From Scenedesmus sp. PABB004 (Eukaryota), in assembly GCA_014905635.1 (NCBI GenBank), contig CM026547.1, positions 2,666,001 through 2,730,000 on the forward strand: DNA of 64,000 nucleotides. Direction: 5' to 3'. Made by a program: the position numbers and the translations under genes. Under the pieces are notes generated by a model. That model saw only the letters and a list, made by a program, of their open reading frames with translations, had not been told where the DNA came from and made no database searches. Below, piece by piece: positions 1 through 64,000 of this stretch (its first letter is position 1; each line of letters starts with the position of its first letter).

Positions 1-1198
1 GCGCTGCGCCGCGTGCTGGCCGCGTTCAGCGCGCACGACCCGGCCGTCGGCTACGTGCGCGGCATGAACGCCATAGCGGCGCTGCTGCTCCTCGCCGCCA
101 ACAGGCGCGGCACGGCGCGGCGGCCGCCGCCAGCGCGGGGCCATCGCCGAACGGCGTCCGAGCGCGCCCGCGCGCGCGCCGCCGCCGGCGCGCAGGAGCG
201 AGGCCACGGCGTTCTGGCTGCTCGTGGCGGTGGTGGAAGATATCGCGGCGCCGGGCACGTTTGACTCGCACCTCGCGGGCTGCCAGGTCGAGATGCTCGC
301 GCTGCGCGAGCTGCTCACGAAAAAGCTGCCGCGCCTCGCGGCGCACCTCGACGCGCTGGACGCCGACGTCAGCATGTTTGCGACGGACTGGTGAGTGCCG
401 GCGGCGGCGGCGGGCCCGCCCCCGGGAGGCGCGGCGGCGGGGCGGCGCGGACCACCGGTCGGGGAGCACAGTGCGCCCCGCCCACGCCCAGCGCGCGCGC
501 GCGGCCGCAGGTTCCTAACCCTCTTTGCGACGTCGCTGCCCGCCGAGACGGTCATGCGCGTGTGGGACTCGGTCTTTTTCGAGGGCGCCAAGGTCATCTT
601 TCGCGTCGCGCTCGCGCTGCTGCAGGCACACGAGCCCGCGCTGCTGGCGTGCGACGACCTGGGTGCGGCGGCGCGGCGGCGCCGCAGCGTGTGTCGCGCC
701 GCAGCGCGCCCGGACGCGCCGGGCTCAGCGCCGCGCCGCGCCCCCCTGCCGGCCGCCGCCAGGCGAGCTGGTGATGGCGGTGCGGGGCGCGGCTGCGGGC
801 TGCCACGACCGCGACGGCCTGATGGAGGGGGCCTTTTCCGGCATCGGCTCGCTGCCCATGGCCGTGATCGAGCGCCACCGCGAAGCGCGCAGCGCCGAGG
901 TCGCGGCCGCCGTGCGGGAGCGCCAGGCGCTGCGCAACCGGCAGGCGCTGCGCGGCGCGCTCGACGCGCAGCTCGCCCCGCACGGCGAGCTCGAGGCTGC
1001 GCCGGCGCCCGGCCAGCTCGCCGCCGCGCTGAGTGGCGCGCGCGAGGCGGCAGCGACCGGCATGGGGTGGCCGAGGTGCTCGGCAAGCAGGCGGCGAGCA
1101 GCCTCAGGAAGGGCATCGGCAGCCTCGCGGGCCGCGTGCAGGCGGCGGTGGCGGAGCAGCGCGAGCGCGCGAGCGGCGGCGGCGGCGGGCGGCCGTGA
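1..1198 (+). CDS. TBC-domain Rab GTPase-activating protein, 5' partial, spliced
   Basis: Spliced motifs VGYVRGMNAIAALLL..AFWLL..FATDW|FLTLFATSLPAETVMRVWDSVFFEGAKVIFRVALALL; introns at ~105-195, ~391-510, ~663-762; apparent 1-nt slip in the G run near 1064 before the C-terminus ending at 1198. Confidence 0.9.
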
Positions 1199-1409
1199 GG
1201 AGGAGAGCGTGTGAAGAGCGGCTGGGGCAAAGCGCGCTGGCACGACCCGCCCCCGCATCAATGATCATTGATGCGCGGGCGTCATGACGCCCGCGCTCGC
1301 ACCTTCGCTCGCGCGGCGGCAGCGCGTGCACCTCCACGATCGATCCACTGCGCTCCCCGACCGCCCTTTTCACGCACTGCCCCCAGCGCACCACGCCCGG
1401 CCGATCGCG

Positions 1410-2494
1410 ATGACGCCGCGCGCCGCGCTCGTCGTGCTCGCAGCGGCCGTTGCCGCCGCGCTGCTGCTCGCGGCCCCGCCCGTGCGCGCCGCCAAGGCAC
1501 AGGCACGCGCCCCGCGCCGCGCCGCCGCGCGCGCCGCCACCGCGCGCGCCGCCGCGCGCTGCCCCTCACGCCCCCGCCGCCCGCACCCCGCAGAGCGCGG
1601 CGACGCTGCAGACGCCCAACCCGGGCAGCGTGGAGAGCTTTGAGCTGCTCGACCCGGCGGTGCAGACGGCCGACCCCGGCGAGCTGCTCTCCACCGACGA
1701 CGGCGCGGCCGGCGGCGAGGGCGCGCTCGCAGGCGCCGCGCACGCCGCGCAGCGCGCGGCCGAGCGCGTCGGCGGCGCCGCGGCGCGCTCCGCGCACAAC
1801 GCCGCGACCGACCCCACCTACGCGATGACCGGCGCGCACGCGGCCGGCGAGCGCGCCGCGGAGGCGCTGCGGCGCGCCGCGGGCCGCGCGGCCGGCTCCG
1901 CGCGCGAGGCGGGCGAGGGCGCCGCCGCCGCAGCGGCCGACGCCGCGGGCGGCGCGCGCGAGGCCGGCGCCGACGCGCTGCACCGCGCGGGCGAGACCGC
2001 CGACGCGGCGCGCCAGGCCGCTGCCGACCAGGCCGACGAGGCCGCGCGGCGCGGCGGAGACCTGGGACGCGGCCAGGGACGCGGCCAAGCAGCGCGCCGC
2101 GGACGCCGCCGAGGCCGCGGGCGACGCGGGCGAGGGCCTGCGCGGCCGTGCCGCGGAGCTCCTCGTGCGGGCCAAGGGCGCGCTCGGCGGCGGCGCCGAC
2201 CAGGCGCACCACGCCGCGGACCGCGCGCAGGAGGAGATGGTGCGGAGGCCCGCGCGCGCGCCAGCCATGGTGCTGGCTGAGCCATGCTGGCCGCAGCGCC
2301 GACCCTGGGCCGCCGCCGCACCGCGCCCGCGCTCGCGCTCGCAGGCCGCCGCGTCGCGCGAGGTGTCGGAGCAGGCGCTGGAGGCGGAGGCCGCGCGCGT
2401 GCAGGGCGGCGGGGGCGAGGAGGACGAGCGCGACCTGGTGGGCCGCGTGACCGACGCCATCAAGGGCCTGCGCAAGCCCAGCGTCGAGCTGTGA
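1410..2494 (+). CDS. Secreted Ala/Glu/Asp-rich LEA-like protein
   Basis: Signal peptide MTPRAALVVLAAAVAAALLLAAPP; helical AAETWDAARDAAKQRAADAAEAAG-type repeats; two introns; frame slip near 2050. Confidence 0.55.
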
Positions 2495-2716
2495 GCGTGG
2501 CGGGCGGGCAGGCCGTGGACCGGCGGCGGGCGGCGCGTGCCGGGAGGGGGCAGGGGGCCCTTGCGGGGTGCGGTGCGCGTTGACGCGTTGCGTGTGCAGC
2601 GGCTTGTAGGCAGTTGCGGGGGGGGGGGGGGGGGTGCATCGAGCGTGACTGCGCGTTGCAAGCCCAGGTCCCGCCACCCAGGTCCCAGGCCAGCCCCCGC
2701 GGCGCAGCCGCGCGCG

Positions 2717-4504
2717 TCACGCCGCGCCGCTGGCCTCGTCCGGCGCAGCCCCGCCCCCTGCTGGAGCAGCTGCGGCAGCCGGCTCGGCCTGCAGCTCCTC
2801 GTCGGTGCTGCTGCGCGGCAGCGCGGCCAGCAGGCTCGCGTCCACGCCCGGTGGCAGCTCGTACAGCACCTGTGGCGCGGCGCCGCCGGTGCGTCGTCGG
2901 GGCAAGAGGGCCGGTGCCGCGAGCGCAGCTAGCAGCGCCCGGCGGCGGCGCCGCCGCCGCGCGCTCTGGGTCCCGCCCGACCGCGCACCCGCTCGAGCAC
3001 CAGGCCGTGCGGCGGCGCCGCCTCGACCTCGAGCCGCGCGCGGTCGCCCGCGTCCAGGAGCTGCTTGAACTGCGCGGGGCGCAGCCGCCCGTGGCCCACC
3101 TCGACCAGCCCCGCGGCGATCACGCGCACCATGCTGCCGCGGCGCGGCGCGGCGCGGCGCGGCGCGGCGCGGGCAGCGCGGCGCGCGGGCGGGCTCGGCG
3201 GGCAGGCGGGCGCCGCCGGCGCGCCGCCTCCCCCGCCTGCGCGCCCGCGCGCCCCAGCACGCACCCCGCCGCGCCCGGCCAGCGCACTCACCGGTACAAA
3301 AATCCGCTGCCCTCCAGGTGCACGTCGACGCACCCGGGCGCGCCCCCCGGCACCACGTCGGCGCGCCAGAGCAGGCGCGTGTTCTTCTCGGGCGTCCGCA
3401 CCGGCTTGACGCCCGCCGCCGCGAGCGCGGCGAGCTTGGGCTTCTTGCGCTTCAGCGCGCCCAGCCCTGCGCGGCGCGGCGCGGCGCGGCGCTCGGCGCG
3501 GCGCGCGGCCGCGCCCGCCGCCCCCGTGCGTGGCGTGGGTTTGATGATGACGCAGAACTGCCCGCCCCTGCGCGCGCGCGCCCACCTGCGGGTCGCTTGT
3601 TGTCGGCGAATGTGCTGAAGTCTTTGACGCCCGTCAGGTGCGCCGCGGCCTCGGCCATCGCCGCGACGTCGAGCAGCAGGTCGGCGGGCGCCTGCGGCTT
3701 GCCCCGCGCGCGCTCGCACCAGCGGTCGTGCACCCACCAGCGCGCGCGCGCCGACAGAGGGTCTGGCGTGGCCTCCCCTGACAGCCGGTACACGTACGCC
3801 TTGCCAACGCTGCTGAAGTGGGCGTCAAATCCTGCCGGCGGGCGCGGCGCGCGCGGCGCCGTGCGCCCGTTTGGCCGCCGGCGCCCGTGCGCCGCGCCAC
3901 CGCCGCGCGCCAGCTGCGCGCGCCCGCCCGCCGCGCGCGCCCGCCGCCGCACCTGGCGGCGCGAGCTCGAGCGCGCGCAGCTTGACGTCGTCGGGCAGCA
4001 CGCCGTTGAAGCACATCAGCAGGCTCGCCAGGCTGCCCAGGCCGTCGGCGCTGCCGGCCACGTCCAGGTGCGCGACCTGGCCCGCCGCGTGCGCGCCGCC
4101 GTCGGTGCGCGACGCGCCGACCACGCGCGACGCCGGCAGCAGCACGCGCGCTGCCGCGCGCTCGAGCTCGCCCTGCACGGTGCGGACCTTGCCGGCCTGG
4201 AACTGTGAGCACGGGCGGCGCCGGCGTCGGGCGCGGCGCCGGCCGCGCGGCCGGGCTCGCGGGCGGGCGCGCGAGTCCGCTGCGCGGGCGGGCGCGCCTG
4301 AAAGCCGGCAAAAGAGGTGCCATCATACGCAACCGTGAGCTTGAGCCGGCAGCTGCCCTGCGCCAGCGGCTCCACGGGCCGCGCCGGCAGCGCCGCCGGC
4401 GGCGCCGCCAGGCGCCGTGGCGCCAGCGGCGCCACGGGCCGCGCCGGCACCGCCGCCGGCAGCGCCGCCAGGCGCCGCAGCGGCGCCGGCCGCGCCGGCC
4501 GCAT
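2717..4504 (-). CDS. truA: tRNA pseudouridine synthase, TruA family (organellar type), spliced; start uncertain
   Basis: LKLTVAYDGTSFAGFQ|FQAGKVRTVQ, GASRTDGGAHAAGQVAH, GVKDFSTF, GSGFLYR|SMVRVIAAGLVEVG, APPHGLVLER. Confidence 0.93.
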
Positions 4505-4817
4505 GCCGCCTGCAGCGGGGGCACCGCTGCCGCCGGCGGCCGGCTGCTGCCGCCGGCCGCCGCGAGGCCGGGGGTCGTGGGCTGCCGGCGTCGAGTCGAG
4601 AGGAGGGCTACCGGGTCGCCGGGGCCGGCCGCGCCACGCTTGGGCTGCCCCCCTGACGGCGGCGGCGGCGGCGGCGCGCAGCAGCGGCGCCGGGCGTTCG
4701 GCGGGCGGCGCGGCGGCGCGGCGGCGCGGCGGGCGGCGGCGCGTGGCTGGGGTGCGCGACGGGCGCCGGGGGCAGCGTGGGGACGCGCCGGCGGGCCAGT
4801 CAACTCGGCATTTCTGA

Positions 4818-5240
<423 letters not shown>

Positions 5241-5918
5241 GGGGGGTGGGGCACGGGGGGAAGCCTCTCGCGACCCCCCGCCGCCCGGGGCCCCCGCCCG
5301 CCCCCGGGCCGCCCCCCGGCGCGTCGCCCCGGAGCCCTGCCGGCCCTGGCCGGCGGCGCGGCGCGGCGCGGCGCCCGGGCGGCGCGCGGCGCGGCCCGGC
5401 GCGCCGGCGCGCGGCGCTGCTGTCGCGCGCGCGCGCGGCGCCGCGGCGGCGGGCGGCGCCGCCGCGCGGCGCCGCCGCGCGGCGCCGCCGCAGCGCAGGG
5501 GCGGGCTTGAGGCGGCGGGTGAGGGGAGGGGGGGGCACGGCGCCGCGCGCCCGGCACGTGCCGTGCCCTGCTGCGGCGAGGGCGGGCAGGGGGCGCCGCG
5601 CACGCGCCCGGGGGGCCGCGCCCGCTGGCGCCGGGGGCCAGCAGGGCGGCGGGCGGCCAGGCCGCTGCACAAGCGGCTCGGCACGCCAGGGCGCCGCGGC
5701 CGCGCGCGCCGCATGCGCGCCTGCCGCCGCCGGCGGCGGCGGCAGGCCGGCGGGGGTCGCGTCGGAGCGCGCGCGCGCGAGTCTGCGTGTGTCCAGTGGG
5801 GAGCGGGGAAGGGAGGGGGGTTACCGCAGGCACCGGGCATCAGCATCCGCATTGCTGCCGCCGGCAGCAGCCGCCGTGCAGGCAGGGTAACGCGCGACCG
5901 ACGCGCGGCCGACCCCCG

Positions 5919-6911
5919 TCAGCTGTCGCCGCCGCCGCGCCCCGCCCGCGCCTGCTGGCTGCGCTGCACAAACGCCAGCTCGTCCGCGGTGAGCAGGTCG
6001 TCAAACGCGATGGGCTCGCCGCCCGGCTGCGCGCCGCCCGCCGCGTCGCCGTCCGGCTGCGCCCGCGCCTGCTGCTGCTGCAGCTCGCCCGCGCCGCCGT
6101 GCCCGCCGCCCGCGAGGCGGCTGCCGCGCATGCGCACGAGGTAGGCCTCGGGGTTCATGGGCTCAAAGCCCGGCGGCAGCGCCCAGCCCAGGCCGCGGTC
6201 GCGCAGGCGCCGGCGCGGCGGCTGCGCCGGCACGAGCTCCACGCCGGTGAAGGGGTGCTGTGGGCCGGGGAAGACGCGCAGCTTGCGCAGCCGCGCGTCG
6301 CGCAGGTTGTTCTTGGGCAGCATGCCCGCGACCGTGCGGCGCAGGATCTCGGCCGGGTCGCGCCGCCACAGCTCGCGCGCGGTGATCTCCTTCAGGCCGC
6401 CCGGGTAGCCTGCGCGGCGCGGCGCGGCGCGGCGCGGCGGCTCGGCGGCTCGGCGTGTGGCGGCGCGGTGGCCCGGCGCACGGCGGCGCGGCGCGGCGCG
6501 GCAACGCGACGCGGCGGCTCGCCACCGCGCGGCGGCTCGGCGGCGCGGCGCGTCTGTGCGTGGGCGCGCGCACCTGTGTGCCAGCGGTAGACCTTGGCCT
6601 CCCACTTGTTGCCCGTGAAGACGGCGCGCTCGGCGTTGACCACGACGCACACGTCGCCGGCGTCCTTGTGGGGCGCGTACGTCGGCTTGTCCTTGCCCTG
6701 CAGCAGCATCGACAGGTACGCCGCCAGGCGCCCGATGACCTGCGCGCGCGCGACCCGGCGGCGGCGGTGGGCGCACGCGCGGCGGGGCGGGGGCGGCGCG
6801 CGGCTGCCGCGCAGCTCGCACCTGGTTGTCTGCGTCGATGAGGCGCATGCGCAGGCCGGTGAAGTCCACCCGCTCCAGGCCCGCGAAGGGGCGGGCGGGG
6901 TTGGGCGGCAT
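5919..6911 (-). CDS. MRPL13: Ribosomal protein uL13, mitochondrial type, 3 exons
   Basis: IDADNQ|VIGRLAAYLSMLLQGKDKPTYAPHKDAGDVCVVVNAE..YRWHTG|YPGGLKE..VAGMLPKNNLR. Confidence 0.93.
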   Translation of the reverse strand: MPPNPARPFAGLERVDFTGLRMRLIDADNQVRAARQPRAAPAPPRVRPPPPPGRARAGHRAPGGVPVDAAAGQGQADVRAPQGRRRRVRRGQRRARRLHGQQVGGQGLPLAHRCARPRTDAPRRRAAARWRAAASRCRAAPRRRAPGHRAATRRAAEPPRRAAPRRAGYPGGLKEITARELWRRDPAEILRRTVAGMLPKNNLRDARLRKLRVFPGPQHPFTGVELVPAQPPRRRLRDRGLGWALPPGFEPMNPEAYLVRMRGSRLAGGGHGGAGELQQQQARAQPDGDAAGGAQPGGEPIAFDDLLTADELAFVQRSQQARAGRGGGDS

Positions 6912-7430
6912 GGCACGCGCGCCGGCGGCGGCGGCCGCCGATCCGCTGCCGCCGCTGCTGCCGCGCCGACTGCCGGCAGGTCGGGCCCGCGCTGGCTGCG
7001 GGCGAGCGCGGCTGGGCTCGGGCGCGGGTGACGACGACGGGGCGCCGGTCGGCGGGGCGGCCCGGGGGCTGTGGGGCCGGGGGCGCGCGCTTGATGCGAG
7101 AGGCTGGGCAGCGCCGCTGCCGAGCAGCGGGAGAGCGCGGGGCGCGGCCGTGTCTGAGGTTGTGCGCCAGCGGGCCCGGCGACCGAGCCCACGCGCCAGC
7201 TGCGCGGCTAAAACACGAGTGACGCGCCGCGCGCTGCGGCTCGCCGCCGCCAGCGCCGCCGAGCGCCACTGTCCCGGACGCTGCTCTCACCCGCCCGCTG
7301 TGCACGTGCTTCTGCATCCCGCGAGGCGCAGCAGCGCTGAGAGGCGCCACGCGCGGCGCAGACCGCTGCGGCGGCGCGCCCAGCCTCCCCCGCGCCGCGC
7401 GCTGCCCCGCATGGCCTGACCCCGCAGCCC

Positions 7431-8924
7431 ATGGAGCAGAGCGGCGCGGAGGGTGGCGAGCCAGCCCTGGAGGCGGCGGCTGTGGCGAGCAGCGCCGGCG
7501 CTGCTGACGCCGCGGGGGCCGCTGCTGTAGCGCTGGCGGCGGAGCAGGCGGCGCAGCTCGACGACGACGAGGACGAGCTGGACGACGACGCCGACGACGC
7601 CAGCAGCGACGAGGACTACAACCAGCGCAACTTTGGCATCTTCCAGGCGCTGCCGGTCGAGGAGGGCGAGCCCGACTGGTCCCTCGGTGCGGTGGCGCCG
7701 CGGCGGGCACCGCGGCGGCAGCGGGGCGGCGGCGCGGCGGCGCGGCGCGGCGGCGCGGCGCGGCGGCGGCCGACGTGCGGCGCCGCCCGGCACGCAGGCG
7801 AGCCCGACAGCGCGGAGGAGTACCTGCGGCGCGTGCGCTTCGAGGCGGCGCGCTGCCCCAAGGCGAGGCGCGCGGCGCGGCGCCGGCCGGGGGGCGACGC
7901 GGGATCGCTGCCCGCCGCGCCCGGAGCCGCCGACGCGCTGCCGCCGCGCGCGCCGCCGCCGCGGCCGCCGCAGGTCGTGCGCGTGGAGCCGGCCGCCGGC
8001 GCGCTGGACGCCAGGCCGACCAAGCGCCTGCCGCAGCCGCAGCCCATCGCGGACGCGCCGGACTGGGCCAAGCCCAGCCGCAGCTGGGTGCAGAAGTTTG
8101 TGTCAGACTTTCAGGCGCTGCGGCTGGAGGTCGCCGCAGCCTACGCGGCGGGCGGTGCGCGCGGCGGCTGGCGGCGTCCCGCGCGCCGGCACCTCGCAGC
8201 AGGAGGGCGTGGCGCCGGCGCCCCCCTCGCCCGCCCCGCCGTGACCGCCGCCCCGCCACGACCGCCGCCGCCGCCGCCGCGACCGCAGCCTACCCGGCCG
8301 CGGCCGTGCCGCACCTGCGCGACGTGGACGCGTGGGACCGCGCGTGCTTTGGCAGCGCGGCGCAGGCCGAGGCGCTCGGCGTCGCGGCGGCGGCGGGCGA
8401 TGGCGCAGCTGGCGCGGAGCTGACGCAGCTGACGCCGGGCATCTGCGCCAAGATCATGGCGCTGCAGCCGGTGAACGCGCTGCGCCGGCGCCCCGGCGCC
8501 GCCGCCGGGCGGGGGCCCGCGCCCACGCGCGCCGCCGCCGCCGCCGACGCCGCCCGCGCCGCCGCCGCCGCCCGCGCCGCCGCCGCCGCCCGTGCCGCCG
8601 CCGCCGCGGGGCGCGCAGCCGGACGTCGTCGCGCTCTTCCTCCGCCACGCGGCGCAGCTGGAGGAGCACTGCCCCGCGGACCTGCCGCTGCTGCGCGCGC
8701 AGTGGCTGTTTGCGCTCGCCGCGCGGCTGGAGAAGCCGTGCGACGCCGACGTGGCGGCCGGCTTCCGCGCGGTGCTGCGGCACTGCTGCCGCCTGCGCGC
8801 GCGCGTCGCCGCGCCGGGCGACCCGCTGCTGCCCAAGCTCAACGTGCTCATCGTCACCGCGGGCGCCTACTTTGCACAGGACGAGCGGCTCTGCGGCATC
8901 GTGGACGCGTCGGAGCTGCCGTGA
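7431..8924 (+). CDS. GEMIN2: Gemin2 / SMN-interacting protein 1, spliced
   Basis: PDSAEEYLRRVRFEAARCPK|VVRV; AQWLFALAARLEKP..FRAVLRHCCRLR..LNVLIVTAGAYFAQ. Confidence 0.88.
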
Positions 8925-8996
8925 CGAGCGCGCTGCGTGGTTTCTTGCGCGGCGGCGGCGCGCCTCCCGCGCTCTCTCCCACCGCGCGAGCGCGTG

Positions 8997-9001
8997 TGTA
9001 A
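8997..9001 (+). terminator. TGTAA chlorophyte polyadenylation signal (Gemin2)
   Basis: TGTAA about 70 nt after the stop codon. Confidence 0.7.
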
Positions 9002-9068
9002 CACCAGAGTGCCTCGGTTTCGCCGCGCTGGCCCGGTCGGCGGCGCGCTTGACCGCGCCTCCGACGCC

Positions 9069-9979
9069 ATGGCCTACACCTCCCGCGCCTACGCGGTGCG
9101 CAGCGCCATGAAATCGCGGCCTAGTGGCGCCTGACCGCGGCCCCAGCGCTCCTGGGCGCCTGGGGGCGCCGACAGCCCCGATGCTGCGCCCGGAGCGCGG
9201 CCGTCTGAGGGCTCGCGGCCGCGCCTGCGCGCGCAGAGCTGCTGGACCTACGACAGGAACGGCACTGCCTTCAACGACCGAGTCGGGCAGCTGCTGGCCG
9301 ACGGCGCGGACATCCAGGCGCGCACGCTGCGCTGGCGGCGGCCGCGCGGCACTCCCCAATTCCACGCCGCGCCTCGGCAACTCGGGCGGCACCCGCCGCC
9401 GCGCGCCGCTCGCAGGCCTCCACCACTCGCGCGGCGCTGGCGACCGCGGCGGCAGAGGCGGCGCTGCAGCGCGCCGCCGTGCCGCCGCCGCCTGCCGCGC
9501 CCGACCTGATCACGCCTGGCGCGCCACCGCGGCCCGGCGGCGCGCGCGCGCAGCCCTGCGCGGGCCCGCGCCCCGGCTACGCCTGGGTCGACGCGCAGGG
9601 CCGGCCCGTCGCAGTCGGCCCCCCCGCGAGCGCCGCGCTCGTGGCGGCCGCCGCCTGCGACGCGCCGGCCGCGGCCGCCGCGCGCGGCGGCGGCGGCGGC
9701 GCCCCCGCGGCGACGGGCGCGACCGCCGACGAGCGCAGCCAGGCGCTCTGGCGGCGCATCAGCCCGGGCCGCCTGCCGGGCTGCTCCGCCACGCCGCTGG
9801 CGACGAGCGCCGAGGCGCACGCGTGGCAGGGGGCCGAGGCGGAGCGCCCCGACACGACGCACCACCTCAAGCGCACCGATTTCGCAGCCTACGCGGAGGC
9901 CTCCCTGCGGGAGATGCATCACATAAAGGCGGCGGCCAACGCGCGTGCGGAAGCGCGTCACGCGTCGGGGTCACGCTGA
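9069..9979 (+). CDS. Hypothetical protein, 3 exons, possibly axonemal
   Basis: Spliced MAYTSRAYA|SCWTYDRNGTAFNDRVGQLLADGADIQ|ASTTRAAL...HHLKRTDFAAYAEASLREMHH; introns 9096-9236 (GT-AG) and 9318-9415 (GC-AG) give one frame. Confidence 0.65.
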
Positions 9980-11077
9980 CGCGTCGGGCGCCGCGTCGGG
10001 CGGCGGCGGCAGGCCCGCCGCAAGCTGGCAGGCCAGGATCATGGCACCCACATCCTTTTGACCGTGTCCGTTTGCGCTCGCGCACAGCAGGCTGTGAAAC
10101 ACCGCGTCTGGCACGGGCGGGCGGGTCGGCGGGCGGGCGGGTCGGCGGGCGGGTCGGCGGCGCGCGGCGCGCGGCGCGCGAGGCCGGCGGCGGCGCGGGC
10201 AGCCCGCCGCCGCACCCGGCGTCGCAAGCGGCGCGCGCGCCGCCTCTGCGAGCGCGCGCACGTAGCGCACGTCCTTGAGCGCGAGGTCGACGGTGAACCC
10301 CGCGGTCGCGTCAAACTCGCCCGCCGCCATGCGCCGCGCGTAGCCCTGCACCGCGGGCGCGGGGAAGAACGCGTCGACCAGGCCCAGCACCGCGTCGCGG
10401 GGCAGGCCGGCCTTGTCGGCCAGCGTGAGCGCCTCGGCGACGACGTGCACAAACCCAAAGAGCGCGCCGTTGCCGATGAGCTTCAGCGCGCTCGCCGCGC
10501 GCGCCGTCGCGAGCGGCGCCAGCAGGCGCCCGTGCGCCGCGAGCAGGGGCGCCGCGCGCGCCACCGCGGCGGCGGGGCCGCCGGGCGCCACGACCAGGCG
10601 CGCCGCCGCGGCCGCGTCGGGGCGGCCCCACACCGGCGCCGCGACGTACGCGCCGCCTGCCGCCGCGACGGTGGCTCTGGCGGCCTCCGCAAAGGCGGCG
10701 GTGCAGGTGGAGTGGTTGATGATCAGCGCGCCGGCGCGGAGGCCCGCACCGCACAGCGCGCCCAGCACGCTGTCGCACGCGCCGTCGTCGGCGAGCATGA
10801 GGCAGATGGCGCCGCAGCCCGTGGCCAGCTCCGCCAGGCCCGCCGCCTCGCGCACGTGCTCCCCGAGCGCCAGCAGCGGCGCGGCCTTGCCGGGGGTGCG
10901 GTTGTGCAGCAGCAGGCGGCCGGTGCCGGGGTGCCGGGCCAGCGCGGCCGCCGCGTTCGCGGCCATGCCCCGCCCCATCGCCCCGAGGCCCACGAAGCCG
11001 ATGTCGCCGGCCGGCAGCGCGCTCGCCGCCGCGGTCTCCGCCGCTGCTGCCGCCGTCGCGGCTGCGGTGTCCGCCAT
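9971..11077 (-). CDS. NAD(P)-dependent 3-hydroxyisobutyrate / 6-phosphogluconate dehydrogenase family protein
   Basis: IGFVGLGAMGRGMAAN, LHNRTPGKA, INHSTC, YVAAPVWG, LKLIGN, FTVDLALKDV; one in-frame intron near 10113-10216. Confidence 0.92.
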   Translation of the reverse strand: MADTAAATAAAAAETAAASALPAGDIGFVGLGAMGRGMAANAAAALARHPGTGRLLLHNRTPGKAAPLLALGEHVREAAGLAELATGCGAICLMLADDGACDSVLGALCGAGLRAGALIINHSTCTAAFAEAARATVAAAGGAYVAAPVWGRPDAAAAARLVVAPGGPAAAVARAAPLLAAHGRLLAPLATARAASALKLIGNGALFGFVHVVAEALTLADKAGLPRDAVLGLVDAFFPAPAVQGYARRMAAGEFDATAGFTVDLALKDVRYVRALAEAARAPLATPGAAAGCPRRRRPRAPRAARRRPARRPARPPTRPPVPDAVFHSLLCASANGHGQKDVGAMILACQLAAGLPPPPDAAPDASA

Positions 11078-11403
11078 GGCGCCGCGCGCAGGGCTGCGAA
11101 GCTGCTCTGGGTGCTCCAGCCGACTGGTACAGCTGGCCGGGAGGGCGGTGGCGCGCCGCACTGCGCTCGGGGCGCACGCCGCGGCGCGTGTGACCCCGCG
11201 CCGCCGTCACGTCGCGGAACCGCCGCCGCTCTCTTCGCCGCGCGGCCGGCCCGACGGCACCCACACTCTCCGCCGCCTCGACTCCGCGAGGGAGGGGCGT
11301 GCGGTCTCGAGCGCGGCGGCCTGCGCGCGTGCGGTCTCGAGCACAGCGGCCTGCGCGCCCCTCCGCAGCCTTCCGGCTGCAACAACGGACGTGGGGGCGC
11401 GCC

Positions 11404-12767
11404 ATGCAGCTCACGGCACAGCAGGCGGCGCCGCAGCAGGTGCGGCGAGCGCCGCGACGGCACGGCGGTTGCGGGCGCCGCTGCATCGCCGCCGCGCCGG
11501 CCCTCCACGGCCGCCCGCCCGCAGGCACGCAGCAGCTCATGCGTGGGCGTGCTGCCGGCACACGCGTGCGCCCGGCGCGCGCCGCGGCGGCCGCGGAGCG
11601 TGCGCGTCGCGGCGCACCAGCAGCAGCACGGCGGCGCGCCGTGCCTGCAGACGGACGGCCGCCAGCTGGCGCAGCTGCTGGTGCGGCTGGCGGAGCTGCA
11701 GGTCAAGCCGCACGGCGCCTGGCTCGCGGGCGCGCTGGAGTCGGTGCTGACGCCGCAGCTGGCGTCGCTGGAGCCGGACGAGCTGGCAGGCGCTGTGGCC
11801 GCCCTCGCGGCGTGGGCGTACGCGCCGCCGCCGGCGTTCATGGCGGCGCTGACGGCCGCGACGCGCGCCGCGCTCGCGGGCGGCACGCTGCGCCTGTCGC
11901 ACGTCGCGCAACTCGCGTGGAGCCTCGCGCAGCTGCAGGCGCCGGCGCAGCCGCTGCTGGACGACCTCGTCGCGGCGGCGGGCGCGATGCTGCGCGACGA
12001 CGCTCTGCACGAGCTGCGCGCCAACGACGGCGCCGACGCCGCCGGCGTGTGCCCCGTCGCGCTGGCGGACCTGCTGTGGGCCCTCGTCAAGCTGGAGCAC
12101 GCCCCGGGCGCCGCCTGGCTGGACGCCTTCGCGGCAGCGGCGCGCCCGCGACTGCACGCGTTCACGCCGCCCCAGCTCGCGCAGCTCGTCTGGGCGGTCG
12201 CGCGCACGCCGCACTGGGCGCCGGAGCGCGAGTGGATGCTGGACTTCCTGAACGCAGTGCAGGTCGGGCGCCGCCGCGCCGCGCCGCGCCGCGCCGCGGG
12301 GGCACGGCGCCGCGCGCCGCGCCCCGCCCGCCGCCGCGGCCGACGCCGCCGCGCCCGGCGCCGCGCGGCCGGCGCAGGCACAGCTGCCCGACTTTGACAG
12401 CAAGTCCATCTCGCTGACCGCGTGGGGCCTCGCGACGCTCGCCGCGACCGAGCGCGGCGCGGAGTTCCGGCCCTCCACGCGCTTCCTCTGGCGCTTTGAG
12501 CTCGCCGCCGAGGCGGTGCTCGGCGACCTCGCGGCGGCGGAGCTCGCGTGCACGCTGTGGGCGCTCAGCTCGCTCAAGTCCAAGCGCGCACACGAGCTGC
12601 GGCTGGGGCGGCTCGTCAGGCGGCAGACGAGCTTCCGGGGGTACGACTACCAGGTGCTCACCAACCCCCGCCTGCTCCGACTGGTGCGCACGCTCACGCT
12701 CGGCCCGGCGGGCCCGCCGCCCGCGGGGCACCAGGCGGGCGGCGGCGGCGGCAGCGGCGGCGCCTGA
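11404..12767 (+). CDS. Octotricopeptide-repeat (OPR)-like helical-repeat organellar RNA-binding protein
   Basis: ~38-aa repeats such as LADLLWALVKLEHAPGAAWLDAF, FTPPQLAQLVWAVARTPHWAPEREWMLDF, ELACTLWALSSL; start uncertain. Confidence 0.75.
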
Positions 12768-13204
12768 CGCGGTAGCGGCGGTGCGCACGAGGCGCCGCAC
12801 GAGGGAGGAGGGTTTGTTGTGTCGTGAGCGTGGTTGGTTTGGGGCGCGTGCGCGTGTTCCATGGCGACGCGCGCGCGCGCGCCTCGTTGGTGTGTTGTGT
12901 TGGCGGCGAGGCGGCCGCGCGCGCGCGGCGGTGCAGCCCCGCCGTGGCCGTGCTGCGGGGCGTCACGTGTACAACAGCAGCGAGCAGCAGCAGCAGCAGC
13001 CGAGCGCCGCAACGGCGCCGGGCCCTCTCCAGCGGGGGCGCGCGTGTTCAAGGCGTGTTCTAGGCGGGGGATCAGCGAACGAGGGCGTGCCTGCGGCGTG
13101 TCGCATTGATGGGGCGCAGGCAGCACTGACCAGTTCCCATGCAACGAGGGCAGGCCCCGCGTCCGCGGAGACCACCAAGCGTGCCTGCAGCCGCCGCCGC
13201 CTCG

Positions 13205-14907
13205 TCACGCCCACCGCACCGCCACGCGCGGCTCCAGGCCCGCCAGCAGCTCGCGGACGCGCTGCGGCGGCGCCCTGCGCGTCAATCCCTCCAGGCTGAG
13301 CTCCTTGAGCGCCTGCAGGGGGCGGCGCGCGGCACCGCGCGGGCGCGCGAGCCGCGTGAGCGCCGGCGGTGCCGCCACGGCCTGGGGCGCTCGGCGGGCA
13401 GCGGCGGCGGCGGGGCGCGCACCGTGCAGCGCGTCAGCACGTCCAGGCTGGGCCAGTCGATTGCCCAGTTGTGGCCCAGCGACAGCGAGGACAGGCTGGC
13501 GCAGCCCGCCAGCTCGCTGGGCAGCGCGAGCGCGCCGCGCTTGTCGGACACGTTGTCCAGCTGTAGCGCGGCGAGGTGCGGCAATTGTCGCGCGAGCTGC
13601 TCGAGCAGGCGGGGCGTCGCGGCGAGGCCGGACAGCCAGTTGTGCGACGCGCTGAGGGCGGCCATGCCCCTCCAGGCGCACAGCGCCGCGGGGCAGAGCG
13701 CCGTGAGCTGGTTGTGCGCGGCGTCGAACGCGGTGAGGGCGGTGAGCTCGGCCAGCCCCGCGCTGAGCTCGGTGAGAGCGTTCCGGCTGAGGTCCAGCGC
13801 CTGCCAGGCGGCGCGGCGGCGACGCGGCGCGGGCGTGCCACGGGGCGCCGCGACGCGGGGGCGCGCCGCGCGCGGGCGCCCGCCCGCGCGCCGCCGCCGC
13901 ACCTCGAGCCCCACCAGGGCACGCCAGCCGCCCCAGGGCAGCACCCGGAGTGCGTTGTCCGCCAGCACGAGGCGGCGCAGCAGCCGCGGCGCGCCCGCCG
14001 TCTCCCGCAGCAGCTCCGCGACGCCGGCGTCGCCCAGGCCGCAGCCCGGCAGAACAAGCTCGCGCAGGCCCGTCAGTGCGTGCACCGCCGGCGGCAGGCA
14101 GCCGAGCGGCACGCGGCGCAGCTCCATTGACGTGAGCTGGGGCGCCCAGACGGTGGGGTCGAGCCACAGGCACGTGCGCGCGGCCGGCACGTCGTCGGCG
14201 TCGCCGCCGTCCGCGCCGCGAGGCGTGTGCGCAGGCCCGACTGCCAGGCGCCGCAGGCCTGCCGGGCGGCGCGGGAGGGGGCGTGTGGGCATCGGCGGAG
14301 GAGGCGCAGCAGCGCGCGCACGCCGCGCGCGCACCCACCCGGTGGCGCTGCAAGCCAGTCAGGGAGCCAGAGCGCCTGGAGGCTCGAGTCAGCGGCGAGG
14401 TGCAGGTGCTGGTCGCCTCGAGTGTGCCAGCCGCCGCCGCCGCGCGCGGCCTCGTGCGCCCCCCGCAGGCCGCCCAGCTCCTGCAGCTGCTCGCTGCTCA
14501 GGAACAGGCTGGCCAGGCGCGTGTGATCCCCGAGGGCAGCTTGCAGGGCGCCGTAGGAGCTCGTGGCGAGGAGGCACCTGCGCCGGCGAGCGGCGGCTTG
14601 CAGCGGCTTGCGACGCCTTGCATGCACTTCCAGGGGCGCCCTATTTAGTTTAGGCAGCCACGCACCGCCCCGACTTCTCGAGATGGAGCTCCCTCAGCGC
14701 CGGGAGACGGCGCAGCAGCGCAGCGAGGGCCGCTGGCTCGCCGCCGCCCCCTGGTTCGCCGCCGGTCGGCGCCAGAGCGAGCAGCACGGCTTCCGTACTT
14801 GCTCGCATGCGGGCGCTGGCAGCACGCAGTGCCCCGGCGTCGCGCGGCGGCAGGGACGACAGCAGCCGGCCGACCGCCTCCAGCGGGAGCTCGTCGAGCG
14901 CGCCCAT
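13205..14907 (-). CDS. F-box-like / leucine-rich-repeat protein, spliced
   Basis: N-terminal LDELPLEAVGRLLSSLPPRDAGALRAASARMR; LRRs LDLSRNALTEL, FDAAHNQLTAL, LSASHNWLSGL, LSLGHN; 3' end uncertain. Confidence 0.75.
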
Positions 14908-15156
14908 CCTGACTGGTGCGGCTCGTGCGGCTCGGCGTCGGCGTCGGTGTCGGGTGCGGGCGCTCTGGCCGGCGCGGCGGCGGGCGCGCGGGCTGGCGGG
15001 CGGTTTCGTGGCCTCGTCAGAACACGGCAGAAGCGCGTCGTGTGGAAGATTGTTCAAGCGCCAAGATTATTCAGACCTCAGTGGGCAGGTATTGCGAGTG
15101 CAAGTGCAACGGGACCGATCGGGTGCTCAGTGCTGAAACGCCCACACGGCCCTGCG

Positions 15157-15906
15157 TCATGCGACCCCCAAGCGCTGCCCGCCCTTGGCCTGGTGCTGCA
15201 CGCCGCCGCCGGACGCGTCGCACCACGCGGCGACGCGGCAGCCGCCGCCGCCGCCGCCGCCGCCCGCCGGCGCCAGCCCCGCCGCGTGCGGCGGCGGCGG
15301 CGGTCCCAGGCTGCAGCCGCTCGCGTCGCTGCACTGCGCCAGCTCGTCCGCGGCGAGGAGCTGGGGCAGCGCGCCCCCGCCCAGCGCCGGCGGCCCCCAG
15401 CCCTCCTCCTGCTGCTGCCGCTGCTGCCGCCGCCGCTGCTGCTGCAGCCGCTGCGCGCTGTTGCCCGCCCCGCGCTGCGCCGCCAGCTGCGCCGCCGCGC
15501 GGCGCGCCTGCTCCTGCTCGCTCTGCATGAGGTGCGCCTTGGTGGCCTGCAGCGAGAGGTGGGTCTTGAAGTCCCGCCCCGCGGGGTCGACCGGCAGCCA
15601 GGGGTCCTGCAGCACGCGGTAGTGGCACCCCAGCACCACGCCGCCGCCCAGCGGCGTGTCCGCCGCCAGCACCACGGCCGCCGCGCCGGCCGCCCCGCCC
15701 GCCGGCGCCGCCGCGCGCGCAGGCGCGAGCAGCGCCAGCAGGCCCTCGGCCTCGCCGCCGCCGTGTGCGCTGGCGTGCACGCCGGACGCCACGGCCGCCG
15801 GCGCCGGCGGCTGCAGGGCGGGCACGGCCAGCGGCGGCCGCGCGCAGGGCAGCCCCGTCGAAGCCGGGCACGCGGGCGAGCCCTCCGCCTGCTGCTGCTG
15901 CTGCTG

Positions 15907-15937
<31 letters not shown>

Positions 15938-16464
15938 TGCTGCACCTGCTGGTGCTGCTCCTGCTGCTGCGCCGGCTGCTCCTGCTGCGCCGCGGCGGCG
16001 GCGGCGGCCGCCGCCATAGCCTTGCGCATCTGCTTGAGCCAGCGCGCCAGGGCAGGCGCGGGCGGCAGCGCGTGCAGGCCCTCCATGGCGGCGCTGCCGA
16101 TGCCCAGGTATGCGGTCTGCACCGCGGCGCTCTGGTCGGGCAGCGCGCCCCTGCGGCCGGCGGCGCGGCGCGGCGCCGCGGCTCGGCCGGCCGGCCGCCG
16201 CCGGGCCGCGCGCGGGCGCTGCGGCGCGGCCGCTGGGGCGCGTGCCCCGCCCCCCCCCCCCCCCTGCACGCGCGCGCGCGCTCACCGGTGCTTGCGGGGT
16301 ATGGGCACCAGGTAGGCGCCCGCGTTGCTGGGCTCGGCGACAAAGTCAAAGGTGATGAGCTGCAGGTCTGGCTCCACCACCAGCGCCTCCTGCGTGAGGT
16401 CGACCGCCACCGACGCCCAGCCGCGGCTGCTCACGCCCAGCTTGATGCCCTGCGCGCCCGCGCC

Positions 16465-16497
<33 letters not shown>

Positions 16498-17150
16498 CGC
16501 CGCGCGGGCGGGCGGGCGGGCGCCCGGGCCGCGCCGCCGCGCCGCCGCGCGCACCCGGCTGTACAGCTCTCGCAGCAGCAGCCCCGCGGGCGTCGGCAGC
16601 ACTTCGATGGTGCCCCACAGCTCGTTCCCGCGCCAGGCGACCGAGAGCACCTGGTGGCTGACGTTGGGCAGGTTGAGGGACCGGAACCACGGGCTGGCGT
16701 ATGAGGGGTGGTGCAGCTCGCCCAGCGCCGTGCCGGCGCGGATGTGCGCCGCCCGGAAGCGCGACACCTCGCGCCGCAGCACGGCGCGCGGGTAGACCCG
16801 ATCATTGGTGTTCTTGGCGTCGGCGCGCGCAAACAGGCCTGTGCACGGCGCGCGGCGCGGGGTGGCTGCCGTGCTGCTGTGCGCTGCTTGGCGCGCCGGC
16901 GGCGGCGCCGGCGCCAGCGGCACAGCACACCGTGCACGATGAGGCGGCCCTGGTTGAGGCGCGTGGACAGCTCAAACAGCTCCGCCACCTGCGACGGCGC
17001 GGCGCGGCTCAGGCGCTGCGCGCGGCGCCAGCGCCGGAGCAGCGGCGCTCGCATCGCGGCGGCGCGGCGGCGCGCTCGGTTGCCCACCTCCTCGCGGCCC
17101 AGCTCGCACGCATCCCGCCTCCGCCACATCCCGCACAGCCCGCACGCCAT
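15157..17150 (-). CDS. T4 gp21-like prohead core (capsid maturation) serine protease domain with polyQ/Ala C-terminal extension; exons 17150-17088, 16988-16931, 16838-16555, 16449-16286, 16150-15157
   Basis: Four GT-AG introns join in one frame: RLIVHGLFARADAKNTNDRVYPRAVLRREV..ALGELHHP..VSHQVLSVAWRGNELWGTIEVLPTPAGLLLRELYSRGIKLGVSSRGWASV..LITFDFVAEPSNAGAYL. Confidence 0.9.
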
Positions 17151-17421
17151 GGGGCGGCCGCGCGGGACACGCCGCCTCTCAGCGGCGCGCCCCGGCCCTC
17201 TCCGATGCCGGGACGCGCAGCCCACCGTCCGTGAGCGTTCCTGGACACACGCTCCGCGGCGGTCCGGCTGCACCGGCCGGCGCTCGCCGCGGGACGCAGC
17301 CGGCAAAGTCTGCTGCTCTCGCGCGCCTGCCTCTGGGCGCGGCGGCGGCGCGCGGCACGGCGCGGCGTCCGGCGACTCGTGCGGCGGTGATGGAGCGACG
17401 GCCTGCGCCACGCCGCGGCGT

Positions 17422-18015
17422 GCGCGGCCGCGCTCCGGCGTCAGGGCGCAGCGGCGGCGTCCCGGCGCGGTGTGCGGGCGGCAGGGACCGGTGCCTGTGT
17501 GCCGGCCCGCAGCGCGCGCCGCCGCCGCCGCCGCGCAGCGCCGAGCCCCGCTGGCGCCGGGCGCGACCGAGCGGCCGTGGCCAGCGCAGGGCCACAGCTG
17601 CGAGCCGGCCCCGCGGGCGAGCGCTGTGGCGCGGCGCGCGGCGGCGCGAGGCGCGCCTGGCGGCACCGCCGCTCCCCGGCCCGCCAGCGCCGCGGCGCGC
17701 GGCCGCCCAGCGCGGGGCGGCGGCGCGGGGCCGTCCGGCTCGCGCAGGGCGGGCGCTGCGCGCGGCGCGGGGCCGACGATGTTTTGAGCGGACGAATCCG
17801 GCGCAGTGTTATGTGTCAGTCCTGATTTTTGACGCGCGGCTTTTTTCGCCTGCGCCGGCGAGCCCGAACGCCAGCCGCCAGCTGGCAACGACACTTGGAG
17901 CCGCGCAGCTTGCCAGCAATCGTCCGTCGGGGAGAGCGCGCCGGTGCAGGGGCCGCCCCCCGCCTGCGCGCGCGGGGCGGGCGCGCAGCGGCGTCCCAGC
18001 TGCACACAGCGAGCG
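17422..18015. repeat. Left arm of ~595-bp inverted duplication (partner 22621-23218)
   Basis: Reverse-complement match by eye, with about 4 substitutions and one 4-bp indel; relatively AT-rich core at 17780-17850. Confidence 0.95.
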
Positions 18016-18055
18016 CGGCGCGGTGGTGGCGCACATGATGCGGTTAAGCAAACTG

Positions 18056-18060
18056 TTACA
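18056..18060 (-). terminator. TGTAA polyadenylation signal for the gene ending at 18269
   Basis: ttaca on + strand, about 210 nt past the stop. Confidence 0.65.
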
Positions 18061-18268
18061 CCAGACCCGCTCCTCTTCGCTCAGCGCTCGTCGCTCGTCG
18101 CTCGTCACTCGGCCTCTGCCGGTCGGCCTCTGCCGAAGCCCTCTGACTATGGTCACGCTCCGCTGCGCTCAGACGCTCCACTGTGTATGGCGCTCGTTTG
18201 TCGCCCCGGCCCGTGCTGTGTGCGCCCGGCCCCCCGCCGCCGACCCCCCCCCCCTCTCCAACTCTCGC

Positions 18269-18768
18269 TCACTGCGGCTTGGCCGGGGGCAATAGCACCG
18301 CCGCGGCTGGCTTGCCAGGCGGTGCCGCGGACTGCCGTCTGAGCCCCGGCACGGCGGCCGGTGGTGGCGGCGCCAGGGGCTTGGCCACAACGGCAGGCGG
18401 CGCCACCAGCCAGGGGTCCAGCTGCACCCGCGGCGCGGGCCTTGTCACAGCGCACAGTGACGCCGCGGGCGCGGGGGCCACGGCGCCGGCCAGGCTGCGG
18501 GCGCGCTGCGCCGCCGCCGCCTGCTGCACCGCCGCCGCCGCCTGCTGGACTGCCGCTGCCTGCTGCGCCGATGCTGCCTGCTGCGCCGATGCTGCCTGCT
18601 GCAGCTGCGCGGCCTGCTGCAGCTGCGCCTGCTGCAGCTGCGCCTGCTGCAGCTGCGCCTGCTGCAGCTGCGCCTGCTGCAGCTGCGCCTGCTGCAGCGC
18701 TGCCAGCTGCACGAGGGGGTTCCTCGACACGGGCGCGCCCGGCACCGACGGGCGCTGCGCCTGCAGCA

Positions 18769-18809
<41 letters not shown>

Positions 18810-19107
18810 ATGAGCTGCAGCAGGGGCAGCTGCGCCAGCACGCTGGCGGGGCTGGCTGCTGCCGCCGCGCTGACGGCCGGCAGCATGGCGCTGGACGCGG
18901 GGGGCGGCGCCGGCGCCGGCTGCTGCAGCATCGCCGCGATCGCCGCCGCCGCCGCTGCCGCCGCCGCCGCGCCAGGGCTCTGCGACGCGTGCAGGCCCTG
19001 GCGGGGCATGCCGCTCGCAAAGAGCGCCGCCAGGCCCGCAGCGAAGCCACCGGCGTCCGGCGCGCCGCCGAGGAGGCCGGGCGCGAGGGCTGGCAGCGCG
19101 GCCGGCA

Positions 19108-19140
<33 letters not shown>

Positions 19141-19809
19141 TCGCGGAGCGCGCGGGGCCCGCGCCGCCGCCGCGGCAGAGCTGCTCCAGCGCCTGGCTGC
19201 CGGTGATGATCTCCAGCGCCTTGTCAAGCGCGCGCAGCGCGGGCGGCCGCGGCGCGGCGGCGGCGGGGCCGATGGCCGCCGCCATCATTCGGTCGCGCTC
19301 TGCGAGCTGCAGTATCAGCTGCACCTGCTCCAGGTAGGCCGCGCGGTTGCTCGCGTACCAGCCGTAGAGCATGCCCAGCTGCCCGGCCACGCCCTCCGCG
19401 CTGCCGGGGCCCTCCGCCGCGGCCACGGGCGCGGCCGCCTGCTGCGCCAGCAGCGCCGCGAGGCTCACGGCGGGCTCCAGCCCCGCGGCGCCGAGCGGCG
19501 CGGCGCCGAGCGGCGCGGCGCCGAGCGGCGCGCTCGCGGCGGCGCCCAGGAGCTGCGCGAGCGCGGGCGGCAGCGCGCCCGTCCCCGGCGCCGCCGTCAG
19601 CGCGCCGAGCGCCGCGAGCTGGCCGCCCAGGCCCCACGCGGGGGCTCCGGGGTGCGACCACAGCCCCTGCTGCCCAGCGAGCCCCGCCGCCAGAAGCGCC
19701 TGCGCCGCCGCCTGGCCGGCTGCGGCCGTCGCGCCGCCGCCCGGCTGGCCCGGCGGCCCGCCGCCGTCCGCCGCCCGCGCGCTGCCGCCGCTTCCGCGGC
19801 GCCGGCCGC

Positions 19810-19846
<37 letters not shown>

Positions 19847-22238
19847 GCCCAGCGCAAGCTGCCGCCCGCCCTGCCCTGGCTGGCCTGCGCGCGGCGGGCC
19901 TGCGCCGTCCGGGCCGCCCGGCAGCGGCGGGCCGTGCGGCGGCGGCGCGGGCAGCTCGTCGTCGCTCCCGCCCTCGCTGCTGGCCTGCTGGGAGCCGTCC
20001 TCAACGTCGCTCTCGTTGCCGTCGTCCGCGGCCGCGCCCGCAGACGCGCCGGCCGCCGGCGCGCCGGCCGCCGCGCTGGCGGCGCCCGCGCGCGCGGGCG
20101 ACCGGCACGGCCCCTGGCCCCCGCACTCGGCCTGCCGGCCGGGCGCCGCCTCGCCCGCGCCGCCCGCCGCGGCGGCCGCCGCGGCGGCCGTGCCCTGGCT
20201 GTCAAAGCCCGCGTTGTTGGCGCGGCTCGTGGCGGCGGCGATGGGCGCCGGCTTGGGCGCCCGCGGCTGGGGCGGCGGCGGTGGCAGGTGCGGCTTGACG
20301 GCGGCGGCGCCCAGCGCCGCAGGCTGGGCGGCGTGCGCGCCGACCGGCGCGGCGACCGCCTGGTCGGCGCCGGGGCCGCCCGCGGGGCGCGCGGGCGTCG
20401 TCGCCGCGCCGCCGCCCCCGGCAGCCTCGCCAGCGCCAGGAGCGCCTCCAGCCGCTGCACCGGGCGGCGGCTGGCCCGGCCGCCCCGACTGCTCGGGCGC
20501 CTGTGCCGGCGCCTGGTGGTTCGCCTGGGGGCTGTTGCTGCCCTGGGCCTGGGGCTTGGGGCTGTTGCTGGCCCGCATGCCGCCATCGTCGCTGCCGCCG
20601 CCGCCGTCGCCGCCGCTCCCGCTCCCGTTGCCGCTGCCGCTGCGGCTCCCGCTGCCGCTGCCACTGCCGCTGCCACTGCCACTGCCGCTCCCGCTCCCGC
20701 TCCCGCTCCCGCTCCCGCTCCCGCTCCCGCTGCCGCTCCCGCTCCCGCTGCCCTCGCCGCCAGACGCGCTGCCGGTGCCGTCACCGGCGCTCGCGTGCTG
20801 CCGGCCGCTGCGGTGGCGGTGTGGCTTTTCCGACGCGCTGCCCCTGCCGCTTGAGCCGCCGGCGCTGCCGGTGCTCTTGCGCTTGCGCTCACGCCCGCCG
20901 GCGCCGTCGCCGGGGGGCGCAGCGGGCAGCGCCGCGCCGGCGGCGGCGGCGCCCCGCTTGTGGCGCTTGCGGTTGTCGGCCCCGCCCGCTCCTCCGCCGG
21001 GGCCGCCGCGGCGCCCGCGTCTGCAGAGGCGGCGGCGACGGCCGCGGCCCCGCGCTCGGCCGCGCCCCCGGGGCGTCCTCGCCGCGCGCCGCCTCCTCCC
21101 AGGCGGAGGAGATGGGCTGGATGATCTTGATCCGCTTGCGCAGCCGCGCCGGCACCTCGGCCGGCAGCTCCACGGGCGCGGCCGCGTGCTTGCTGAGCAC
21201 GGCGCCGCCGGGCGACGGGCCGCGGCGCGGCGGCGGCGCGCCGCGCGCCGCGGCGGCGGTGCCGCCCTGGCCGTCGCGCGCGCCCGGGCAGCTGACCGTC
21301 TGGCGCGCGCCGCCCTCCACCGAGTCGGCAGGCGCGGGCACGGCCGCCGCCGCGGCGCGCGGGCCGCCCCGGGGCGGCCCCAGCCACGCGCCGGCCGAGC
21401 TGCTGGGCGCCGCGCCCGCCTGCGGCTCGCCGCCGCGCGGCGCGGGCCCGCCGGCGCCCTGGGGCTGCTGCTGCTGGGGCTCCTGCGGCAGCGGCAGCAC
21501 CTGCTGGGTGCTGAGGCTGGACCGCGTGCTCTGCTGCGACTGCTGCTGCTGCGGCAGCGCCGGCGCCGGCGGGTGCGGCAGCGCGAGGCCCGGCAGCGCG
21601 AGGCCCATCATCGCCGCCGGCAGGAGGAGCTGGCCCTGCAGCTGCTGCAGCAGCGCCGCCTGCGCCACCGCCGCGGGCTGCAGCAGCGCGGCCAGCGGCG
21701 CGGCCAGCGGCGGCGCGGGCGGCGCGGCAAACGCCGCCGCCGTCGTGGCGGCAAAGGGCGCGAGCCCCGCGCCCGCCACGAGCTGCTGCAGCAGCGGCAG
21801 CGAGCCCTCGCCCAGCCCCGCGGCGGCCGCGAGGGCTGCCGGCGGCAGCGCCGCCGCCATCGGCGCACTCGCCGCGGCGGCCGCTGCGGCGGCGGCCGCC
21901 GCCGCCGCCGCCCCCGCCCCGGCGGGGTGCCCGCCGGCACCGCCAAAGGCGGCCGCCCAGGCCCGCTTCTGGCTCTGGCCCGCCGCCGCCGCCGCCAGGG
22001 CCGCCCCGCCGGCCGCGGCCGGCGGGGCGCCGCAGGCGGCGCCGGCCGCCGCGGGCGCGGCCGGGCGCGGCGGCGGCATGGCCGCCGCCGGCGGCGGCAC
22101 GCCGCCCCCGCGCGCCGGCGGCGGCGGGCACGGCCCCGGCGGCTGCGCGGCGCCCGCGCGCCCCGCCGGCTGGCCGGCCGGCGGCGCCGCGGGGGCGGCC
22201 AGTCCCCGGTTCACTCCCTGCTCTGCCCCGGGCTGCAT
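18269..22238 (-). CDS. Large (~1300 aa) low-complexity Ala/Gly/Gln/Pro-rich, probably nuclear protein; frame broken near 21000-21070
   Basis: ORFs 22238-20889 and the frame ending at 18269 read as one protein; basic clusters RLRKRIK, RKRHKR, RERKRK; (GS)n, polyQ and (QQAQL)n; ordered patch GMLYGWYASNRAAYLEQVQLILQLAERD. Confidence 0.65.
20625..20752. repeat. Hexamer repeat (CCGCTC/CCGCTG/CCACTG)n encoding a (Gly-Ser)n linker on the - strand
   Basis: Directly visible. Confidence 0.85.
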
Positions 22239-22620
22239 GCCGTGGCGCGCCTAGGCGACCGCGCTGTGCGTGCGGCCGGTCGCCAGCATCTCGCGCCGCG
22301 CTGCGTGCCCACTCCCTGCGGCCGGCGCGAGCGGGCGGCGCGCGGTGCGGGAACGACCTGGCTCGGTTGGGGTCGGGCGAAGCCGCGCGCACGGCGGCCA
22401 GCGGTCGCGCACGCCGCGGCGCGGGCCGCGAGCGCCGAGAGGCGCCGCGGCGCTGCTGGGCGCCGGGCGGGGCGGGGGCCCCGCCCACGGCATCGGCACC
22501 GTCTAGCGGCCCACTCCGCAGCGCAGGCAGCGCCCGCCGCTGCACCAGCACCAACCTGCGCGCTCGTCTGCCGGCCCGCGCGACCTCTCCCGCGCCGCCT
22601 TGCGCTCCGTGCCGCGCGCT

Positions 22621-23218
22621 CGCTCGCTGTGTGCAGCAGGGACGCCGCTGCGCGCCCGCCCCGCGCGCGCAGGCGGGGGGCGGCCCCTGCACCGGCGCGC
22701 TCTCCCCGACGGACGATTGCTGGCAAGCTGCGCGGCTCCAAGTGTCGCTGCCAGCTGGCGGCTGGCGTTCGGGCGCCCTCGCCGGCGCAGGCGAAAAAAG
22801 CCGCGCGTCAAAAATCAGGACTGACACATAACACTGCGCCGGATTCGTCCGCTCAAAAAATCGTCGGCCCCGCGCCGCGCGCAGCGCCCGCCCTGCGCGA
22901 GCCGGGCGGCCCCGCGCCGCCGCCCCGCGCTGGGCGGCCGCGCGCCGCGGCGCTGGCGGGCCGGGGAGCGGCGGTGCCGCCAGGCGCGCCTCGCGCCGCC
23001 GCGCGCCGCGCCACAGCGCTCGCCCGCGGGGCCGGCTCGCAGCTGTGGCCCTGCGCTGGCCACGGCCGCTCGGTCGCGCCCGGCGCCAGCGGGGCTCGGC
23101 GCTGCGCGGCGGCGGCGGCGGCGCGCGCTGCGGGCCGGCACACAGGCACCGGTCCCTGCCGCCCGCACACCGCGCCGGGACGCCGCCGCTGCGCCCTGAC
23201 GCCGGAGCGCGGCCGCGC
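22621..23218. repeat. Right arm of ~595-bp inverted duplication (partner 17422-18015)
   Basis: e.g. aaaatcaggactgacacataacactgcgccggattcgtccgctcaaaa is the reverse complement of ~17782-17829. Confidence 0.95.
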
Positions 23219-23262
23219 CGCGCTCCGCCGCCGCCACCCGCCCGCGCGCGGGCGCCCAGTGG

Positions 23263-24862
23263 TCATGCACAGCTGAACAGCCGCAGCGCGTGCAGCGTCG
23301 CCTGGAGTGTGCCCGCAAACACGGCGTCCACGCCCCACGCGGCCTCCAGCCCCGCCGCGCTGGCAGCGAGCGCCAGGGCGTCGGGGTGGCCCGCGACCTC
23401 GGCGGGCGGGCCCGCGAGCAGCTGCACCGCGCTCGCGCGCAGCTGGCAGCGCGCGTCGGCGGCCGCCGCCTGCACGCCCTCCACGCTGTCGGTGCTGGAC
23501 AGCGGCGGCGGCGCGCCGCGGCCATCAGCGCCGTCCACCAGCATCACGCCCTGGGTGCCCTGCGCGCGGTGGGCGTGCCCAGCTCGGGGGCCGCCGGGGC
23601 GGCAGCCGCGCGCGCTGGCGGAGCCGCGCGGCGGTGGCGCCGCGCGCACCTGGCGCTGCGCGACGAGCACGCGCCGCTCGCCGTGCGTCGCCTCGCGCGC
23701 AAACACGCGCGCCGCGTGCTCCGGCCCCGTGCGGCCGCCCGCCTCCCAGTCGGTCACCTCGCTCAGCCGCACCAGCGCGGCGCGCGGGCCGGCGCCGCGG
23801 TTCCAGCGGCTCGACGCCAGCAGGAAGGCGCCGCTGCGGCGCGCGGCGGGCGGCGGGCACGGGGCGGCGTTGTCGCGCCGGCCCCAGCCCCAGCTGGACG
23901 CGTGCGCGTGCGCGCGCGGGGCGCGGCGGGCTCACCCCAGCAGCGCGACGTCCGCGCACATCGCCGCCTCGGTGGCGCCGTCCTTCTCCGCCAGCCCCGC
24001 CGCAGCCGCCTGCGCTGCGGCCGGCGCGAGGCACAGCCCCGCCTGCCCGCACAGGGCCAGCAGCTGGTGTGGCGGCAGCGGCCGGCCCAGCAAGTGGGCC
24101 AGCTGCGGCAGCGCGGGGCCCAGCAGCGCGACCGTGCCGTGGCCCACGCGCAGCACGACGTCCGCGGCGGCAGTGCCGCCGCCGCCGGCAGCGCCGTCGG
24201 CGACGGCCGGCGCGGCCGGCAGCGCCGACAGTTGAATCGTGATGGTCGCCTCGGCGCCGCGGGGGCCGCCCGTGGGCCGCACGGTCCAGCCGCGGAATGG
24301 CACCAGCGCGGCGGCGTCGTGCAGCAGGGCGAGCACGCCGAGGCGCGTGCTGCTGAAGCTCAGCCGCCCGGTCGCCGCGTCGTACGAGACGCCGCTGCGC
24401 GCGCGCCGCGCGGCGCCGGCCGTTGGGGCGAGCGGGCGGCGGGTCGCGCGCGCGTGCCCCCCGCGCCCCGCGCGCCGCGCACCTCACGCCCTCCTCGCAC
24501 CACGCGCCACGCCGCTCGTCCCACCACCCCACGCGTGGCGCCGCCGGCACCAGCAGCTGCGCCGGCAGCGCGACGGTGAAGCCCAGCGGCGGCGGCGCCT
24601 CGTCGGGCACCCAGGTCGCCGACTCCGGTGGTGCAGGGTACGGCAGCGACTGCAGGGCGCGCGACTGCGGCGACACCTGTGCGGGGCGTGCGCCGGGCTG
24701 TCGACGGCTCGGCCCGCGCTCCCACTGGCTGGCCAGGCGCACGCACGCCCCGCCCCGCCGCACCAGGCGCACGCTCCAGCCGCGCCCGTGCTTGGCCGGC
24801 GCCGGCAGCGCCAGCAGGTCCACCTGCAGCACCCCGCCGAGCGGCTGAAGGCTGGCGCGGCG

Positions 24863-24893
<31 letters not shown>

Positions 24894-26372
24894 TCGCTGC
24901 CATCGCCGGCGCCGGCGCCGCCGTCGGCCTCGAGCTGGGCATGCGGCCGCCGCTGCGACAGCCACCGGCGGCGCCCGCGGGCGGGTCGGCGCCGCGGCGG
25001 CTGCGCGCCGGGCGCCGCGCGCGCTCGCCCGTGCTGCCCCCGCCGCCGCCGCGCCCGCCCGTGCCTGCACGCGCAGCGCCACGCTCGCGAGTGCGATTGC
25101 CTTTGGGATCTCCACGCCGACGCCGAGGCCGCCAAAGTCGACCGCCTTGAGCCGCGGGTTGCGGTGGCTGTTGACCCACACCCCCAGTGCATGCGCGCCC
25201 GCGCCCGCGTGCAGCAGCACGCCGCCCCTGCCGTCCGCGTGCTCGTCGGCGCACTGCGGCGCGGGCGCGGTCGCGGCCGTGGAGGCGCGTGGGGCACACG
25301 AGCCCCCATGTGGCGCTCGGGCGGCGGCAGCCGCGGCGCGCCGGCGCCAGCGCGCTCACCAGCAGCACAGCGGCCGTGGCTGCGTCGACGGTCCGCGCCG
25401 CCTCCTGGTGCAGCCGCGCGGCGTCGGCGCGCGCCTGCGCGCTGGCCGCGGCCGCCGCGTCCGTGGCGGCGCACGCCCGCACCAGCAGCAGCTCAGCGGG
25501 GCCGCCCAGCGGCAGCGGCGGCGCAGCGCCGGCGCCTGGCTCCGCGTGTGGGCCCGCCGCGAGTGCGGCGAGCGCGGCCAGCGCCGCGGCCGCCGCAGTC
25601 TCCTCTGCTGCCAGCGCCAGGCAGTCGTCCGCCAGCTGCACGCACGCCTGCGGCCGGCCGTGCCGCGGCGCGCCGTTCGCTGCGCGGCCGCGCGCCCGCG
25701 GGCCGCCGCGCGGCCGCCGTCCGCCGTCCGCCGCGCCCGCACCTCGCACTGCTGCAGCGCCTCCTCGAGCGAGAGATCGGCGCCGTCGGCGAGGGCGCCA
25801 AGGAAGGCGTTGATGTCTGGCCGGCTGCGCGGGTGGGGGAGCGGGCTGCAGCGCAGCGTGCGCTGCCAGTCCGCGCCGGCCGCCTCGGCCGCCGCCGCCG
25901 CCGCGCGCTCCGCCGCCAGCTCGTGCAGGTGGGGCGCGAGCTCCAGCCTGCGCGCGCGGGCGGCGCGCGCGCGGGCGCCGGCGGCCTGCGACGCCCGGCC
26001 GCCGACGCTGCAGCGCGCCGCGCCGCGCGGGCCCATGCCGCGCGCGGGGCCGCCGCCGCGCACCGCTCCGCCGCCAGCCGCGCGTCGCGCGCCGCCTCGA
26101 GGTCCTGCAGCAGCTGGCGCCGCCGCGCCTCAACCTGCTCCGCCACGAGACGGGCCTCCTCCTCCTGCCGCGCGCGCTCTGCGCGGCGGCGTACCGGCAG
26201 CGCGGCGCGTCGGCGGCAGGCTCGGCGCGTCGCCCGGCGCGGCGCCGCGCCGCCGGCGGCGCGGCGCGCCGCGGGCGCGCGCTGCCTCACCCGCCTCTGC
26301 CGCGCGCGCCGCCTCCTCCCGCGCCGCGCGCGCTGCGGCAATCTCCTCCTTGGTACGCTTCTTGGGAGCCAT
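23263..26372 (-). CDS. CASC1: CASC1 / DNAI7 (IC97/FAP94-like) inner-arm dynein-associated protein, multi-exon
   Basis: MAPKKRTKEE coiled coil; DWQRTLRCSPLPHPRSRPDINAFL; LGVWVNSHRNPRLKAVDF; PRVGWWDERRGAWCEEGV; LVPFRGWTVRP. Confidence 0.8.
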
Positions 26373-26797
26373 GCCCCCGGCCCCGCCGCAGGGCCTGCCG
26401 CGAGCCGCGCAGCGGGCGCACACAGCGAGCGGGCGCCGCCGACAGCGCTCGCGCGTGCCGCCGCGCGCCGCCGCGGGCTGATTCGCCGGTTCCCGCCGCG
26501 CTGCCGAGGCCAGACCCTGCCACCGCTGTTGCGGCAGCCCTGCAGCGGCAGCCCTGCAGCCCTGCGGCGGTTGACCGGCCGCCCGCTCGCCGCGCGTTCG
26601 GCGCCGGCAGGCCGCGCGGTTGGCCGAACGCTCCAGCGGCGCACTGCGCCCCGCCCAACGCCCCCCTGCCGCGCCCAGCGCCCCGCGGCGCGCTGCGACG
26701 CGCAGCAGCAGCGGCAGCGGACGCGCGGCGCGGCCGCCGCCGCAGCCGTCCGGCCGGAGCGGCGCAGCGTCAGGCCGGCTCCCCGCCCCCCGGCAGG

Positions 26798-29700
26798 ATG
26801 CGGTGCTCTCTGTCGCGGCCTGGGCGCGGGTCGAGCAGCGGGTGCGCGCCCGCGCGCTCTGGGGGCGCGCTGCTGCCCTGCGGCCGCGTCCTGACGATCG
26901 CCACGCCTGCAGGGCGCGATCCACCGTGCAGCGCCGCGCGCCGGCCAGGGTGCGTGCCGCGCCGCCGCCGCCGCTGCCGCGTGCAGCGCGAGGGCCGGCC
27001 CGCGCGCAGGCCTCCGCGGCGGCCGCAGCCGCGCCTCCAGCAGGCGGGGTGCCCCCCTGCAGCACGGCCTGGCAGGCCGGCGCCGTCGGCCGCGCGCGGC
27101 CGCACGGCGCCCGCCGCGGCCGGCGGCAACCGCCGCCGCGCGGCGCCGCGCCGCGCAGGGCGTGGTGGCGTGCCGCGCCGGCCAGCCCGGCGGCGGCGGC
27201 TGGCTGCAGGCGGCAGTGCAGCTGCTGCAGTCGGTGCTGGGGGGCGACGCCCAGGTGCGGCCCAGGCCGGTCGCGCGGGCTGCGGCCCGCGCGGCTACGC
27301 TAGCCGCCGCGCAGCGCTGCTGCCAGCAGCAGCCTCCACCGGCCGGCCGGCCGGCGCGCCCCCGCCGCGCAGGATCCGGCCAGGGCGGCGCCTGGCGGCA
27401 GCAAGGGCGCGCCGGCGGGCGTGATCTCTGTCCTGCCCGAGCAGGAGGAGGGCGAGGCGCTGTCTGAGGAGTACACCGAGGCGATGCAGGCGCGCATGGG
27501 CACGAGCCTGACCTACCGGCACGAGGACGGCATCAACTACAACTTTGTGCTGCCCGACCTCATCGTGGGCAGCTGCCTGCAGGGCCCCGCCGACGTCGAC
27601 CGCCTGGCGGCCGAGGCGGGCGTGACGACGGTGTTCAGCCTGCAGGAGGACTGCGACATGGAGTACTTTGGGATTGACGTCGCGGCCATCCAGGCGCGCT
27701 GCAAGGAGGTCGGCGTCGCGCACGTGCGCTTCCCGGTGCGCGACTTTGACCCCTTTGACCTGCGCCTCAAGCTGCCCAAGGCCGTCGCGCGCCTGGCCAA
27801 AGCGCACAACCCCCGCCACGGCGTGGCCTACATCCACTGCACCGCGGGTGCGGCTGCGGCGCTGCCGCCAGCCGGGCTGCGCGGGCCGCTGCACGCGCGC
27901 CGGCCGCTGGTGACGGCGACCAGGCCCCACCGCCGCCGCCGCCGTCGCTGCCGCCGCCGCCGCCTCTGTGGCCGCCGCCAGGCCTGGGCCGCGCGCCGGC
28001 GACCGCGCTGGCGTACATGTACTGGCTGCGCGGCTGGCAGCTGCCCGAGGCGCTGCAGGCGCTCACGTCGGTGCGCACGTGCAGCCCGCGCATCGAGTCC
28101 ATCCGCGCGGCCACGGCCGACCTGCTGACGGACAGCAAGCCCATGGACGTCACGGTCGGCATCCGGCGGCGCGGCACCGCCACCAAGGCGCAGGTGGGCC
28201 GGCGCAGCGCAGCCGCCGCCGGGGCGCGCCGCGGCGGGCAGCACGGCGGCTGCGGGAGGCCGCCAGCGGTCGCTGAGCGCAGCGCCCGCGCTGCCGCTGC
28301 ACGGCCGCGCCGGCGGCGCAGGTGGCGGGGCTGGACGTTGGGTGGCACACGCTGCTGGACCTGCGTGAGAACCCCGACACGCACCGCCTGGAGGTGACGC
28401 GGTCGCTGCTGCCTGGGAGCTATCCGTTCAAGTTCATCCTGGACGGCACGTGGTGCGCCAACCACGACTACCCGACCTACGCAGACGGCGCCAACACCAA
28501 CAACATACTCACCGTCCTGCCGCGCGATGCCGCCGACAACGCGCTGCGCGAGCGCCTGCTCGACCCCGCGGGTGCGCGCGCGCGGCGCCGACGGCGGCCA
28601 GCCGCCAGCTACCCATCTGCAGCCTGGCCAGGCCCGCCTGCAGCGTGCAGCACAGCTCGTTCTGAGCCCAGCCACCTGACGGCGCGGCTGCCCACACGCG
28701 TCCCGCAGGCGAGCTGCGCGAGGCTGAGCGCGAGCAGCTGGCGGGCGTGATCTCTGTCCTGCCCGAGCAGGAGGAGGGCGAGGCGCTGTCTGAGGAGTAC
28801 ACCGAGGCGATGCAGGCGCGCATGGGCACGAGCCTGACCTACCGGCACGAGGACGGCATCAACTACAACTTTGTGCTGCCCGACCTCATCGTGGGCAGCT
28901 GCCTGCAGGGCCCCGCCGACGTCGACCGCCTGGCGGCCGAGGCGGGCGTGACGACGGTGTTCAGCCTGCAGGAGGACTGCGACATGGAGTACTTTGGGAT
29001 TGACGTCGCGGCCATCCAGGCGCGCTGCAAGGAGGTCGGCGTCGCGCACGTGCGCTTCCCGGTGCGCGACTTTGACCCCTTTGACCTGCGCCTCAAGCTG
29101 CCCAAGGCCGTCGCGCGCCTGGCCAAAGCGCACAACCCCCGCCACGGCGTGGCCTACATCCACTGCACCGCGGGTGCGGCTGCGGCGCTGCCGCCAGCCG
29201 GGCTGCGCGGGCCGCTGCACGCGCGCCGGCCGCTGGTGACGGCGACCAGGCCCCACCGCCGCCGCCGCCGTCGCTGCCGCCGCCGCCGCCTCTGTGGCCG
29301 CCGCCAGGCCTGGGCCGCGCGCCGGCGACCGCGCTGGCGTACATGTACTGGCTGCGCGGCTGGCAGCTGCCCGAGGCGCTGCAGGCGCTCACGTCGGTGC
29401 GCACGTGCAGCCCGCGCATCGAGTCCATCCGCGCGGCCACGGCCGACCTGCTGACGGACAGCAAGCCCATGGACGTCACGGTCGGCATCCGGCGGCGCGG
29501 CACCGCCACCAAGGCGCAGGTGGGCCGGCGCAGCGCAGCCGCCGCCGGGGCGCGCCGCGGCGGGCAGCACGGCGGCTGCGGGAGGCCGCCAGCGGTCGCT
29601 GAGCGCAGCGCCCGTGCTGCCGCTGCACGGCCGCGCCGGCGGCGCGCAGGTGGCGGGGCTGGACGTTGGGTGGCACACGCTGCTGGACCTGCGTGAGAAC

Positions 29701-30187
29701 CCCGACACGCACCGCCTGGAGGTGACGCGGTCGCTGCTGCCTGGGAGCTATCCGTTCAAGTTCATCCTGGACGGCACGTGGTGCGCCAACCACGACTACC
29801 CGACCTACGCAGACGGCGCCAACACCAACAACATACTCACCGTCCTGCCGCGCGATGCCGCCGACAACGCGCTGCGCGAGCGCCTGCTCGACCCCGCGGG
29901 TGCGCGCGCGCGAGCGCAAGCGCGCGCGCGGCGCCGGCGGCCAGCCCGCCAGCCGCCGCTCTTGCTGCCGGCCCGCGCGCGCAGCAGCCCCGCTGACGTG
30001 TGGGTGACTGCCGCTGCACCCCGCAGGCAAGCTGCGGCCCGAGGAGCGCCTGCTGCTGTCCAACCACCTGTGCCCCTGGAGCACGCACGACGTGCGCCTG
30101 CACCTGCCCGGCGACGCGCCGGAGCCTGAGGAGCAGGCAGCGGCGCCCGTCGCCAGCGGGCGAGCAGGCGAGGAGGGCAGCAGCTGA
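26798..30187 (+). CDS. SEX4: SEX4-type glucan (starch) phosphatase with an in-frame tandem DSP+CBM unit and putative transit peptide
   Basis: YRHEDGINYNFVLPDLIVGSCLQ, VRDFDPFDLRLKLP, HCTAG|LGRAP (CX5R), VAGLDVGW..YPFKFILDGTW..NTNNILTV, each present twice; 5' exons less certain. Confidence 0.88.
27414..29912 (+). repeat. Tandem direct duplication, copies 27414-28584 and 28740-29912 (period 1326-1328)
   Basis: Near-identical including introns; only an intronic substitution and a 2-bp intronic indel noticed. Confidence 0.97.
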
Positions 30188-30212
30188 CGTGGGCGCGGCG
30201 GGGCGTGTATTC

Positions 30213-30217
30213 TGTAA
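30213..30217 (+). terminator. TGTAA polyadenylation signal (SEX4)
   Basis: About 25 nt after the stop. Confidence 0.7.
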
Positions 30218-30335
30218 ATCAAACGCCCGGGGGGCGTTTGCCAACACTGCGGCGGGGCCTGAGCTGCCTCCGGAGCGCAGCGCTCGGGGCCGGCGAGCGT
30301 TGCAACAGCGTGCCGCGCGCGCCCGCTGCCCGCGG

Positions 30336-32616
30336 CTACCGCGCCGCGCCGCCCGCTGTCAGCTCCGGCAGCGTCGCGCTGGCGGCGTTCATCTGAGTCA
30401 GCATGGCCGTCATGACGGCGTGCAGCTCGCGGCTCACCGGCACGCCGTCCTGCAGCGTCACGTTCTCCTCCCACGGCGGCGGCAGCGGGAATTGCGGCAC
30501 CTGCGCGGCCGGCCGGCGCGGGCGGGCGGCGGCGCTGCGCTCCCGGCCGCCGGGGCGTCGACGCGCGCGCGCGTGCCGCGCGCCGCGCGCCGCGCCGGGC
30601 CGCCACCGCGCCTTGAGCTCGTGCTCTTTGGCCGTCCAGTCGCGCTTGTCGAAGCGCCAAAACTCCTTGCCGCCCTTGTTGAAGAGCGCGCCCCAGGTGT
30701 AGTGCAGCATCGCGGCAGACCCCGCGGCCGCGTCGTGCGGCGGCTGCGCCAGCAGCAGGCTCGCGGGCGGCGCCGCGTGCGTGAGCGTCACGCCGTTCTT
30801 GTGCACCGACACGCACCACGCGTACATCTCGCGCACCCAGCCTGCCGTGCGCGGCGGGGCGCGCGCAGTGAGAGCGGCGCGGCGCGCAGGCGCCGCGCGG
30901 GCCGCGCTGGCCCTGGGCGCAGCCCTGCCCGCGCGCGCCCCGCGCCCCCGCCCGCGCACCGAGCACGCTGCGCGCGTTGGCGTTGCCCTCGATCCAGGCG
31001 GAGTAGGTCTCCCAGTCGGGCGCGACGCGCGCGAGCTCGCCCGGGCGCAGCAGCACCGGCGACGGCCCGCTGTGCGGCACGCGGGCCACGTCGCAGGAGG
31101 GGCACATCTCCGACACCACCGCCGCCGCGGCGGGGTAGGTGGGATCAATGTAGTCGTAGGTGAAGCCATACCCCGCCACCGCGACGTCGTGCGCGCTGCC
31201 CGGCAGCTGCGCGGCGCGCGGCGCGGCCGACGCGGGGCAGCGGCTGAGCGCGGCCGACCGGAGGCGTCGTGCGCGCTGCCCAGCAGCTGCCCAGCAGCTG
31301 CGGCGCGCGGCGCGGCGCGGCGCGGCGCGCGGCGCGCGCACGGTGAGGGGCTTCATCCAGACGTAGTCGCTCTCCAGCAGCAGCAGCCACGCGCCCTGCA
31401 CCAGCTCGGGGTGCTCCGCGGCGGCCATGAGCCACTGCACGACCGCGTTGGCGCGGTCCTTCACCGGGAACTCGCACCACGTGTCGCACGCCGGCTGCAG
31501 CGGGTACGCCCGGAACGTGGGGAACTGGCGGCGCGGCGCGGCGCGGCGGCGCGGATGGGGCGGCGTGCGTGCGCGGCCGGCCGGCCGCCGGCGCAGGCAT
31601 CGTCCACCCTGGGTCGCGTGCGCCGCGCACACCTCCCCGACGAGGTCGTCGTCGGTGGTACGGTGCATGATGCGCGTGAAGGCCTTGATGTTTGACCCCC
31701 CCGGCGCGGCCTGGATGAGGCGCATGCTCGCGACCCTGCGCGCCGGGCGCGGCGCGGCCCGCCAGCGCCGCGTCAGCGCACGCTTCCGCCGCCGCCGCCG
31801 CCGCCGCCGCCACCGCGGCGCCAGCGTCCGGCGCCGCGCGCGGCGGGGGAACCCTCCGCACGCACATGATGCGGGCCTGTATGTTTTGGTAGGGCGAGCC
31901 GTTTCCGGTCATGAGCGCGTGCACGCTGTCGCCCGGCAGCTCCGCGGCGCGCTTGGTCAGCGCCGCGCTGATGCGCGCCGCGTCGGCGGGCGTGAGCCCG
32001 GTCGCGTTGCTCGCGCTCCACATCACGCTGCCGCCCTTGCCGCCCCTGTGGAAGCGCGGCGCCCGCTGCGCCGCCTGCTGCGCCGCCGCCTGCGGCTGCG
32101 CCTGCGCCGCCGCCGCCTGCACCGCCGCCTGCACCTGCGCCGCGGCCGCGTCGTGCCCCGAGAAGCCGCCGCCGCCCGGCCCCGGCAGCCCGCCGCCGCC
32201 GCCGCCGCCGCCGCCGTCCGCGGCGGCGCCCGGCTGCGAGAAGTCGTGCAGAACCAGCTTGTACCCGAACGACGTCACCACCGGCTCCTGCTCCAGCGTC
32301 GCGCCGCCTGCGCGGCGCGGCGGGGGCGGGCGGCCGAGCGGCGGCGCGCTCGGCCGCTGCCGCGCCGCCTGCGTGCGCGCGCTCCCCGTCGTCGCCGCGC
32401 CGCTGCCGGGCGGCGCGCACCGCGCGTGTGCAGCGCCTCGATCAGCACCGCCCGCGTGCGGCGCTGGTGCAGGCTGCCCGCGAGCAGGCCGCAGAGCAGG
32501 CCCGCGAGCAGCGCCGCGCCCTGCAGCGACGACGCGCCGCCGACGCGCCGGCCCCACGCCGCCGCGCGGCGCGGCGGTGCGCCGCCGGCCGAGCCGAGCA
32601 GCCCCCTGGGCCCCAT
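30336..32616 (-). CDS. HPAT: Hydroxyproline O-arabinosyltransferase (GT95), type II membrane protein, multi-exon
   Basis: HALMTGNGSPYQNIQARIM, FTRIMHRTTDDDL, CEFPVKDRANAVVQW, LLLESDYVWMKP, GWVREMYAW, MLHYTWG..WRFDKR; N-terminal TM segment. Confidence 0.9.
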
Positions 32617-32799
32617 GCCCGCCGGCCGCCAGCGGCGGGCGGCCGCTGCCCGGCGCGCGCAGCAGCAGCGGTTGCGGCGGTTGCGTCGGCCGCTGCCGGC
32701 GCCGCCGGGAGCACTGCTGCCCCGGGGATGTGGCGGGCGCAGGAGACGGGCCGAGCGCGGACTCGTGGAGCGGTCGGGATCGGGCGGGGCAGCGAGATG

Positions 32800-32801
<2 letters not shown>

Positions 32802-32848
<47 letters not shown>
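32802..32848 (+). repeat. (CTG)n microsatellite in the HPAT/TCP11 divergent intergenic region
   Basis: About 15 perfect units. Confidence 0.95.
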
Positions 32849-32850
<2 letters not shown>

Positions 32851-33090
32851 GCTGCGGTGCAACTCGCCGCTATGTGTGCGACCAGTGGCACGGTGTGCAA
32901 GGCCATCGACGGCGGAAAACCAGCAGACTCGCCGCAGCAAGTGGTGTAACAAGTCGTCCCCTGGCTGCCGCCGCTCGCCCGAGCTACAGTTTTGTGCGCC
33001 CATCACACCGCGCCCGGCCCCCGCCCGCCTCGTGCCGCCTGTGCCGTGAGCGAGCTGCCTGCTGCCGCGCTTGCGCCCGGTGCGGCCGCG

Positions 33091-36000
33091 ATGGCCTCCC
33101 GCGACGGCGCGCCGTCCGGCGGGGGCGAGCTGCTGCGGTTTTCGATCCACGACGTCGCCGGCAGGGGCGCCGTGACGCCCCTGCCGCCCGCCGTGGCCGC
33201 GAGATGGGCGGCCTTCTCGCGGTCCCCGGGCGGCGCGGCCAAGGAGGCGCGCGCCGCGGCGCTGCGCGGGGGCGCGTGCAGGACCTACGCGGAGGCATGG
33301 GAGCAGGTGTGCGGCCGCGTCGGGGCCCGGGCGGCGCGAGCGGGCGCTACTGCTTTCTGCGGGCGGATGCGCCGCGCCCAGCGCCGCGACCGGGCCCGCC
33401 CGGCGGCGCGTCGGCGCCTCGGAGCGGCGGCCGAGAAGTTGGCAGCGCGCCGGCGGGCGCCCGCGGGCTCCCGGCCCACGCCGCCGCCGCCGCGCCGCCG
33501 CCGCGCCGCCGCACGCGCAGGGCCGCGTGCGCTCGCCGGCGCGCGGCAGCCGCATCCGCGTGGCCGACCTGCGCGGCCGCGTCGCCGCCGCGGCGGCCAT
33601 CGCGGCGGCGGGCCAGGACGATGGCGAGCGCTCGGCCGCGCTCGCGGCGCGCATGCTGGCCAACATGCAGGCGGCGGAGGAGCGCCGCCTGCAGGCGCGC
33701 GCGGCGCAGCGCGCGCGCCTGGTCGCCAAGAGCGAGCTCATCATGGGCCGCCTGGTGAGCGCGGCGGCGGCGGCGACGGCAGCGGCGGCGAGCGGCTGGC
33801 GGGGCCCGCGCGGCGCCCCGCCGCGCGTGCGCCCCGCCCACGCGCGCCCGCGCCCGCGGCGCGCCGCGCAGGCGCAGGCGCACGCCAAGGACCGGGCGCG
33901 CCGGCAGGGCCTGCTGAACCACCTGGTCGGCCGCCTGGCGCGCGCGGAGGAGGTGCGCGCAGGGCAGGCGCGCGGCGGCGGTGGCTCTCCGCCGCCCAAG
34001 AAGGCGCGCGGCTCGTCCTGCAGCGGGCAGCTGCGCCGCATCGTGGCGGTGCGCGGCATGGAGGACTGGATGCAGGTGCGCCGCACCGCGGGCGCGCAGC
34101 GTGCGCGCGCGTGCGCAGCGGCGGCGGCGCGCCCGGGGGCGTGCGGGCGCGCCCACACCGCCGGCCCCCGCCTGCGCCCGCGCCCGCCCCACCCCCTCGG
34201 CTGCAGGGCCTGTCGCCCAAGACGGCCGAGAGCGCTGCGGTGCTGCGCGCGACGACGAGCACGCGGCGCGTCCAGCGCACGTGGCGGCGCTTTGCGCGGC
34301 AGTGCAAGACGACGTCGGCGCTCGCGCGCGCGTTTGCGGCGCTCGGCGTGGCGAGCCTACCCGCGGCGGGCGCGCCGCCCGCGGCCGCGCCCGCGCCCGC
34401 GGCCGCGCAGCCCGCGCGCGAGGCAAGCTCCGGCGGCGGCGCGCCGCCGGGCGTGGTGATGGTCGGCGGCCTTTCCAGCGCCGAGGCGTCGGCGCGCAAG
34501 CACGAGCGCTTCGAGGACTTTGCCGCCAAGCTGCAGGCGCCCGCCACGCTGCGCGCAGCCCAGGTGCGGCCCCGGCGCGCGGCCCCGGGCGCACGGGGCC
34601 GCGCACCGCCCCGGGCGCCCGGGGCGCGGCGCGGCGCGGGCCCCGCGCCGCGCCGCCGCGCTCGCCGCTCACCGCCCGCGCCCCGCGCAGGCCCTGCTGC
34701 GCCGCCTGGAGCAGCGCCTCGCGCTGCGCGGCGTGACCGACGACGGCGCGCAGACGCTGCTGCGCCAGCTCAGCCCCTCGGCGCCGCCGGGGCGCCAGCT
34801 GGAGCGCTACCCCGTGCGCGTGCTGCTGTGCGCCTTCATGATCCAGGAGCACCCCGAGGTGGTCTTCAACACCGTGGTGCGGCTGCGCGGCGCCGTGGCC
34901 CTTGCAGTGCGCCGCGCGCCAGCGAGCGCGCGCGCGCGGGCGGCCCGCGCCCTGCCGCCCACGCGCCGCCGCCGCCGCCGCCAGGGCGACGTGGAGGCGC
35001 GCCTGTCGGCGGCGGCGGAGCAGCTCGTCGGCGCGTTCGAGGCGCTGCTGGCGCGCCTGGTGGCGCCCGCGGCCGCGGCGCTGGCCGCCGCCGCGGCGCC
35101 GGCGCCCGCGCCCGCGCCCGGCAGCCCCCGCAGCCCCAGCGCCGGCGGCGGCGCGGCGGCGGCGCCCGCGGCCTGCCCCTCGCCGCTGAGCAAGAGCATG
35201 GTGGCCCTGCTGGCCAGCCAGGGCGGCGCCGCCGCGCCGAGCCCCGCCGCTGCGCGCGGCGCCGGCGGGCCGAGCCTCGCGTCGCTGCTGGTCGCGTTTG
35301 ACGACAGCTGGCTGGAGTACCTGGACCAGTTTGTGGTGTGGAAGGGCCACGACGCGGCGGGGCTGGCGACCGAGCTCATGCGCATGGCGGTGCGCCTCGA
35401 GCGCAGCATGCGCGTCAAGCTCGGGCGCCGCGAGCTGGGCAGCGACGAGGTGCTGGCCAACCCCGACCTGCGGGTGCGCCGCGGCGCTGGCGCGGCGGGG
35501 GCGGGGCGCGGACGCAGCGCGGCGTGGCGCGGCGGCTGCGGGTGCACGCGCGCGGCGCTCCGCCCAGCCGGCCCGCTCACGCCGCCGCCGTGCGCGCAGG
35601 CCATGGTCGCGCACGTCGCGCACGACCACGCGCTGCTCGCGGAGCGCATCGCCCGCCTCGCGGGGGCCGAGGGCTCCGCGCGCCTCGCGGCGGCGCTGGA
35701 GCACGTGCGCCAGCAGGTGTCGGCGGAGCTCACCGCGGCGGAGGAGGCCGAGGCTGCCGCGGCCGCGGAGGCCGGCGGCGAGGCGGCAGGCGCCGACGGC
35801 GACGCGAGGTGCGGCCGCGGTTCACCGGCGGGGCGCGCCGCGGCGCCGGGCGCGCGGCGGCGGGGGCGATCGGCACAGCCCGCACCCCAGCGCCGCCGCG
35901 ACACGCCGCACGCGGACGGCATCGCGGTTGCCGCCTTTTTTTCTCGCGCCGCGCCGCCATGGCCCCACTGCGCCTGCGCCCCGTCGGGCTGGCTTTGGCC

Positions 36001-38239
36001 GTCGCCCTGTGGGCCGCGGGGCCCCTGGGCGCGGCGATAGGGGCGGTGTGGGGGCTGCTGGGCCGGCGCAGGTGCTGCTGCACTTGAAGCAGCGCGGCCG
36101 CTGCCGGGGGGCGTCGCGCATCCCTGGCAGAGCGCATGCGCTCGCTCCCTCTTCTCGTGCTCCCTGCCAGCGCGCTCACGCCATGCGCCGCCGCCGCCGC
36201 CGCCCGCCGCTGCTCGCCGGCGCCGCGCCGCGCGCAGGTCGCGGCCGGCCGTGTCGCGCTCGCTGTCGCGCGGCGCCAGCGTGCACGACCCGGTGTCCGA
36301 CGCGGAGGCGCTGGCGGCGGCGCAGGCGGCGGCGGCGCCCGGCGGCTCGGCCCCGGCCCCCGGCGACGACGACGGGGCCGCCGGCGGCGGCGACGCGCTG
36401 AGCAACGAGGCCATGGTGTGGGAGATGCTCTACAACCCCTCCTTCAGCCTGCCCACCGCCGAGGCGGAGGCGGCGTGGCGCCGCGCGATGGGCCGCGACG
36501 ACGGCGAGCCCGAGGCGCTCGACGCGTCGGAGCTCGAGGCGCTCTCGCCCGACGAGCTGACCGCGCTCGTGGCGGGCCGCGCGCGCGTCATCGCGGAGCG
36601 CGCGTTCTGGGACTCGATCGTGTGGCGCTTCAAGACGGCAGTCGTCGGCCACGCGCTGCCGGGCCAGCTCGCGCCGCTGCTGGCCGAGCTGGGCACCGAG
36701 CTCTCCGGCTTTGTGCGCGACGGCCTGGAGGCGGCGCAGCTGGCCGAGATGTACGCGGAGCCCGCGGTGCTGTCGCGCCTGAGCGCGCGCACGGGGCTGC
36801 AGGGCGGCGGCGCCAACCTCACCGCGCTGGGGGCGATGATGGAGCAGCTCGCCGCCGCGCTGCTCAAGGACGGCCCGCCCGAGCGCGGCGCAGAGGCCGC
36901 GGCCGCGGCGGCGGCGCTGCACGCGCGCATCGCGGCCGCGCTCGCGGCCGCGGCGGTGGCGGCGCCGAGCCGGCACAGCAGCAGCGGCGCGGCGGAGCCG
37001 CCCGCCGGGGGGCAGCCGGACGTCGCGGCGGCGCTGGCAGAGGCGCTGGCGGGCGGGCTGCGGCTGCTGATGACGCAGCTCAAGGTTGTCAAGCTCGACG
37101 CCGCCAACGCGCGGCTCGCGGGCCTCGCGCGCGCGATGCGCGAGCGCGGCGCGGTGGGGTACCTGCAGACCAAGCTCGCGTCGGCGTGGCAGCTGCCCGG
37201 CCCCGAGGCGCCCGGCGCCGCGGGCGCGGCCGAGCTCGCGGCGCGGCTGCCGCGCACCGCGGCGTGGCTCGCGGCGGCGCGCGCCGACGCGGCGCCGGCG
37301 CTGCGCGCGGGCATGGAGGCAGCCGGGCTGCTGCTTGACGCGCAGGCCGCGTCGGCGGCGGTCGTCGCGGGCGGGCTGCAGACGGTCGAGCTGCGCTCGG
37401 GCGTGCGCGCGTCGCCCGGCGCGTCGCCCAGCCCGCGCAGCCCCGGCGCCGGCGCGGGCGGCGCCGGCGGCGGCGGCGCGGTGCGGCCGTCGTTCCCCGT
37501 GTCGCCGGACAGCTGGCAGGGCGCCGTGCGCGCGGGCCTGCTGGCGCTCGTGGCGTCCGACGCGCCCGCGGCGGGGCCGGGCCTGCCCGAGGTGCTCGCC
37601 TTTGACCGTGCGCGCCTGCACGAGGCGCAGAACGCGCTGCAGCAGCTCCTCGTCACCGCGGCGGGGCTGCTCATCGTGCAGCAGCTTCGCGCCGCGGCGG
37701 GGCTGCCGTGGGACGGTGAGCTGCGCGCCGCGGCGCGGCGGCGCCTCATGGTCGTCGCGGCCGACCCCGGCACCAAGCTCGCGCACATCGTGGCCGAGCT
37801 CACCCACCTCGCCGGCGCCGGCGGCGTCGCCACGGAGCAGCGGGTGCGGCGCGCGCCGGCCGCGCCCCGCCTGCGCGCGCGCCCGCCGCTCGCGTGCGCC
37901 GCCGCTCATGCACGCCGTGTGCTGTGTGCTGTGCGCTGTGTGCTGGCGCAGGTGAAGGGCATGTTCACTGCCATTGTCAACCCCGAGGCCGCGGGCTTCA
38001 AGGCCATCCGCACCGCGCTCTCCGCCGCGCTCGGCGCCCACCTCATGTACGGCCGCGCCGCGCTGGCCGCCGACGGCGCCGCCGCGGCGGCGGCGGGCGC
38101 CGCGCTGTCGCGCGTCGGCGCGGCGGCGCTCGCGGACGACCTCGCGCAGCTGGGCGAGCGCCTGGCGGGCGTGGCGGCGGTGAGCGAGGCCGTGTGCGGC
38201 GACGTGCTGGCGACGCTCGCGGGCGTCGGCAGCGCGTGA
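33091..38239 (+). CDS. T-complex protein 11 (TCP11/SOK1) family protein, multi-exon
   Basis: RYPVRVLLCAFMIQEHPEVVF, FDDSWLEYLDQFVVWKGHD, NEAMVWEMLYNPSF, AERAFWDSI, LPEVLAFDRARLHEAQ. Confidence 0.88.
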
Positions 38240-38383
38240 GCAGCGTGTGAGGAGCGCGCGGCGGCGCAGCGCGGGGGGCAGGCAGGCAGGCAGGCGGGCG
38301 CGCAACCAGCAGCAGGTGCACGGTGGAGGCAGCGGAAGCAGCGCCGAGTTGACTGCTTGTACATCATCCGACCGTGATCCCTC

Positions 38384-38388
38384 TGTAA
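38384..38388 (+). terminator. TGTAA polyadenylation signal (TCP11-family gene)
   Basis: About 145 nt after the stop. Confidence 0.7.
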
Positions 38389-38626
38389 CTGTATAGGCTT
38401 GCGCCCCCAGCGCCGCGCCTCCAAACGGCGCGGCAGCGGCGGCGGCGCTGGCCCGGGGCGCGGCCTGCACACGGCCGGCCCCGGCCGCGCCGCGCTCACA
38501 CGGCGACGCTTGCGCCCCGCACACACAAAAATCCCCTGCGCCGCCGGGCGCGGCCGTGACATGGCCGGGCCGGCGCGCCCGCCATGCGGCGCAGAGCAAT
38601 GGGCGGCCCGCCCCACGCGCGTTCGC

Positions 38627-40048
38627 TCAACGTCCCTGGACGTGCAGCTGCACCTCGTCGTCCCCTGCACTGCTGTCGGCCTGCAGCCGGCTGTACCCCG
38701 CCGCGCCGCCGCGCTCCGTGGCCGGGGCCGCGCCCCGCGCGCACGCGCCGCCGCGGTCGCCGTCGCCCCGCTTGACGCTGCCGCCGGCCGCGAAGCTGGC
38801 GATGCCGCCGCCCGCGAGGAGGAGCGACGCCGCGAAGAACGCGGCGGAGGAGCCGGGGAAGCCGCCAAACCACGCCGCGCGCGCGCCCGCCGCCCACGCG
38901 TCTGCTGTGAGGAGCCCCAGGTTGAGCACCGCCGCGCCGCCGAGCAGCAGGACCTGGGGCACGACGGAGTAGATGACCAGCATCGCGCCGGCAAAGCCCG
39001 CGAGCGGCCACGCGACGCCGCCGCCGCCGCGCGCCCACGCCGCCGCGGCGGCGCCCCACTCGCCCAGCGCGGCGGCCTGCGCGCCCGCCACGGCCGCGCC
39101 GGCCGCGCCGAGGCCAGCCAGCAGCGCGGACGGCTCCTGCGCGCACGCGCCCTCCAGCAGTGCCTCCTGCATCACGTTGGCCACGCCATACAGCACCGCC
39201 CCCAGCACGGCCAGCGCGTCGCCCAGCAGCGGCGCGCCGCCGGCGCCCGGGCCGCCCCCCGCCGCGAGCAGGCTGCGCGCGAGGCGCGGCGGCGCCGCCG
39301 CGGCGCCCGCGTTGGCGGCGTCGCCCGCCACCAGCAGCGCGAGCCCGCCCACGCACGCGCCGGCGCCGAAGCAGTGCGCGCGGCCGTAGCGCGCGCCCAG
39401 CGCGAGCGCCGACAGCACCATGACGACGGGCAGGGTGAAGCAGTCCAGCCTGGCGCGCGCGGCGGGGCGGCCGGACGGGCCCGTGAGGGGGCCGCGCGGG
39501 GCGCGCGCAGGCCGCGGCGGGCCGCGGGGCCCGCGCAGTGCGCGGCGCGCGCTGTGCGCCGCGCGGCCCTCTCACAGCTGCACGCTCGTCAGGCTGGTCA
39601 GCCGGATGGCGGTGACGACCAGGAAGTTGGCCTGGGCGTCAATCACCGCCAGCACCGCCACGGGCCAGCCGCGCCGCCACGTGCGCCTCGCCCACGCGCC
39701 CGGCGGCGGCGGCGGCGGCGCGGTCTGCGCGCCCGCGTGCGGCAGGCCGCGGCGCCGCAGCGCCCGCGCGGCGACGATGGCGCCGTGGACCGCGGCGATT
39801 AGCGCGTAGCTGAGGCACGCCTGCACCGCGGGGACGCTCGCGCCGCGCTCCGCGAGCGCCGCCGAGGACACGCCGGTGCTCGCCACGACGACCGACAGCA
39901 CCTGCGAAAGCACGATGGCCAGGACGAGGCGCCGCGAGCCTGCCAGCAAGGGCGCAGAGGCGGGGTGAGCATGGGGCGCATGCCGCCGCCGCCGCTCCTG
40001 GCAGCAGCGCCCCGCACCGGCGCGTTCGCCGGCCTGCGGCGCCGTCAT
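38627..40048 (-). CDS. SLC35F-family (DMT superfamily) transporter, 3 exons
   Basis: LSQVLSVVVASTGVSS, IDAQANFLVVTAIRLTSLTSVQL|LDCFTLP, LLGDALAVLGAVLYGVANVMQE, VLNLGLLTADAW. Confidence 0.9.
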
Positions 40049-40312
40049 GCGCGCCGCCCGTCGACCGCGACGTGTCCGGCTTGGAGGAGAGCGCAGCCGC
40101 AGCGGCTACGCCATCGCGAGCCTCGCCGCGGCGGCAGTGGCGCGCTGCCGCACTCGCGCGCAAGCCCTCTCCCCGCCCCGCTGGCAATGGAGCTGGCGGC
40201 GCGGGCACGGGGCGCGGCGCCGGTGCAAGGGCGCAGGGCGCAAGGGCGCAGGGCGCAGGGCGTGCGGGGCGCGGGGCGCGCGGGGCGCGGGGGCGCACGG
40301 GGCACGCAGCCG

Positions 40313-41647
40313 TCACCCGCCGCCGCCGCCCGCGCGGCCCTCGTCCTCCTCGGCGCAGCGCGGGCAGGCGCAGACAAAGCCGTACGCGAAGCGCAGGAAC
40401 TCGCGGCGCCCCGCGGCGCCCTCGTCGACGTAGGAGATGAACAGCTGCTCGCCCTGCGCCAGGTCGCGCGCGGCGGTGAAGACAGCGGTCGCGTCGTTGG
40501 CGGGGAAGCTCACGCGCACGTTGGGCTCGCAGCTGTGGTTGAACAGCGAGGCGAGGAGGTACAGCGCCGAGCCGCTCGGCGCGTCCGCGCCGAGCATCGC
40601 GGCCGCGCCGGCCGTGGAGAAGTCAAACGACCACACCGCGTCCACCTTGAACGTGTTCAGATGCAGCCGCGCCATCACCGCCGTCCACCACGTGACGTCG
40701 AGCTCGGCGAGCGCGCCGGCGAGGCGCGCCGCCGCGCCCGGCTCCTCCAGCATCGCCCCGCCGGCCGACAGGGCGCGCGCCAGCAGCGCGTGCGCGTGCA
40801 CCCAGGGCGCCGGCGGCGGCAGCGGGACGTTGGCGAAGCAGAGGCAGCCGAGCGCGGCGTTGATGGCCGCGAGGCTGCCCGGCTGCGGCGGGCGCGCCGC
40901 GCCCTTGCCGCCGCCGCTGGTGGTCAACAGCGCGCCGGCGCCCCGCCGCCGCGCCCAGCCGCCGCTGCTGCTGCCGCTGCTGCTCGCCGGCCAGCTCGCG
41001 GCGCCGAGGCTGCCGCGGCTGACGCTGCCGAGCGTCGCCGCGCTGCGCGCGCTGCGGGCGCTGCCGGTGCTGCCGACGCTGCCGCGGCTGATGCGGCTGA
41101 TGCGCCCGATGCCGCCGCCGGGCGGCGGCGGCGGCGGCGGCTCGCCGTGCAGCGCGTGCTGCGCGGCCGTGAGCGCGAGGCGCGCCGCGAGCAGGGGGAA
41201 GCGCTCGCCCGCGGCCTCGCACGCGGCGTCAAACGCGCCCAAGTCGACGCACGCGCCCTCGAGCTCATAGTACTGCGACCTCGCCTCGGCCAGGCACGCG
41301 GGGCCGCAAAAGGCGGCGGCGCGCTTGTGGATCGCGCCCGCGCCGCCCGGCGGCAGCACCGCGAGGCAGTGATAGCAGACGCGGCGGCGGTTGGCGGCCG
41401 CCGGCGCGGCCACGAGCGGCCGCTCGCGCAGCAGCTCCGCGCCGCTCGGGACGTCCGTCGCCGCGGCCAGGCCGCGGCCCTGGCCCGGGAACTTGCGCAC
41501 GAGCAGCAGCGGCGCGGCCGCGAGCAGCTCCGCCAGCACCGGCGGCAGCTCGGGCTCGGCGTCGCGCACGCTGCTGAGCAGGCGCTTGAGCACGCCGCCC
41601 AGCGCGCGCTCCGCGGCGCCGTCGGAGCTCCGCAGGCGACGCAGCAT
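40313..41647 (-). CDS. SET-domain lysine methyltransferase (SMYD/ATXR4-like), intronless
   Basis: GQGRGLAATD, CYHCL..FCGPAC, ASLFNHSCEPN, GEQLFISYVD, YGFVCACPRC. Confidence 0.92.
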   Translation of the reverse strand: MLRRLRSSDGAAERALGGVLKRLLSSVRDAEPELPPVLAELLAAAPLLLVRKFPGQGRGLAAATDVPSGAELLRERPLVAAPAAANRRRVCYHCLAVLPPGGAGAIHKRAAAFCGPACLAEARSQYYELEGACVDLGAFDAACEAAGERFPLLAARLALTAAQHALHGEPPPPPPPGGGIGRISRISRGSVGSTGSARSARSAATLGSVSRGSLGAASWPASSSGSSSGGWARRRGAGALLTTSGGGKGAARPPQPGSLAAINAALGCLCFANVPLPPPAPWVHAHALLARALSAGGAMLEEPGAAARLAGALAELDVTWWTAVMARLHLNTFKVDAVWSFDFSTAGAAAMLGADAPSGSALYLLASLFNHSCEPNVRVSFPANDATAVFTAARDLAQGEQLFISYVDEGAAGRREFLRFAYGFVCACPRCAEEDEGRAGGGGG

Positions 41648-42012
41648 CGTGGATCGGGCCGCGCGGCCAGGCGGCCGCCGCCCGCGCGGCGACGCGCCGC
41701 CGGTGCCGGTGCTGCTGCCGCTGCCGCTTGTGCGCGTGCGAGCAGAGATGGGTCGGCAGCGTCGTGTAGGAGGAGAGCGCAGAGCCGTGTCGCACCGACG
41801 GGGACCCGGCTGGCGCCGCAGCGGATGACCGCAGCGGTGCGGAGCGTCACGACGCTTGGCGGGCCCGCCCGACCGCCCAATTGTGCAGGACTGCGCCGGG
41901 AACCCAACCAGCGTGTGGGGGCAACAGCGACGGCGGCCGGCAAGCGGGGGACGCTGCGCGGCGCGCCGGCAGCAGCAGCGCCGGCGGCAGGAGCTGCACC
42001 GGCACCACGCAT

Positions 42013-42066
42013 CAGCAGCAGCAGCAGCACCACCACCACCAGCAGCAGCAGCAGCAGCAGTAGCAG
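42013..42066 (+). repeat. Compound (CAG)n(CAC)n microsatellite upstream of the ZIP gene
   Basis: Directly visible. Confidence 0.9.
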
Positions 42067-42100
42067 GAGCCAGCGGCGGCGGCCCTCGCCGGCGGCGGCG

Positions 42101-43578
42101 ATGGCGACCAGCATCTGGTGGCCGCTGCTGCTGTCGACGCTGGCGGGGCTGTCGACCACGGTCGGGGCCGCGCTGTCGGTCCTGGGCACGCCCGACGAGG
42201 GCACGCTCGCGTTCCTGCTGGGCTCAGGTGTCGGCTCGAGGGCCGCACACGCGTGCGCGCTGCCCCTCACCACCCACCAAGCCGGCGCTCGCCCCGCGCG
42301 GCTGCGCGCCGGCTCACGCCGCCGCCGCCCGCCCGCCCGCGCACAGCGATCGGCGTGATGGCGACCGTGTCGTGCGCGGAGCTGTGGGTGCACAAAGCGC
42401 TGCAGCGCGGCGACTGGGTCGGCGTCACCGCCGCCGTCGCGGCCGGCGCGGCGTGCTTCGCCCTGATCGACCCGCTGCTCCCGCGCGCGGAGCCGCAGGC
42501 GCTGCTGCCGGCGGGAGCCGAGCAGGTGCGGCGGGCGGCCGCGCACCGCGGCGCGCCGCGGCGCACGGCAGCGCGCTGAGCGCCGCCGCCGCGCCCGCCG
42601 TCGCCGGCAGCAGGGCGGCGAGGCGCCGCACGCCGCCATCAGCATGGACGCTGAGGTCACGCTCGGTGGGTGGCGGCGCGGGCCGGCGCGCCCCGCACGC
42701 CCGCGCGCCCGGCGCCCTCGCACCCGCTCACAGCCGCCGCCGCCGCCGCCGCGGCGTGCGCGGCAGCCACGGCGGTCAAGCGCCAGGGCTTCTCGCTGCG
42801 CCAGCAGGCCGCTGGCGGCGGCGGCGGCGGCGGCAGCGCCGCGGGCAGCCCGCGGCACGCGGCCAGCCTCGCCCGCGCCGGCAGCAGCGCGGTGCTGGCC
42901 GCGGAGGAGCTGCTGCCGCTGCAGGCGGCCGGCGCCGCGCCGGCGCCGCGCGAGCCGTCGCCGGGCGGCGGCGGGCAAGCGGCGGCGGACGCGCGTCCGC
43001 CGGGCGGCGCTGCGTCTGCTCACGGGGGCATGTTGCGGCTGGGGCTGCTCATGGCGGCGACGCTCACCGCTCATAACGTGCCTGAAGGCGTCGCGGTCGC
43101 ACTCAGTGCTTTGAACGAGTCCAACGTGGGCCCCATCGTCGCGCTCGCCATCGCGGCGCACAACGTGTGAGCGTGCACGCGTCGCGGCGGGGGGCCAGGC
43201 CCCTGCCCCTGACCCGCACCCACGGCCCTCACGCCGCCCCGCACCCACCACCACGCCACACACCCCAGGCCAGAGGGCATGGTCATCGCCCTGCCCATCT
43301 ACATCGCCACCGGGTCCCGCACGCGCGCGCTCGCGCTCGCGGCCGCGTCGGGGCTGTCCGAGCCCCTCGGCGCCCTCGCCGCGCTGCTGCTCGCGCGGCC
43401 GTTTGTGACGCTCGCGGCGCTGGACTACCTGCTCGCGGCCGTGGGCGGCGTCATGCTCGCGGTCTGCGCCCTCGAGCTCGCGCCCGAGGCGCGGAGCTGC
43501 CGGCGCGACGCGCGCGCCGCGCAGGGCGCCGCGCTCGGCGCGGCGGTCATGGCGTGGACGCTCTACGTCGGCGTGTGA
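42101..43578 (+). CDS. ZIP (ZupT/GufA-type) metal transporter, 4 exons
   Basis: LLSTLAGLSTTVGA, TLTAHNVPEGVAVA, IAAHNV|PEGMVIALPIY, SGLSEPLGAL. Confidence 0.93.
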
Positions 43579-43697
43579 CGCGCACGCGCGCGGCGGCCGA
43601 TGACGCGCGCGGCGGGCGGCTGAACGAGGCCAACGTGTCGTTGCCCCGCGCGCCAGCCCGCCGCTGAGGACGCGCCGCAGCGACGCGCGCGCCCCGC

Positions 43698-45237
43698 TCA
43701 CGCGCGCGCTCGCTTGGCCGGCGGCTGCGCGGCAGCCTCGCGCGCCGCCGCCTGCTCGCCGCCCGCCGCGTCGTCGCCACCCGGAGCCTCGCGCTGCGCC
43801 AGCAGCACCCATGCGTCCTGCGACGCCGCCGCGCGCCGGCGGGCGGCGTCGGCCGCGCGGCTGAAAGCGCAGCGCCGCGCGCAGACGCGGCCCACCTGCA
43901 GCTGCGCCGCGCCCAGCTCCAGCAGGGCGGCGAGGCGGCCCACGCGCAGGCGGGGGTGCAGGTCCAGCATCAGCAGCACCGGCCGGCCGCGCGCCGCGGC
44001 AGCCGCCTGCTCCGCCGCCGCCGCGGCCGCCGCGTCGCCCGCGCCCGGCGGCGGGCGCGGCGGCGGCAGCACGCGCGCACGGTAGTGTGCGTGCCCGCCG
44101 GTGCAGCTCGCCTCGCAGAGCTCCGGCTGGCAGGCCGCCCCGAGTGCCTTGACCGCGACGCCCTGCGGCGCGGCACGGGCGCGGCGTTCGCGAGCGCGGC
44201 AGGCGGGCTGCTGCTCGCGCGGCTGCGGGGCCCGCATGCCGCGGGGCGGCAGTGGCGGCGGCGCCGCGCCTCGTACACGCCCGCCGGCAGCGTGAGGCTG
44301 GCGTGGTGCTTGGGCCCCCCAGCACCTGCATGTCCTCCAGCAGCACAAACCCCACGTGCCGCCCCAGCAGACCGCCCGGCCCGCCGCCGCCGGCCGCCTC
44401 GCCCGCCTCGGCCGGCAGCGCCTCAGCCGACGCCTCCGCGCCCGACGCGGCAAAGCGCCGCAGCTGCTGCAGCAGCCACGGAGTGCGCACGTAGCCGCGC
44501 GCGCCGGCGGCGTCGAGCAGGCCAGCGCGGCGCAGCGCAGACGCGACCGCGGCCGCGTCCCCGCCGTCCGGCGGCTCCTCGGCGCCGGGCGGCGCCTCGA
44601 GCTCCTGCGGCGCCGGCGTGGTCGCAGCCGACTGTGGCGGCGGCGTTGGGCTGGCGTCAGGCGCCGCCTGCGGCTGCCCCTGCTCCTGCTGCTGCCGCTG
44701 CACGCCGGCGGCCTCGGCCGCCGCCGGGGCGGCCGGCTGGCTCGGCGGCGCGGCCGCTGCCGGCGGCGGCGCCGGCTCCTCGCCGCTGTCGCCGTCCTCG
44801 CCCGCAGGGGGGCTGAGCGGCAGCCGCTCCACGGGCAGCTCGGAGGCCGCGTCCAGGCCCTCGGGCCACCACCCCAGCGCCGCGAGGTCGGCCGCGGCAA
44901 ACGGCACCACCGCCCCGCCGCCGCCGCCGGCGGCGGGCGGCAGCGCGCGCGCGGGGCCGCCCTCGTGGATGGGGCAGATGGGGCGCCGGCCCCGCATCGC
45001 GGCGAGCAGCTCGGCGCGGTTGAACTTGCTCGCCGACAGGCCGTGCAGCGCGAGCAGCGCGCGGAGGTCGCCGAGCTTGTAGAAGCACTCCTCGATCGCC
45101 GTCACGCCCTGCACCTCGCCCGTGCCCTTGGTCAGCGCGGCCCACATGGAGGCGTAGGCCTCCAGGCTCAGCGCCGAGACCGCGGCGGCCGGCGGCGCCG
45201 CTGCCGCCGGCGCCGCAGCGCCTGGCGCTGCGGCCAT
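43698..45237 (-). CDS. Hypothetical protein, 2 exons, two ordered regions separated by a Pro/Ala linker
   Basis: LSLEAYASMW..YKLGDLRALLALHGLSASKFNRAELLAAM; GFVLLEDMQ|GVAVKALG..VLLMLDLHPRLRVGRL; GT-AG intron about 4325 nt-scale not applicable, spans ~44163-44325. Confidence 0.65.
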
Positions 45238-45598
45238 GCCGCCGGTGCGCAGGCGTGAGCGCGGGGCCTGGTGACCGTCGCGGCGGGCGAGTGGCGGGCC
45301 AGCGCTTGCCCAGGAGAGCAACGACTGGCGCGCAGCGCCGCGCGGCGCGCTTGAACCGCGTCAGCTGTCGCCGACGACGCGCCGCACCATTCTCGCCCCA
45401 CCCGCCACCGCGGCGCACGACACGCTCCCCCCGTGCGCCCACACACGCGCCCGCCCATCGCGCACGCCGCGCACGCCGCCGACCCCGCGCCGCCGCGCGC
45501 CAGTCCCGCGCTGCTGCCTCTCGCCTGCTGCCCCCCGCCCCAGCGGCACGCGCCCCGCCCTCCCGTCGCCAAGATCGGCCGCCGGACGGCCCGGCAGC

Positions 45599-48031
45599 AT
45601 GACCTGGCACGCGCCGGCGGCGTTCGCCAACGGCGGCGGCGGCGCCGGCGGCGATGCCTGCATGAAGGGCGTGGAGGACGCTGAGAAGCACGACGTTCAC
45701 GGTGGGGAGCTGCTGCTGGCACGACGCCGCGCACGGCGGCGCGCGGCCGCGGCACACGAGCGGCGCGGCTCGTCGCCGCTGCCGCTGCGCACGCACGCCG
45801 CGCTCGTCGCGCCCTGCGCCGCAGTCGAGGTGTGCCTCAAGTCCTGCAGCAACGCCAACCCCGCCGACATCCGGGCGCTCGTGGCGACGTGAGCGCGCAG
45901 CGCAGCGACAGCAGCCTGCCTGGAGCGGCGCCGCGCAGGGTCGCGCCCGGGCGGCCGCGCTGCTCGGCGCGCCAACACCAACACTCCCCCACCCGCGCCC
46001 GCCCGCCCCGGCAGGCGGCTGCAGGACAAGAACATCTGGCTGCACGACAGCAGCCTGTGGGACACGGTGGGCCGCGACGACCCGCTGCTCAACGCGCACG
46101 TGCAGAGCATACGCTGGAGCGACGTCGGTGCGCCGCGCCGCGCCGCGGGCTGCCCGGCGCGCGGCGGCGGGGGCGCGCGCTGCCGCGCCGCCGGCGCGCC
46201 GGCGCGCCGAACGCCGCGCTGCCGTCGCGCCGCGTGCGGCAGACGCGGAGCTGCTGGCGCGGGGGGCGAGCGTGCTGTTCAGCTTCCAAGTGCGGCTGCA
46301 CGTCTACGTCTACCAGGCGCGCCCGCGGCGCACACGGGCGGCGCAGCAGGCAGCGCGCGTGGCCGCAGACGCAGACGCAGGCAGCAGGCAGAGCGCGCCG
46401 GCGCGGCCCGGCGGGGGCGGGCGGTATGCTTGCGGAGCGCGCCGCCGCGCGCCGCGCGCCACGCGCCGCCACGCCCCCGCGCAGCTGAACGAGGAGGGCG
46501 GCGAGGACGACGACGAGGGCGAGGACGGCGTGGTGGCCTACCGCGAGTGGCAGCTGCCGGCGGCGGAGTTTGAGGGCGGCTGGGACGCGCTACACTACGA
46601 CAGCGCCATCAAGCGCCGCCTGCTGCGCTACGCGTCGTCGGCGCTGCTCTTCTCAGACCTCGGCGTCAGCAGCCAGCTCGTCAGCTGGAACAGGCGCGCG
46701 CAGGGCTGGCGCGGGCGCTGGCCGGCGGGGCGCGCGCGTGCGGCGCCGAGCCCGGGCCGCACGCGCCGCTGCGCAGGGTGGTGCTGCTGCACGGCCCGCC
46801 GGGCACGGGCAAGACGTCGCTGTGCAAGGCGCTCGCGCAGAAGCTGGCGGTGCGCATGGGCGACAGGTGCACCCGCGGCCCTGGCGCGGGCGCCCCGGCC
46901 GTCGCGGCGCCGCTCACGGGGGGTGGCCCGCCGCGCGCCGCGCCGCGCCGCCGCACAGGTACACGAGCAGCCAGCTGGTGGAGGTCAACGCGCACAGCCT
47001 GTTCAGCAAGTGGTTCAGCGAGAGCGGCAAGCTTGTGAGCAAGCTCTTTGCCGCCGTGACGGAGCTGGTGGAGGAGCCCGCGGCGCTAGTGTTTGTGCTC
47101 ATCGACGAGGTGGAGAGCCTCACCGCCGCGCGCAAGGTGCGCGCCGCGCCGCCGCCGCGCCGCCGCCGTGCTGCCGCGCCCTGGGCGGCAAGCAAGCACG
47201 GCCGCCGGGACGGCCGGCGCCCGGCTGACAGACGACGCGCGGCCCGCACGCGCGCGGCCCGCGCGCCCAGGCGGCGGCGGGCGGGGGCGAGCCGTCGGAC
47301 GCGATCCGCGCGGTCAACGCGCTGCTGACGGCGCTGGACGCGCTGCGGCGCCACCCCAACGTCATGGTCCTCACGACCAGCAACATCACGGAGGCCATCG
47401 ACCTCGCGTTTGTCGACCGCGCTGACATCAAGGCCTACCTGGGCCCGCCGTCCGAGGCGGCGCGCTACGAGATCCTGCGGTCGGGCGTGCTCGAGCTCGC
47501 GCGCGCGGGCGTCGTCGCGGGTGCGCGCAGTGCTGCCGCGGCGGCGGGGGCGCGGGGGCGCCGGCTTGGCGCCGCGCCGCGCCGCGGCGCCGGCAGCGGC
47601 GGCGCCGGCCGAGCGCCGCCGCGCCCGCGCCCGCTGCGCCGCGCCCGCTGCCGGCAGGCCTCTCCTCGCCCAAGGCGCTCATACCATACAAGGAGCTCTG
47701 CCTGCTGCCTGCGCCCGGCGGCGGCCCCGCCGCTGCCGCCGCGGCGGCGCCGGCGGCGGCGGCGCGCGGCGGCAGCAGCGGCAGCGACGACGCGATGAGC
47801 GAAGCAGAGGCGGCCGCCGCGGCGGAGGCGCAGCAGCTCAGCCGCGCGCTGGGCGAGGTCGTCGCGGCGTGCGCGGGCTTCAGCGGGCGGTCGCTGCGCA
47901 AGCTGCCCTTCCTCGCGCACGCCACCGCCGACAGCCTGCCCACGCCCGCGGCGCCGCTCGAGTTCCTGGCCGCCATGCGCGCCGCCGCCGCGCGCGAGGC
48001 CGCCGATCGCGCCGAGCTGGCGGCGCTGTAA
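45599..48031 (+). CDS. PCH2: Pachytene checkpoint protein 2 / TRIP13 AAA+ ATPase, multi-exon
   Basis: [102 protein letters not shown]. Confidence 0.97.
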
Positions 48032-48560
48032 CCGGCGAGCGAAGCAGGTCTCCTTGTTACCTCGGGGCAGCAAGCGCGCTCGCTCGCGCAGCTCTGCGCC
48101 GTGTCGCAGCGGCGGCCGCTGGCCCGTCAGACGGCAAACACCCGATCACGTGCGTTGAGGACGGAGAGTTTGCAAGGGCGGTGGCCTGCTGCCAGCATGC
48201 CGCGCTGCACCGACGACCGCGCCAGGCAGCACCGATGACAACTGAGCCGGGCAGCACCGAGAACGACCGAATCAGGTCCGACCCCCAGTTTGTGGGTTTG
48301 TGGGTTCCCCCGCCGCCACTGGCTGTTCGTACTCCATCCCAGCACGCGCCGTGCCGTGCAGCAAAAGTCACCAGCCAGGCGTGTTTTTTCATCGTTCGTT
48401 CAGCTAGTTGGACCGCCGCAGCCGGTGCGTCACGCAGACCGCCGGCGCTCGCGCGCACGGGCGGGGCCTCCGCGGGCGGCGCGCGCCGGCCTTGGGCGGC
48501 GCACGCCGTGGCCCCCGTGCGTTGCGCGCCCGAAACCTGTGCCACTGACCCTCGCTCGGG

Positions 48561-51500
48561 TCAGAACTCTGTCGGCAGCCGCACGACGCCGCCCGACCAG
48601 CGGCCGTGCATCGCGGCCGTGTGGCTCGGCGGCGCGTAGGCCATGAGGCTGCTGGGGCTCGAGCGGAACGCCGACGGGCTGCGCAGGCCGCCCGGCCCGG
48701 GCGTCAGGCCCGGGGCCTTGCCCGCGAGCACGCCGCGCCCCTGGGCCGCCTCGAACGCGGTGGCCGCGTGGACCGAGTAGAGGCCGTAAAAGGCGAGCAC
48801 CACGGCAAAGAAGATCGCGAGCTGCATGTACGCCATGCCTGGTCAGCGCGGCGCGTGGGCAGCGCGTGAGCAGCGCGTGCGGCGCGCGCGCTGTGCTGCG
48901 GGGGCGGGCAGGCAGGCAGCGCGCGTGGGCGCGCGGAAGCAGCGCCCCGCCCTGCGTGCTGCACCTGGCAGGCTGGCCATGAGGAAGCAGTTAAGCAGGA
49001 TGCTGCCGGCGGGGATGTAGGGAAACAACGGCACGCTGCGCGGCGGCGGCGGCCTCGGCGGCGGCGCGCGGGCGGCGCGGCGGGCCGCGCCGGCCCCACA
49101 GGGGGCGCGCGGGCGCACCGGTACTTTGGGCGGTTGTGCTGGTGGCAGGTGAGGTGGATGGCGATGCTGCCGAGCAGCGCCACGCCGCCCAGGACGGCGA
49201 GGCCGGCGGCCTTGGCGACGCCGGTGCAGAGGGCGTAAACGCAGGCAAACGCTGACGGGGCGGCGCGGGGCGGGGCGTCACGGGCCAGGGCCTCAGCGGC
49301 GGGCGTCACGGCGGCCCCCGTGCCGCGGCTCGCGGCGCCGCGCACCGACGCCCGTGGCGGCGAGCAGCGCGACGAGGCTGACCGCCCTGAGCTGCTGGCG
49401 CACGGGGGCGTCGCGGTCGTAGAGTCGCTTCCAGATGAGGGCGATTGCCACGACCACAAACACCATCAACGTACCCGCGCTCACCTGACCCCGCCAGCGG
49501 GGGCGCGCGCGGCGGCGGCGGCGGCGGTGTCACGAGGCGGCGTACGAGGGCCGCCGGCGGCGCACATGCGCTCGGCGGCCGGGCCGCGGCGCGGCGCGGC
49601 CGCACCATGTCGATGAGGGGCGGCAGGTCTGTGAGCACCGCGAGCGGCAGCGCTGCGACCATGCAGAACGCGGTCGCCCACACGGGCGTGCCGGTGCGGG
49701 CGTTGATGCGGCCGAGGACGGGAAAGAGCAGGTGCGTGCGCGCGGTGGACGTCACGATGCGCGACACGCCCATCAGCGTCACCTGCGCCGCGCAGCGGGG
49801 CGCGCGGGTGCGCGGGCGCGCGGGACGGGGCAGGCGCGCGGGCCGCCGCGCGGCGCGGCGGCCACCGGCGCGTAGACCACGTGGACGCACCAGGACGCCC
49901 GTGACGATGCCCAGCACCGCGCCGAGGCCGACGAGGATGCTGCCCCAGGGCATGCCGACCTGGCGGAACGCGGTCGCAAACGACGCGGCCGGGTCGATCT
50001 GCGCACGCGGCCGGCGCACACGGCCCGGGCGGCGCGGTGTGTTGGGGGCGGGGCTCTGGACAAGCTGTTTGGGGGAGAGAGGGTCTGCGGCGCCGGGAGG
50101 CGCGCCGGATGCCGAGTTGAACCCCTGGGTTGCGCACCAGGTGGTACGGCACCATGAGCACGATACAAAGCGCCATGAGGCAGTACACCACCGTGACGAA
50201 CGAGATGCAGCCGACGATGCCGATCGGCATGTCCCGCCCGGGGTCCTTCACCTGAGCGAGGAAGGAGGGGGCGCCGCGGCGCCATCATGAGGAGCGCGCC
50301 ATCATGAGGAGCGCGCCATCATGAGGAGCGCGCCGCGGCGGCCGGCCACTGGTGGCTGGAGCCACGCCGGCGCGGCCGCCTGGTCCCGTGCGCACCTCCT
50401 CGGCGAGCGTGGAGACGCAGTCAAAGCCGATGAATGAGAAGAAAACAAAGCTCGCGCCGCTGAAGATGCCGCCGACGCCAAACGGGATAAAGGGGCGCAG
50501 GTTCGAAAGGTTGGCTTTGCTGAAACCAGCGCCCTGCGCGGCGCGCGGTGGGCGCGTTGCGGCGGGAGGCCCGCGCTGGCCGCGGCGGGGGCGGCGCGCG
50601 GCGACGCGGGGCCGCAGCGGCCGCGGCGGTGCGCGGCGGGGGCGTGCCGCACCAGGATGATGATGATCACTGCGATCTGGCTGCCCGTCATCACTGCGGC
50701 GGGGCGGTGCAGCCGGCGGCCCCTCGGCCAGCTGCTGCGGCGCGCTGGTCGGCCCGCGCCGCCGCAGCGGCGGCGTGGGCCGGCGCGGCGCGGCGCGGCG
50801 CGGCGCGGCGCGGCGCGCACGCAGGTTGAACCAGCTGCCGCCGGCGGTCGTGCACATGAGCAGCAGGCAGCACGCGATGACGAGGCCTGGCGCGGCGCGA
50901 CGCGGCGCAGCGCGGCGCGCGGGGGCGGTGGGCGCGGGGCGCGTGCGCGGTGAGCCGTGCGCGGTGCCGCGGCGCCGTCCCGTTGATCCACGCTTTCCGG
51001 CAGCCTGCCGCAGCCCCGGTGAGCTGCCAGCGCCGCCGCACTGCCGCACCGCCGGCCATGAAGTCGACGCGGTACGACAGATAGGGGAAGGTGAAGAAGG
51101 TCGGCGCCTTGCCGATGAGCGTCGCAAAGTAGGCAGAGAACGCGCGGCTCACCGCGGCGGCGGCCTGGTCGTCGCGCGCAGAGGCGGCGGCGGCAGCGGC
51201 GTGGTGCGCTGGGGCCGGAAGCCGCGCTGGCCCCGGCGCGGGGCGGGGCGGGGGCGCACCAGGATGTACTCTAGGATGAGCGTCGTCACGACGAGCCAGG
51301 CGGCGAGCTCGCCGAGGCTCATGCTGATGTAGTTGTACGCCCCGCCGGCGAGCGGGAACTCGGCCGCAAACTCGCTGTAGCAGAGCGCGGAGAGCAGGCT
51401 CGACACGCCGGCAACAAGGAACGAGAGGACGACTGCGGGCCTGCGGCGCGTGCGTGGGCGCGCGAGCGTGGGCGCGAGCGTGGGCGTGCGTGCGGCGGGC

Positions 51501-52112
51501 GGCGGCGCCCAGGCGTGGGCGTGCGTGCGGCGGGGCGGCGGCGCCCAGGCGTGGGCGCGCGTGCGGCGGGCGTCGGCGCGGCCGCGCACCCGGCCTGCGA
51601 CTGCGCGGCGGCGCCGGTCGACACAAAGACGCCCGCGCCGACGATCATGCCTGCGCGCGGGGGGCGGCGGCGGCGCGCGTCACACCAGGCGTCACCAGCA
51701 GCGATGCCGCCGCCGGCGTCGCTGCTGCCGCGGCGCGCGCTGCTCGAGACCGCCCACGCACCCGTGCCGAGCATCATTACGTGGAACCAGTTGAGCACCT
51801 GCGCAGCGCGGCGATCGGGTGTGACGTGGGCCCAAGCTGCCGACGAGATGCTGACGCGCCCGCCGCCGCCGCGCCGCGCCGCGTCGTCGCGCCAGGGCCA
51901 CCCACCTTGGCCATCTCGGTTCCGGCGGCAGCCTTGTCCGCCAGCTGCTCCGCGGGATCGCGGATGTAGCCGGCGCGGCGGGCGAGCAGCACCGGCGTGC
52001 GGCGCAGGCTGGCCGCCCAGTCCGCCGTCTTCGCGAAGCCCGACCAGGTGCGCCGGCCCGACTCGGGAACTGCTCCTGCTCCTGCTGCCGGCTGGGCGTC
52101 GTCGGCCGCCAT
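48561..52112 (-). CDS. Cationic amino acid transporter (APC superfamily), many introns
   Basis: GMIVGAGVFVSTG, GPAVVLSFLVAG..CYSEFAAEFPLAGGAYNY, FFSFIGFDCVSTLAEEVKDP, VPLFPYIPAGSILLNCFLM, YSVHA. Confidence 0.93.
50281..50334. repeat. Intronic 17-bp tandem repeat GCCATCATGAGGAGCGC x3
   Basis: Directly visible inside a CAT intron. Confidence 0.9.
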
Positions 52113-52347
52113 GGCGGCACGGCGGGCGCAGCGGAGGCGGGCGCTGGAGGTGGCGGCGTCGCAGTTCGGCGCGGCGGGAGCGGCGATCGCACGCCGGCAA
52201 CGTGTTCCGGCGCAGGCGTCTGCGATCGCACCCCATGGGCAGGGCGCTGAGGTTGCGGCGGCGTCAGTCCAGCAGCGTCACCCGTGCCGCTTTGACGCTG
52301 CTCATGACAGGCGCGGTCACGCCTGCGCACAACGGGCAAAGCGCGCG

Positions 52348-52564
52348 GGCCGCCGCGGCGGAGGCGCAGCAGCTCAGCCGCGCGCTGGGCGAGGTCGTCG
52401 CGGCGTGCGCGGGCTTTAGCGGGCGGTCGCTGCGCAAGCTGCCCTTCCTCGCGCACGCCACCGCCGACGGCCTGCCCACGCCCGCGGCGCCGCTCGAGTT
52501 CCTGGCCGCCATGCGCGCCGCCGCCGCGCGCGAGGCCGCCGACCGCGCCGAGCTGGCGGCGTTG
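52348..52564 (+). pseudogene. Orphan 217-bp direct copy of the PCH2 last-exon coding end (47812-48028)
   Basis: [42 protein letters not shown] repeated with about 4 substitutions; no upstream PCH2 exons. Confidence 0.9.
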
Positions 52565-52712
52565 CAGCAGGCCGGCGCGGGTCCGTCGGGCGGTGCGCGC
52601 AGGGCTCTGGCAGGCTCGAGCCCTGCCGCGGCGCAGCCCGCAACCGCCGTCCGGTCATCGCCCGGCGCACACCTGCCAGGCCGGCCGGCCGCCCCGGGCG
52701 CTGCGGGGAAGC

Positions 52713-54808
52713 ATGGAGTCGTTTGTGCCCGTGCCCGCCGGCAGCGACTTCCCGCTGCACAACCTGCCCTATGGCGCCGCGCGCCTGGCCTCCCGGCCCG
52801 AGCGCCCGCGCCTGGTGGTGGCGCTGGGGGAGCACGTCGTGGACCTGGCCGCGCTCGCGGACGCGGGCTGCTTCTCGGGCCCCATCCTGAGCAAGGCGGG
52901 CGCGTGCTTCGCGCAGGTGCGCGGCGCGGCGCGGCGCGGCGGGGCCGCAGCGGCGCCCGTGCGGGTGCTGGGCGGGGCGGGCGGGACCTGCAGCACGGCT
53001 CGGGAGCTGCGGCCGCATCGGCAGCTGCCGCACACCGCGGCGCGCACCGCCGCCGCTGCCAACCGACGCGCTGCTGCCGCCCGCGGCCGCCGCCGGCCGC
53101 CGGGCGGGGCGCAGCCGACGCTGAACGAATTCATGGCCCTTGGCCAGCCCGCCTGGGCGGAGGCGCGCGCGACGCTCACGCGGCTGCTCAGCGCGGGCGA
53201 GGGCGCGCTCCGGGACGACGCGGCGCTGCGGGCGGCGGCGATCGTGCCGCAGGTGCGCGCACCGCCGCCGCCGCGCAGCCAGCGGCGGCGGCCGGGCGGG
53301 CTGAGCCGCGCCGCGCGCCGCGCCGCGCGCCGTGCTGCGCGCCGCCAGTCTGAGGCGGTCATGGAGCTGCCGGCGGCGGTCGGCGACTACACAGACTTTT
53401 ACACCTCCAAGCACCACGCCGTCAACTGCGGCAGCATGTTCCGCGACCCCTCCGCCGCGCTCGCGCCCAACTGGTGCGTGCGTGTGGGGCGCGGCGGGCG
53501 GGGCGCGGCGGGCCCTCCCCGGGCAGCCGCGCGGCGCGCGCACGGCCCACCCGCGCCGCGCCGCGCCGCGCCGCCAGGCTGCACCTGCCCGTGGGCTACC
53601 ACGGGCGCTGCTCGTCACTGCTGCCGTCGGGCCGCGACGTGCGGCGGCCGTGGTGCGCCGCACCGCGCCGCGCCGCGCCGCGCCGCGCCGCGCGGCGCCA
53701 GCCGGCTCGCCTCGCCTGGCCAGCGGCTGACCGCGCCGCGCCGTGCTGCCTGGCGTGCCGCGCAGGGGTCAGATGCTGCCGCCGGGCGCGTCCGTGCCCG
53801 TGGAGGGGCCCTGCCAGGCGGTGGATTTTGAGCTGGAGATGGTGAGCCGGGCGAGCGGTCCGGGTGGCGCGTCGCGGTCGGGGCGGGGCGGCGCGTCGTG
53901 GCCCTGACCGCGCCGCGCCCGCGCGTGCCCACGGCCGGCCAGGCCTGCGTGATGGGCACGGGCAACGAGCTGGGCCGGCCGCTGCGGCCGGACGAGGCGC
54001 GGCGCGCGATCTTTGGGCTGCTGCTGCTGAACGACTGGAGCGCGCGCGACATCCAGAAGTGGGAGATGGCGCCGCTCGGCCCTTTCAACGGCAAAAACTG
54101 GGTGCGGTGCCGGGCGGCTGCCCCGGCCCCGGCCCCTCCAAGGCAAGCGCCGCCGCCCACGGCCGCCCGCGCCGCCGCCGCGCCTCGCCGTGCAGGCGAC
54201 GCAGGTCAGCCCCTGGGTCGTGACGCTCGACGCGCTGGAGCCGTTCAAGTGCGCGGCGGAGGCCCAGGAGCCGCCGGTGCTGCCCTACCTCGCCGAGCGC
54301 GGCCGCCACACCTGGGACGTCGGCCTCACCGCATCGATCGCGCCCGCCGGCGGCGGCGGCGAGACCACGGTCACGCGCAGCAGCCTGAGGCACCTGTGAG
54401 CCCGCGCTGGCACCTGCCGCGCCGCTGCCTGGCCCGGGCCGCCGCGCAAGGGGCTGCAGCTCGCGCTCAGCCACCGTGTGGCCGCCGCCTCGCTGCAGGT
54501 ACTGGACCTTTCCCCAGATGGCCGCGCACCACACCGCGGGCGGCTGCAACCTGCGCCCCGGCGACCTGCTCGGCAGCGGCACGGTGTCGGGCCCGGGCGA
54601 GGAGCAGCGCGGCTGCCTGCTGGAGCTCACGTGGGGCGGCACGCGCAAGGTCGCGCTGGCGGGGCCCGGCGGCGCGCGCGTGGAGCGCACGTACCTCGCC
54701 GACGGCGACGAGGTGGTGCTGCGGGGGCGCTGCGAGGCACGGGACGGGCTGGCGGGCATCGGCTTTGGCGAGTGCCGCGGCCGGCTGGCGCCGTGCGCGT
54801 ACGAGTAG
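52713..54808 (+). CDS. FAH: Fumarylacetoacetase, multi-exon
   Basis: SDFPLHNLPYG, VGDYTDFYTSKHHA, HLPVGYHGRCSS, DFELEM, LNDWSARDIQKWEMAPLGPFNGKN, GCNLRPGDLLGSGTVSG, IGFGECRG. Confidence 0.97.
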
Positions 54809-55044
54809 CGAGCGGAGGGGCGCGGCGGCGCACCGAACGTGCGGCGTGCACGCGCGGCCCGAGCCCGCGTGGCGGCGTGACCCACGTTTACGCAAGCACA
54901 TGTGACCACCACCATCCAAAGCGCCCGTCCGCGCGCCCGCCGCCTGGGAGCGCCGGGCCCGCCGCCGCGCACGGCGTCGTGCGAGGCCCAGGGCCGACCG
55001 CCCTGCCCCCCCCCCTCGCCGCCAGTCCGCCGCAGGCCGGCGCC

Positions 55045-56137
55045 TCACTCCCGGCTGCGCTGGGGCACGCGCGGCCGCGCATCGCCGCCGGTGCCCGCAG
55101 GGGGGCCGCCCCGCTGGCCGGCGCGCGGCCGCACCGACAGGCGCTCCTGGATGGCCGCGTCCTGCTCCTTGGACATCTGGGGGCGGCGGCGGCGGCGGCG
55201 GCAGTGGCGGCGGGGCGGTCCACAAGAGGCCATGCCGCAGCCGCGCGTCAGCAAGCGAGCTGCCCCGGCGTGGCAGCCCGCGCGCACCGGCTTGCGCGTG
55301 GCCCAGGGGTGGTTCTCCGGCAGCTCCACCTCCTCCAGGTCCAGCCGCTGGTTGGCGCTGCGCGGCGGCAGCGCGCGAGCGCGAGCGGCCGCGTCAGTCG
55401 GCCGCGCGCGGCGCTGCCGGGGTGGGCCGCCGCCGCGCCGTCGGTCGGCCGGCGCGCGCGCTGCCGGCGCACCGCTCGCGGCTGCGGCGCGCGCGCGCGG
55501 CAGCGATGATGTCGGGCGACAGCTCCTCCATCTGCACCGTGTTCACGTTGCGCATCACGTCTGCGCGGCGGCGGCAGTGGTGGCGGCGGCGCTCGCCAGC
55601 GGCGGCGCGCGCACACGCGAGCGCGCCGCTGGCCACCCCCAACACCACCAACACCCACACGACGTCGCGCGCGCACCCTTCTCAAAGGGGTCGTTGCGGC
55701 CGGTCAAGTAGTCGTAGCCCATGGCGGCGCTGCGCCGCGGCGCGCGGGGCGGCGTCGATCGCCGCCGCTGCGCGCACCGCCGCGCGCGCAGCTTGGCGCC
55801 CTGCCCTGCCCGCGCTGGGCGCCGCCCGCCGCGCGCGCGCCGCGCACCTGCGCTGGCGCAGCTTGTTGGCGACAAAGCCCAGCGCCAGCGCGGCGGCCAG
55901 GCCGGCGCCGATGAGGCCGGGGCTGAGGCCGCCGCGCTGCGGCGCGGCGGGCGCCTCGAGCAGGGGCTCGGGCGCCAGCAGCACCGCGACCTCGCCGCCC
56001 GGCGGCGCGCCCTTCGCGTCCAGCTGCGCCGTCGGCTTGGCTGCCACGGCCACGCCGCGGTGCCGCCGGACCGCCGGCCTGCACGGGGCGGCCGCCCGGC
56101 AGCGGGGCGCGGCGCTGCGCTGCAGTGCCAGCGCCAT
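55045..56137 (-). CDS. Hypothetical plastid-targeted single-TM protein, 5 exons
   Basis: Transit-like MALALQRSAAPRCRAA; TM LIGAGLAAALALGFVA; spliced DVMRNVNTVQMEELSPDIIAAARARR, LDLEEVELPENHPWA. Confidence 0.7.
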
Positions 56138-56974
56138 GCTCGCACGGCCTGGCCGCGGGACACCGAGGGGCAGGGCGGCCGTCAGCACGTTCACGTGGCC
56201 GAGCGGGAGAGGCGCAGGGCGGCCGTGGGCGCGCGGGAGGGGGTGGAGGGGGCGCACGACAAAAAGCGGTTGAGCTCGGCGGGAGGCCCGCGAGCGCCCT
56301 GCGGACGGGTCGGCGAGCTCGCGACGGCGGTGTGGGCACGCGCGTGCAGCGGCGGGCGGGCTGTCGGGGTAGTGTCACAAATTTGCGCTGCCGTGCGTCA
56401 GCGTCGCCGGCGGCGACTCGCCGCCTGCCGGGGGCGGCTTGCACCGGCGCTGCTGACGCGCCTGCAGGCGTGCACGGCATGCACGTGAGTGCTGGTGCAC
56501 TCACCTGGTGGTCGGCGCGCGCAGCGTGCCGCGTGCGCTGCGCGCCCGCTGCGGCGGGCGGGCGCGGGCCCCCGAGGCTGCCGCATGCGCCGTCTTGTTC
56601 ACAGGGATTCGGCAAGCGCGGTCTGGGCGATTATCTGGGCGACACGGCGCGCATCGCGCGCGGGGGCGGCGGCGCCGCGCTGTAGCCTGCCAAAAATGCC
56701 GCGCGCCCGGAGCCGCCGTCATGCGCGCGCAGCGTCCAGTCCCCGGCTGTGGTCCCCCTCCCTCTGCTGCACACACAACCAGGCACGTCGCGCCCCGCAG
56801 CGCCGGCGTTTGCGCCCGCGCCGCTGCCAGGCGCCGCGCAGCGCGGCGGCGGAGCGGCCGCCGCACGTAGCCAGCCTGCCGCTGTGGTTGTAGATAGCCC
56901 GCGCTTGGGGGCGCGCTTGGGCGCGCCCCGCGCCCTCGGCGCCGCCTGAGCGGGGCGGGCGGGCCACTGGCGCG

Positions 56975-59900
56975 ATGGCGGGCCCCCCGCCCGACGAGGA
57001 CGCCCTGCCAGCGCTCCTGAGCGGCTCCGACGACGAGGATGCGGTGGAAGATGCGGCCTTTGCAGGTGCTGGCGCGCGCAGCGGTCAGGGCGCTGACTGC
57101 GCCGCGCCGCGCCGCTTCCGCTGCTTCCGCGCGCGCCCGCCGCCGCACGGACCACCCGCTCCTGCCCGCTGCGTGCAGTCGACACGGACACGGACATGCC
57201 CGACCTGGCGGAGAGCGACGCCAGCAGCGACGCCGACGACGCCGACGCGGCGCCGAGCGGCAGCAGCAGCGACGACGCGGCGCCGCTCCAGCCGCGCTCC
57301 GGACGCGCGCTGCCCGCGGGCGCCAACCCCAGCAGCCGCATCTGGCAGGTCCCCGAGGGCACGGACGAGCACATGCACGCGCTGGGCCCCGCGCCCGACG
57401 TCGACGAGCGCGGCGCCGCGACGGGCGCCGCCGACGGCGGCGCGGCCATGATGCAAATCTTCGCGGGCCCCGCGGGCGGCGCCGGGCCCCACGTCGTGCT
57501 CAGTGAGTTGGGCGGCTGCGCGGCGCTGCGGGCGGGGCTTGCGGCTGGCCGCGGGCGGGGCGGGGCTGGGTGAGCTGGGCGCGGCAGCGGCCCCGCGCCA
57601 ACACGAGCGTGCGTGCGCGCGCACCGCCGCCGCGCAGGCGTGCCGCTGCCCGCCTCGCTGCTGGGCAGCCTGGGCGCCCTCAGCGGCGGCACCGGCAACG
57701 GCGGCGGCGCCGGCCGCGGCGCCAGCGGCGGCCGCGGTGCCAGCAGCGGCCGCAGCGCCAGCCGCGGCGCTGGCAACGGCGGCGGCGGCGCTGACGGCGG
57801 GCAGCGTCAGCTGCGCCAGGCGATGGAGTCCGTGCTGACGCCGATGCTGCAGGGCGTGTTCATGAGCGCTCTGCGCGGCAGCGGCGGCGAGCCCGCGGCC
57901 GCGGCCGGGCCTGCGCCCCCGCCCCGCCCGCGCCCGCGGCCGCGCCGGCGGGCGCGAGCGGCGCTGCCGACAGCGACGAGGGCAGCCCGCCCCCTGGCCC
58001 ACGCGTCGTGCTGCGCGCACGACGCACGCGGGCGCGCGCCAGCGCCGCGGCCGCCGTGGCCAGCGGGCCGGGCGGCTTCACCTTCAGCGCCATGCCTGAG
58101 CCGGCGCCCGCGGCGGCGGCGGCGGCTGTGGCGGTCGCGCCCGCTGCGGCGGAGCAGGCGGCGCCGCGCAGCGCCAGCTGGTGGCCGCCCTGGCAGCTGC
58201 TGGCGTCGGGCCTGCGCCTGCTGCAGCGGCTTGTGGGTGGCGCGGCGAGCGCCAGCAGCGCCGGCGCCTCTGCAGCGACCGCCAGCGCCGGAGCGGCCGG
58301 CGCGGCCGTGGCGGCCGCGCTGCCTGCGCCCGCGAGCGCCGCTGCGCAGCCCAGCAGCTTCGCGCTGCCCGGCGCGCTTGCGAGCCTGCCCTCGTCGCCG
58401 GAGCCGAGCTCGCCCGTTGCGGGCTACGCGATGGGCGCCGCGGACCGCAGCGCGGGCGCCGTGCACGGCGGCCGGCGTGGTGCCTCCCAGCTGCGCCGCC
58501 CGCTGCGGCGGCGGCAGCAGCAGCAGCAGCAGCAGCAGCGGCAGCAGCAGGACGAGGAGGACGCCAGCAGCGAGGACTGCAGCCCCGACAGCAGCCCTCC
58601 ATGGCCGGCGCCGGCGCCCGTCTGGCCAGCAGCGCCTCTGCCCGGCGCGCAGGCGAGCAGCAGCAGCGGCAGCGGCAGCGGCAGCGGGGGGAGGGGAGGC
58701 AACAGAAACAAGCGCAGCAGGCCCTGGTCATCGCCCTCAGCGCCAGCCAGCAGCGGGGCAGGCAGCTCTGCGGCTGCGGCTGCAGCCGCCCCGGCGCCCG
58801 CTGCTCTGCAGCCGGCAGGCGCGCCGACGGGCTGCGCAGCCGCCGCCATGGGCACGGGGGAGGACGGCCGCAGCCGCGCGCCGCCGCAGCCGGCTGCGGC
58901 CGCCGCAGCTGGGGGCGGCTCGGACAGCGAGTCGCTGCCGCCGCTGGGCGAGCCAGAGGACTCGGACGTGGAGCTGTGCAGCTCTGAGCTCGAGCCCCGG
59001 CGGCTGGAGCAGCAGCAGGCGGCGGCTGCGCCGGGCTCACCCCGCTCGGTCGCGAGTAACGCCAGCATGCCCGGCCTGGTATCGGAGCCCGGCACTGACA
59101 GCGACGACCTGCCCGAGCTGGAGGCTGCGGCGAGCGACAGCGATGACGGTGACGCCCCAGCGGAGCCCGCGGCGGCCACGGGTCGGGGCGCCGGCTCTGG
59201 CCTCGCGCGCGGCTTCCTGGGCGGCCCGCTGCAGCGCAGCGGCTGGAGCGGGGGCGAGCGCGCAGCGGGCGCGCACAGCCAGCGCAGCGACGAGGGCGAC
59301 GAGGACGAGGACGACGACGAGGACGAGGACGGCGATGACTGGGAGGGCAGCAGCTGGCGCACGGCGTCCGACAGCGAGGTGGACGAGGAGGAGGATGAGG
59401 AGGAGGACGAGGAGGACGAGGAGGACGACTGCCAGTGCGGGGAGTGCGTGCTGCGGCGCCTGACGGCGCAGCTGTCGGGCGGCGGCCTCTCGTTTGCCAC
59501 CATGGTGCTGGGCACGCCGCTGGGCGCCGCGCCCGGCGGCGGCGGCGCCGCGGCGCCGGTGTTTAGCCGGCCGCGCAGCAACGCGTTTGTCGCGCCCGGC
59601 GGCCGCGCGGCCGCCGCGGCAGCGGCCGCCGGCGGTGGCGGCGCCCGCGCGGCGCCCGCGCCGCCGCCGCGCACGGCCAAGGGCCTGCCGCCGCTGGCGC
59701 GGCCGCGCGGCAGCCAGCGCGGGGCGGCGGCCGACCTGGTGCCGGCGGACGTGGCGGCGGCGCGCGTGCGCGCGCTCCGCGAGGCGCTGTCGGACGAGCG
59801 CTACACGCAGGCGCTGCTGGCGGGCCTGCCGGGCGTGGACGCGGGGCACGCGGCCGTGGTCGCGTCGCTGGAGCTGCTGCGCGGCAAGGCCTGGGTGCTC

Positions 59901-60047
59901 GCGCGCGCCGCGAGCCCCGTCCCCCCGGGGGCCGCCAGGCGCGGCCGCCGCGGCGCGGCGGCCGAGGCGAACGAGGACAGGCTGGCCGCGGCCAACACGG
60001 CGCGCGCCAAGGCGCTGGTGCGGCGCTTCTCGCCCTCGCGCTGGTAG
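56975..60047 (+). CDS. Large acidic, largely disordered protein with a short ordered C-terminal module
   Basis: Spliced 5' exons (GT-AG near 57067-57178 and 57503-57637); D/E tract; C-terminal LSDERYTQALLAGLPGVDAGHAAVVASLELLRG. Confidence 0.65.
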
Positions 60048-60385
60048 CGGCACGCGGCGTGCCGGGCGGGCGCGGGCGCGGGCGCGGGCTGGCCTGGCCG
60101 TCCGCCGCTGGCGCCGTCGGCGGCCGCTGCAGCTGTGTGCGGCTGTCGAGGCAGGCGTTTTTTTTGCGGCAACCGCGGTCGCCTGCGTGCACAGGAGGGT
60201 GTGCGTGCTCTCGTCGAGCGTGCTCTCGCGTTGGCGTTGAGTTGCCCCCAGGTCAGGCCTTTGAACGAACGCTCCAGGGCGCAAGCCGCGCGCGCGCCAG
60301 CAACGCGCGCCCAGCCCCCGCCGCAGCCACGCCGTCCGTGCGCTCAGCGCAGATATCCCCCCCCCCCCCCCCCCGGGGCGCCGCC

Positions 60386-60883
60386 TCATTGCTGGCCGCC
60401 GCCCGCGCCAGCAGCCTGCTGCTGATCGCCCTCCGGCGCCGCGCCCGCCTGCTGCTGCTCGCGCCGCTGCTGCAGGTAGCGCAGCAGCCGCGCGGCGCCT
60501 GCCGCGAGCGCCGCGCCGACGGCCAGGCTGGGCGCGTGGAGTACGCGCTTCTTGCGCAGCCGGCGCACCTGCGCGCGCAGGTGCGTGTTGTCGGCGCGCA
60601 CGGTGCTGAGCTCCTGCTTCAGGCCCTCCACCTTCTTGCGGTACGCCTTCTGGTAGTTCTGGATCGTGCGGTTCATCTGGGCGCCAGCAGGGCGGCGGCC
60701 GCGGCGCGTGTGTTTCGCAGGAGCGAGCGCGGCCGCCCCTGCCGGTGCACTCGCCGCCGCTGCTGCCGCCGGGCGCCGCACCTGGCTCTTGGTGAGGTCG
60801 CAGCGCGGGCACGCGGGCGGCGCGGCGAAGCGCGAGCGCCCGCCGTCCTCATCCGGCGGGGGCTTGCTCTGGCCCCACGCCAT
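60386..60883 (-). CDS. Small coiled-coil protein with CxxC and a hydrophobic C-terminal segment, 2 exons
   Basis: MAWGQ..CPRCDLTKSQ|MNRTIQNYQKAYRKKVEGLKQEL..LAVGAALAAGAA. Confidence 0.65.
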   Translation of the reverse strand: MAWGQSKPPPDEDGGRSRFAAPPACPRCDLTKSQVRRPAAAAAASAPAGAAALAPAKHTRRGRRPAGAQMNRTIQNYQKAYRKKVEGLKQELSTVRADNTHLRAQVRRLRKKRVLHAPSLAVGAALAAGAARLLRYLQQRREQQQAGAAPEGDQQQAAGAGGGQQ

Positions 60884-61202
60884 GGCGGGCGCGGCGCCGG
60901 GCGGCGGCGGCCGCTGCTCGCTGCCCGCGACGGCTGCGCGCGGCGGGGGAGGCTTGCGGCCGCGGGCTGCTGGTCTGGGGGATATGGGGCGCGTGCGATA
61001 CCACACCGGCAGCGGGGGCGGGCTGCCTTGGGGGTGGCGGCGGCGCCGGCGAAGAGAGCCCCGACCGTTGCGCTGCCGCGTGAGCGCACTCGCCTCCGCG
61101 TGAGCGCCCGGCGTCCGGTCCCGAGACCCACACTCACGTCCTCAGCGGGCCCTCCCGACCGCGAGCCGGGACGCGCCAACCCGCTCCAGCAGCTGGCACG
61201 CG

Positions 61203-61937
61203 ATGCAGGCCCGGCGGGCCGCTCCCGCGCGGCTAAAGGGCCACACGCCTGCCAAGGCAGCTCTACCGACATGCATGCGCCCGCCAGTGCGCCGGCGCGG
61301 CCCGGCAGCAGCGGCGGCGTCAGCAGCGGCGCCGATGCCCGGCAGCCCGCGCGGCCTGGCGTCTAGCAGCTGGGACCAGGCGCTGGCGGCATGCACTGGG
61401 TCGGCGTCGGCGGCGGCGCCGATGCCGGGCAGCCCGCTGGCGTCCAGCAGCTGGGACCGGGCGCTGGCCGCACGCACGGGGGCGCCGCCCGGCGGCGACG
61501 CGCAGCAGCCGCTGCCGCTACCTGCGCGGCCAGGCGGCGGCGCGGCGTCGTCGGAGGAGAGCGAGCTGCTGTGGGCGGGGTACAGCGACCTCGCCGACCA
61601 GCTGCGCCGCCTCTCGGCGCGGCACGAGGCGCTGAGCAGCCAGCTGGGCGAGGCAAACGCGAAGCTGTCGGCGGTGCAGGCCGCGCAGGCGGGCGGCGTG
61701 CCGGCGGGCGCGTGGCAGGCGGCGAGCTTCCTGGTGCTCTTCCTGGGGTTCATCAACCTCATGGGCCTGCTCGCCAACCTGCACCTCGGCCTCTTCCTGC
61801 CCTGGGCGGCCAAGCCCCAGGGCGTGCTGCTGGTCAAACAGCTGCTCGGCACCGCGCTGCCGGCCACAAACACCGCGGTCGTGCTCATCTTCTGCCTGCA
61901 GGCGGTCAAGGCCGCCTGGGCGGTCCTGCGCTGGTGA
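61203..61937 (+). CDS. Intronless coiled-coil plus C-terminal multi-TM hypothetical protein
   Basis: 244-aa ORF; hydrophobic FLVLFLGFINLMGLLANL and VVLIFCLQAV; TGTAA at 62044. Confidence 0.7.
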   Translation: MQARRAAPARLKGHTPAKAALPTCMRPPVRRRGPAAAAASAAAPMPGSPRGLASSSWDQALAACTGSASAAAPMPGSPLASSSWDRALAARTGAPPGGDAQQPLPLPARPGGGAASSEESELLWAGYSDLADQLRRLSARHEALSSQLGEANAKLSAVQAAQAGGVPAGAWQAASFLVLFLGFINLMGLLANLHLGLFLPWAAKPQGVLLVKQLLGTALPATNTAVVLIFCLQAVKAAWAVLRW

Positions 61938-62043
61938 GCGCGGCGCGGCGGGCGGCCGCGGTCGTGACGGCTGCGCGTGCGGCAGCGTGACCGCACGCGT
62001 TCGGCGGCGGTCGGCGCGTGGTGAGCCTCGCGGCGCACGAATT

Positions 62044-62048
62044 TGTAA
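62044..62048 (+). terminator. TGTAA polyadenylation signal
   Basis: About 107 nt after the 61937 stop. Confidence 0.65.
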
Positions 62049-62091
62049 CAACATTGATTGCGTCGGCGGCCTGGTGGCAGCCCGTCCGCCT

Positions 62092-62121
62092 TGCCCAAAA
62101 CTGCCCAAAACTGCCCAAAAC
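62092..62121. repeat. 10-bp tandem repeat TGCCCAAAAC x3 between convergent 3' ends
   Basis: Directly visible. Confidence 0.9.
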
Positions 62122-62232
62122 TTGAGCCACCGGTGCTTCAGGCGGCGTGGATTCACTGACGCGCGTTCACGCGAGCGCGCGGTGCGCGCGCTCCTTGTTC
62201 GAGTACCGCCGCCGCACAGCGCAGGGCACAGC

Positions 62233-63456
62233 TCAGCCCTCGATCAGCTTTGTGCGGTACCCCAGCGGCGAGGTCTTGATCGACAGCAGCTCCACGTCCA
62301 CCGTGAGCGTCGCGTCGCCCGGGATCTCGCCCAGCCCGCGCTTGCCGTAGCCCTGCGGCCGAGGCGGCGCGCGGCGCGGCCTCGGCCGCCCGCCCGCGCC
62401 CGCCGCAGCGTGCCGCAGCACGCGGCACACGCCGCGCCGCGCCGCGCCGCGCACCAGGTTGGGCGGCACCAGCAGCCGCCGCTGGCCGCCCACGCGCATG
62501 CCGCGCACGCCCTGGCGGTCGGCAGCAGGCGCGCGTGAGGGGCGGCGCGGTGGCGGCGGCGGCGGTGCGGCGGCGGTGCGGCGGCAGCGCCCCGGCCGCG
62601 CCGCACCAGGTCGATGCCCGGCAGCGTGCTGCCTGGCGCGCCCGCGGGCTGCCCCACGTCAAACCCCAGCGGGTTGCCGCCCGTCACGCCCATGCCCTGC
62701 CTGCGCAGCGGCGGGCGCGATGGCGCGGCGGCACTCGCGCGTCGCACCGGCCGCGCCCGGCTCCATGCCCCCTGTCCGCCCCGCGCTCTCGCGCGCGGCG
62801 CGCCCGCGCCGCCGCGCTGCGGCCCCGCCTCGCCGGCCCCGCCACGCCGGCCCCGCCGCGCCGGCGTGCGTGCGCGCGCGCGCGCGGGCGCACTGGCGCA
62901 CCTGCTGGTCATGAATGTCACGCCGCGCCACTTGACGTCGATGTGCACCGCCACGCGCTCGCCGACGCGCGCCTCGGCGCCCGAGCCGACCGTGATGTCA
63001 AACAGCTTGAGGCCCTCCGGGCCGTCCGAGTACTCGGACTCGGGGATCTTGCGCCGCTTCTTCGCCAGCTCCTTCTTGAAGCCCAGCGGGTTGGACGTGA
63101 TCGCGCCCGCGCGCGCCGGCGCCGCGAGCTGCGCGGCGCCGGCCAGCCCGACCGCCGCGCCCAGTGCCAGGAGGCCGCGCCGCGTGTGCGCCGCGTCTGC
63201 GCCAGGTGCGGCGGGGGAGTTGGCCGCGGCCGGCTGGTGGCGCGGCTGGCAGGTGGCGTGGCCTCGCCTTTTGGCCGGGCAGGCGCGGCGTGGCAGTGCC
63301 GCGCGCACCCGCTGCTGCTGCTGCTGCGCTCGCGTCGGCGGGCAGGTGCACGCGCTCCAGGGCCGGAAGCCGCGGCGAGCTGAGCGCGAGAGGGGTGGGT
63401 GCGGCAGGCGCAGGGCGGGCGCGCGCCAGCGCGGGCGGCGGCGGCGGGCGCAACAT
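62233..63456 (-). CDS. FKBP16-4: Thylakoid-lumen FKBP-type immunophilin; start uncertain
   Basis: Tat signal TRRGLLALGAA..ARA; KWRGVTFMTSR|QGMGVTGG..GFDVG, GMRVGGQRRLLVPPNL|GYG, VELLSIKTSP..IEG. Confidence 0.88.
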
Positions 63457-63668
63457 CCCGAGCGCGGCGCCGGCGCGCCGGTGCCGATGCGCTTGCTGGC
63501 TGGCTGGCGGTGCGGCCAGGCGTTCTGCAGTGCGTGTGAGAACACAACGCGCCCGCACATTGTCTGGCATTGTCAGTGATTGTGAAACGCGTCGCTCGCG
63601 GCGTCCGCGCCCAGGCGTCGCGCGGCCGCGCGCCGCCGCCAGACCCGCCGACCAAGACGCGTGCCGCG

Positions 63669-64000
63669 ATGCAGTGCCTCACGTGCAACAGCGCCCTCGC
63701 TCGTCAGCGGCGCCCAGCAGCGGCGGCGCGGCGGCGCGGCAGCAGCGGCAGCGGCGCGCCAGCGGCGCGGCCACAACTCCCGGGCGGCGCGCGCCGGCGG
63801 CAGCTGCCCCCAGCGCGCGCGGGCGAGGGCGGCGGGCTGTTTGGCGGCCTGTTCAGCGGCGGTGGCGGCGGCAAGCCCGCCGCCGCTGCGGCGCCCGCGG
63901 CGGCGGCGCAGGCGCCCGCGGCGGCGGGCACGCCGGCGTCGCCGGAGCTGCCGCCGTATCAGGTGCTGCGCAGGGGCGGCGGCTACGACCTGCGGCTGTA
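63669..64000 (+). CDS. SOUL heme-binding family protein with transit peptide, 3' partial
   Basis: Open from ATG 63669 to the window end, ending ELPPYQVLRRGGGYDLRL(Y), typical of a SOUL domain start. Confidence 0.65.
   Translation, partial: MQCLTCNSALARQRRPAAAARRRGSSGSGAPAARPQLPGGARRRQLPPARAGEGGGLFGGLFSGGGGGKPAAAAAPAAAAQAPAAAGTPASPELPPYQVLRRGGGYDLRL

What the first reader, a model, noticed from the sequence alone, without database searches (positions are those of the whole stretch)
15157..17150. Intron-containing nuclear gene for a T4 gp21-type phage prohead protease
Seen: five exons with canonical GT-AG introns splice into one frame carrying GxFxxADxKNxNxRVYP, ALGELHHP, VSH, GxxEVLPTPxG, KLGVSSRG and FDFVAEPS in order. 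Known: these are the motifs of the T4 gp21 / Peptidase_S77 capsid maturation protease, whose catalytic His, Ser and Asp sit in GELxHP, GVSSRG and the D before VxxPS; all three are present here. No capsid, portal, terminase or other viral gene is visible in the window, and flanks, introns and composition are host-like. Inference: an old virus-to-alga transfer domesticated as a cellular protease with unknown substrate. The ORF track splits it across frames, so it is easy to miss.
Basis: partly seen in the sequence, partly recalled or inferred. Interest (0 to 1): 0.92.

Follow-up and report, generated by a model that had tools for sequence, protein, structure and literature searches.

The report
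Phage head protease gene kept by algae
This is a real, intron-containing algal gene descended from the enzyme that T4-like bacteriophages use to mature their heads; green algae and other protists keep it with its catalytic residues intact, databases already list it, and nobody knows what it cuts.

Summary
On the minus strand, 17150..15157, five exons joined by four GT-AG introns give a 520-aa protein.

The protease part scores above Pfam's cut-off for Peptidase_S77 (E 1.8e-11). A fold of the window's own frame matches T4 gp21 at Z 18.0. Window His84, Ser142 and Asp170 align with T4 His85, Ser140 and Asp168.

Neighbouring genes are ordinary eukaryotic ones. The same LRR gene follows it in Tetradesmus obliquus. 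Orthologues occur in Chlamydomonas, Volvox, Dunaliella, Monoraphidium, Ulva and Tetraselmis, and in unnamed eukaryote transcriptomes.

In my tree, 47 eukaryote-type rows separate from 19 phage rows at 100/99 support. The eukaryote-type proteins share a 5-residue insertion and a Cys-rich N-terminus that phage proteins lack. I read the N-terminus as a lipid-anchor signal.

It is not new. A 2021 review lists S77 in Chlamydomonas (Cre03.g157100) with role unknown. This scan reported the same family twice before on other DNA.

The parts
17088..17150 (-). Exon 1 (63 nt): start codon at 17150-17148. Encodes MACGLCGMWRRRD..., with Cys3 (17144-17142) and Cys6 (17135-17133) followed by a basic run. This is the putative S-acylation signal.
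   Evidence: The alignment with P0002, P0001 and P0037 runs across the junction. An N-terminal Cys motif is present in 46 of 49 eukaryote-type proteins against 2 of 87 phage proteins.
16989..17087 (-). Intron 1, 99 nt, GT..AG. It is in frame and has no stop, so retention cannot be excluded without RNA.
   Evidence: Homologues lack this segment.
16931..16988 (-). Exon 2 (58 nt): VAELFELSTRLNQGRLIVHG, the N-terminal helix and first strand of the protease domain.
16839..16930 (-). Intron 2, 92 nt, GT..AG. Not a multiple of three.
   Evidence: Read in the frame of exon 3, this stretch and what lies upstream of it have pLDDT of 42-50.
16555..16838 (-). Exon 3 (284 nt): the core of the protease domain. 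It carries catalytic His84 (16710-16708) in ALGELHHP, the 5-residue eukaryote-type insertion, and the invariant His102 (16656-16654) in NVSHQV.
16450..16554 (-). Intron 3, 105 nt, GT..AG. It is in frame, has no stop, and would encode an Arg/Ala/Pro-rich stretch if read through.
   Evidence: It is absent from all aligned homologues. pLDDT is 53-79 over this stretch against 90 or more on either side.
16286..16449 (-). Exon 4 (164 nt): catalytic Ser142 (16431-16429) in KLGVSSRG and Asp170 (16347-16345) in FDFVAEPS.
16151..16285 (-). Intron 4, 135 nt, GTGAGC..CAG, containing a run of 14 G. If retained, the frame stops one codon into the intron (CGG TGA). That would give a protease-domain-only protein of about 191 aa.
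   Evidence: P0001 (192 aa) ends at this point and P0002 (233 aa) turns to unrelated sequence there.
15157..16150 (-). Exon 5 (994 nt, stop TGA at 15159-15157): the eukaryote-specific C-terminal extension. It holds the conserved LPDQSAAVQTAYLGIGS (16143-16093), Gln/Ala-rich low-complexity linkers, and the conserved module GGGVVLGCHYRVL...THLSLQATKAHLMQ (15648-15523).
   Evidence: No Pfam family reached its cut-off. GC3 is 0.97 in this frame. In the model of homologue P0007 the equivalent module is confident.
13423..15066 (-). Downstream neighbour on the same strand, an LRR protein gene. The ORF at 14650-15066 starts with Met about 90 bases below its upper end. It is not part of the protease gene but is syntenic with it.
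   Evidence: Residues 335-674 of Tetradesmus obliquus P0037 match 14552-13423. LRR_8 hit. In Tetradesmus the two genes are merged in one 712-aa gene model.

Best explanation
This is an ordinary, vertically inherited nuclear gene of a chlorophycean green alga. It encodes a serine endopeptidase of the T4 gp21 type (MEROPS S77, clan SH, assemblin fold). An ancestor of the eukaryote-type genes took it from a T4-like tailed phage, and it has been re-equipped for a cellular job.

Shown here:
- the five-exon structure;
- membership of the S77 family and the fold;
- an intact His/Ser/Asp triad;
- a cellular gene neighbourhood;
- orthologues across green algae and further eukaryote-type proteins;
- one well-supported split between eukaryote-type and phage proteins;
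- three eukaryote-type additions that phages lack: a Cys-rich (often Met-Gly-Cys) N-terminus, a 5-residue insertion after GELxHP, and a conserved C-terminal module.

Inferred:
- The N-terminal cysteines are S-acylated, with N-myristoylation where Gly2 is present. This would tether the enzyme to the cytosolic face of a membrane, in place of the capsid-core targeting of the phage enzyme.
- It is an active, limited-proteolysis enzyme.
- By analogy with gp21 and the herpesvirus proteases, it is probably held inactive until it self-cleaves or oligomerises.

The substrate and the membrane are unknown.
For: Gene structure.

Family: Pfam PF03420 at 44.4 bits against a cut-off of 27; PHROG 207 at E 8.7e-32.

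Fold:
- The window's own frame gives pLDDT 80.9, and 90 or more over the exon-encoded core. It matches 5jbl_B at Z 18.0, rmsd 2.3, 139 residues aligned. Herpesvirus proteases follow at Z 9.9 and below.
- The model of homologue P0007 gives pLDDT 88 and pTM 0.86. It matches 5jbl at Z 15.3, rmsd 1.6, 142 aligned, and at Foldseek E 1.1e-9.

Triad:
- Window H84/S142/D170 align with T4 H85/S140/D168.
- The 5jbl chain carries Ala where the T4 genome encodes H85 and S140. That fits an inactivated crystallisation mutant.
- PMC5694885 (passages read) speaks of a His, Ser, Asp triad for gp21.
- The triad is kept in 72 of 74 eukaryote-type domains.

Cellular setting:
- RabGAP, pseudouridine synthase, dynein LC8, ribosomal L13, SIP1, a dehydrogenase, LRR and Casc1_N were the only other Pfam hits among 150 ORFs in 1-27464.
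- Tcp11, SLC35F, SET, ZIP, an amino-acid permease and FAA hydrolase lie further on. In all, 12 of the 25 GC3-selected ORFs had hits.
- GC is 75-84% throughout, the gene included.

Vertical descent:
- The window is sister to Tetradesmus obliquus P0037 (97/88), inside a 25-row chlorophycean clade (99/97) and a 30-row green clade (99/93).
- The same LRR neighbour follows the gene.

Phage origin:
- At least 600 IMG/VR stretches encode relatives; the best 80 are 40-51% identical.
- L015 is a head module with terminase, portal, protease and major head protein.
- A pattern scan of one genome for each of 185,579 prokaryote species gave only 3 relatives, at 29-33% identity.

Eukaryote-type additions:
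- Cys in the first 12 residues in 46 of 49 against 2 of 87; Gly2 plus Cys in 12 of 49 against 0 of 87.
- All 15 source-named green-algal proteins whose N-termini I read begin this way.
- The spacer between GExxxP and NxSH is 13 residues in 68 of 74 and 8 residues in 224 of 232.
Against: - No RNA of this organism was available, so expression and the removal of the two in-frame introns are not shown (one search listed no run).
- Lipidation is inferred from sequence rules only. The window protein has Ala2, not Gly2, so at most S-acylation applies to it.
- Which unnamed proteins count as 'eukaryote-type' was my own call, made partly by eye on the very features counted. Two rows (P0167, P0096) were relabelled after I saw the quick tree and read their sequences.
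- An earlier scan note on the same family (e1-563799) is marked 'part of it fell' on a later check, without saying which part.
- The tree is unrooted. One side of a branch is a clade only if the root lies among the phages.
- The phage rows were thinned to under 62% identity, and T4 itself was not in the tree.
- No substrate, localisation or activity is known for any member. The review says so for Chlamydomonas.
Confidence: 0.8

Rival explanations
1. The gene is part of a recently integrated virus or a contaminating phage fragment, not a host gene. Candidates would be a giant virus, a mirusvirus-like element or a phage.
For: The protein family is otherwise viral. All 168 BFVD matches at E<=0.001 that I saw listed were phage proteins, and phage records dominate the sequence hits.
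Against: - Four spliceosomal-type GT-AG introns.
- About 80% GC, like the rest of the window, against 33-36% in phage locus L015.
- No capsid, portal or terminase family among 150 ORFs of the surrounding 27 kb, nor among the selected ORFs further on.
- Orthologues in many algal genomes, with a tree that follows algal groups, and a shared LRR neighbour in Tetradesmus.
Confidence: 0.02
2. The gene is a decaying relic that evolves neutrally and makes no working protein.
For: No RNA evidence for this organism. Long low-complexity Gln/Ala stretches in exon 5.
Against: - The 520-codon frame is open across five exons.
- 76% identity to Tetradesmus over 170 domain columns.
- The triad is kept in 72 of 74 eukaryote-type members.
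- GC3 of 0.89-0.97 in the coding frames.
- Relatives appear in records whose source names look like transcriptome ORFs (GHUV/GHRR/GHRQ, MMETSP).
Confidence: 0.03
3. It is a working protease but not lipid-anchored. The Cys-rich N-terminus would do something else: bind metal, form disulfides, act as a sorting or pro-peptide removed on activation, or simply reflect poor gene starts.
For: - T4 gp21 is activated by removal of nine N-terminal residues that block the active site (PMC9958956, passages read), so an N-terminal regulatory peptide has precedent.
- The window protein lacks Gly2.
Against: - The motif sits at the very N-terminus in 46 of 49 proteins.
- In 12 of them it has the Met-Gly-Cys form. 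From general knowledge this is the classical N-myristoylation plus palmitoylation signal.
- It is followed by basic residues in the window protein.
- Phage proteins lack it: 2 of 87 have Cys there.
Confidence: 0.13
4. It has lost catalysis in practice and serves as a scaffold or binding protein, that is, a pseudo-enzyme.
For: Two eukaryote-type relatives have lost the Ser: P0089, and P0101, which carries a RING finger. So non-catalytic use of the fold does occur.
Against: The window protein and 72 of 74 relatives keep His, Ser and Asp, and also the second invariant His.
Confidence: 0.02

Closest known systems
Bacteriophage T4 gp21 prohead core protease (MEROPS S77, Pfam PF03420, PDB 5jbl)
   Same: Same sequence family and same fold: Z 18.0 for the window's own frame. 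The His/Ser/Asp positions are the same.
   Different: - T4 gp21 is 212 aa and sits between portal, scaffold and capsid genes. It works inside the prohead.
- The algal protein is 520 aa and is encoded with introns among cellular genes.
- It has a Cys-rich N-terminus, a 5-residue insertion and a long C-terminal extension.
- Where T4 has Ile98 it has an invariant His.
- Identity to the 5jbl chain is only 24% over the aligned residues.
Head-maturation proteases of uncultured T4-like marine and freshwater phages (IMG/VR loci such as L015; about 198-215 aa), and of Microcystis phage Mel-JY01
   Same: These are the closest non-eukaryotic relatives. Uncultured phages are 40-51% identical and Mel-JY01 is 37.9% identical. 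They share the NxSH histidine that T4 lacks.
   Different: - They lie in real head modules: terminase, portal, protease and major head protein in L015; large terminase, protease and T4-like capsid protein in Mel-JY01.
- They have no N-terminal Cys motif and an 8-residue rather than 13-residue spacer.
- They form the opposite side of a 100/99 branch.
Chlamydomonas reinhardtii Cre03.g157100 (XP_001697524.1) and the other green-algal S77 proteins
   Same: Orthologous family with the same architecture: Cys-rich N-terminus, S77 domain, PDQ...LGxG motif and a conserved C-terminal module. The protease review lists it as clan SH, family S77, 'bacterial' type, with role unknown.
   Different: The window's copy belongs to the branch that holds Tetradesmus and Monoraphidium, not the Volvocales branch. 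Its C-terminal module is of the GCHYRVL...THLSL.ATKAHL type seen in P0006 and P0059, rather than LLxYSHYVV...HARDY.
Herpesvirus assemblin proteases (MEROPS S21; VZV, HCMV, KSHV structures)
   Same: Same clan and fold. Z is 9.9 to 6.5 for the window frame and 8.4 to 6.5 for P0007. For P0007 the aligned range runs to residue 331, that is, into the algal C-terminal module.
   Different: Sequence identity is 9-18%. From general knowledge the herpesvirus triad is Ser-His-His, whereas here it is His-Ser-Asp. They are not sequence-family members.

Membership tests
Peptidase_S77 / T4 gp21 family (sequence family) | Score above Pfam's curated cut-off for PF03420 | tested here: met
   44.4 bits against a cut-off of 27, E 1.8e-11, on the unspliced frame 16282-16971. 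PHROG 207 gives E 8.7e-32.
Peptidase_S77 / T4 gp21 family (sequence family) | Catalytic His, Ser and Asp at the gp21 positions | tested here: met
   Window H84/S142/D170 align with T4 H85/S140/D168. The H/S/D triad of gp21 is taken from passages of PMC5694885. The exact T4 residue numbers are from my own alignment.
Peptidase_S77 / T4 gp21 family (sequence family) | Assemblin-like fold (clan SH) | tested here: met
   The model of the window's own frame matches 5jbl_B at Z 18.0, rmsd 2.3, 139 aligned. Herpesvirus proteases follow.
Peptidase_S77 / T4 gp21 family (sequence family) | Serine endopeptidase activity | not testable with these tools
Prohead (capsid maturation) protease as a functional role | Encoded in a head-assembly module with portal, scaffold and major capsid protein, and acting inside a procapsid | tested here: not met
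   No portal, terminase or capsid family among the 150 ORFs of 1-27464, nor among the 25 selected ORFs across the window. The neighbours are cellular genes. The whole genome could not be searched for a capsid-like partner.
N-terminally acylated (myristoylated/palmitoylated) membrane-tethered proteins | Gly2 for N-myristoylation | tested here: not met
   The window protein starts Met-Ala-Cys. Gly2 followed by Cys occurs in 12 of 49 eukaryote-type relatives.
N-terminally acylated (myristoylated/palmitoylated) membrane-tethered proteins | Cys close to the N-terminus, available for S-acylation and conserved in the family | tested here: met
   Cys3 and Cys6 in the window protein. 46 of 49 eukaryote-type proteins have Cys in the first 12 residues against 2 of 87 phage proteins.
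N-terminally acylated (myristoylated/palmitoylated) membrane-tethered proteins | Lipid actually attached, and protein at a membrane | not testable with these tools
   This needs acyl-exchange chemistry and localisation experiments.

The most novel reading that the evidence does not exclude
All eukaryote-type S77 proteins descend from one ancient phage-to-eukaryote transfer. They still run the self-processing logic of capsid proteases, but on a cellular membrane. On this reading:
- the enzyme is lipid-tethered through its N-terminus;
- it is held inactive by its own termini;
- the long isoform's conserved C-terminal module is the remnant of a phage protease-scaffold fusion;
- that module completes a herpesvirus-like fold, and the protease itself releases or rearranges it on local crowding.

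Intron-4 retention would then give a constitutive, domain-only short form.
Probability: 0.15. Interest if true: 0.75.

Novelty: new member of a known kind. Interest (0 to 1): 0.5.

Why it matters
Cellular genes taken from tailed phages and kept for hundreds of millions of years are few. The textbook cases, recalled and not checked here, are the mitochondrial RNA polymerase, DNA polymerase and primase-helicase.

A capsid-maturation protease kept with an intact active site across green algae and other protists, apparently moved to a membrane, is a clean case of a virion enzyme given a cellular job. It also has a model organism, Chlamydomonas (Cre03.g157100), in which the question can be answered.

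For this window itself the value is mainly annotation. The gene is split over frames in 80% GC DNA and is easy to miss. In the nearest named relative it is mis-merged with its neighbour.

Tried and rejected
- Whole-genome search for a capsid-like or encapsulin partner: no genome is held for this window.
- RNA evidence: no RNA holder was listed for 15000-17400.
Their taxa stay unknown, except that P0070 comes from MMETSP/EukProt.
- Homodimer prediction for homologue P0007: no verdict, score 0.00 against a mark of 0.42. It says nothing either way.
- ESM Atlas: the window's C-terminal extension was not held. C. reinhardtii P0041 with PF03420 clusters left out gave only viral protease-like clusters at 0.87-0.90. 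That is lead level and adds nothing on the C-terminal module.
- Pfam on the C-terminal extension: only sub-threshold, low-complexity hits, such as TFIIA at 20.2 bits against a cut-off of 36.2.
- The fold search gave no match confined to the C-terminal module other than single long helices at Z 2-3. I did not fold that module alone, so I make no claim about its fold.
- Literature:
  - 'prohead protease' + algae: 8 papers, none on this by title or abstract start.
  - 'Peptidase_S77': 0.
  - 'PF03420': 3, all on phages or prophages.
  - 'Cre03.g157100': 0.
  - 'prohead' + 'green algae' + 'horizontal gene transfer' + 'protease': 4, of which only the review is relevant.
  - 'head maturation protease' + 'eukaryotic genomes': 2, irrelevant.
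- Prophage or bacterial donor: the pattern scan of prokaryote genomes found 3 distant loci at 29-33%. The scan is tied to two peptide patterns, so it is not proof of absence.
- Reading the Tetradesmus S77+LRR model as a true fusion: rejected as the likelier artefact. That model skips the conserved C-terminal module. In the window the LRR gene has its own Met start about 250 bases below the protease stop codon.
Full report
WHAT IS THERE

The window is 75-84% G+C throughout, so all six frames stay open and the ORF track is of little use. Three findings on the minus strand pointed to the gene:
- The frame upstream holds an ATG at 17150.
- A 374-codon frame downstream ends at 15157.

Joining five exons with four GT..AG introns of 99, 92, 105 and 135 nt gives a 1563-nt CDS and a 520-aa protein. 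The exons are 17150-17088, 16988-16931, 16838-16555, 16449-16286 and 16150-15157. All quoted motifs are present, in order, at residues 41-57, 78-85, 102, 116-126, 138-145 and 169-176.

Proteins of relatives run uninterrupted across all four junctions. P0001 and P0002 cover junctions 1-3 and P0006 covers junction 4. Their source names look like transcriptome ORFs.

Introns 1 and 3 are in frame and free of stops. Their removal therefore rests on two things: homologues lack these segments, and a fold of the unspliced frame has low confidence there. pLDDT is 42-50 and 53-79 over the two read-through stretches against 90 or more over the exon-encoded core. No RNA run of this organism could be listed.

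FAMILY, FOLD AND ACTIVE SITE

- The unspliced frame scores 44.4 bits on Pfam Peptidase_S77 against a cut-off of 27 (E 1.8e-11).
- It scores E 8.7e-32 on PHROG 207, head maturation protease.
- It finds T4 gp21 (5jbl) by sequence at E 7.4e-5.
- An AlphaFold model of that same window frame, built with 32 homologues (mean pLDDT 80.9), aligns to 5jbl_B at Z 18.0, rmsd 2.3 Å, 139 residues. Herpesvirus proteases follow at Z 9.9 and below.
- A model of the compact homologue P0007 from Chlamydomonas eustigma (pLDDT 88, pTM 0.86) gives the same answer: Foldseek E 1.1e-9 and VIA Z 15.3. The viral structure library returns phage prohead proteases.

In an alignment with gp21 translated from the T4 genome, window His84, Ser142 and Asp170 fall on T4 His85, Ser140 and Asp168. 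The crystallised 5jbl chain has Ala at the His85 and Ser140 positions. That fits a deliberately inactivated enzyme. Passages of PMC5694885 speak of a His/Ser/Asp triad for gp21.

A HOST GENE, NOT A VIRUS

- I scanned all 150 stop-to-stop ORFs of 120 aa or more that lie in 1-27464. Eleven had a Pfam hit at E<=1e-6: RabGAP-TBC, pseudouridine synthase, dynein light chain, ribosomal L13 (two pieces), SIP1 (two pieces), a 6-phosphogluconate/3-hydroxyisobutyrate dehydrogenase-type NAD-binding enzyme, LRR, Casc1_N and this protease.
- Across the whole window I scanned 25 ORFs, 24 of them picked by codon-position G+C (26 of 455 ORFs passed the filter). Twelve had hits, all to cellular families. Tcp11, SLC35F, SET, ZIP, an amino-acid permease and FAA hydrolase were among them.
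- The part from 27.5 to 64 kb was therefore only sampled.
- The gene has the composition and intron style of its surroundings. A real phage locus with the closest protease is 33-36% G+C.

RELATIVES

The two searches with the window frame returned 36 and 28 proteins. Named ones come from these taxa:
- Tetradesmus obliquus (59% identical)
- Volvox carteri and V. africanus
- Pleodorina
- Chlamydomonas reinhardtii (XP_001697524.1), C. schloesseri, C. eustigma (two neighbouring gene numbers, g3177 and g3178) and C. sp. UWO 241
- Edaphochlamys, Astrephomene, Gonium, Tetrabaena, Dunaliella
- Monoraphidium minutum (named 'Prohead core protein protease-domain-containing protein')
- Ulva mutabilis
- Tetraselmis striata and T. 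chuii

A profile search of 1.84 billion representatives found 7797 proteins at E<=0.001 and 1182 at E<=1e-30. Most of the family is phage.

Further eukaryote-looking groups have long tails and start Met-Gly-Cys. One of them (P0070) comes from MMETSP/EukProt. Their taxa could not be looked up.

WHERE IT CAME FROM

- IMG/VR holds at least 600 stretches that encode relatives. The best 80 are 40-51% identical to the algal domain.
- One of them, L015, is a classical head module: large terminase, portal, protease, major head protein.
- Among cultured phages the best is Microcystis phage Mel-JY01 at 37.9%, then T4-like cyanophages at 32-34%.
- A pattern scan of one genome for each of 185,579 prokaryote species found only three relatives, at 29-33%.
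- 'Phage-type' therefore describes the gene better than the review's 'bacterial' label.

How the tree was built:
- I cut the protease domain from 306 sequences that covered at least 140 of 173 profile positions. The other 60 of the 366 hits were dropped. They were fragments or split matches, and one of the split matches that I read (P0097) carries an intein-like insert.
- I thinned phage rows to under 62% identity and eukaryote-type rows to under 80-95% identity.
- I then built a careful IQ-TREE of 66 rows and 171 columns.

What the tree shows:
- The 47 eukaryote-type rows and the 19 phage rows lie on opposite sides of one branch with 100/99 support.
- The window is sister to Tetradesmus (97/88). 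It sits in a 5-row clade (99/96), a 25-row chlorophycean clade (99/97) and a 30-row green clade that includes Ulva and Tetraselmis (99/93).

Limits of the tree:
- It is unrooted.
- T4 itself was not included.
- The label 'eukaryote-type' for unnamed rows is my own.
- Two rows that a crude length rule had first labelled as phage (P0167, P0096) were relabelled after I read them.

An independent marker agrees with the split. The spacer between GExxxP and NxSH is 13 residues in 68 of 74 eukaryote-type sequences (6 did not fit the pattern). It is 8 residues in 224 of 232 phage sequences (8 did not fit).

WHAT THE EUKARYOTIC VERSION GAINED

1. A Cys-rich N-terminus.
   - I compared proteins with a complete N-terminus. 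Among the eukaryote-type ones, 46 of 49 have Cys in the first 12 residues. 37 of 49 have two or more. 12 of 49 start Met-Gly with Cys at positions 3-7.
   - Among 87 phage proteins the figures are 2, 0 and 0.
   - All 15 source-named green-algal proteins whose starts I read show the motif.
   - The window protein starts MACGLCGMWRRRD.
   - From general knowledge, Met-Gly-Cys is the classical signal for N-myristoylation plus palmitoylation. N-terminal Cys next to basic residues is a common S-acylation context. I infer a lipid tether to the cytosolic face of a membrane. This is not shown.
2. The 5-residue insertion described above.
3. A C-terminal extension.
   - It holds a conserved PDQ...LGxG motif just after the domain and a conserved module near the end. 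In the window the module is GGGVVLGCHYRVL...THLSLQATKAHLMQ at 15648-15523.
   - Low-complexity linkers separate the two.
   - In the P0007 model this module is confidently placed: pLDDT 82-95 over residues 281-330.
   - Alignments to herpesvirus proteases extend to residue 331, whereas the gp21 alignment stops at 175.
   - This hints that the module completes the larger assemblin fold. It is weak evidence.

The triad is kept in 72 of 74 eukaryote-type domains. The two exceptions lack the Ser, and one of them (P0101) has a RING finger in front.

HOW IT MOST LIKELY WORKS

- Shown: an intact S77 protease domain in a cellular gene that has been conserved for a long time.
- Inferred: the enzyme is tethered to a membrane by acylated N-terminal cysteines and performs limited proteolysis of an unknown substrate.
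- By analogy: gp21 is a pentamer, its N-terminus blocks the active site, and it activates by self-cleavage (passages of PMC9958956). From general knowledge, herpesvirus proteases are activated by dimerisation. The algal enzyme is therefore probably activated by self-cleavage or local crowding.
- My one test of self-association gave no verdict.
- If intron 4 is retained, the frame stops one codon into the intron (CGG TGA). That would give a domain-only protein of about 191 aa. P0001 ends at that point and P0002 turns to unrelated sequence there. A short isoform is therefore possible but unproven.

COMPARISON WITH WHAT IS KNOWN, AND NOVELTY

The protein is a member of the S77 sequence family: profile, triad and fold were all tested and met. 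It is not a prohead protease in function, because the head-module context was tested and not met.

The family's presence in algae is already on record:
- The review of Chlamydomonas proteases (PMC8643629; passages and one row of Table S1 read) lists Cre03.g157100 as clan SH, family S77, 'bacterial' type. It says the role is unknown.
- NCBI already names the Monoraphidium protein after the domain.
- I found no paper that studies any algal member. Papers outside the searched library could exist.
- This scan noted the same family before on other DNA. Notes e1-564198 and e1-563799 (Ostreococcus) carry the same reading, including the lipid-anchor idea. The second is marked 'part of it fell' on a later check, without saying which part.

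This window therefore adds a new member: a Sphaeropleales-type orthologue in extremely GC-rich DNA. It also adds some family-level counts. It is not a new kind of thing.

VERDICT

- Novelty is modest.
- The biological question, what a capsid protease does in an algal cell, remains open and testable in Chlamydomonas.

Noticed in passing
window 13423-15066 (-) and Tetradesmus obliquus protein P0037: The gene just downstream on the same strand encodes an LRR protein. By eye, its N-terminus (MGALDELPLEAVGRLLSSLPP...) looks F-box-like, but Pfam found no F-box. The NCBI model for Tetradesmus obliquus merges the S77 protease and this LRR protein into one 712-aa protein and skips the conserved C-terminal module of the protease. 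The adjacency is conserved. The fusion is probably an annotation artefact.
   Followed up: partly
whole window: G+C is 75-84% in every 2-kb bin. Stop codons are so rare that 351 stop-to-stop ORFs of 120 aa or more exist in 64 kb. Only codon-position G+C (GC3 of about 0.9-0.97) and homology separate real exons from noise.
   Followed up: partly
protein P0101 (unnamed source): A eukaryote-type relative has a RING finger in front of an S77 domain whose catalytic Ser is Ala. P0089 has lost both His and Ser. These look like pseudo-protease offshoots of the family, one of them tied to ubiquitin-ligase-type chemistry.
   Followed up: partly
protein P0097 and similar 547-590-aa rows with two matched stretches: In these proteins the S77 domain is split into two matched stretches. 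I read only P0097: its low-complexity-free, phage-like sequence carries an insert of roughly 370 residues with a LAGLIDADG-like hit, placed between the GELDH motif and the NVSH motif. This looks like an intein in the prohead protease.
   Followed up: partly
window 16246-16259 (intron 4): A run of 14 G on the coding (minus) strand lies inside intron 4. This is a likely trouble spot for sequencing and assembly.
   Followed up: no
window 4818-5237 (+), 25359-26129 (-), 36041-38236 (+): Dynein light chain LC8, Casc1_N (an axonemal dynein-associated family) and Tcp11 lie in the same window. The organism therefore keeps genes of families that I recall as linked to cilia and flagella.
   Followed up: no
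Chlamydomonas eustigma proteins P0007 (g3177) and P0055 (g3178): Two S77 paralogues with consecutive gene numbers lie on the same 889-kb contig, which suggests a tandem duplication. The tree also shows a divergent green paralogue group (P0069, P0081, P0084, P0167) in which the second Ser of GVSSRG is replaced (Leu in three, Gln in P0167).
   Followed up: partly
alignment and counts: The His of the NxSH motif (window His102) is invariant in all 74 eukaryote-type and all 232 phage domains examined, but it is Ile in T4 gp21. From general knowledge, herpesvirus proteases use a Ser-His-His triad, so this second His may matter for catalysis in this subfamily.
   Followed up: no

Follow-up and report, generated by a model that had tools for sequence, protein, structure and literature searches.

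The window analysed here, 64,000 nt of contig CM026547.1 from Scenedesmus sp. PABB004, includes a protease gene, a gene for a low-complexity protein (gene X) and a CASC1/DNAI7-like gene, with gene X enclosed between two long inverted arms (Table 1). The host, a green alga, has a compact genome of 79% GC. The start of the protease gene (ATG 17150) was fixed by comparison with homologues; the CASC1-like stop was placed from the ORF and a codon model without a homologue (homologue searches found none), and the CASC1 label derives from a single Pfam Casc1_N match (E 1.5e-10). Gene X had been described as one complete gene enclosed together with its TGTAA. The signal is present, and is the only TGTAA in 14000-27000, but gene X switches frame near 21070-20990 and is not one ORF as assembled, a break that requires either an indel or a non-canonical intron in this region. 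A full HMMER search for relatives of gene X returned 34 rows, of which three were strong relatives, one was a weak relative and 30 were matches to the Gly/Ser repeat; word-index homologue searches with gene X and CASC1 were blank, and the ESM Atlas gave no usable match to the gene X motif.

Table 1. Features of the gene X locus, in coordinates of the 64,000-nt window.
Feature	Position	Strand	Length	Description
Protease gene	15157-17150	-		Peptidase_S77 (T4 prohead protease) family; single-copy nuclear gene, conserved in chlorophytes
Left arm (D)	17422-18015		594 nt	Non-coding; two copies in the genome
AT-rich core, left arm	17776-17855			GC 0.54; T-tracts all on + strand; no TGTAA; putative promoter role
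Short reciprocal duplication d'	18011-18023		13 nt	First 5 nt common with inner end of left arm
TGTAA polyadenylation signal of gene X	18056-18060	-		About 30 nt from inner junction
Gene X (enclosed)	18269-22238	-		Low-complexity protein of ~1300 aa, no assigned function; ATG 22238
Gene X conserved motif	near 19150-19410			One motif, common to Scenedesmaceae-type proteins
Right arm (D')	22621-23218		598 nt	Left arm in reverse complement, with a 4-nt insertion and 4 substitutions (alignment)
AT-rich core, second copy	22785-22864			In right arm
Short reciprocal duplication d	23213-23225		13 nt	First 6 nt common with outer end of right arm
CASC1/DNAI7-like gene	23263-26372	-		Stop 23263-23265, 44 nt outside right arm; probably one gene

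Alignment of the assembled sequence confirmed the near-identical inverted arms, which are separated by 4605 nt and differ by four substitutions (17734, 17781, 17888 and 17998 in left-arm coordinates) and one 4-nt indel (after 17861). The distances given in the original prediction also hold, at 271 nt from the left arm to the protease ATG, and at 382 nt and 44 nt from the right arm to the gene X ATG and the CASC1-like stop, respectively. The outer 312 nt of the arms are free of differences; such clustering, a possible sign of conversion, is not significant under uniform placement (P = 0.14), but is significant in the second inverted pair considered below (P = 0.009). A genome-wide search found two full-length copies of the arm in the 40-Mb genome, the remaining 61 matches being short, mostly of 67-85% identity and confined to the GC-rich outer part. 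The arm is therefore not the high-copy dispersed element that had been named as one of the findings that would refute the proposal; its sequence is otherwise unique and belongs to no repeat family, as is expected of duplications flanking an inversion, and the locus as a whole consists of a unique segment with the same sequence inverted at both ends, the configuration of dupINV and dupINVdup rearrangements. No 20-codon window in the left arm scores above 3 in any frame, an Rfam search for structured RNA gave no match in the arm (the 13 matches returned were weak, scored below the gathering threshold and lay outside both arms), and the folding z-score of the arm is -0.03.

The second inverted match that had been reported, between 18011-18023 and the reverse complement of 23213-23225, is likewise present, giving the overall geometry A-D-d'-X'-D'-d-E. 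The 13-mer occurs at six places in the window and is therefore of low complexity. Empty-site tests of four histories yielded a 13-bp match for the inversion originally proposed vs 7, 7 and 7 bp for the others; under three nulls of 3000 draws each, P(≥13) was 0.0023, 0.0027 and 0.0097, and P(≥7) was 0.22-0.39. A second breakpoint duplication, as in dupINVdup, would be represented by a 13-bp match in low-complexity sequence with a null P of 0.002-0.01. Among eight junction tests at two other inverted pairs, one likewise gave a 13-bp match, located in a GCC run, and the best matches for a reciprocal short duplication at the second large inverted pair were of 4-5 bp.

The arm had been proposed to represent a bidirectional promoter originally shared by the protease gene and gene X. 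The outer arm (17422-17775) scores as protease-upstream and not as CASC1-downstream sequence, a score equalled by only 6% (k=2) or 3% (k=3) of 118 3'-type segments, and four control segments behaved as expected under the 5'/3'-type models. The core motif GCGTCAAAA, picked after seeing the data, is found outside the arms at five places in 864 kb, four of them in head-to-head gaps, with two of these four being copies of each other. These observations are consistent with a shared promoter, but three others speak against it: none of 85 head-to-head gaps, vs 8 of 79 tail-to-tail gaps, has a core GC as low as the 0.54 of the arm (gaps labelled automatically by a rough codon model with AUC 0.68-0.86, and not by annotation); the implied ancestral ATG-to-ATG distance of 1247 nt is long, near the 95th percentile for head-to-head gaps; and the inner arm is 3'-type at k=3 (1% of 5'-type segments score as low), although neutral at k=2. 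TGTAA marks 3' ends in this genome, occurring in 27 of 79 tail-to-tail gaps vs 2 of 85 head-to-head gaps. We posit that the arm may hold promoters.

Taken together, the locus is best interpreted as a recent 4.6-kb micro-inversion in which both breakpoints were unequally duplicated (dupINVdup, 594 nt and 13 nt), a history that we regard as somewhat probable and as the best of the four, because only an inversion in this sense accounts for the 13-bp reciprocal junction match. This is the sole junction match above chance, and the 5'-type outer arm and the two-copy state of the arm are in keeping with the original proposal of an inversion with a duplicated breakpoint, whereas the AT-rich core and the mixed inner arm fit it less well. 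In the putative ancestor, the protease gene and gene X would have been head-to-head across a single arm, with CASC1 tail-to-tail to gene X. The two junctions, with apparent microhomology of 5 and 6 nt, could stem from two template switches during replication or from the repair of staggered breaks; gene X would thereby have been turned round, with a copy of the arm placed upstream of both the protease gene and gene X, and CASC1 would have lost its original 3' end. The structure is most likely a mutation scar, and not a working switch.

Local inverted copy-paste, in which gene X was never inverted and all four genes were always on the same strand, is a possible though less probable history. The arm would be native to one side (between the gene X 3' end and the protease gene, or between the CASC1 3' end and gene X), and templated repair or a small circle would have placed a reversed copy 4.6 kb from it; the identical sequence would result if such a circle were closed and later opened at the same two microhomologies. 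In the 864 kb surveyed, local duplicates comprise three inverted pairs and four direct pairs (the latter of 166-1171 nt, with gaps of 148-4864 nt), and because direct copies are as common as inverted ones, plain copy-paste stays a rival. The reconstructed gaps are of ordinary size (522/1024 or 1118/426 nt), the AT-rich core would suit a tandem gap containing both terminator and promoter, and a 5'-type outer arm combined with a 3'-type inner arm (k=3) would suit an arm native on the left. However, that placement leaves CASC1 without an AT-rich 3' region (the core upstream of gene X has a GC of 0.74), and an arm native on the right would make the outer arm the CASC1 3' UTR, which its 5'-type score disfavours; in either case, the 13-bp match must be a coincidence (~0.003), or else requires a third switch or a circle whose opening and closing points were no more than 13 nt apart. 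An inversion in the other sense, with the arm as a terminator region that separated the 3' end of gene X from that of CASC1 and was duplicated when the protease/gene X head-to-head gap was split, appears quite unlikely: it would agree with the terminator-like composition of the core, with a typical head-to-head ATG distance (653 nt), and with the 5'-type character of the unique stretches upstream of both the protease gene and gene X, but the empty-site match of 7 bp is at chance level, the 13-bp match is left without explanation, the outer arm is not 3'-type, and the arm has no TGTAA.

Pack-MULEs and other elements with long TIRs carry host gene sequence between long inverted ends and are flanked by target-site duplications of 8-11 bp. 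The near-identical inverted ends around gene X, and the ability of such arms to recombine, raise the question of a working element, either a Pack-MULE-like transposon with captured gene X or an invertible switch that flips it; we consider this very improbable. Unlike in a Pack-MULE, the arm exists in two copies only and has no copy family, and the examined flanks contain no direct repeat around the whole element, in agreement with the original report that no target-site duplication is visible. Searches of the genome that ignore introns gave no match to MULE transposase (PF10551) or tyrosine recombinase (PF00589). Furthermore, a second large inverted pair 115 kb away is unrelated in sequence to these arms, and splits a gene in half. 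The suggestion that the 4.6-kb segment could flip has no support beyond the geometry of the arms; since a flip via the arms would leave gene X behind the same arm sequence, little would change.

An assembly artefact, with a single true arm and a second created by the assembler, or with a heterozygous rearrangement merged into one path, is unlikely. The assembly seems to retain indel errors, as the frame changes where homopolymers are common, at about 1040 and 2055, and inside gene X; several long duplicates have identical interiors; and diploidy is reported for roughly one in four Scenedesmaceae strains (PMC13315243), which was counted in favour of an artefact. On the other hand, the substitutions that distinguish the arms speak for two genuine copies, megabase contigs (C1, 4.85 Mb) would imply long reads spanning a 600-nt repeat, and merged haplotypes of a simple inversion would require a junction found in neither.

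The kind of mutation represented by a dupINVdup at this locus is ordinary, and is already known from Chlamydomonas, humans and Drosophila. In Chlamydomonas reinhardtii CC-503, chromosome 16 carries a dupINVdup with a 508-kb inversion and duplications of 3.7 and 2.3 kb (PMC9940879). As in that report, the host here is a green alga and a transposon is not needed, and under the best reading a unique segment would likewise be inverted with both flanks duplicated in inverted orientation; by contrast, the CC-503 event is a laboratory mutation with a known ancestor, whereas the present segment is of 4.6 kb with duplications of 594 and 13 nt, and its ancestor is a reconstruction. In the Drosophila melanogaster group, 17 of 29 inversions have inverted breakpoint duplications, which were ascribed to staggered breaks; the median breakpoint duplication in D. 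yakuba is 321 bp, and often one side alone is clearly duplicated (PMC1885836). Unique sequence duplicated in inverted orientation at the breakpoints is common to those inversions and the gene X locus, but the Drosophila inversions are large, outgroup-polarised and have copies of ~88% identity, as opposed to a single gene, 99% identity and no outgroup here (PMC1885836). Complex structural variant classes defined in humans include dupINV, dupINVdup and interspersed duplication (iDUP); in these terms the best reading is dupINVdup and its main rival iDUP, although the human variants are much larger and were called from reads against a reference (PMC5338099).

Taken by itself this locus, a structural variant that is small and of a known class, carries little weight; it would carry more if it exemplified a process acting across the genome, in view of the second pair 115 kb away and the shuffled neighbourhood in relatives. 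A doubtful extension is that frequent kilobase-scale duplicative inversions are reordering the genome one gene at a time, and that here two formerly coupled genes each gained a copy of a bidirectional promoter, with the spare halves pointing in antisense direction into the 3' ends of CASC1 and gene X. A single large pair, found without ascertainment in 800 kb, would scale to perhaps tens across the genome. If true, the locus would show how shared regulation can give way to independent regulation and how new antisense transcription can arise, and frequent duplicative inversions could account for gene order that is shuffled vs relatives; should many such events be confirmed, the alga would be handy for measuring how micro-inversions copy regulatory DNA.

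Gene order was compared with 85 viral and metagenome loci retrieved by protease alignment (one batch: 80 kept of 179). Gene X and CASC1 are absent from all 85 at E ≤ 1e-4, scans of genome and viral contigs with the gene X motif gave no match, and among genome contigs the protease had a single match (33%, in a bacterial MAG). Accession look-ups found no adjacent protease and gene X in one named genome, and a limited literature search on inversions or inverted repeats in Scenedesmus/Tetradesmus nuclear genomes returned mostly organelle papers, so that earlier reports are possible. The only loci sharing several neighbours, L025 and L057, have these in shuffled order and orientation, which suggests that local inversions do occur in this neighbourhood; in both, a TruA-like gene is located upstream of the protease gene.

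Gene X is enclosed by two inverted non-coding arms, which differ by four substitutions and one 4-nt indel when the left arm is aligned with the reverse complement of the right. The structure is real in the assembly, as the original prediction held. The genome contains two full-length copies of the arm (the less GC-rich inner 276 nt has exactly two genome matches). The predicted second, 13-nt inverted match at the other junction was likewise confirmed, overlapping the inner end of the left arm by 5 nt and the outer end of the right arm by 6 nt. The 13-mer occurs at six places within the window. A codon model, for which homology-confirmed exons served as the training set, detected no coding signal in any frame of the arm, and neither Rfam nor folding gave any sign of structured RNA.

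Features of the gene X locus and of the second inverted pair
Feature	Coordinates	Strand	Remarks
Peptidase_S77 gene (T4 prohead protease, PF03420)	15157-17150; ATG 17150	-	Left of left arm; nuclear, intron-bearing, single-copy
Left arm	17422-18015		Inverted relative to right arm
Gene X	ATG 22238; stop 18269; TGTAA at 18056	-	Between arms; low-complexity protein
Right arm	22621-23218
CASC1-like gene	23263-26372	-	3' end right of right arm, stop 44 nt outside it; basis: Casc1_N domain match
Second inverted pair, 1250 nt	G000:C1:2803600-2804849 / 2807727-2808975 (L123:3600-8975)		G000, genome assembly; L123, extract of contig C1; 99.6% identity, 2877 nt apart, two genome copies

The gene X structure most likely belongs to an already described class of duplication-flanked rearrangement. 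Published reports describe inverted duplications of otherwise unique sequence, as at gene X, at 17 of 29 inversions in the Drosophila melanogaster group (PMC1885836), and dupINV, dupINVdup and iDUP as standard classes in human data (PMC5338099). An account of Chlamydomonas CC-503 gives a dupINVdup of 508 kb with flanks of 3.7 and 2.3 kb (PMC9940879), compared with the 4605 nt between the ~600-nt arms here. For Chlamydomonas mutation-accumulation lines, a 5.2-kb inversion is reported, as are non-TE inversion breakpoints without microhomology (PMC9977147); the latter speak slightly against a route through microhomology.

Each arm end comprises one native and one new junction, hence four possible ancestors: the protease gene and X head-to-head across a single arm, followed by inversion of X (model 1); the arm native on the left with a reversed copy inserted on the right (model 2); the arm native on the right with a copy inserted on the left (model 3); or an inversion in which the arm originally separated X from CASC1, lying between their 3' ends (model 4). 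The two flanks that each model makes former neighbours were joined by a match of 13 bp under model 1 and 7 bp under each of the others. Against random genomic partners, at least 13 bp was reached in 0.23%, 0.27% and 0.97% of 3000 draws (three nulls) and at least 7 bp in 22-39%, although among eight junction tests made on two other inverted pairs one likewise gave 13 bp, within a GCC run. We give a little better than an even chance to a recent micro-inversion with duplicated breakpoints: the protease gene and X would have stood head-to-head over one arm, and X would then have inverted through two junctions with 5 and 6 nt of microhomology, which would account for the whole structure. The inversion originally predicted therefore has the best junction match, but relatives do not polarise the event. 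The opposite inversion (model 4) is highly improbable, its 7-bp match being of a length common among random draws. A plain inverted copy-paste of the arm, with X left in place, is rather unlikely given the same short match for models 2 and 3; in its favour, model 3 would yield an identical sequence if it ran through a small circle that closed and reopened at these microhomologies, and the local direct pairs described below indicate that copying without inversion is as common as copying with it.

An assembly artefact is improbable: megabase contigs and the substitutions between the arms argue against it; in its favour are residual indels in the assembly and the possibility that algae of this family are diploid (PMC13315243). 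A working element, either transposon or invertible switch, is very unlikely. The arms have no further copies, the flanks contain no target-site duplication, and an intron-blind search of the assembly matched neither PF00589 nor PF10551, in line with the original remark that no target-site duplication or transposase was visible. Arms of 600 nt at 99% identity could recombine occasionally, but a flip would leave X behind the same arm sequence, and the suggestion that the 4.6-kb segment flips gained no support as a regulated process.

To survey local duplicates, 864 kb, or 2% of the genome, was aligned with itself. With minima of 80 nt and 90% identity this gave 14 pairs: four inverted and ten direct rows, of which six direct rows are overlaps within tandem arrays. 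The local pairs comprise three inverted ones (the gene X arms, the 1250-nt pair on C1 and a 116-nt pair on contig C2) and four direct ones. In the 1250-nt pair, four of five differences fall within the inner 170 nt; its arm appears to comprise a gene's 3' half together with the downstream gap, so such events are not aimed at promoters, and by our reading the frame of this gene appears to run through the left inner junction. Within the window, a 1.18-kb tandem duplicate (27411-28588 / 28737-29917, 99.6%) lies inside a phosphatase/carbohydrate-binding gene, presumably starch-phosphatase-like. An intron and short exon close the first copy, similar to those that follow the second but clearly distinct from them, and the first copy then continues in frame into the second. 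The duplication would be an older one whose core has been homogenised, and the gene may thereby have two domains. A direct duplicate of 214-225 nt (47812-48036 / 52348-52572; 97-99% identical, 4.3 kb apart) lies at the ends of coding stretches.

Evidence that the arm served as a shared promoter is mixed. The codon model labelled 85 gaps in the 864 kb head-to-head and 79 tail-to-tail; TGTAA, absent from the arm, occurs in 2 and 27 of these, respectively, and the labels therefore carry signal. The outer 354 nt of the arm score as protease-upstream, not CASC1-downstream, sequence (6% and 3% of 118 3'-type segments score equally high; four control segments behaved), and a promoter facing the protease gene is likely. 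The predicted bidirectional promoter fared less well: the inner 160 nt score as neutral with k=2 but as 3'-type with k=3, and the GC of the AT-rich core (0.54) is equalled by none of the head-to-head and eight of the tail-to-tail gaps. The ATG-to-ATG spacing under model 1 would be 1247 nt, near the 95th percentile of head-to-head gaps. The core motif GCGTCAAAA, picked post hoc, occurs outside the arms at five places, four of them in head-to-head gaps, two of these being mutual copies. One head-to-head gap (C1:2637720-2637870) contains a ~45-nt inverted duplicate with the motif in each copy, a miniature of the pattern proposed for the arms.

The genome (40 Mb, 80 contigs, ~79% GC) has its closest named homologues in Tetradesmus obliquus, Scenedesmus sp. 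NREL 46B-D3 and Hariotina reticulata, which places the host among the green algae of the Sphaeropleales. Metagenome contigs L025 and L057, from more distant algae, keep the neighbourhood in different order and orientation, sharing TruA-like, dynein light chain, RPL13 and PCH2-like ATPase genes (named from aligned sequences), nearly intron-free there; L025 also has the phosphatase gene, with one copy of the unit duplicated in the window. X and CASC1 had no match in either contig at E<=1e-4, and the contigs point to local shuffling. X has a conserved motif of ~80 aa (19150-19410, minus strand) that just four other proteins share in a set of 1.84 billion representatives, and that has no Pfam or Atlas assignment. 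The frame of X changes near 21070-20990, and otherwise plausible genes show similar apparent changes at ~1040 and ~2055. All three lie in or close to runs of G/C, and indels left over in the assembly are the likely cause.

The protease gene is probably more interesting than the inverted repeat. Every named member of 30 retrieved relatives is a chlorophyte; identity across chlorophytes is 45-64%, and that to phage-like relatives 33-45%. Chlamydomonas has a published listing of the family, without known role (PMC8643629). The homologues carry a cluster of cysteines at the N-terminus, possibly a lipid anchor. T. obliquus model P0001 fuses the protease with an LRR gene, and an LRR gene also comes next after the protease in the window. 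Read by eye, introns at ~1500 and ~7860 of the window appear to begin with GC, not GT.
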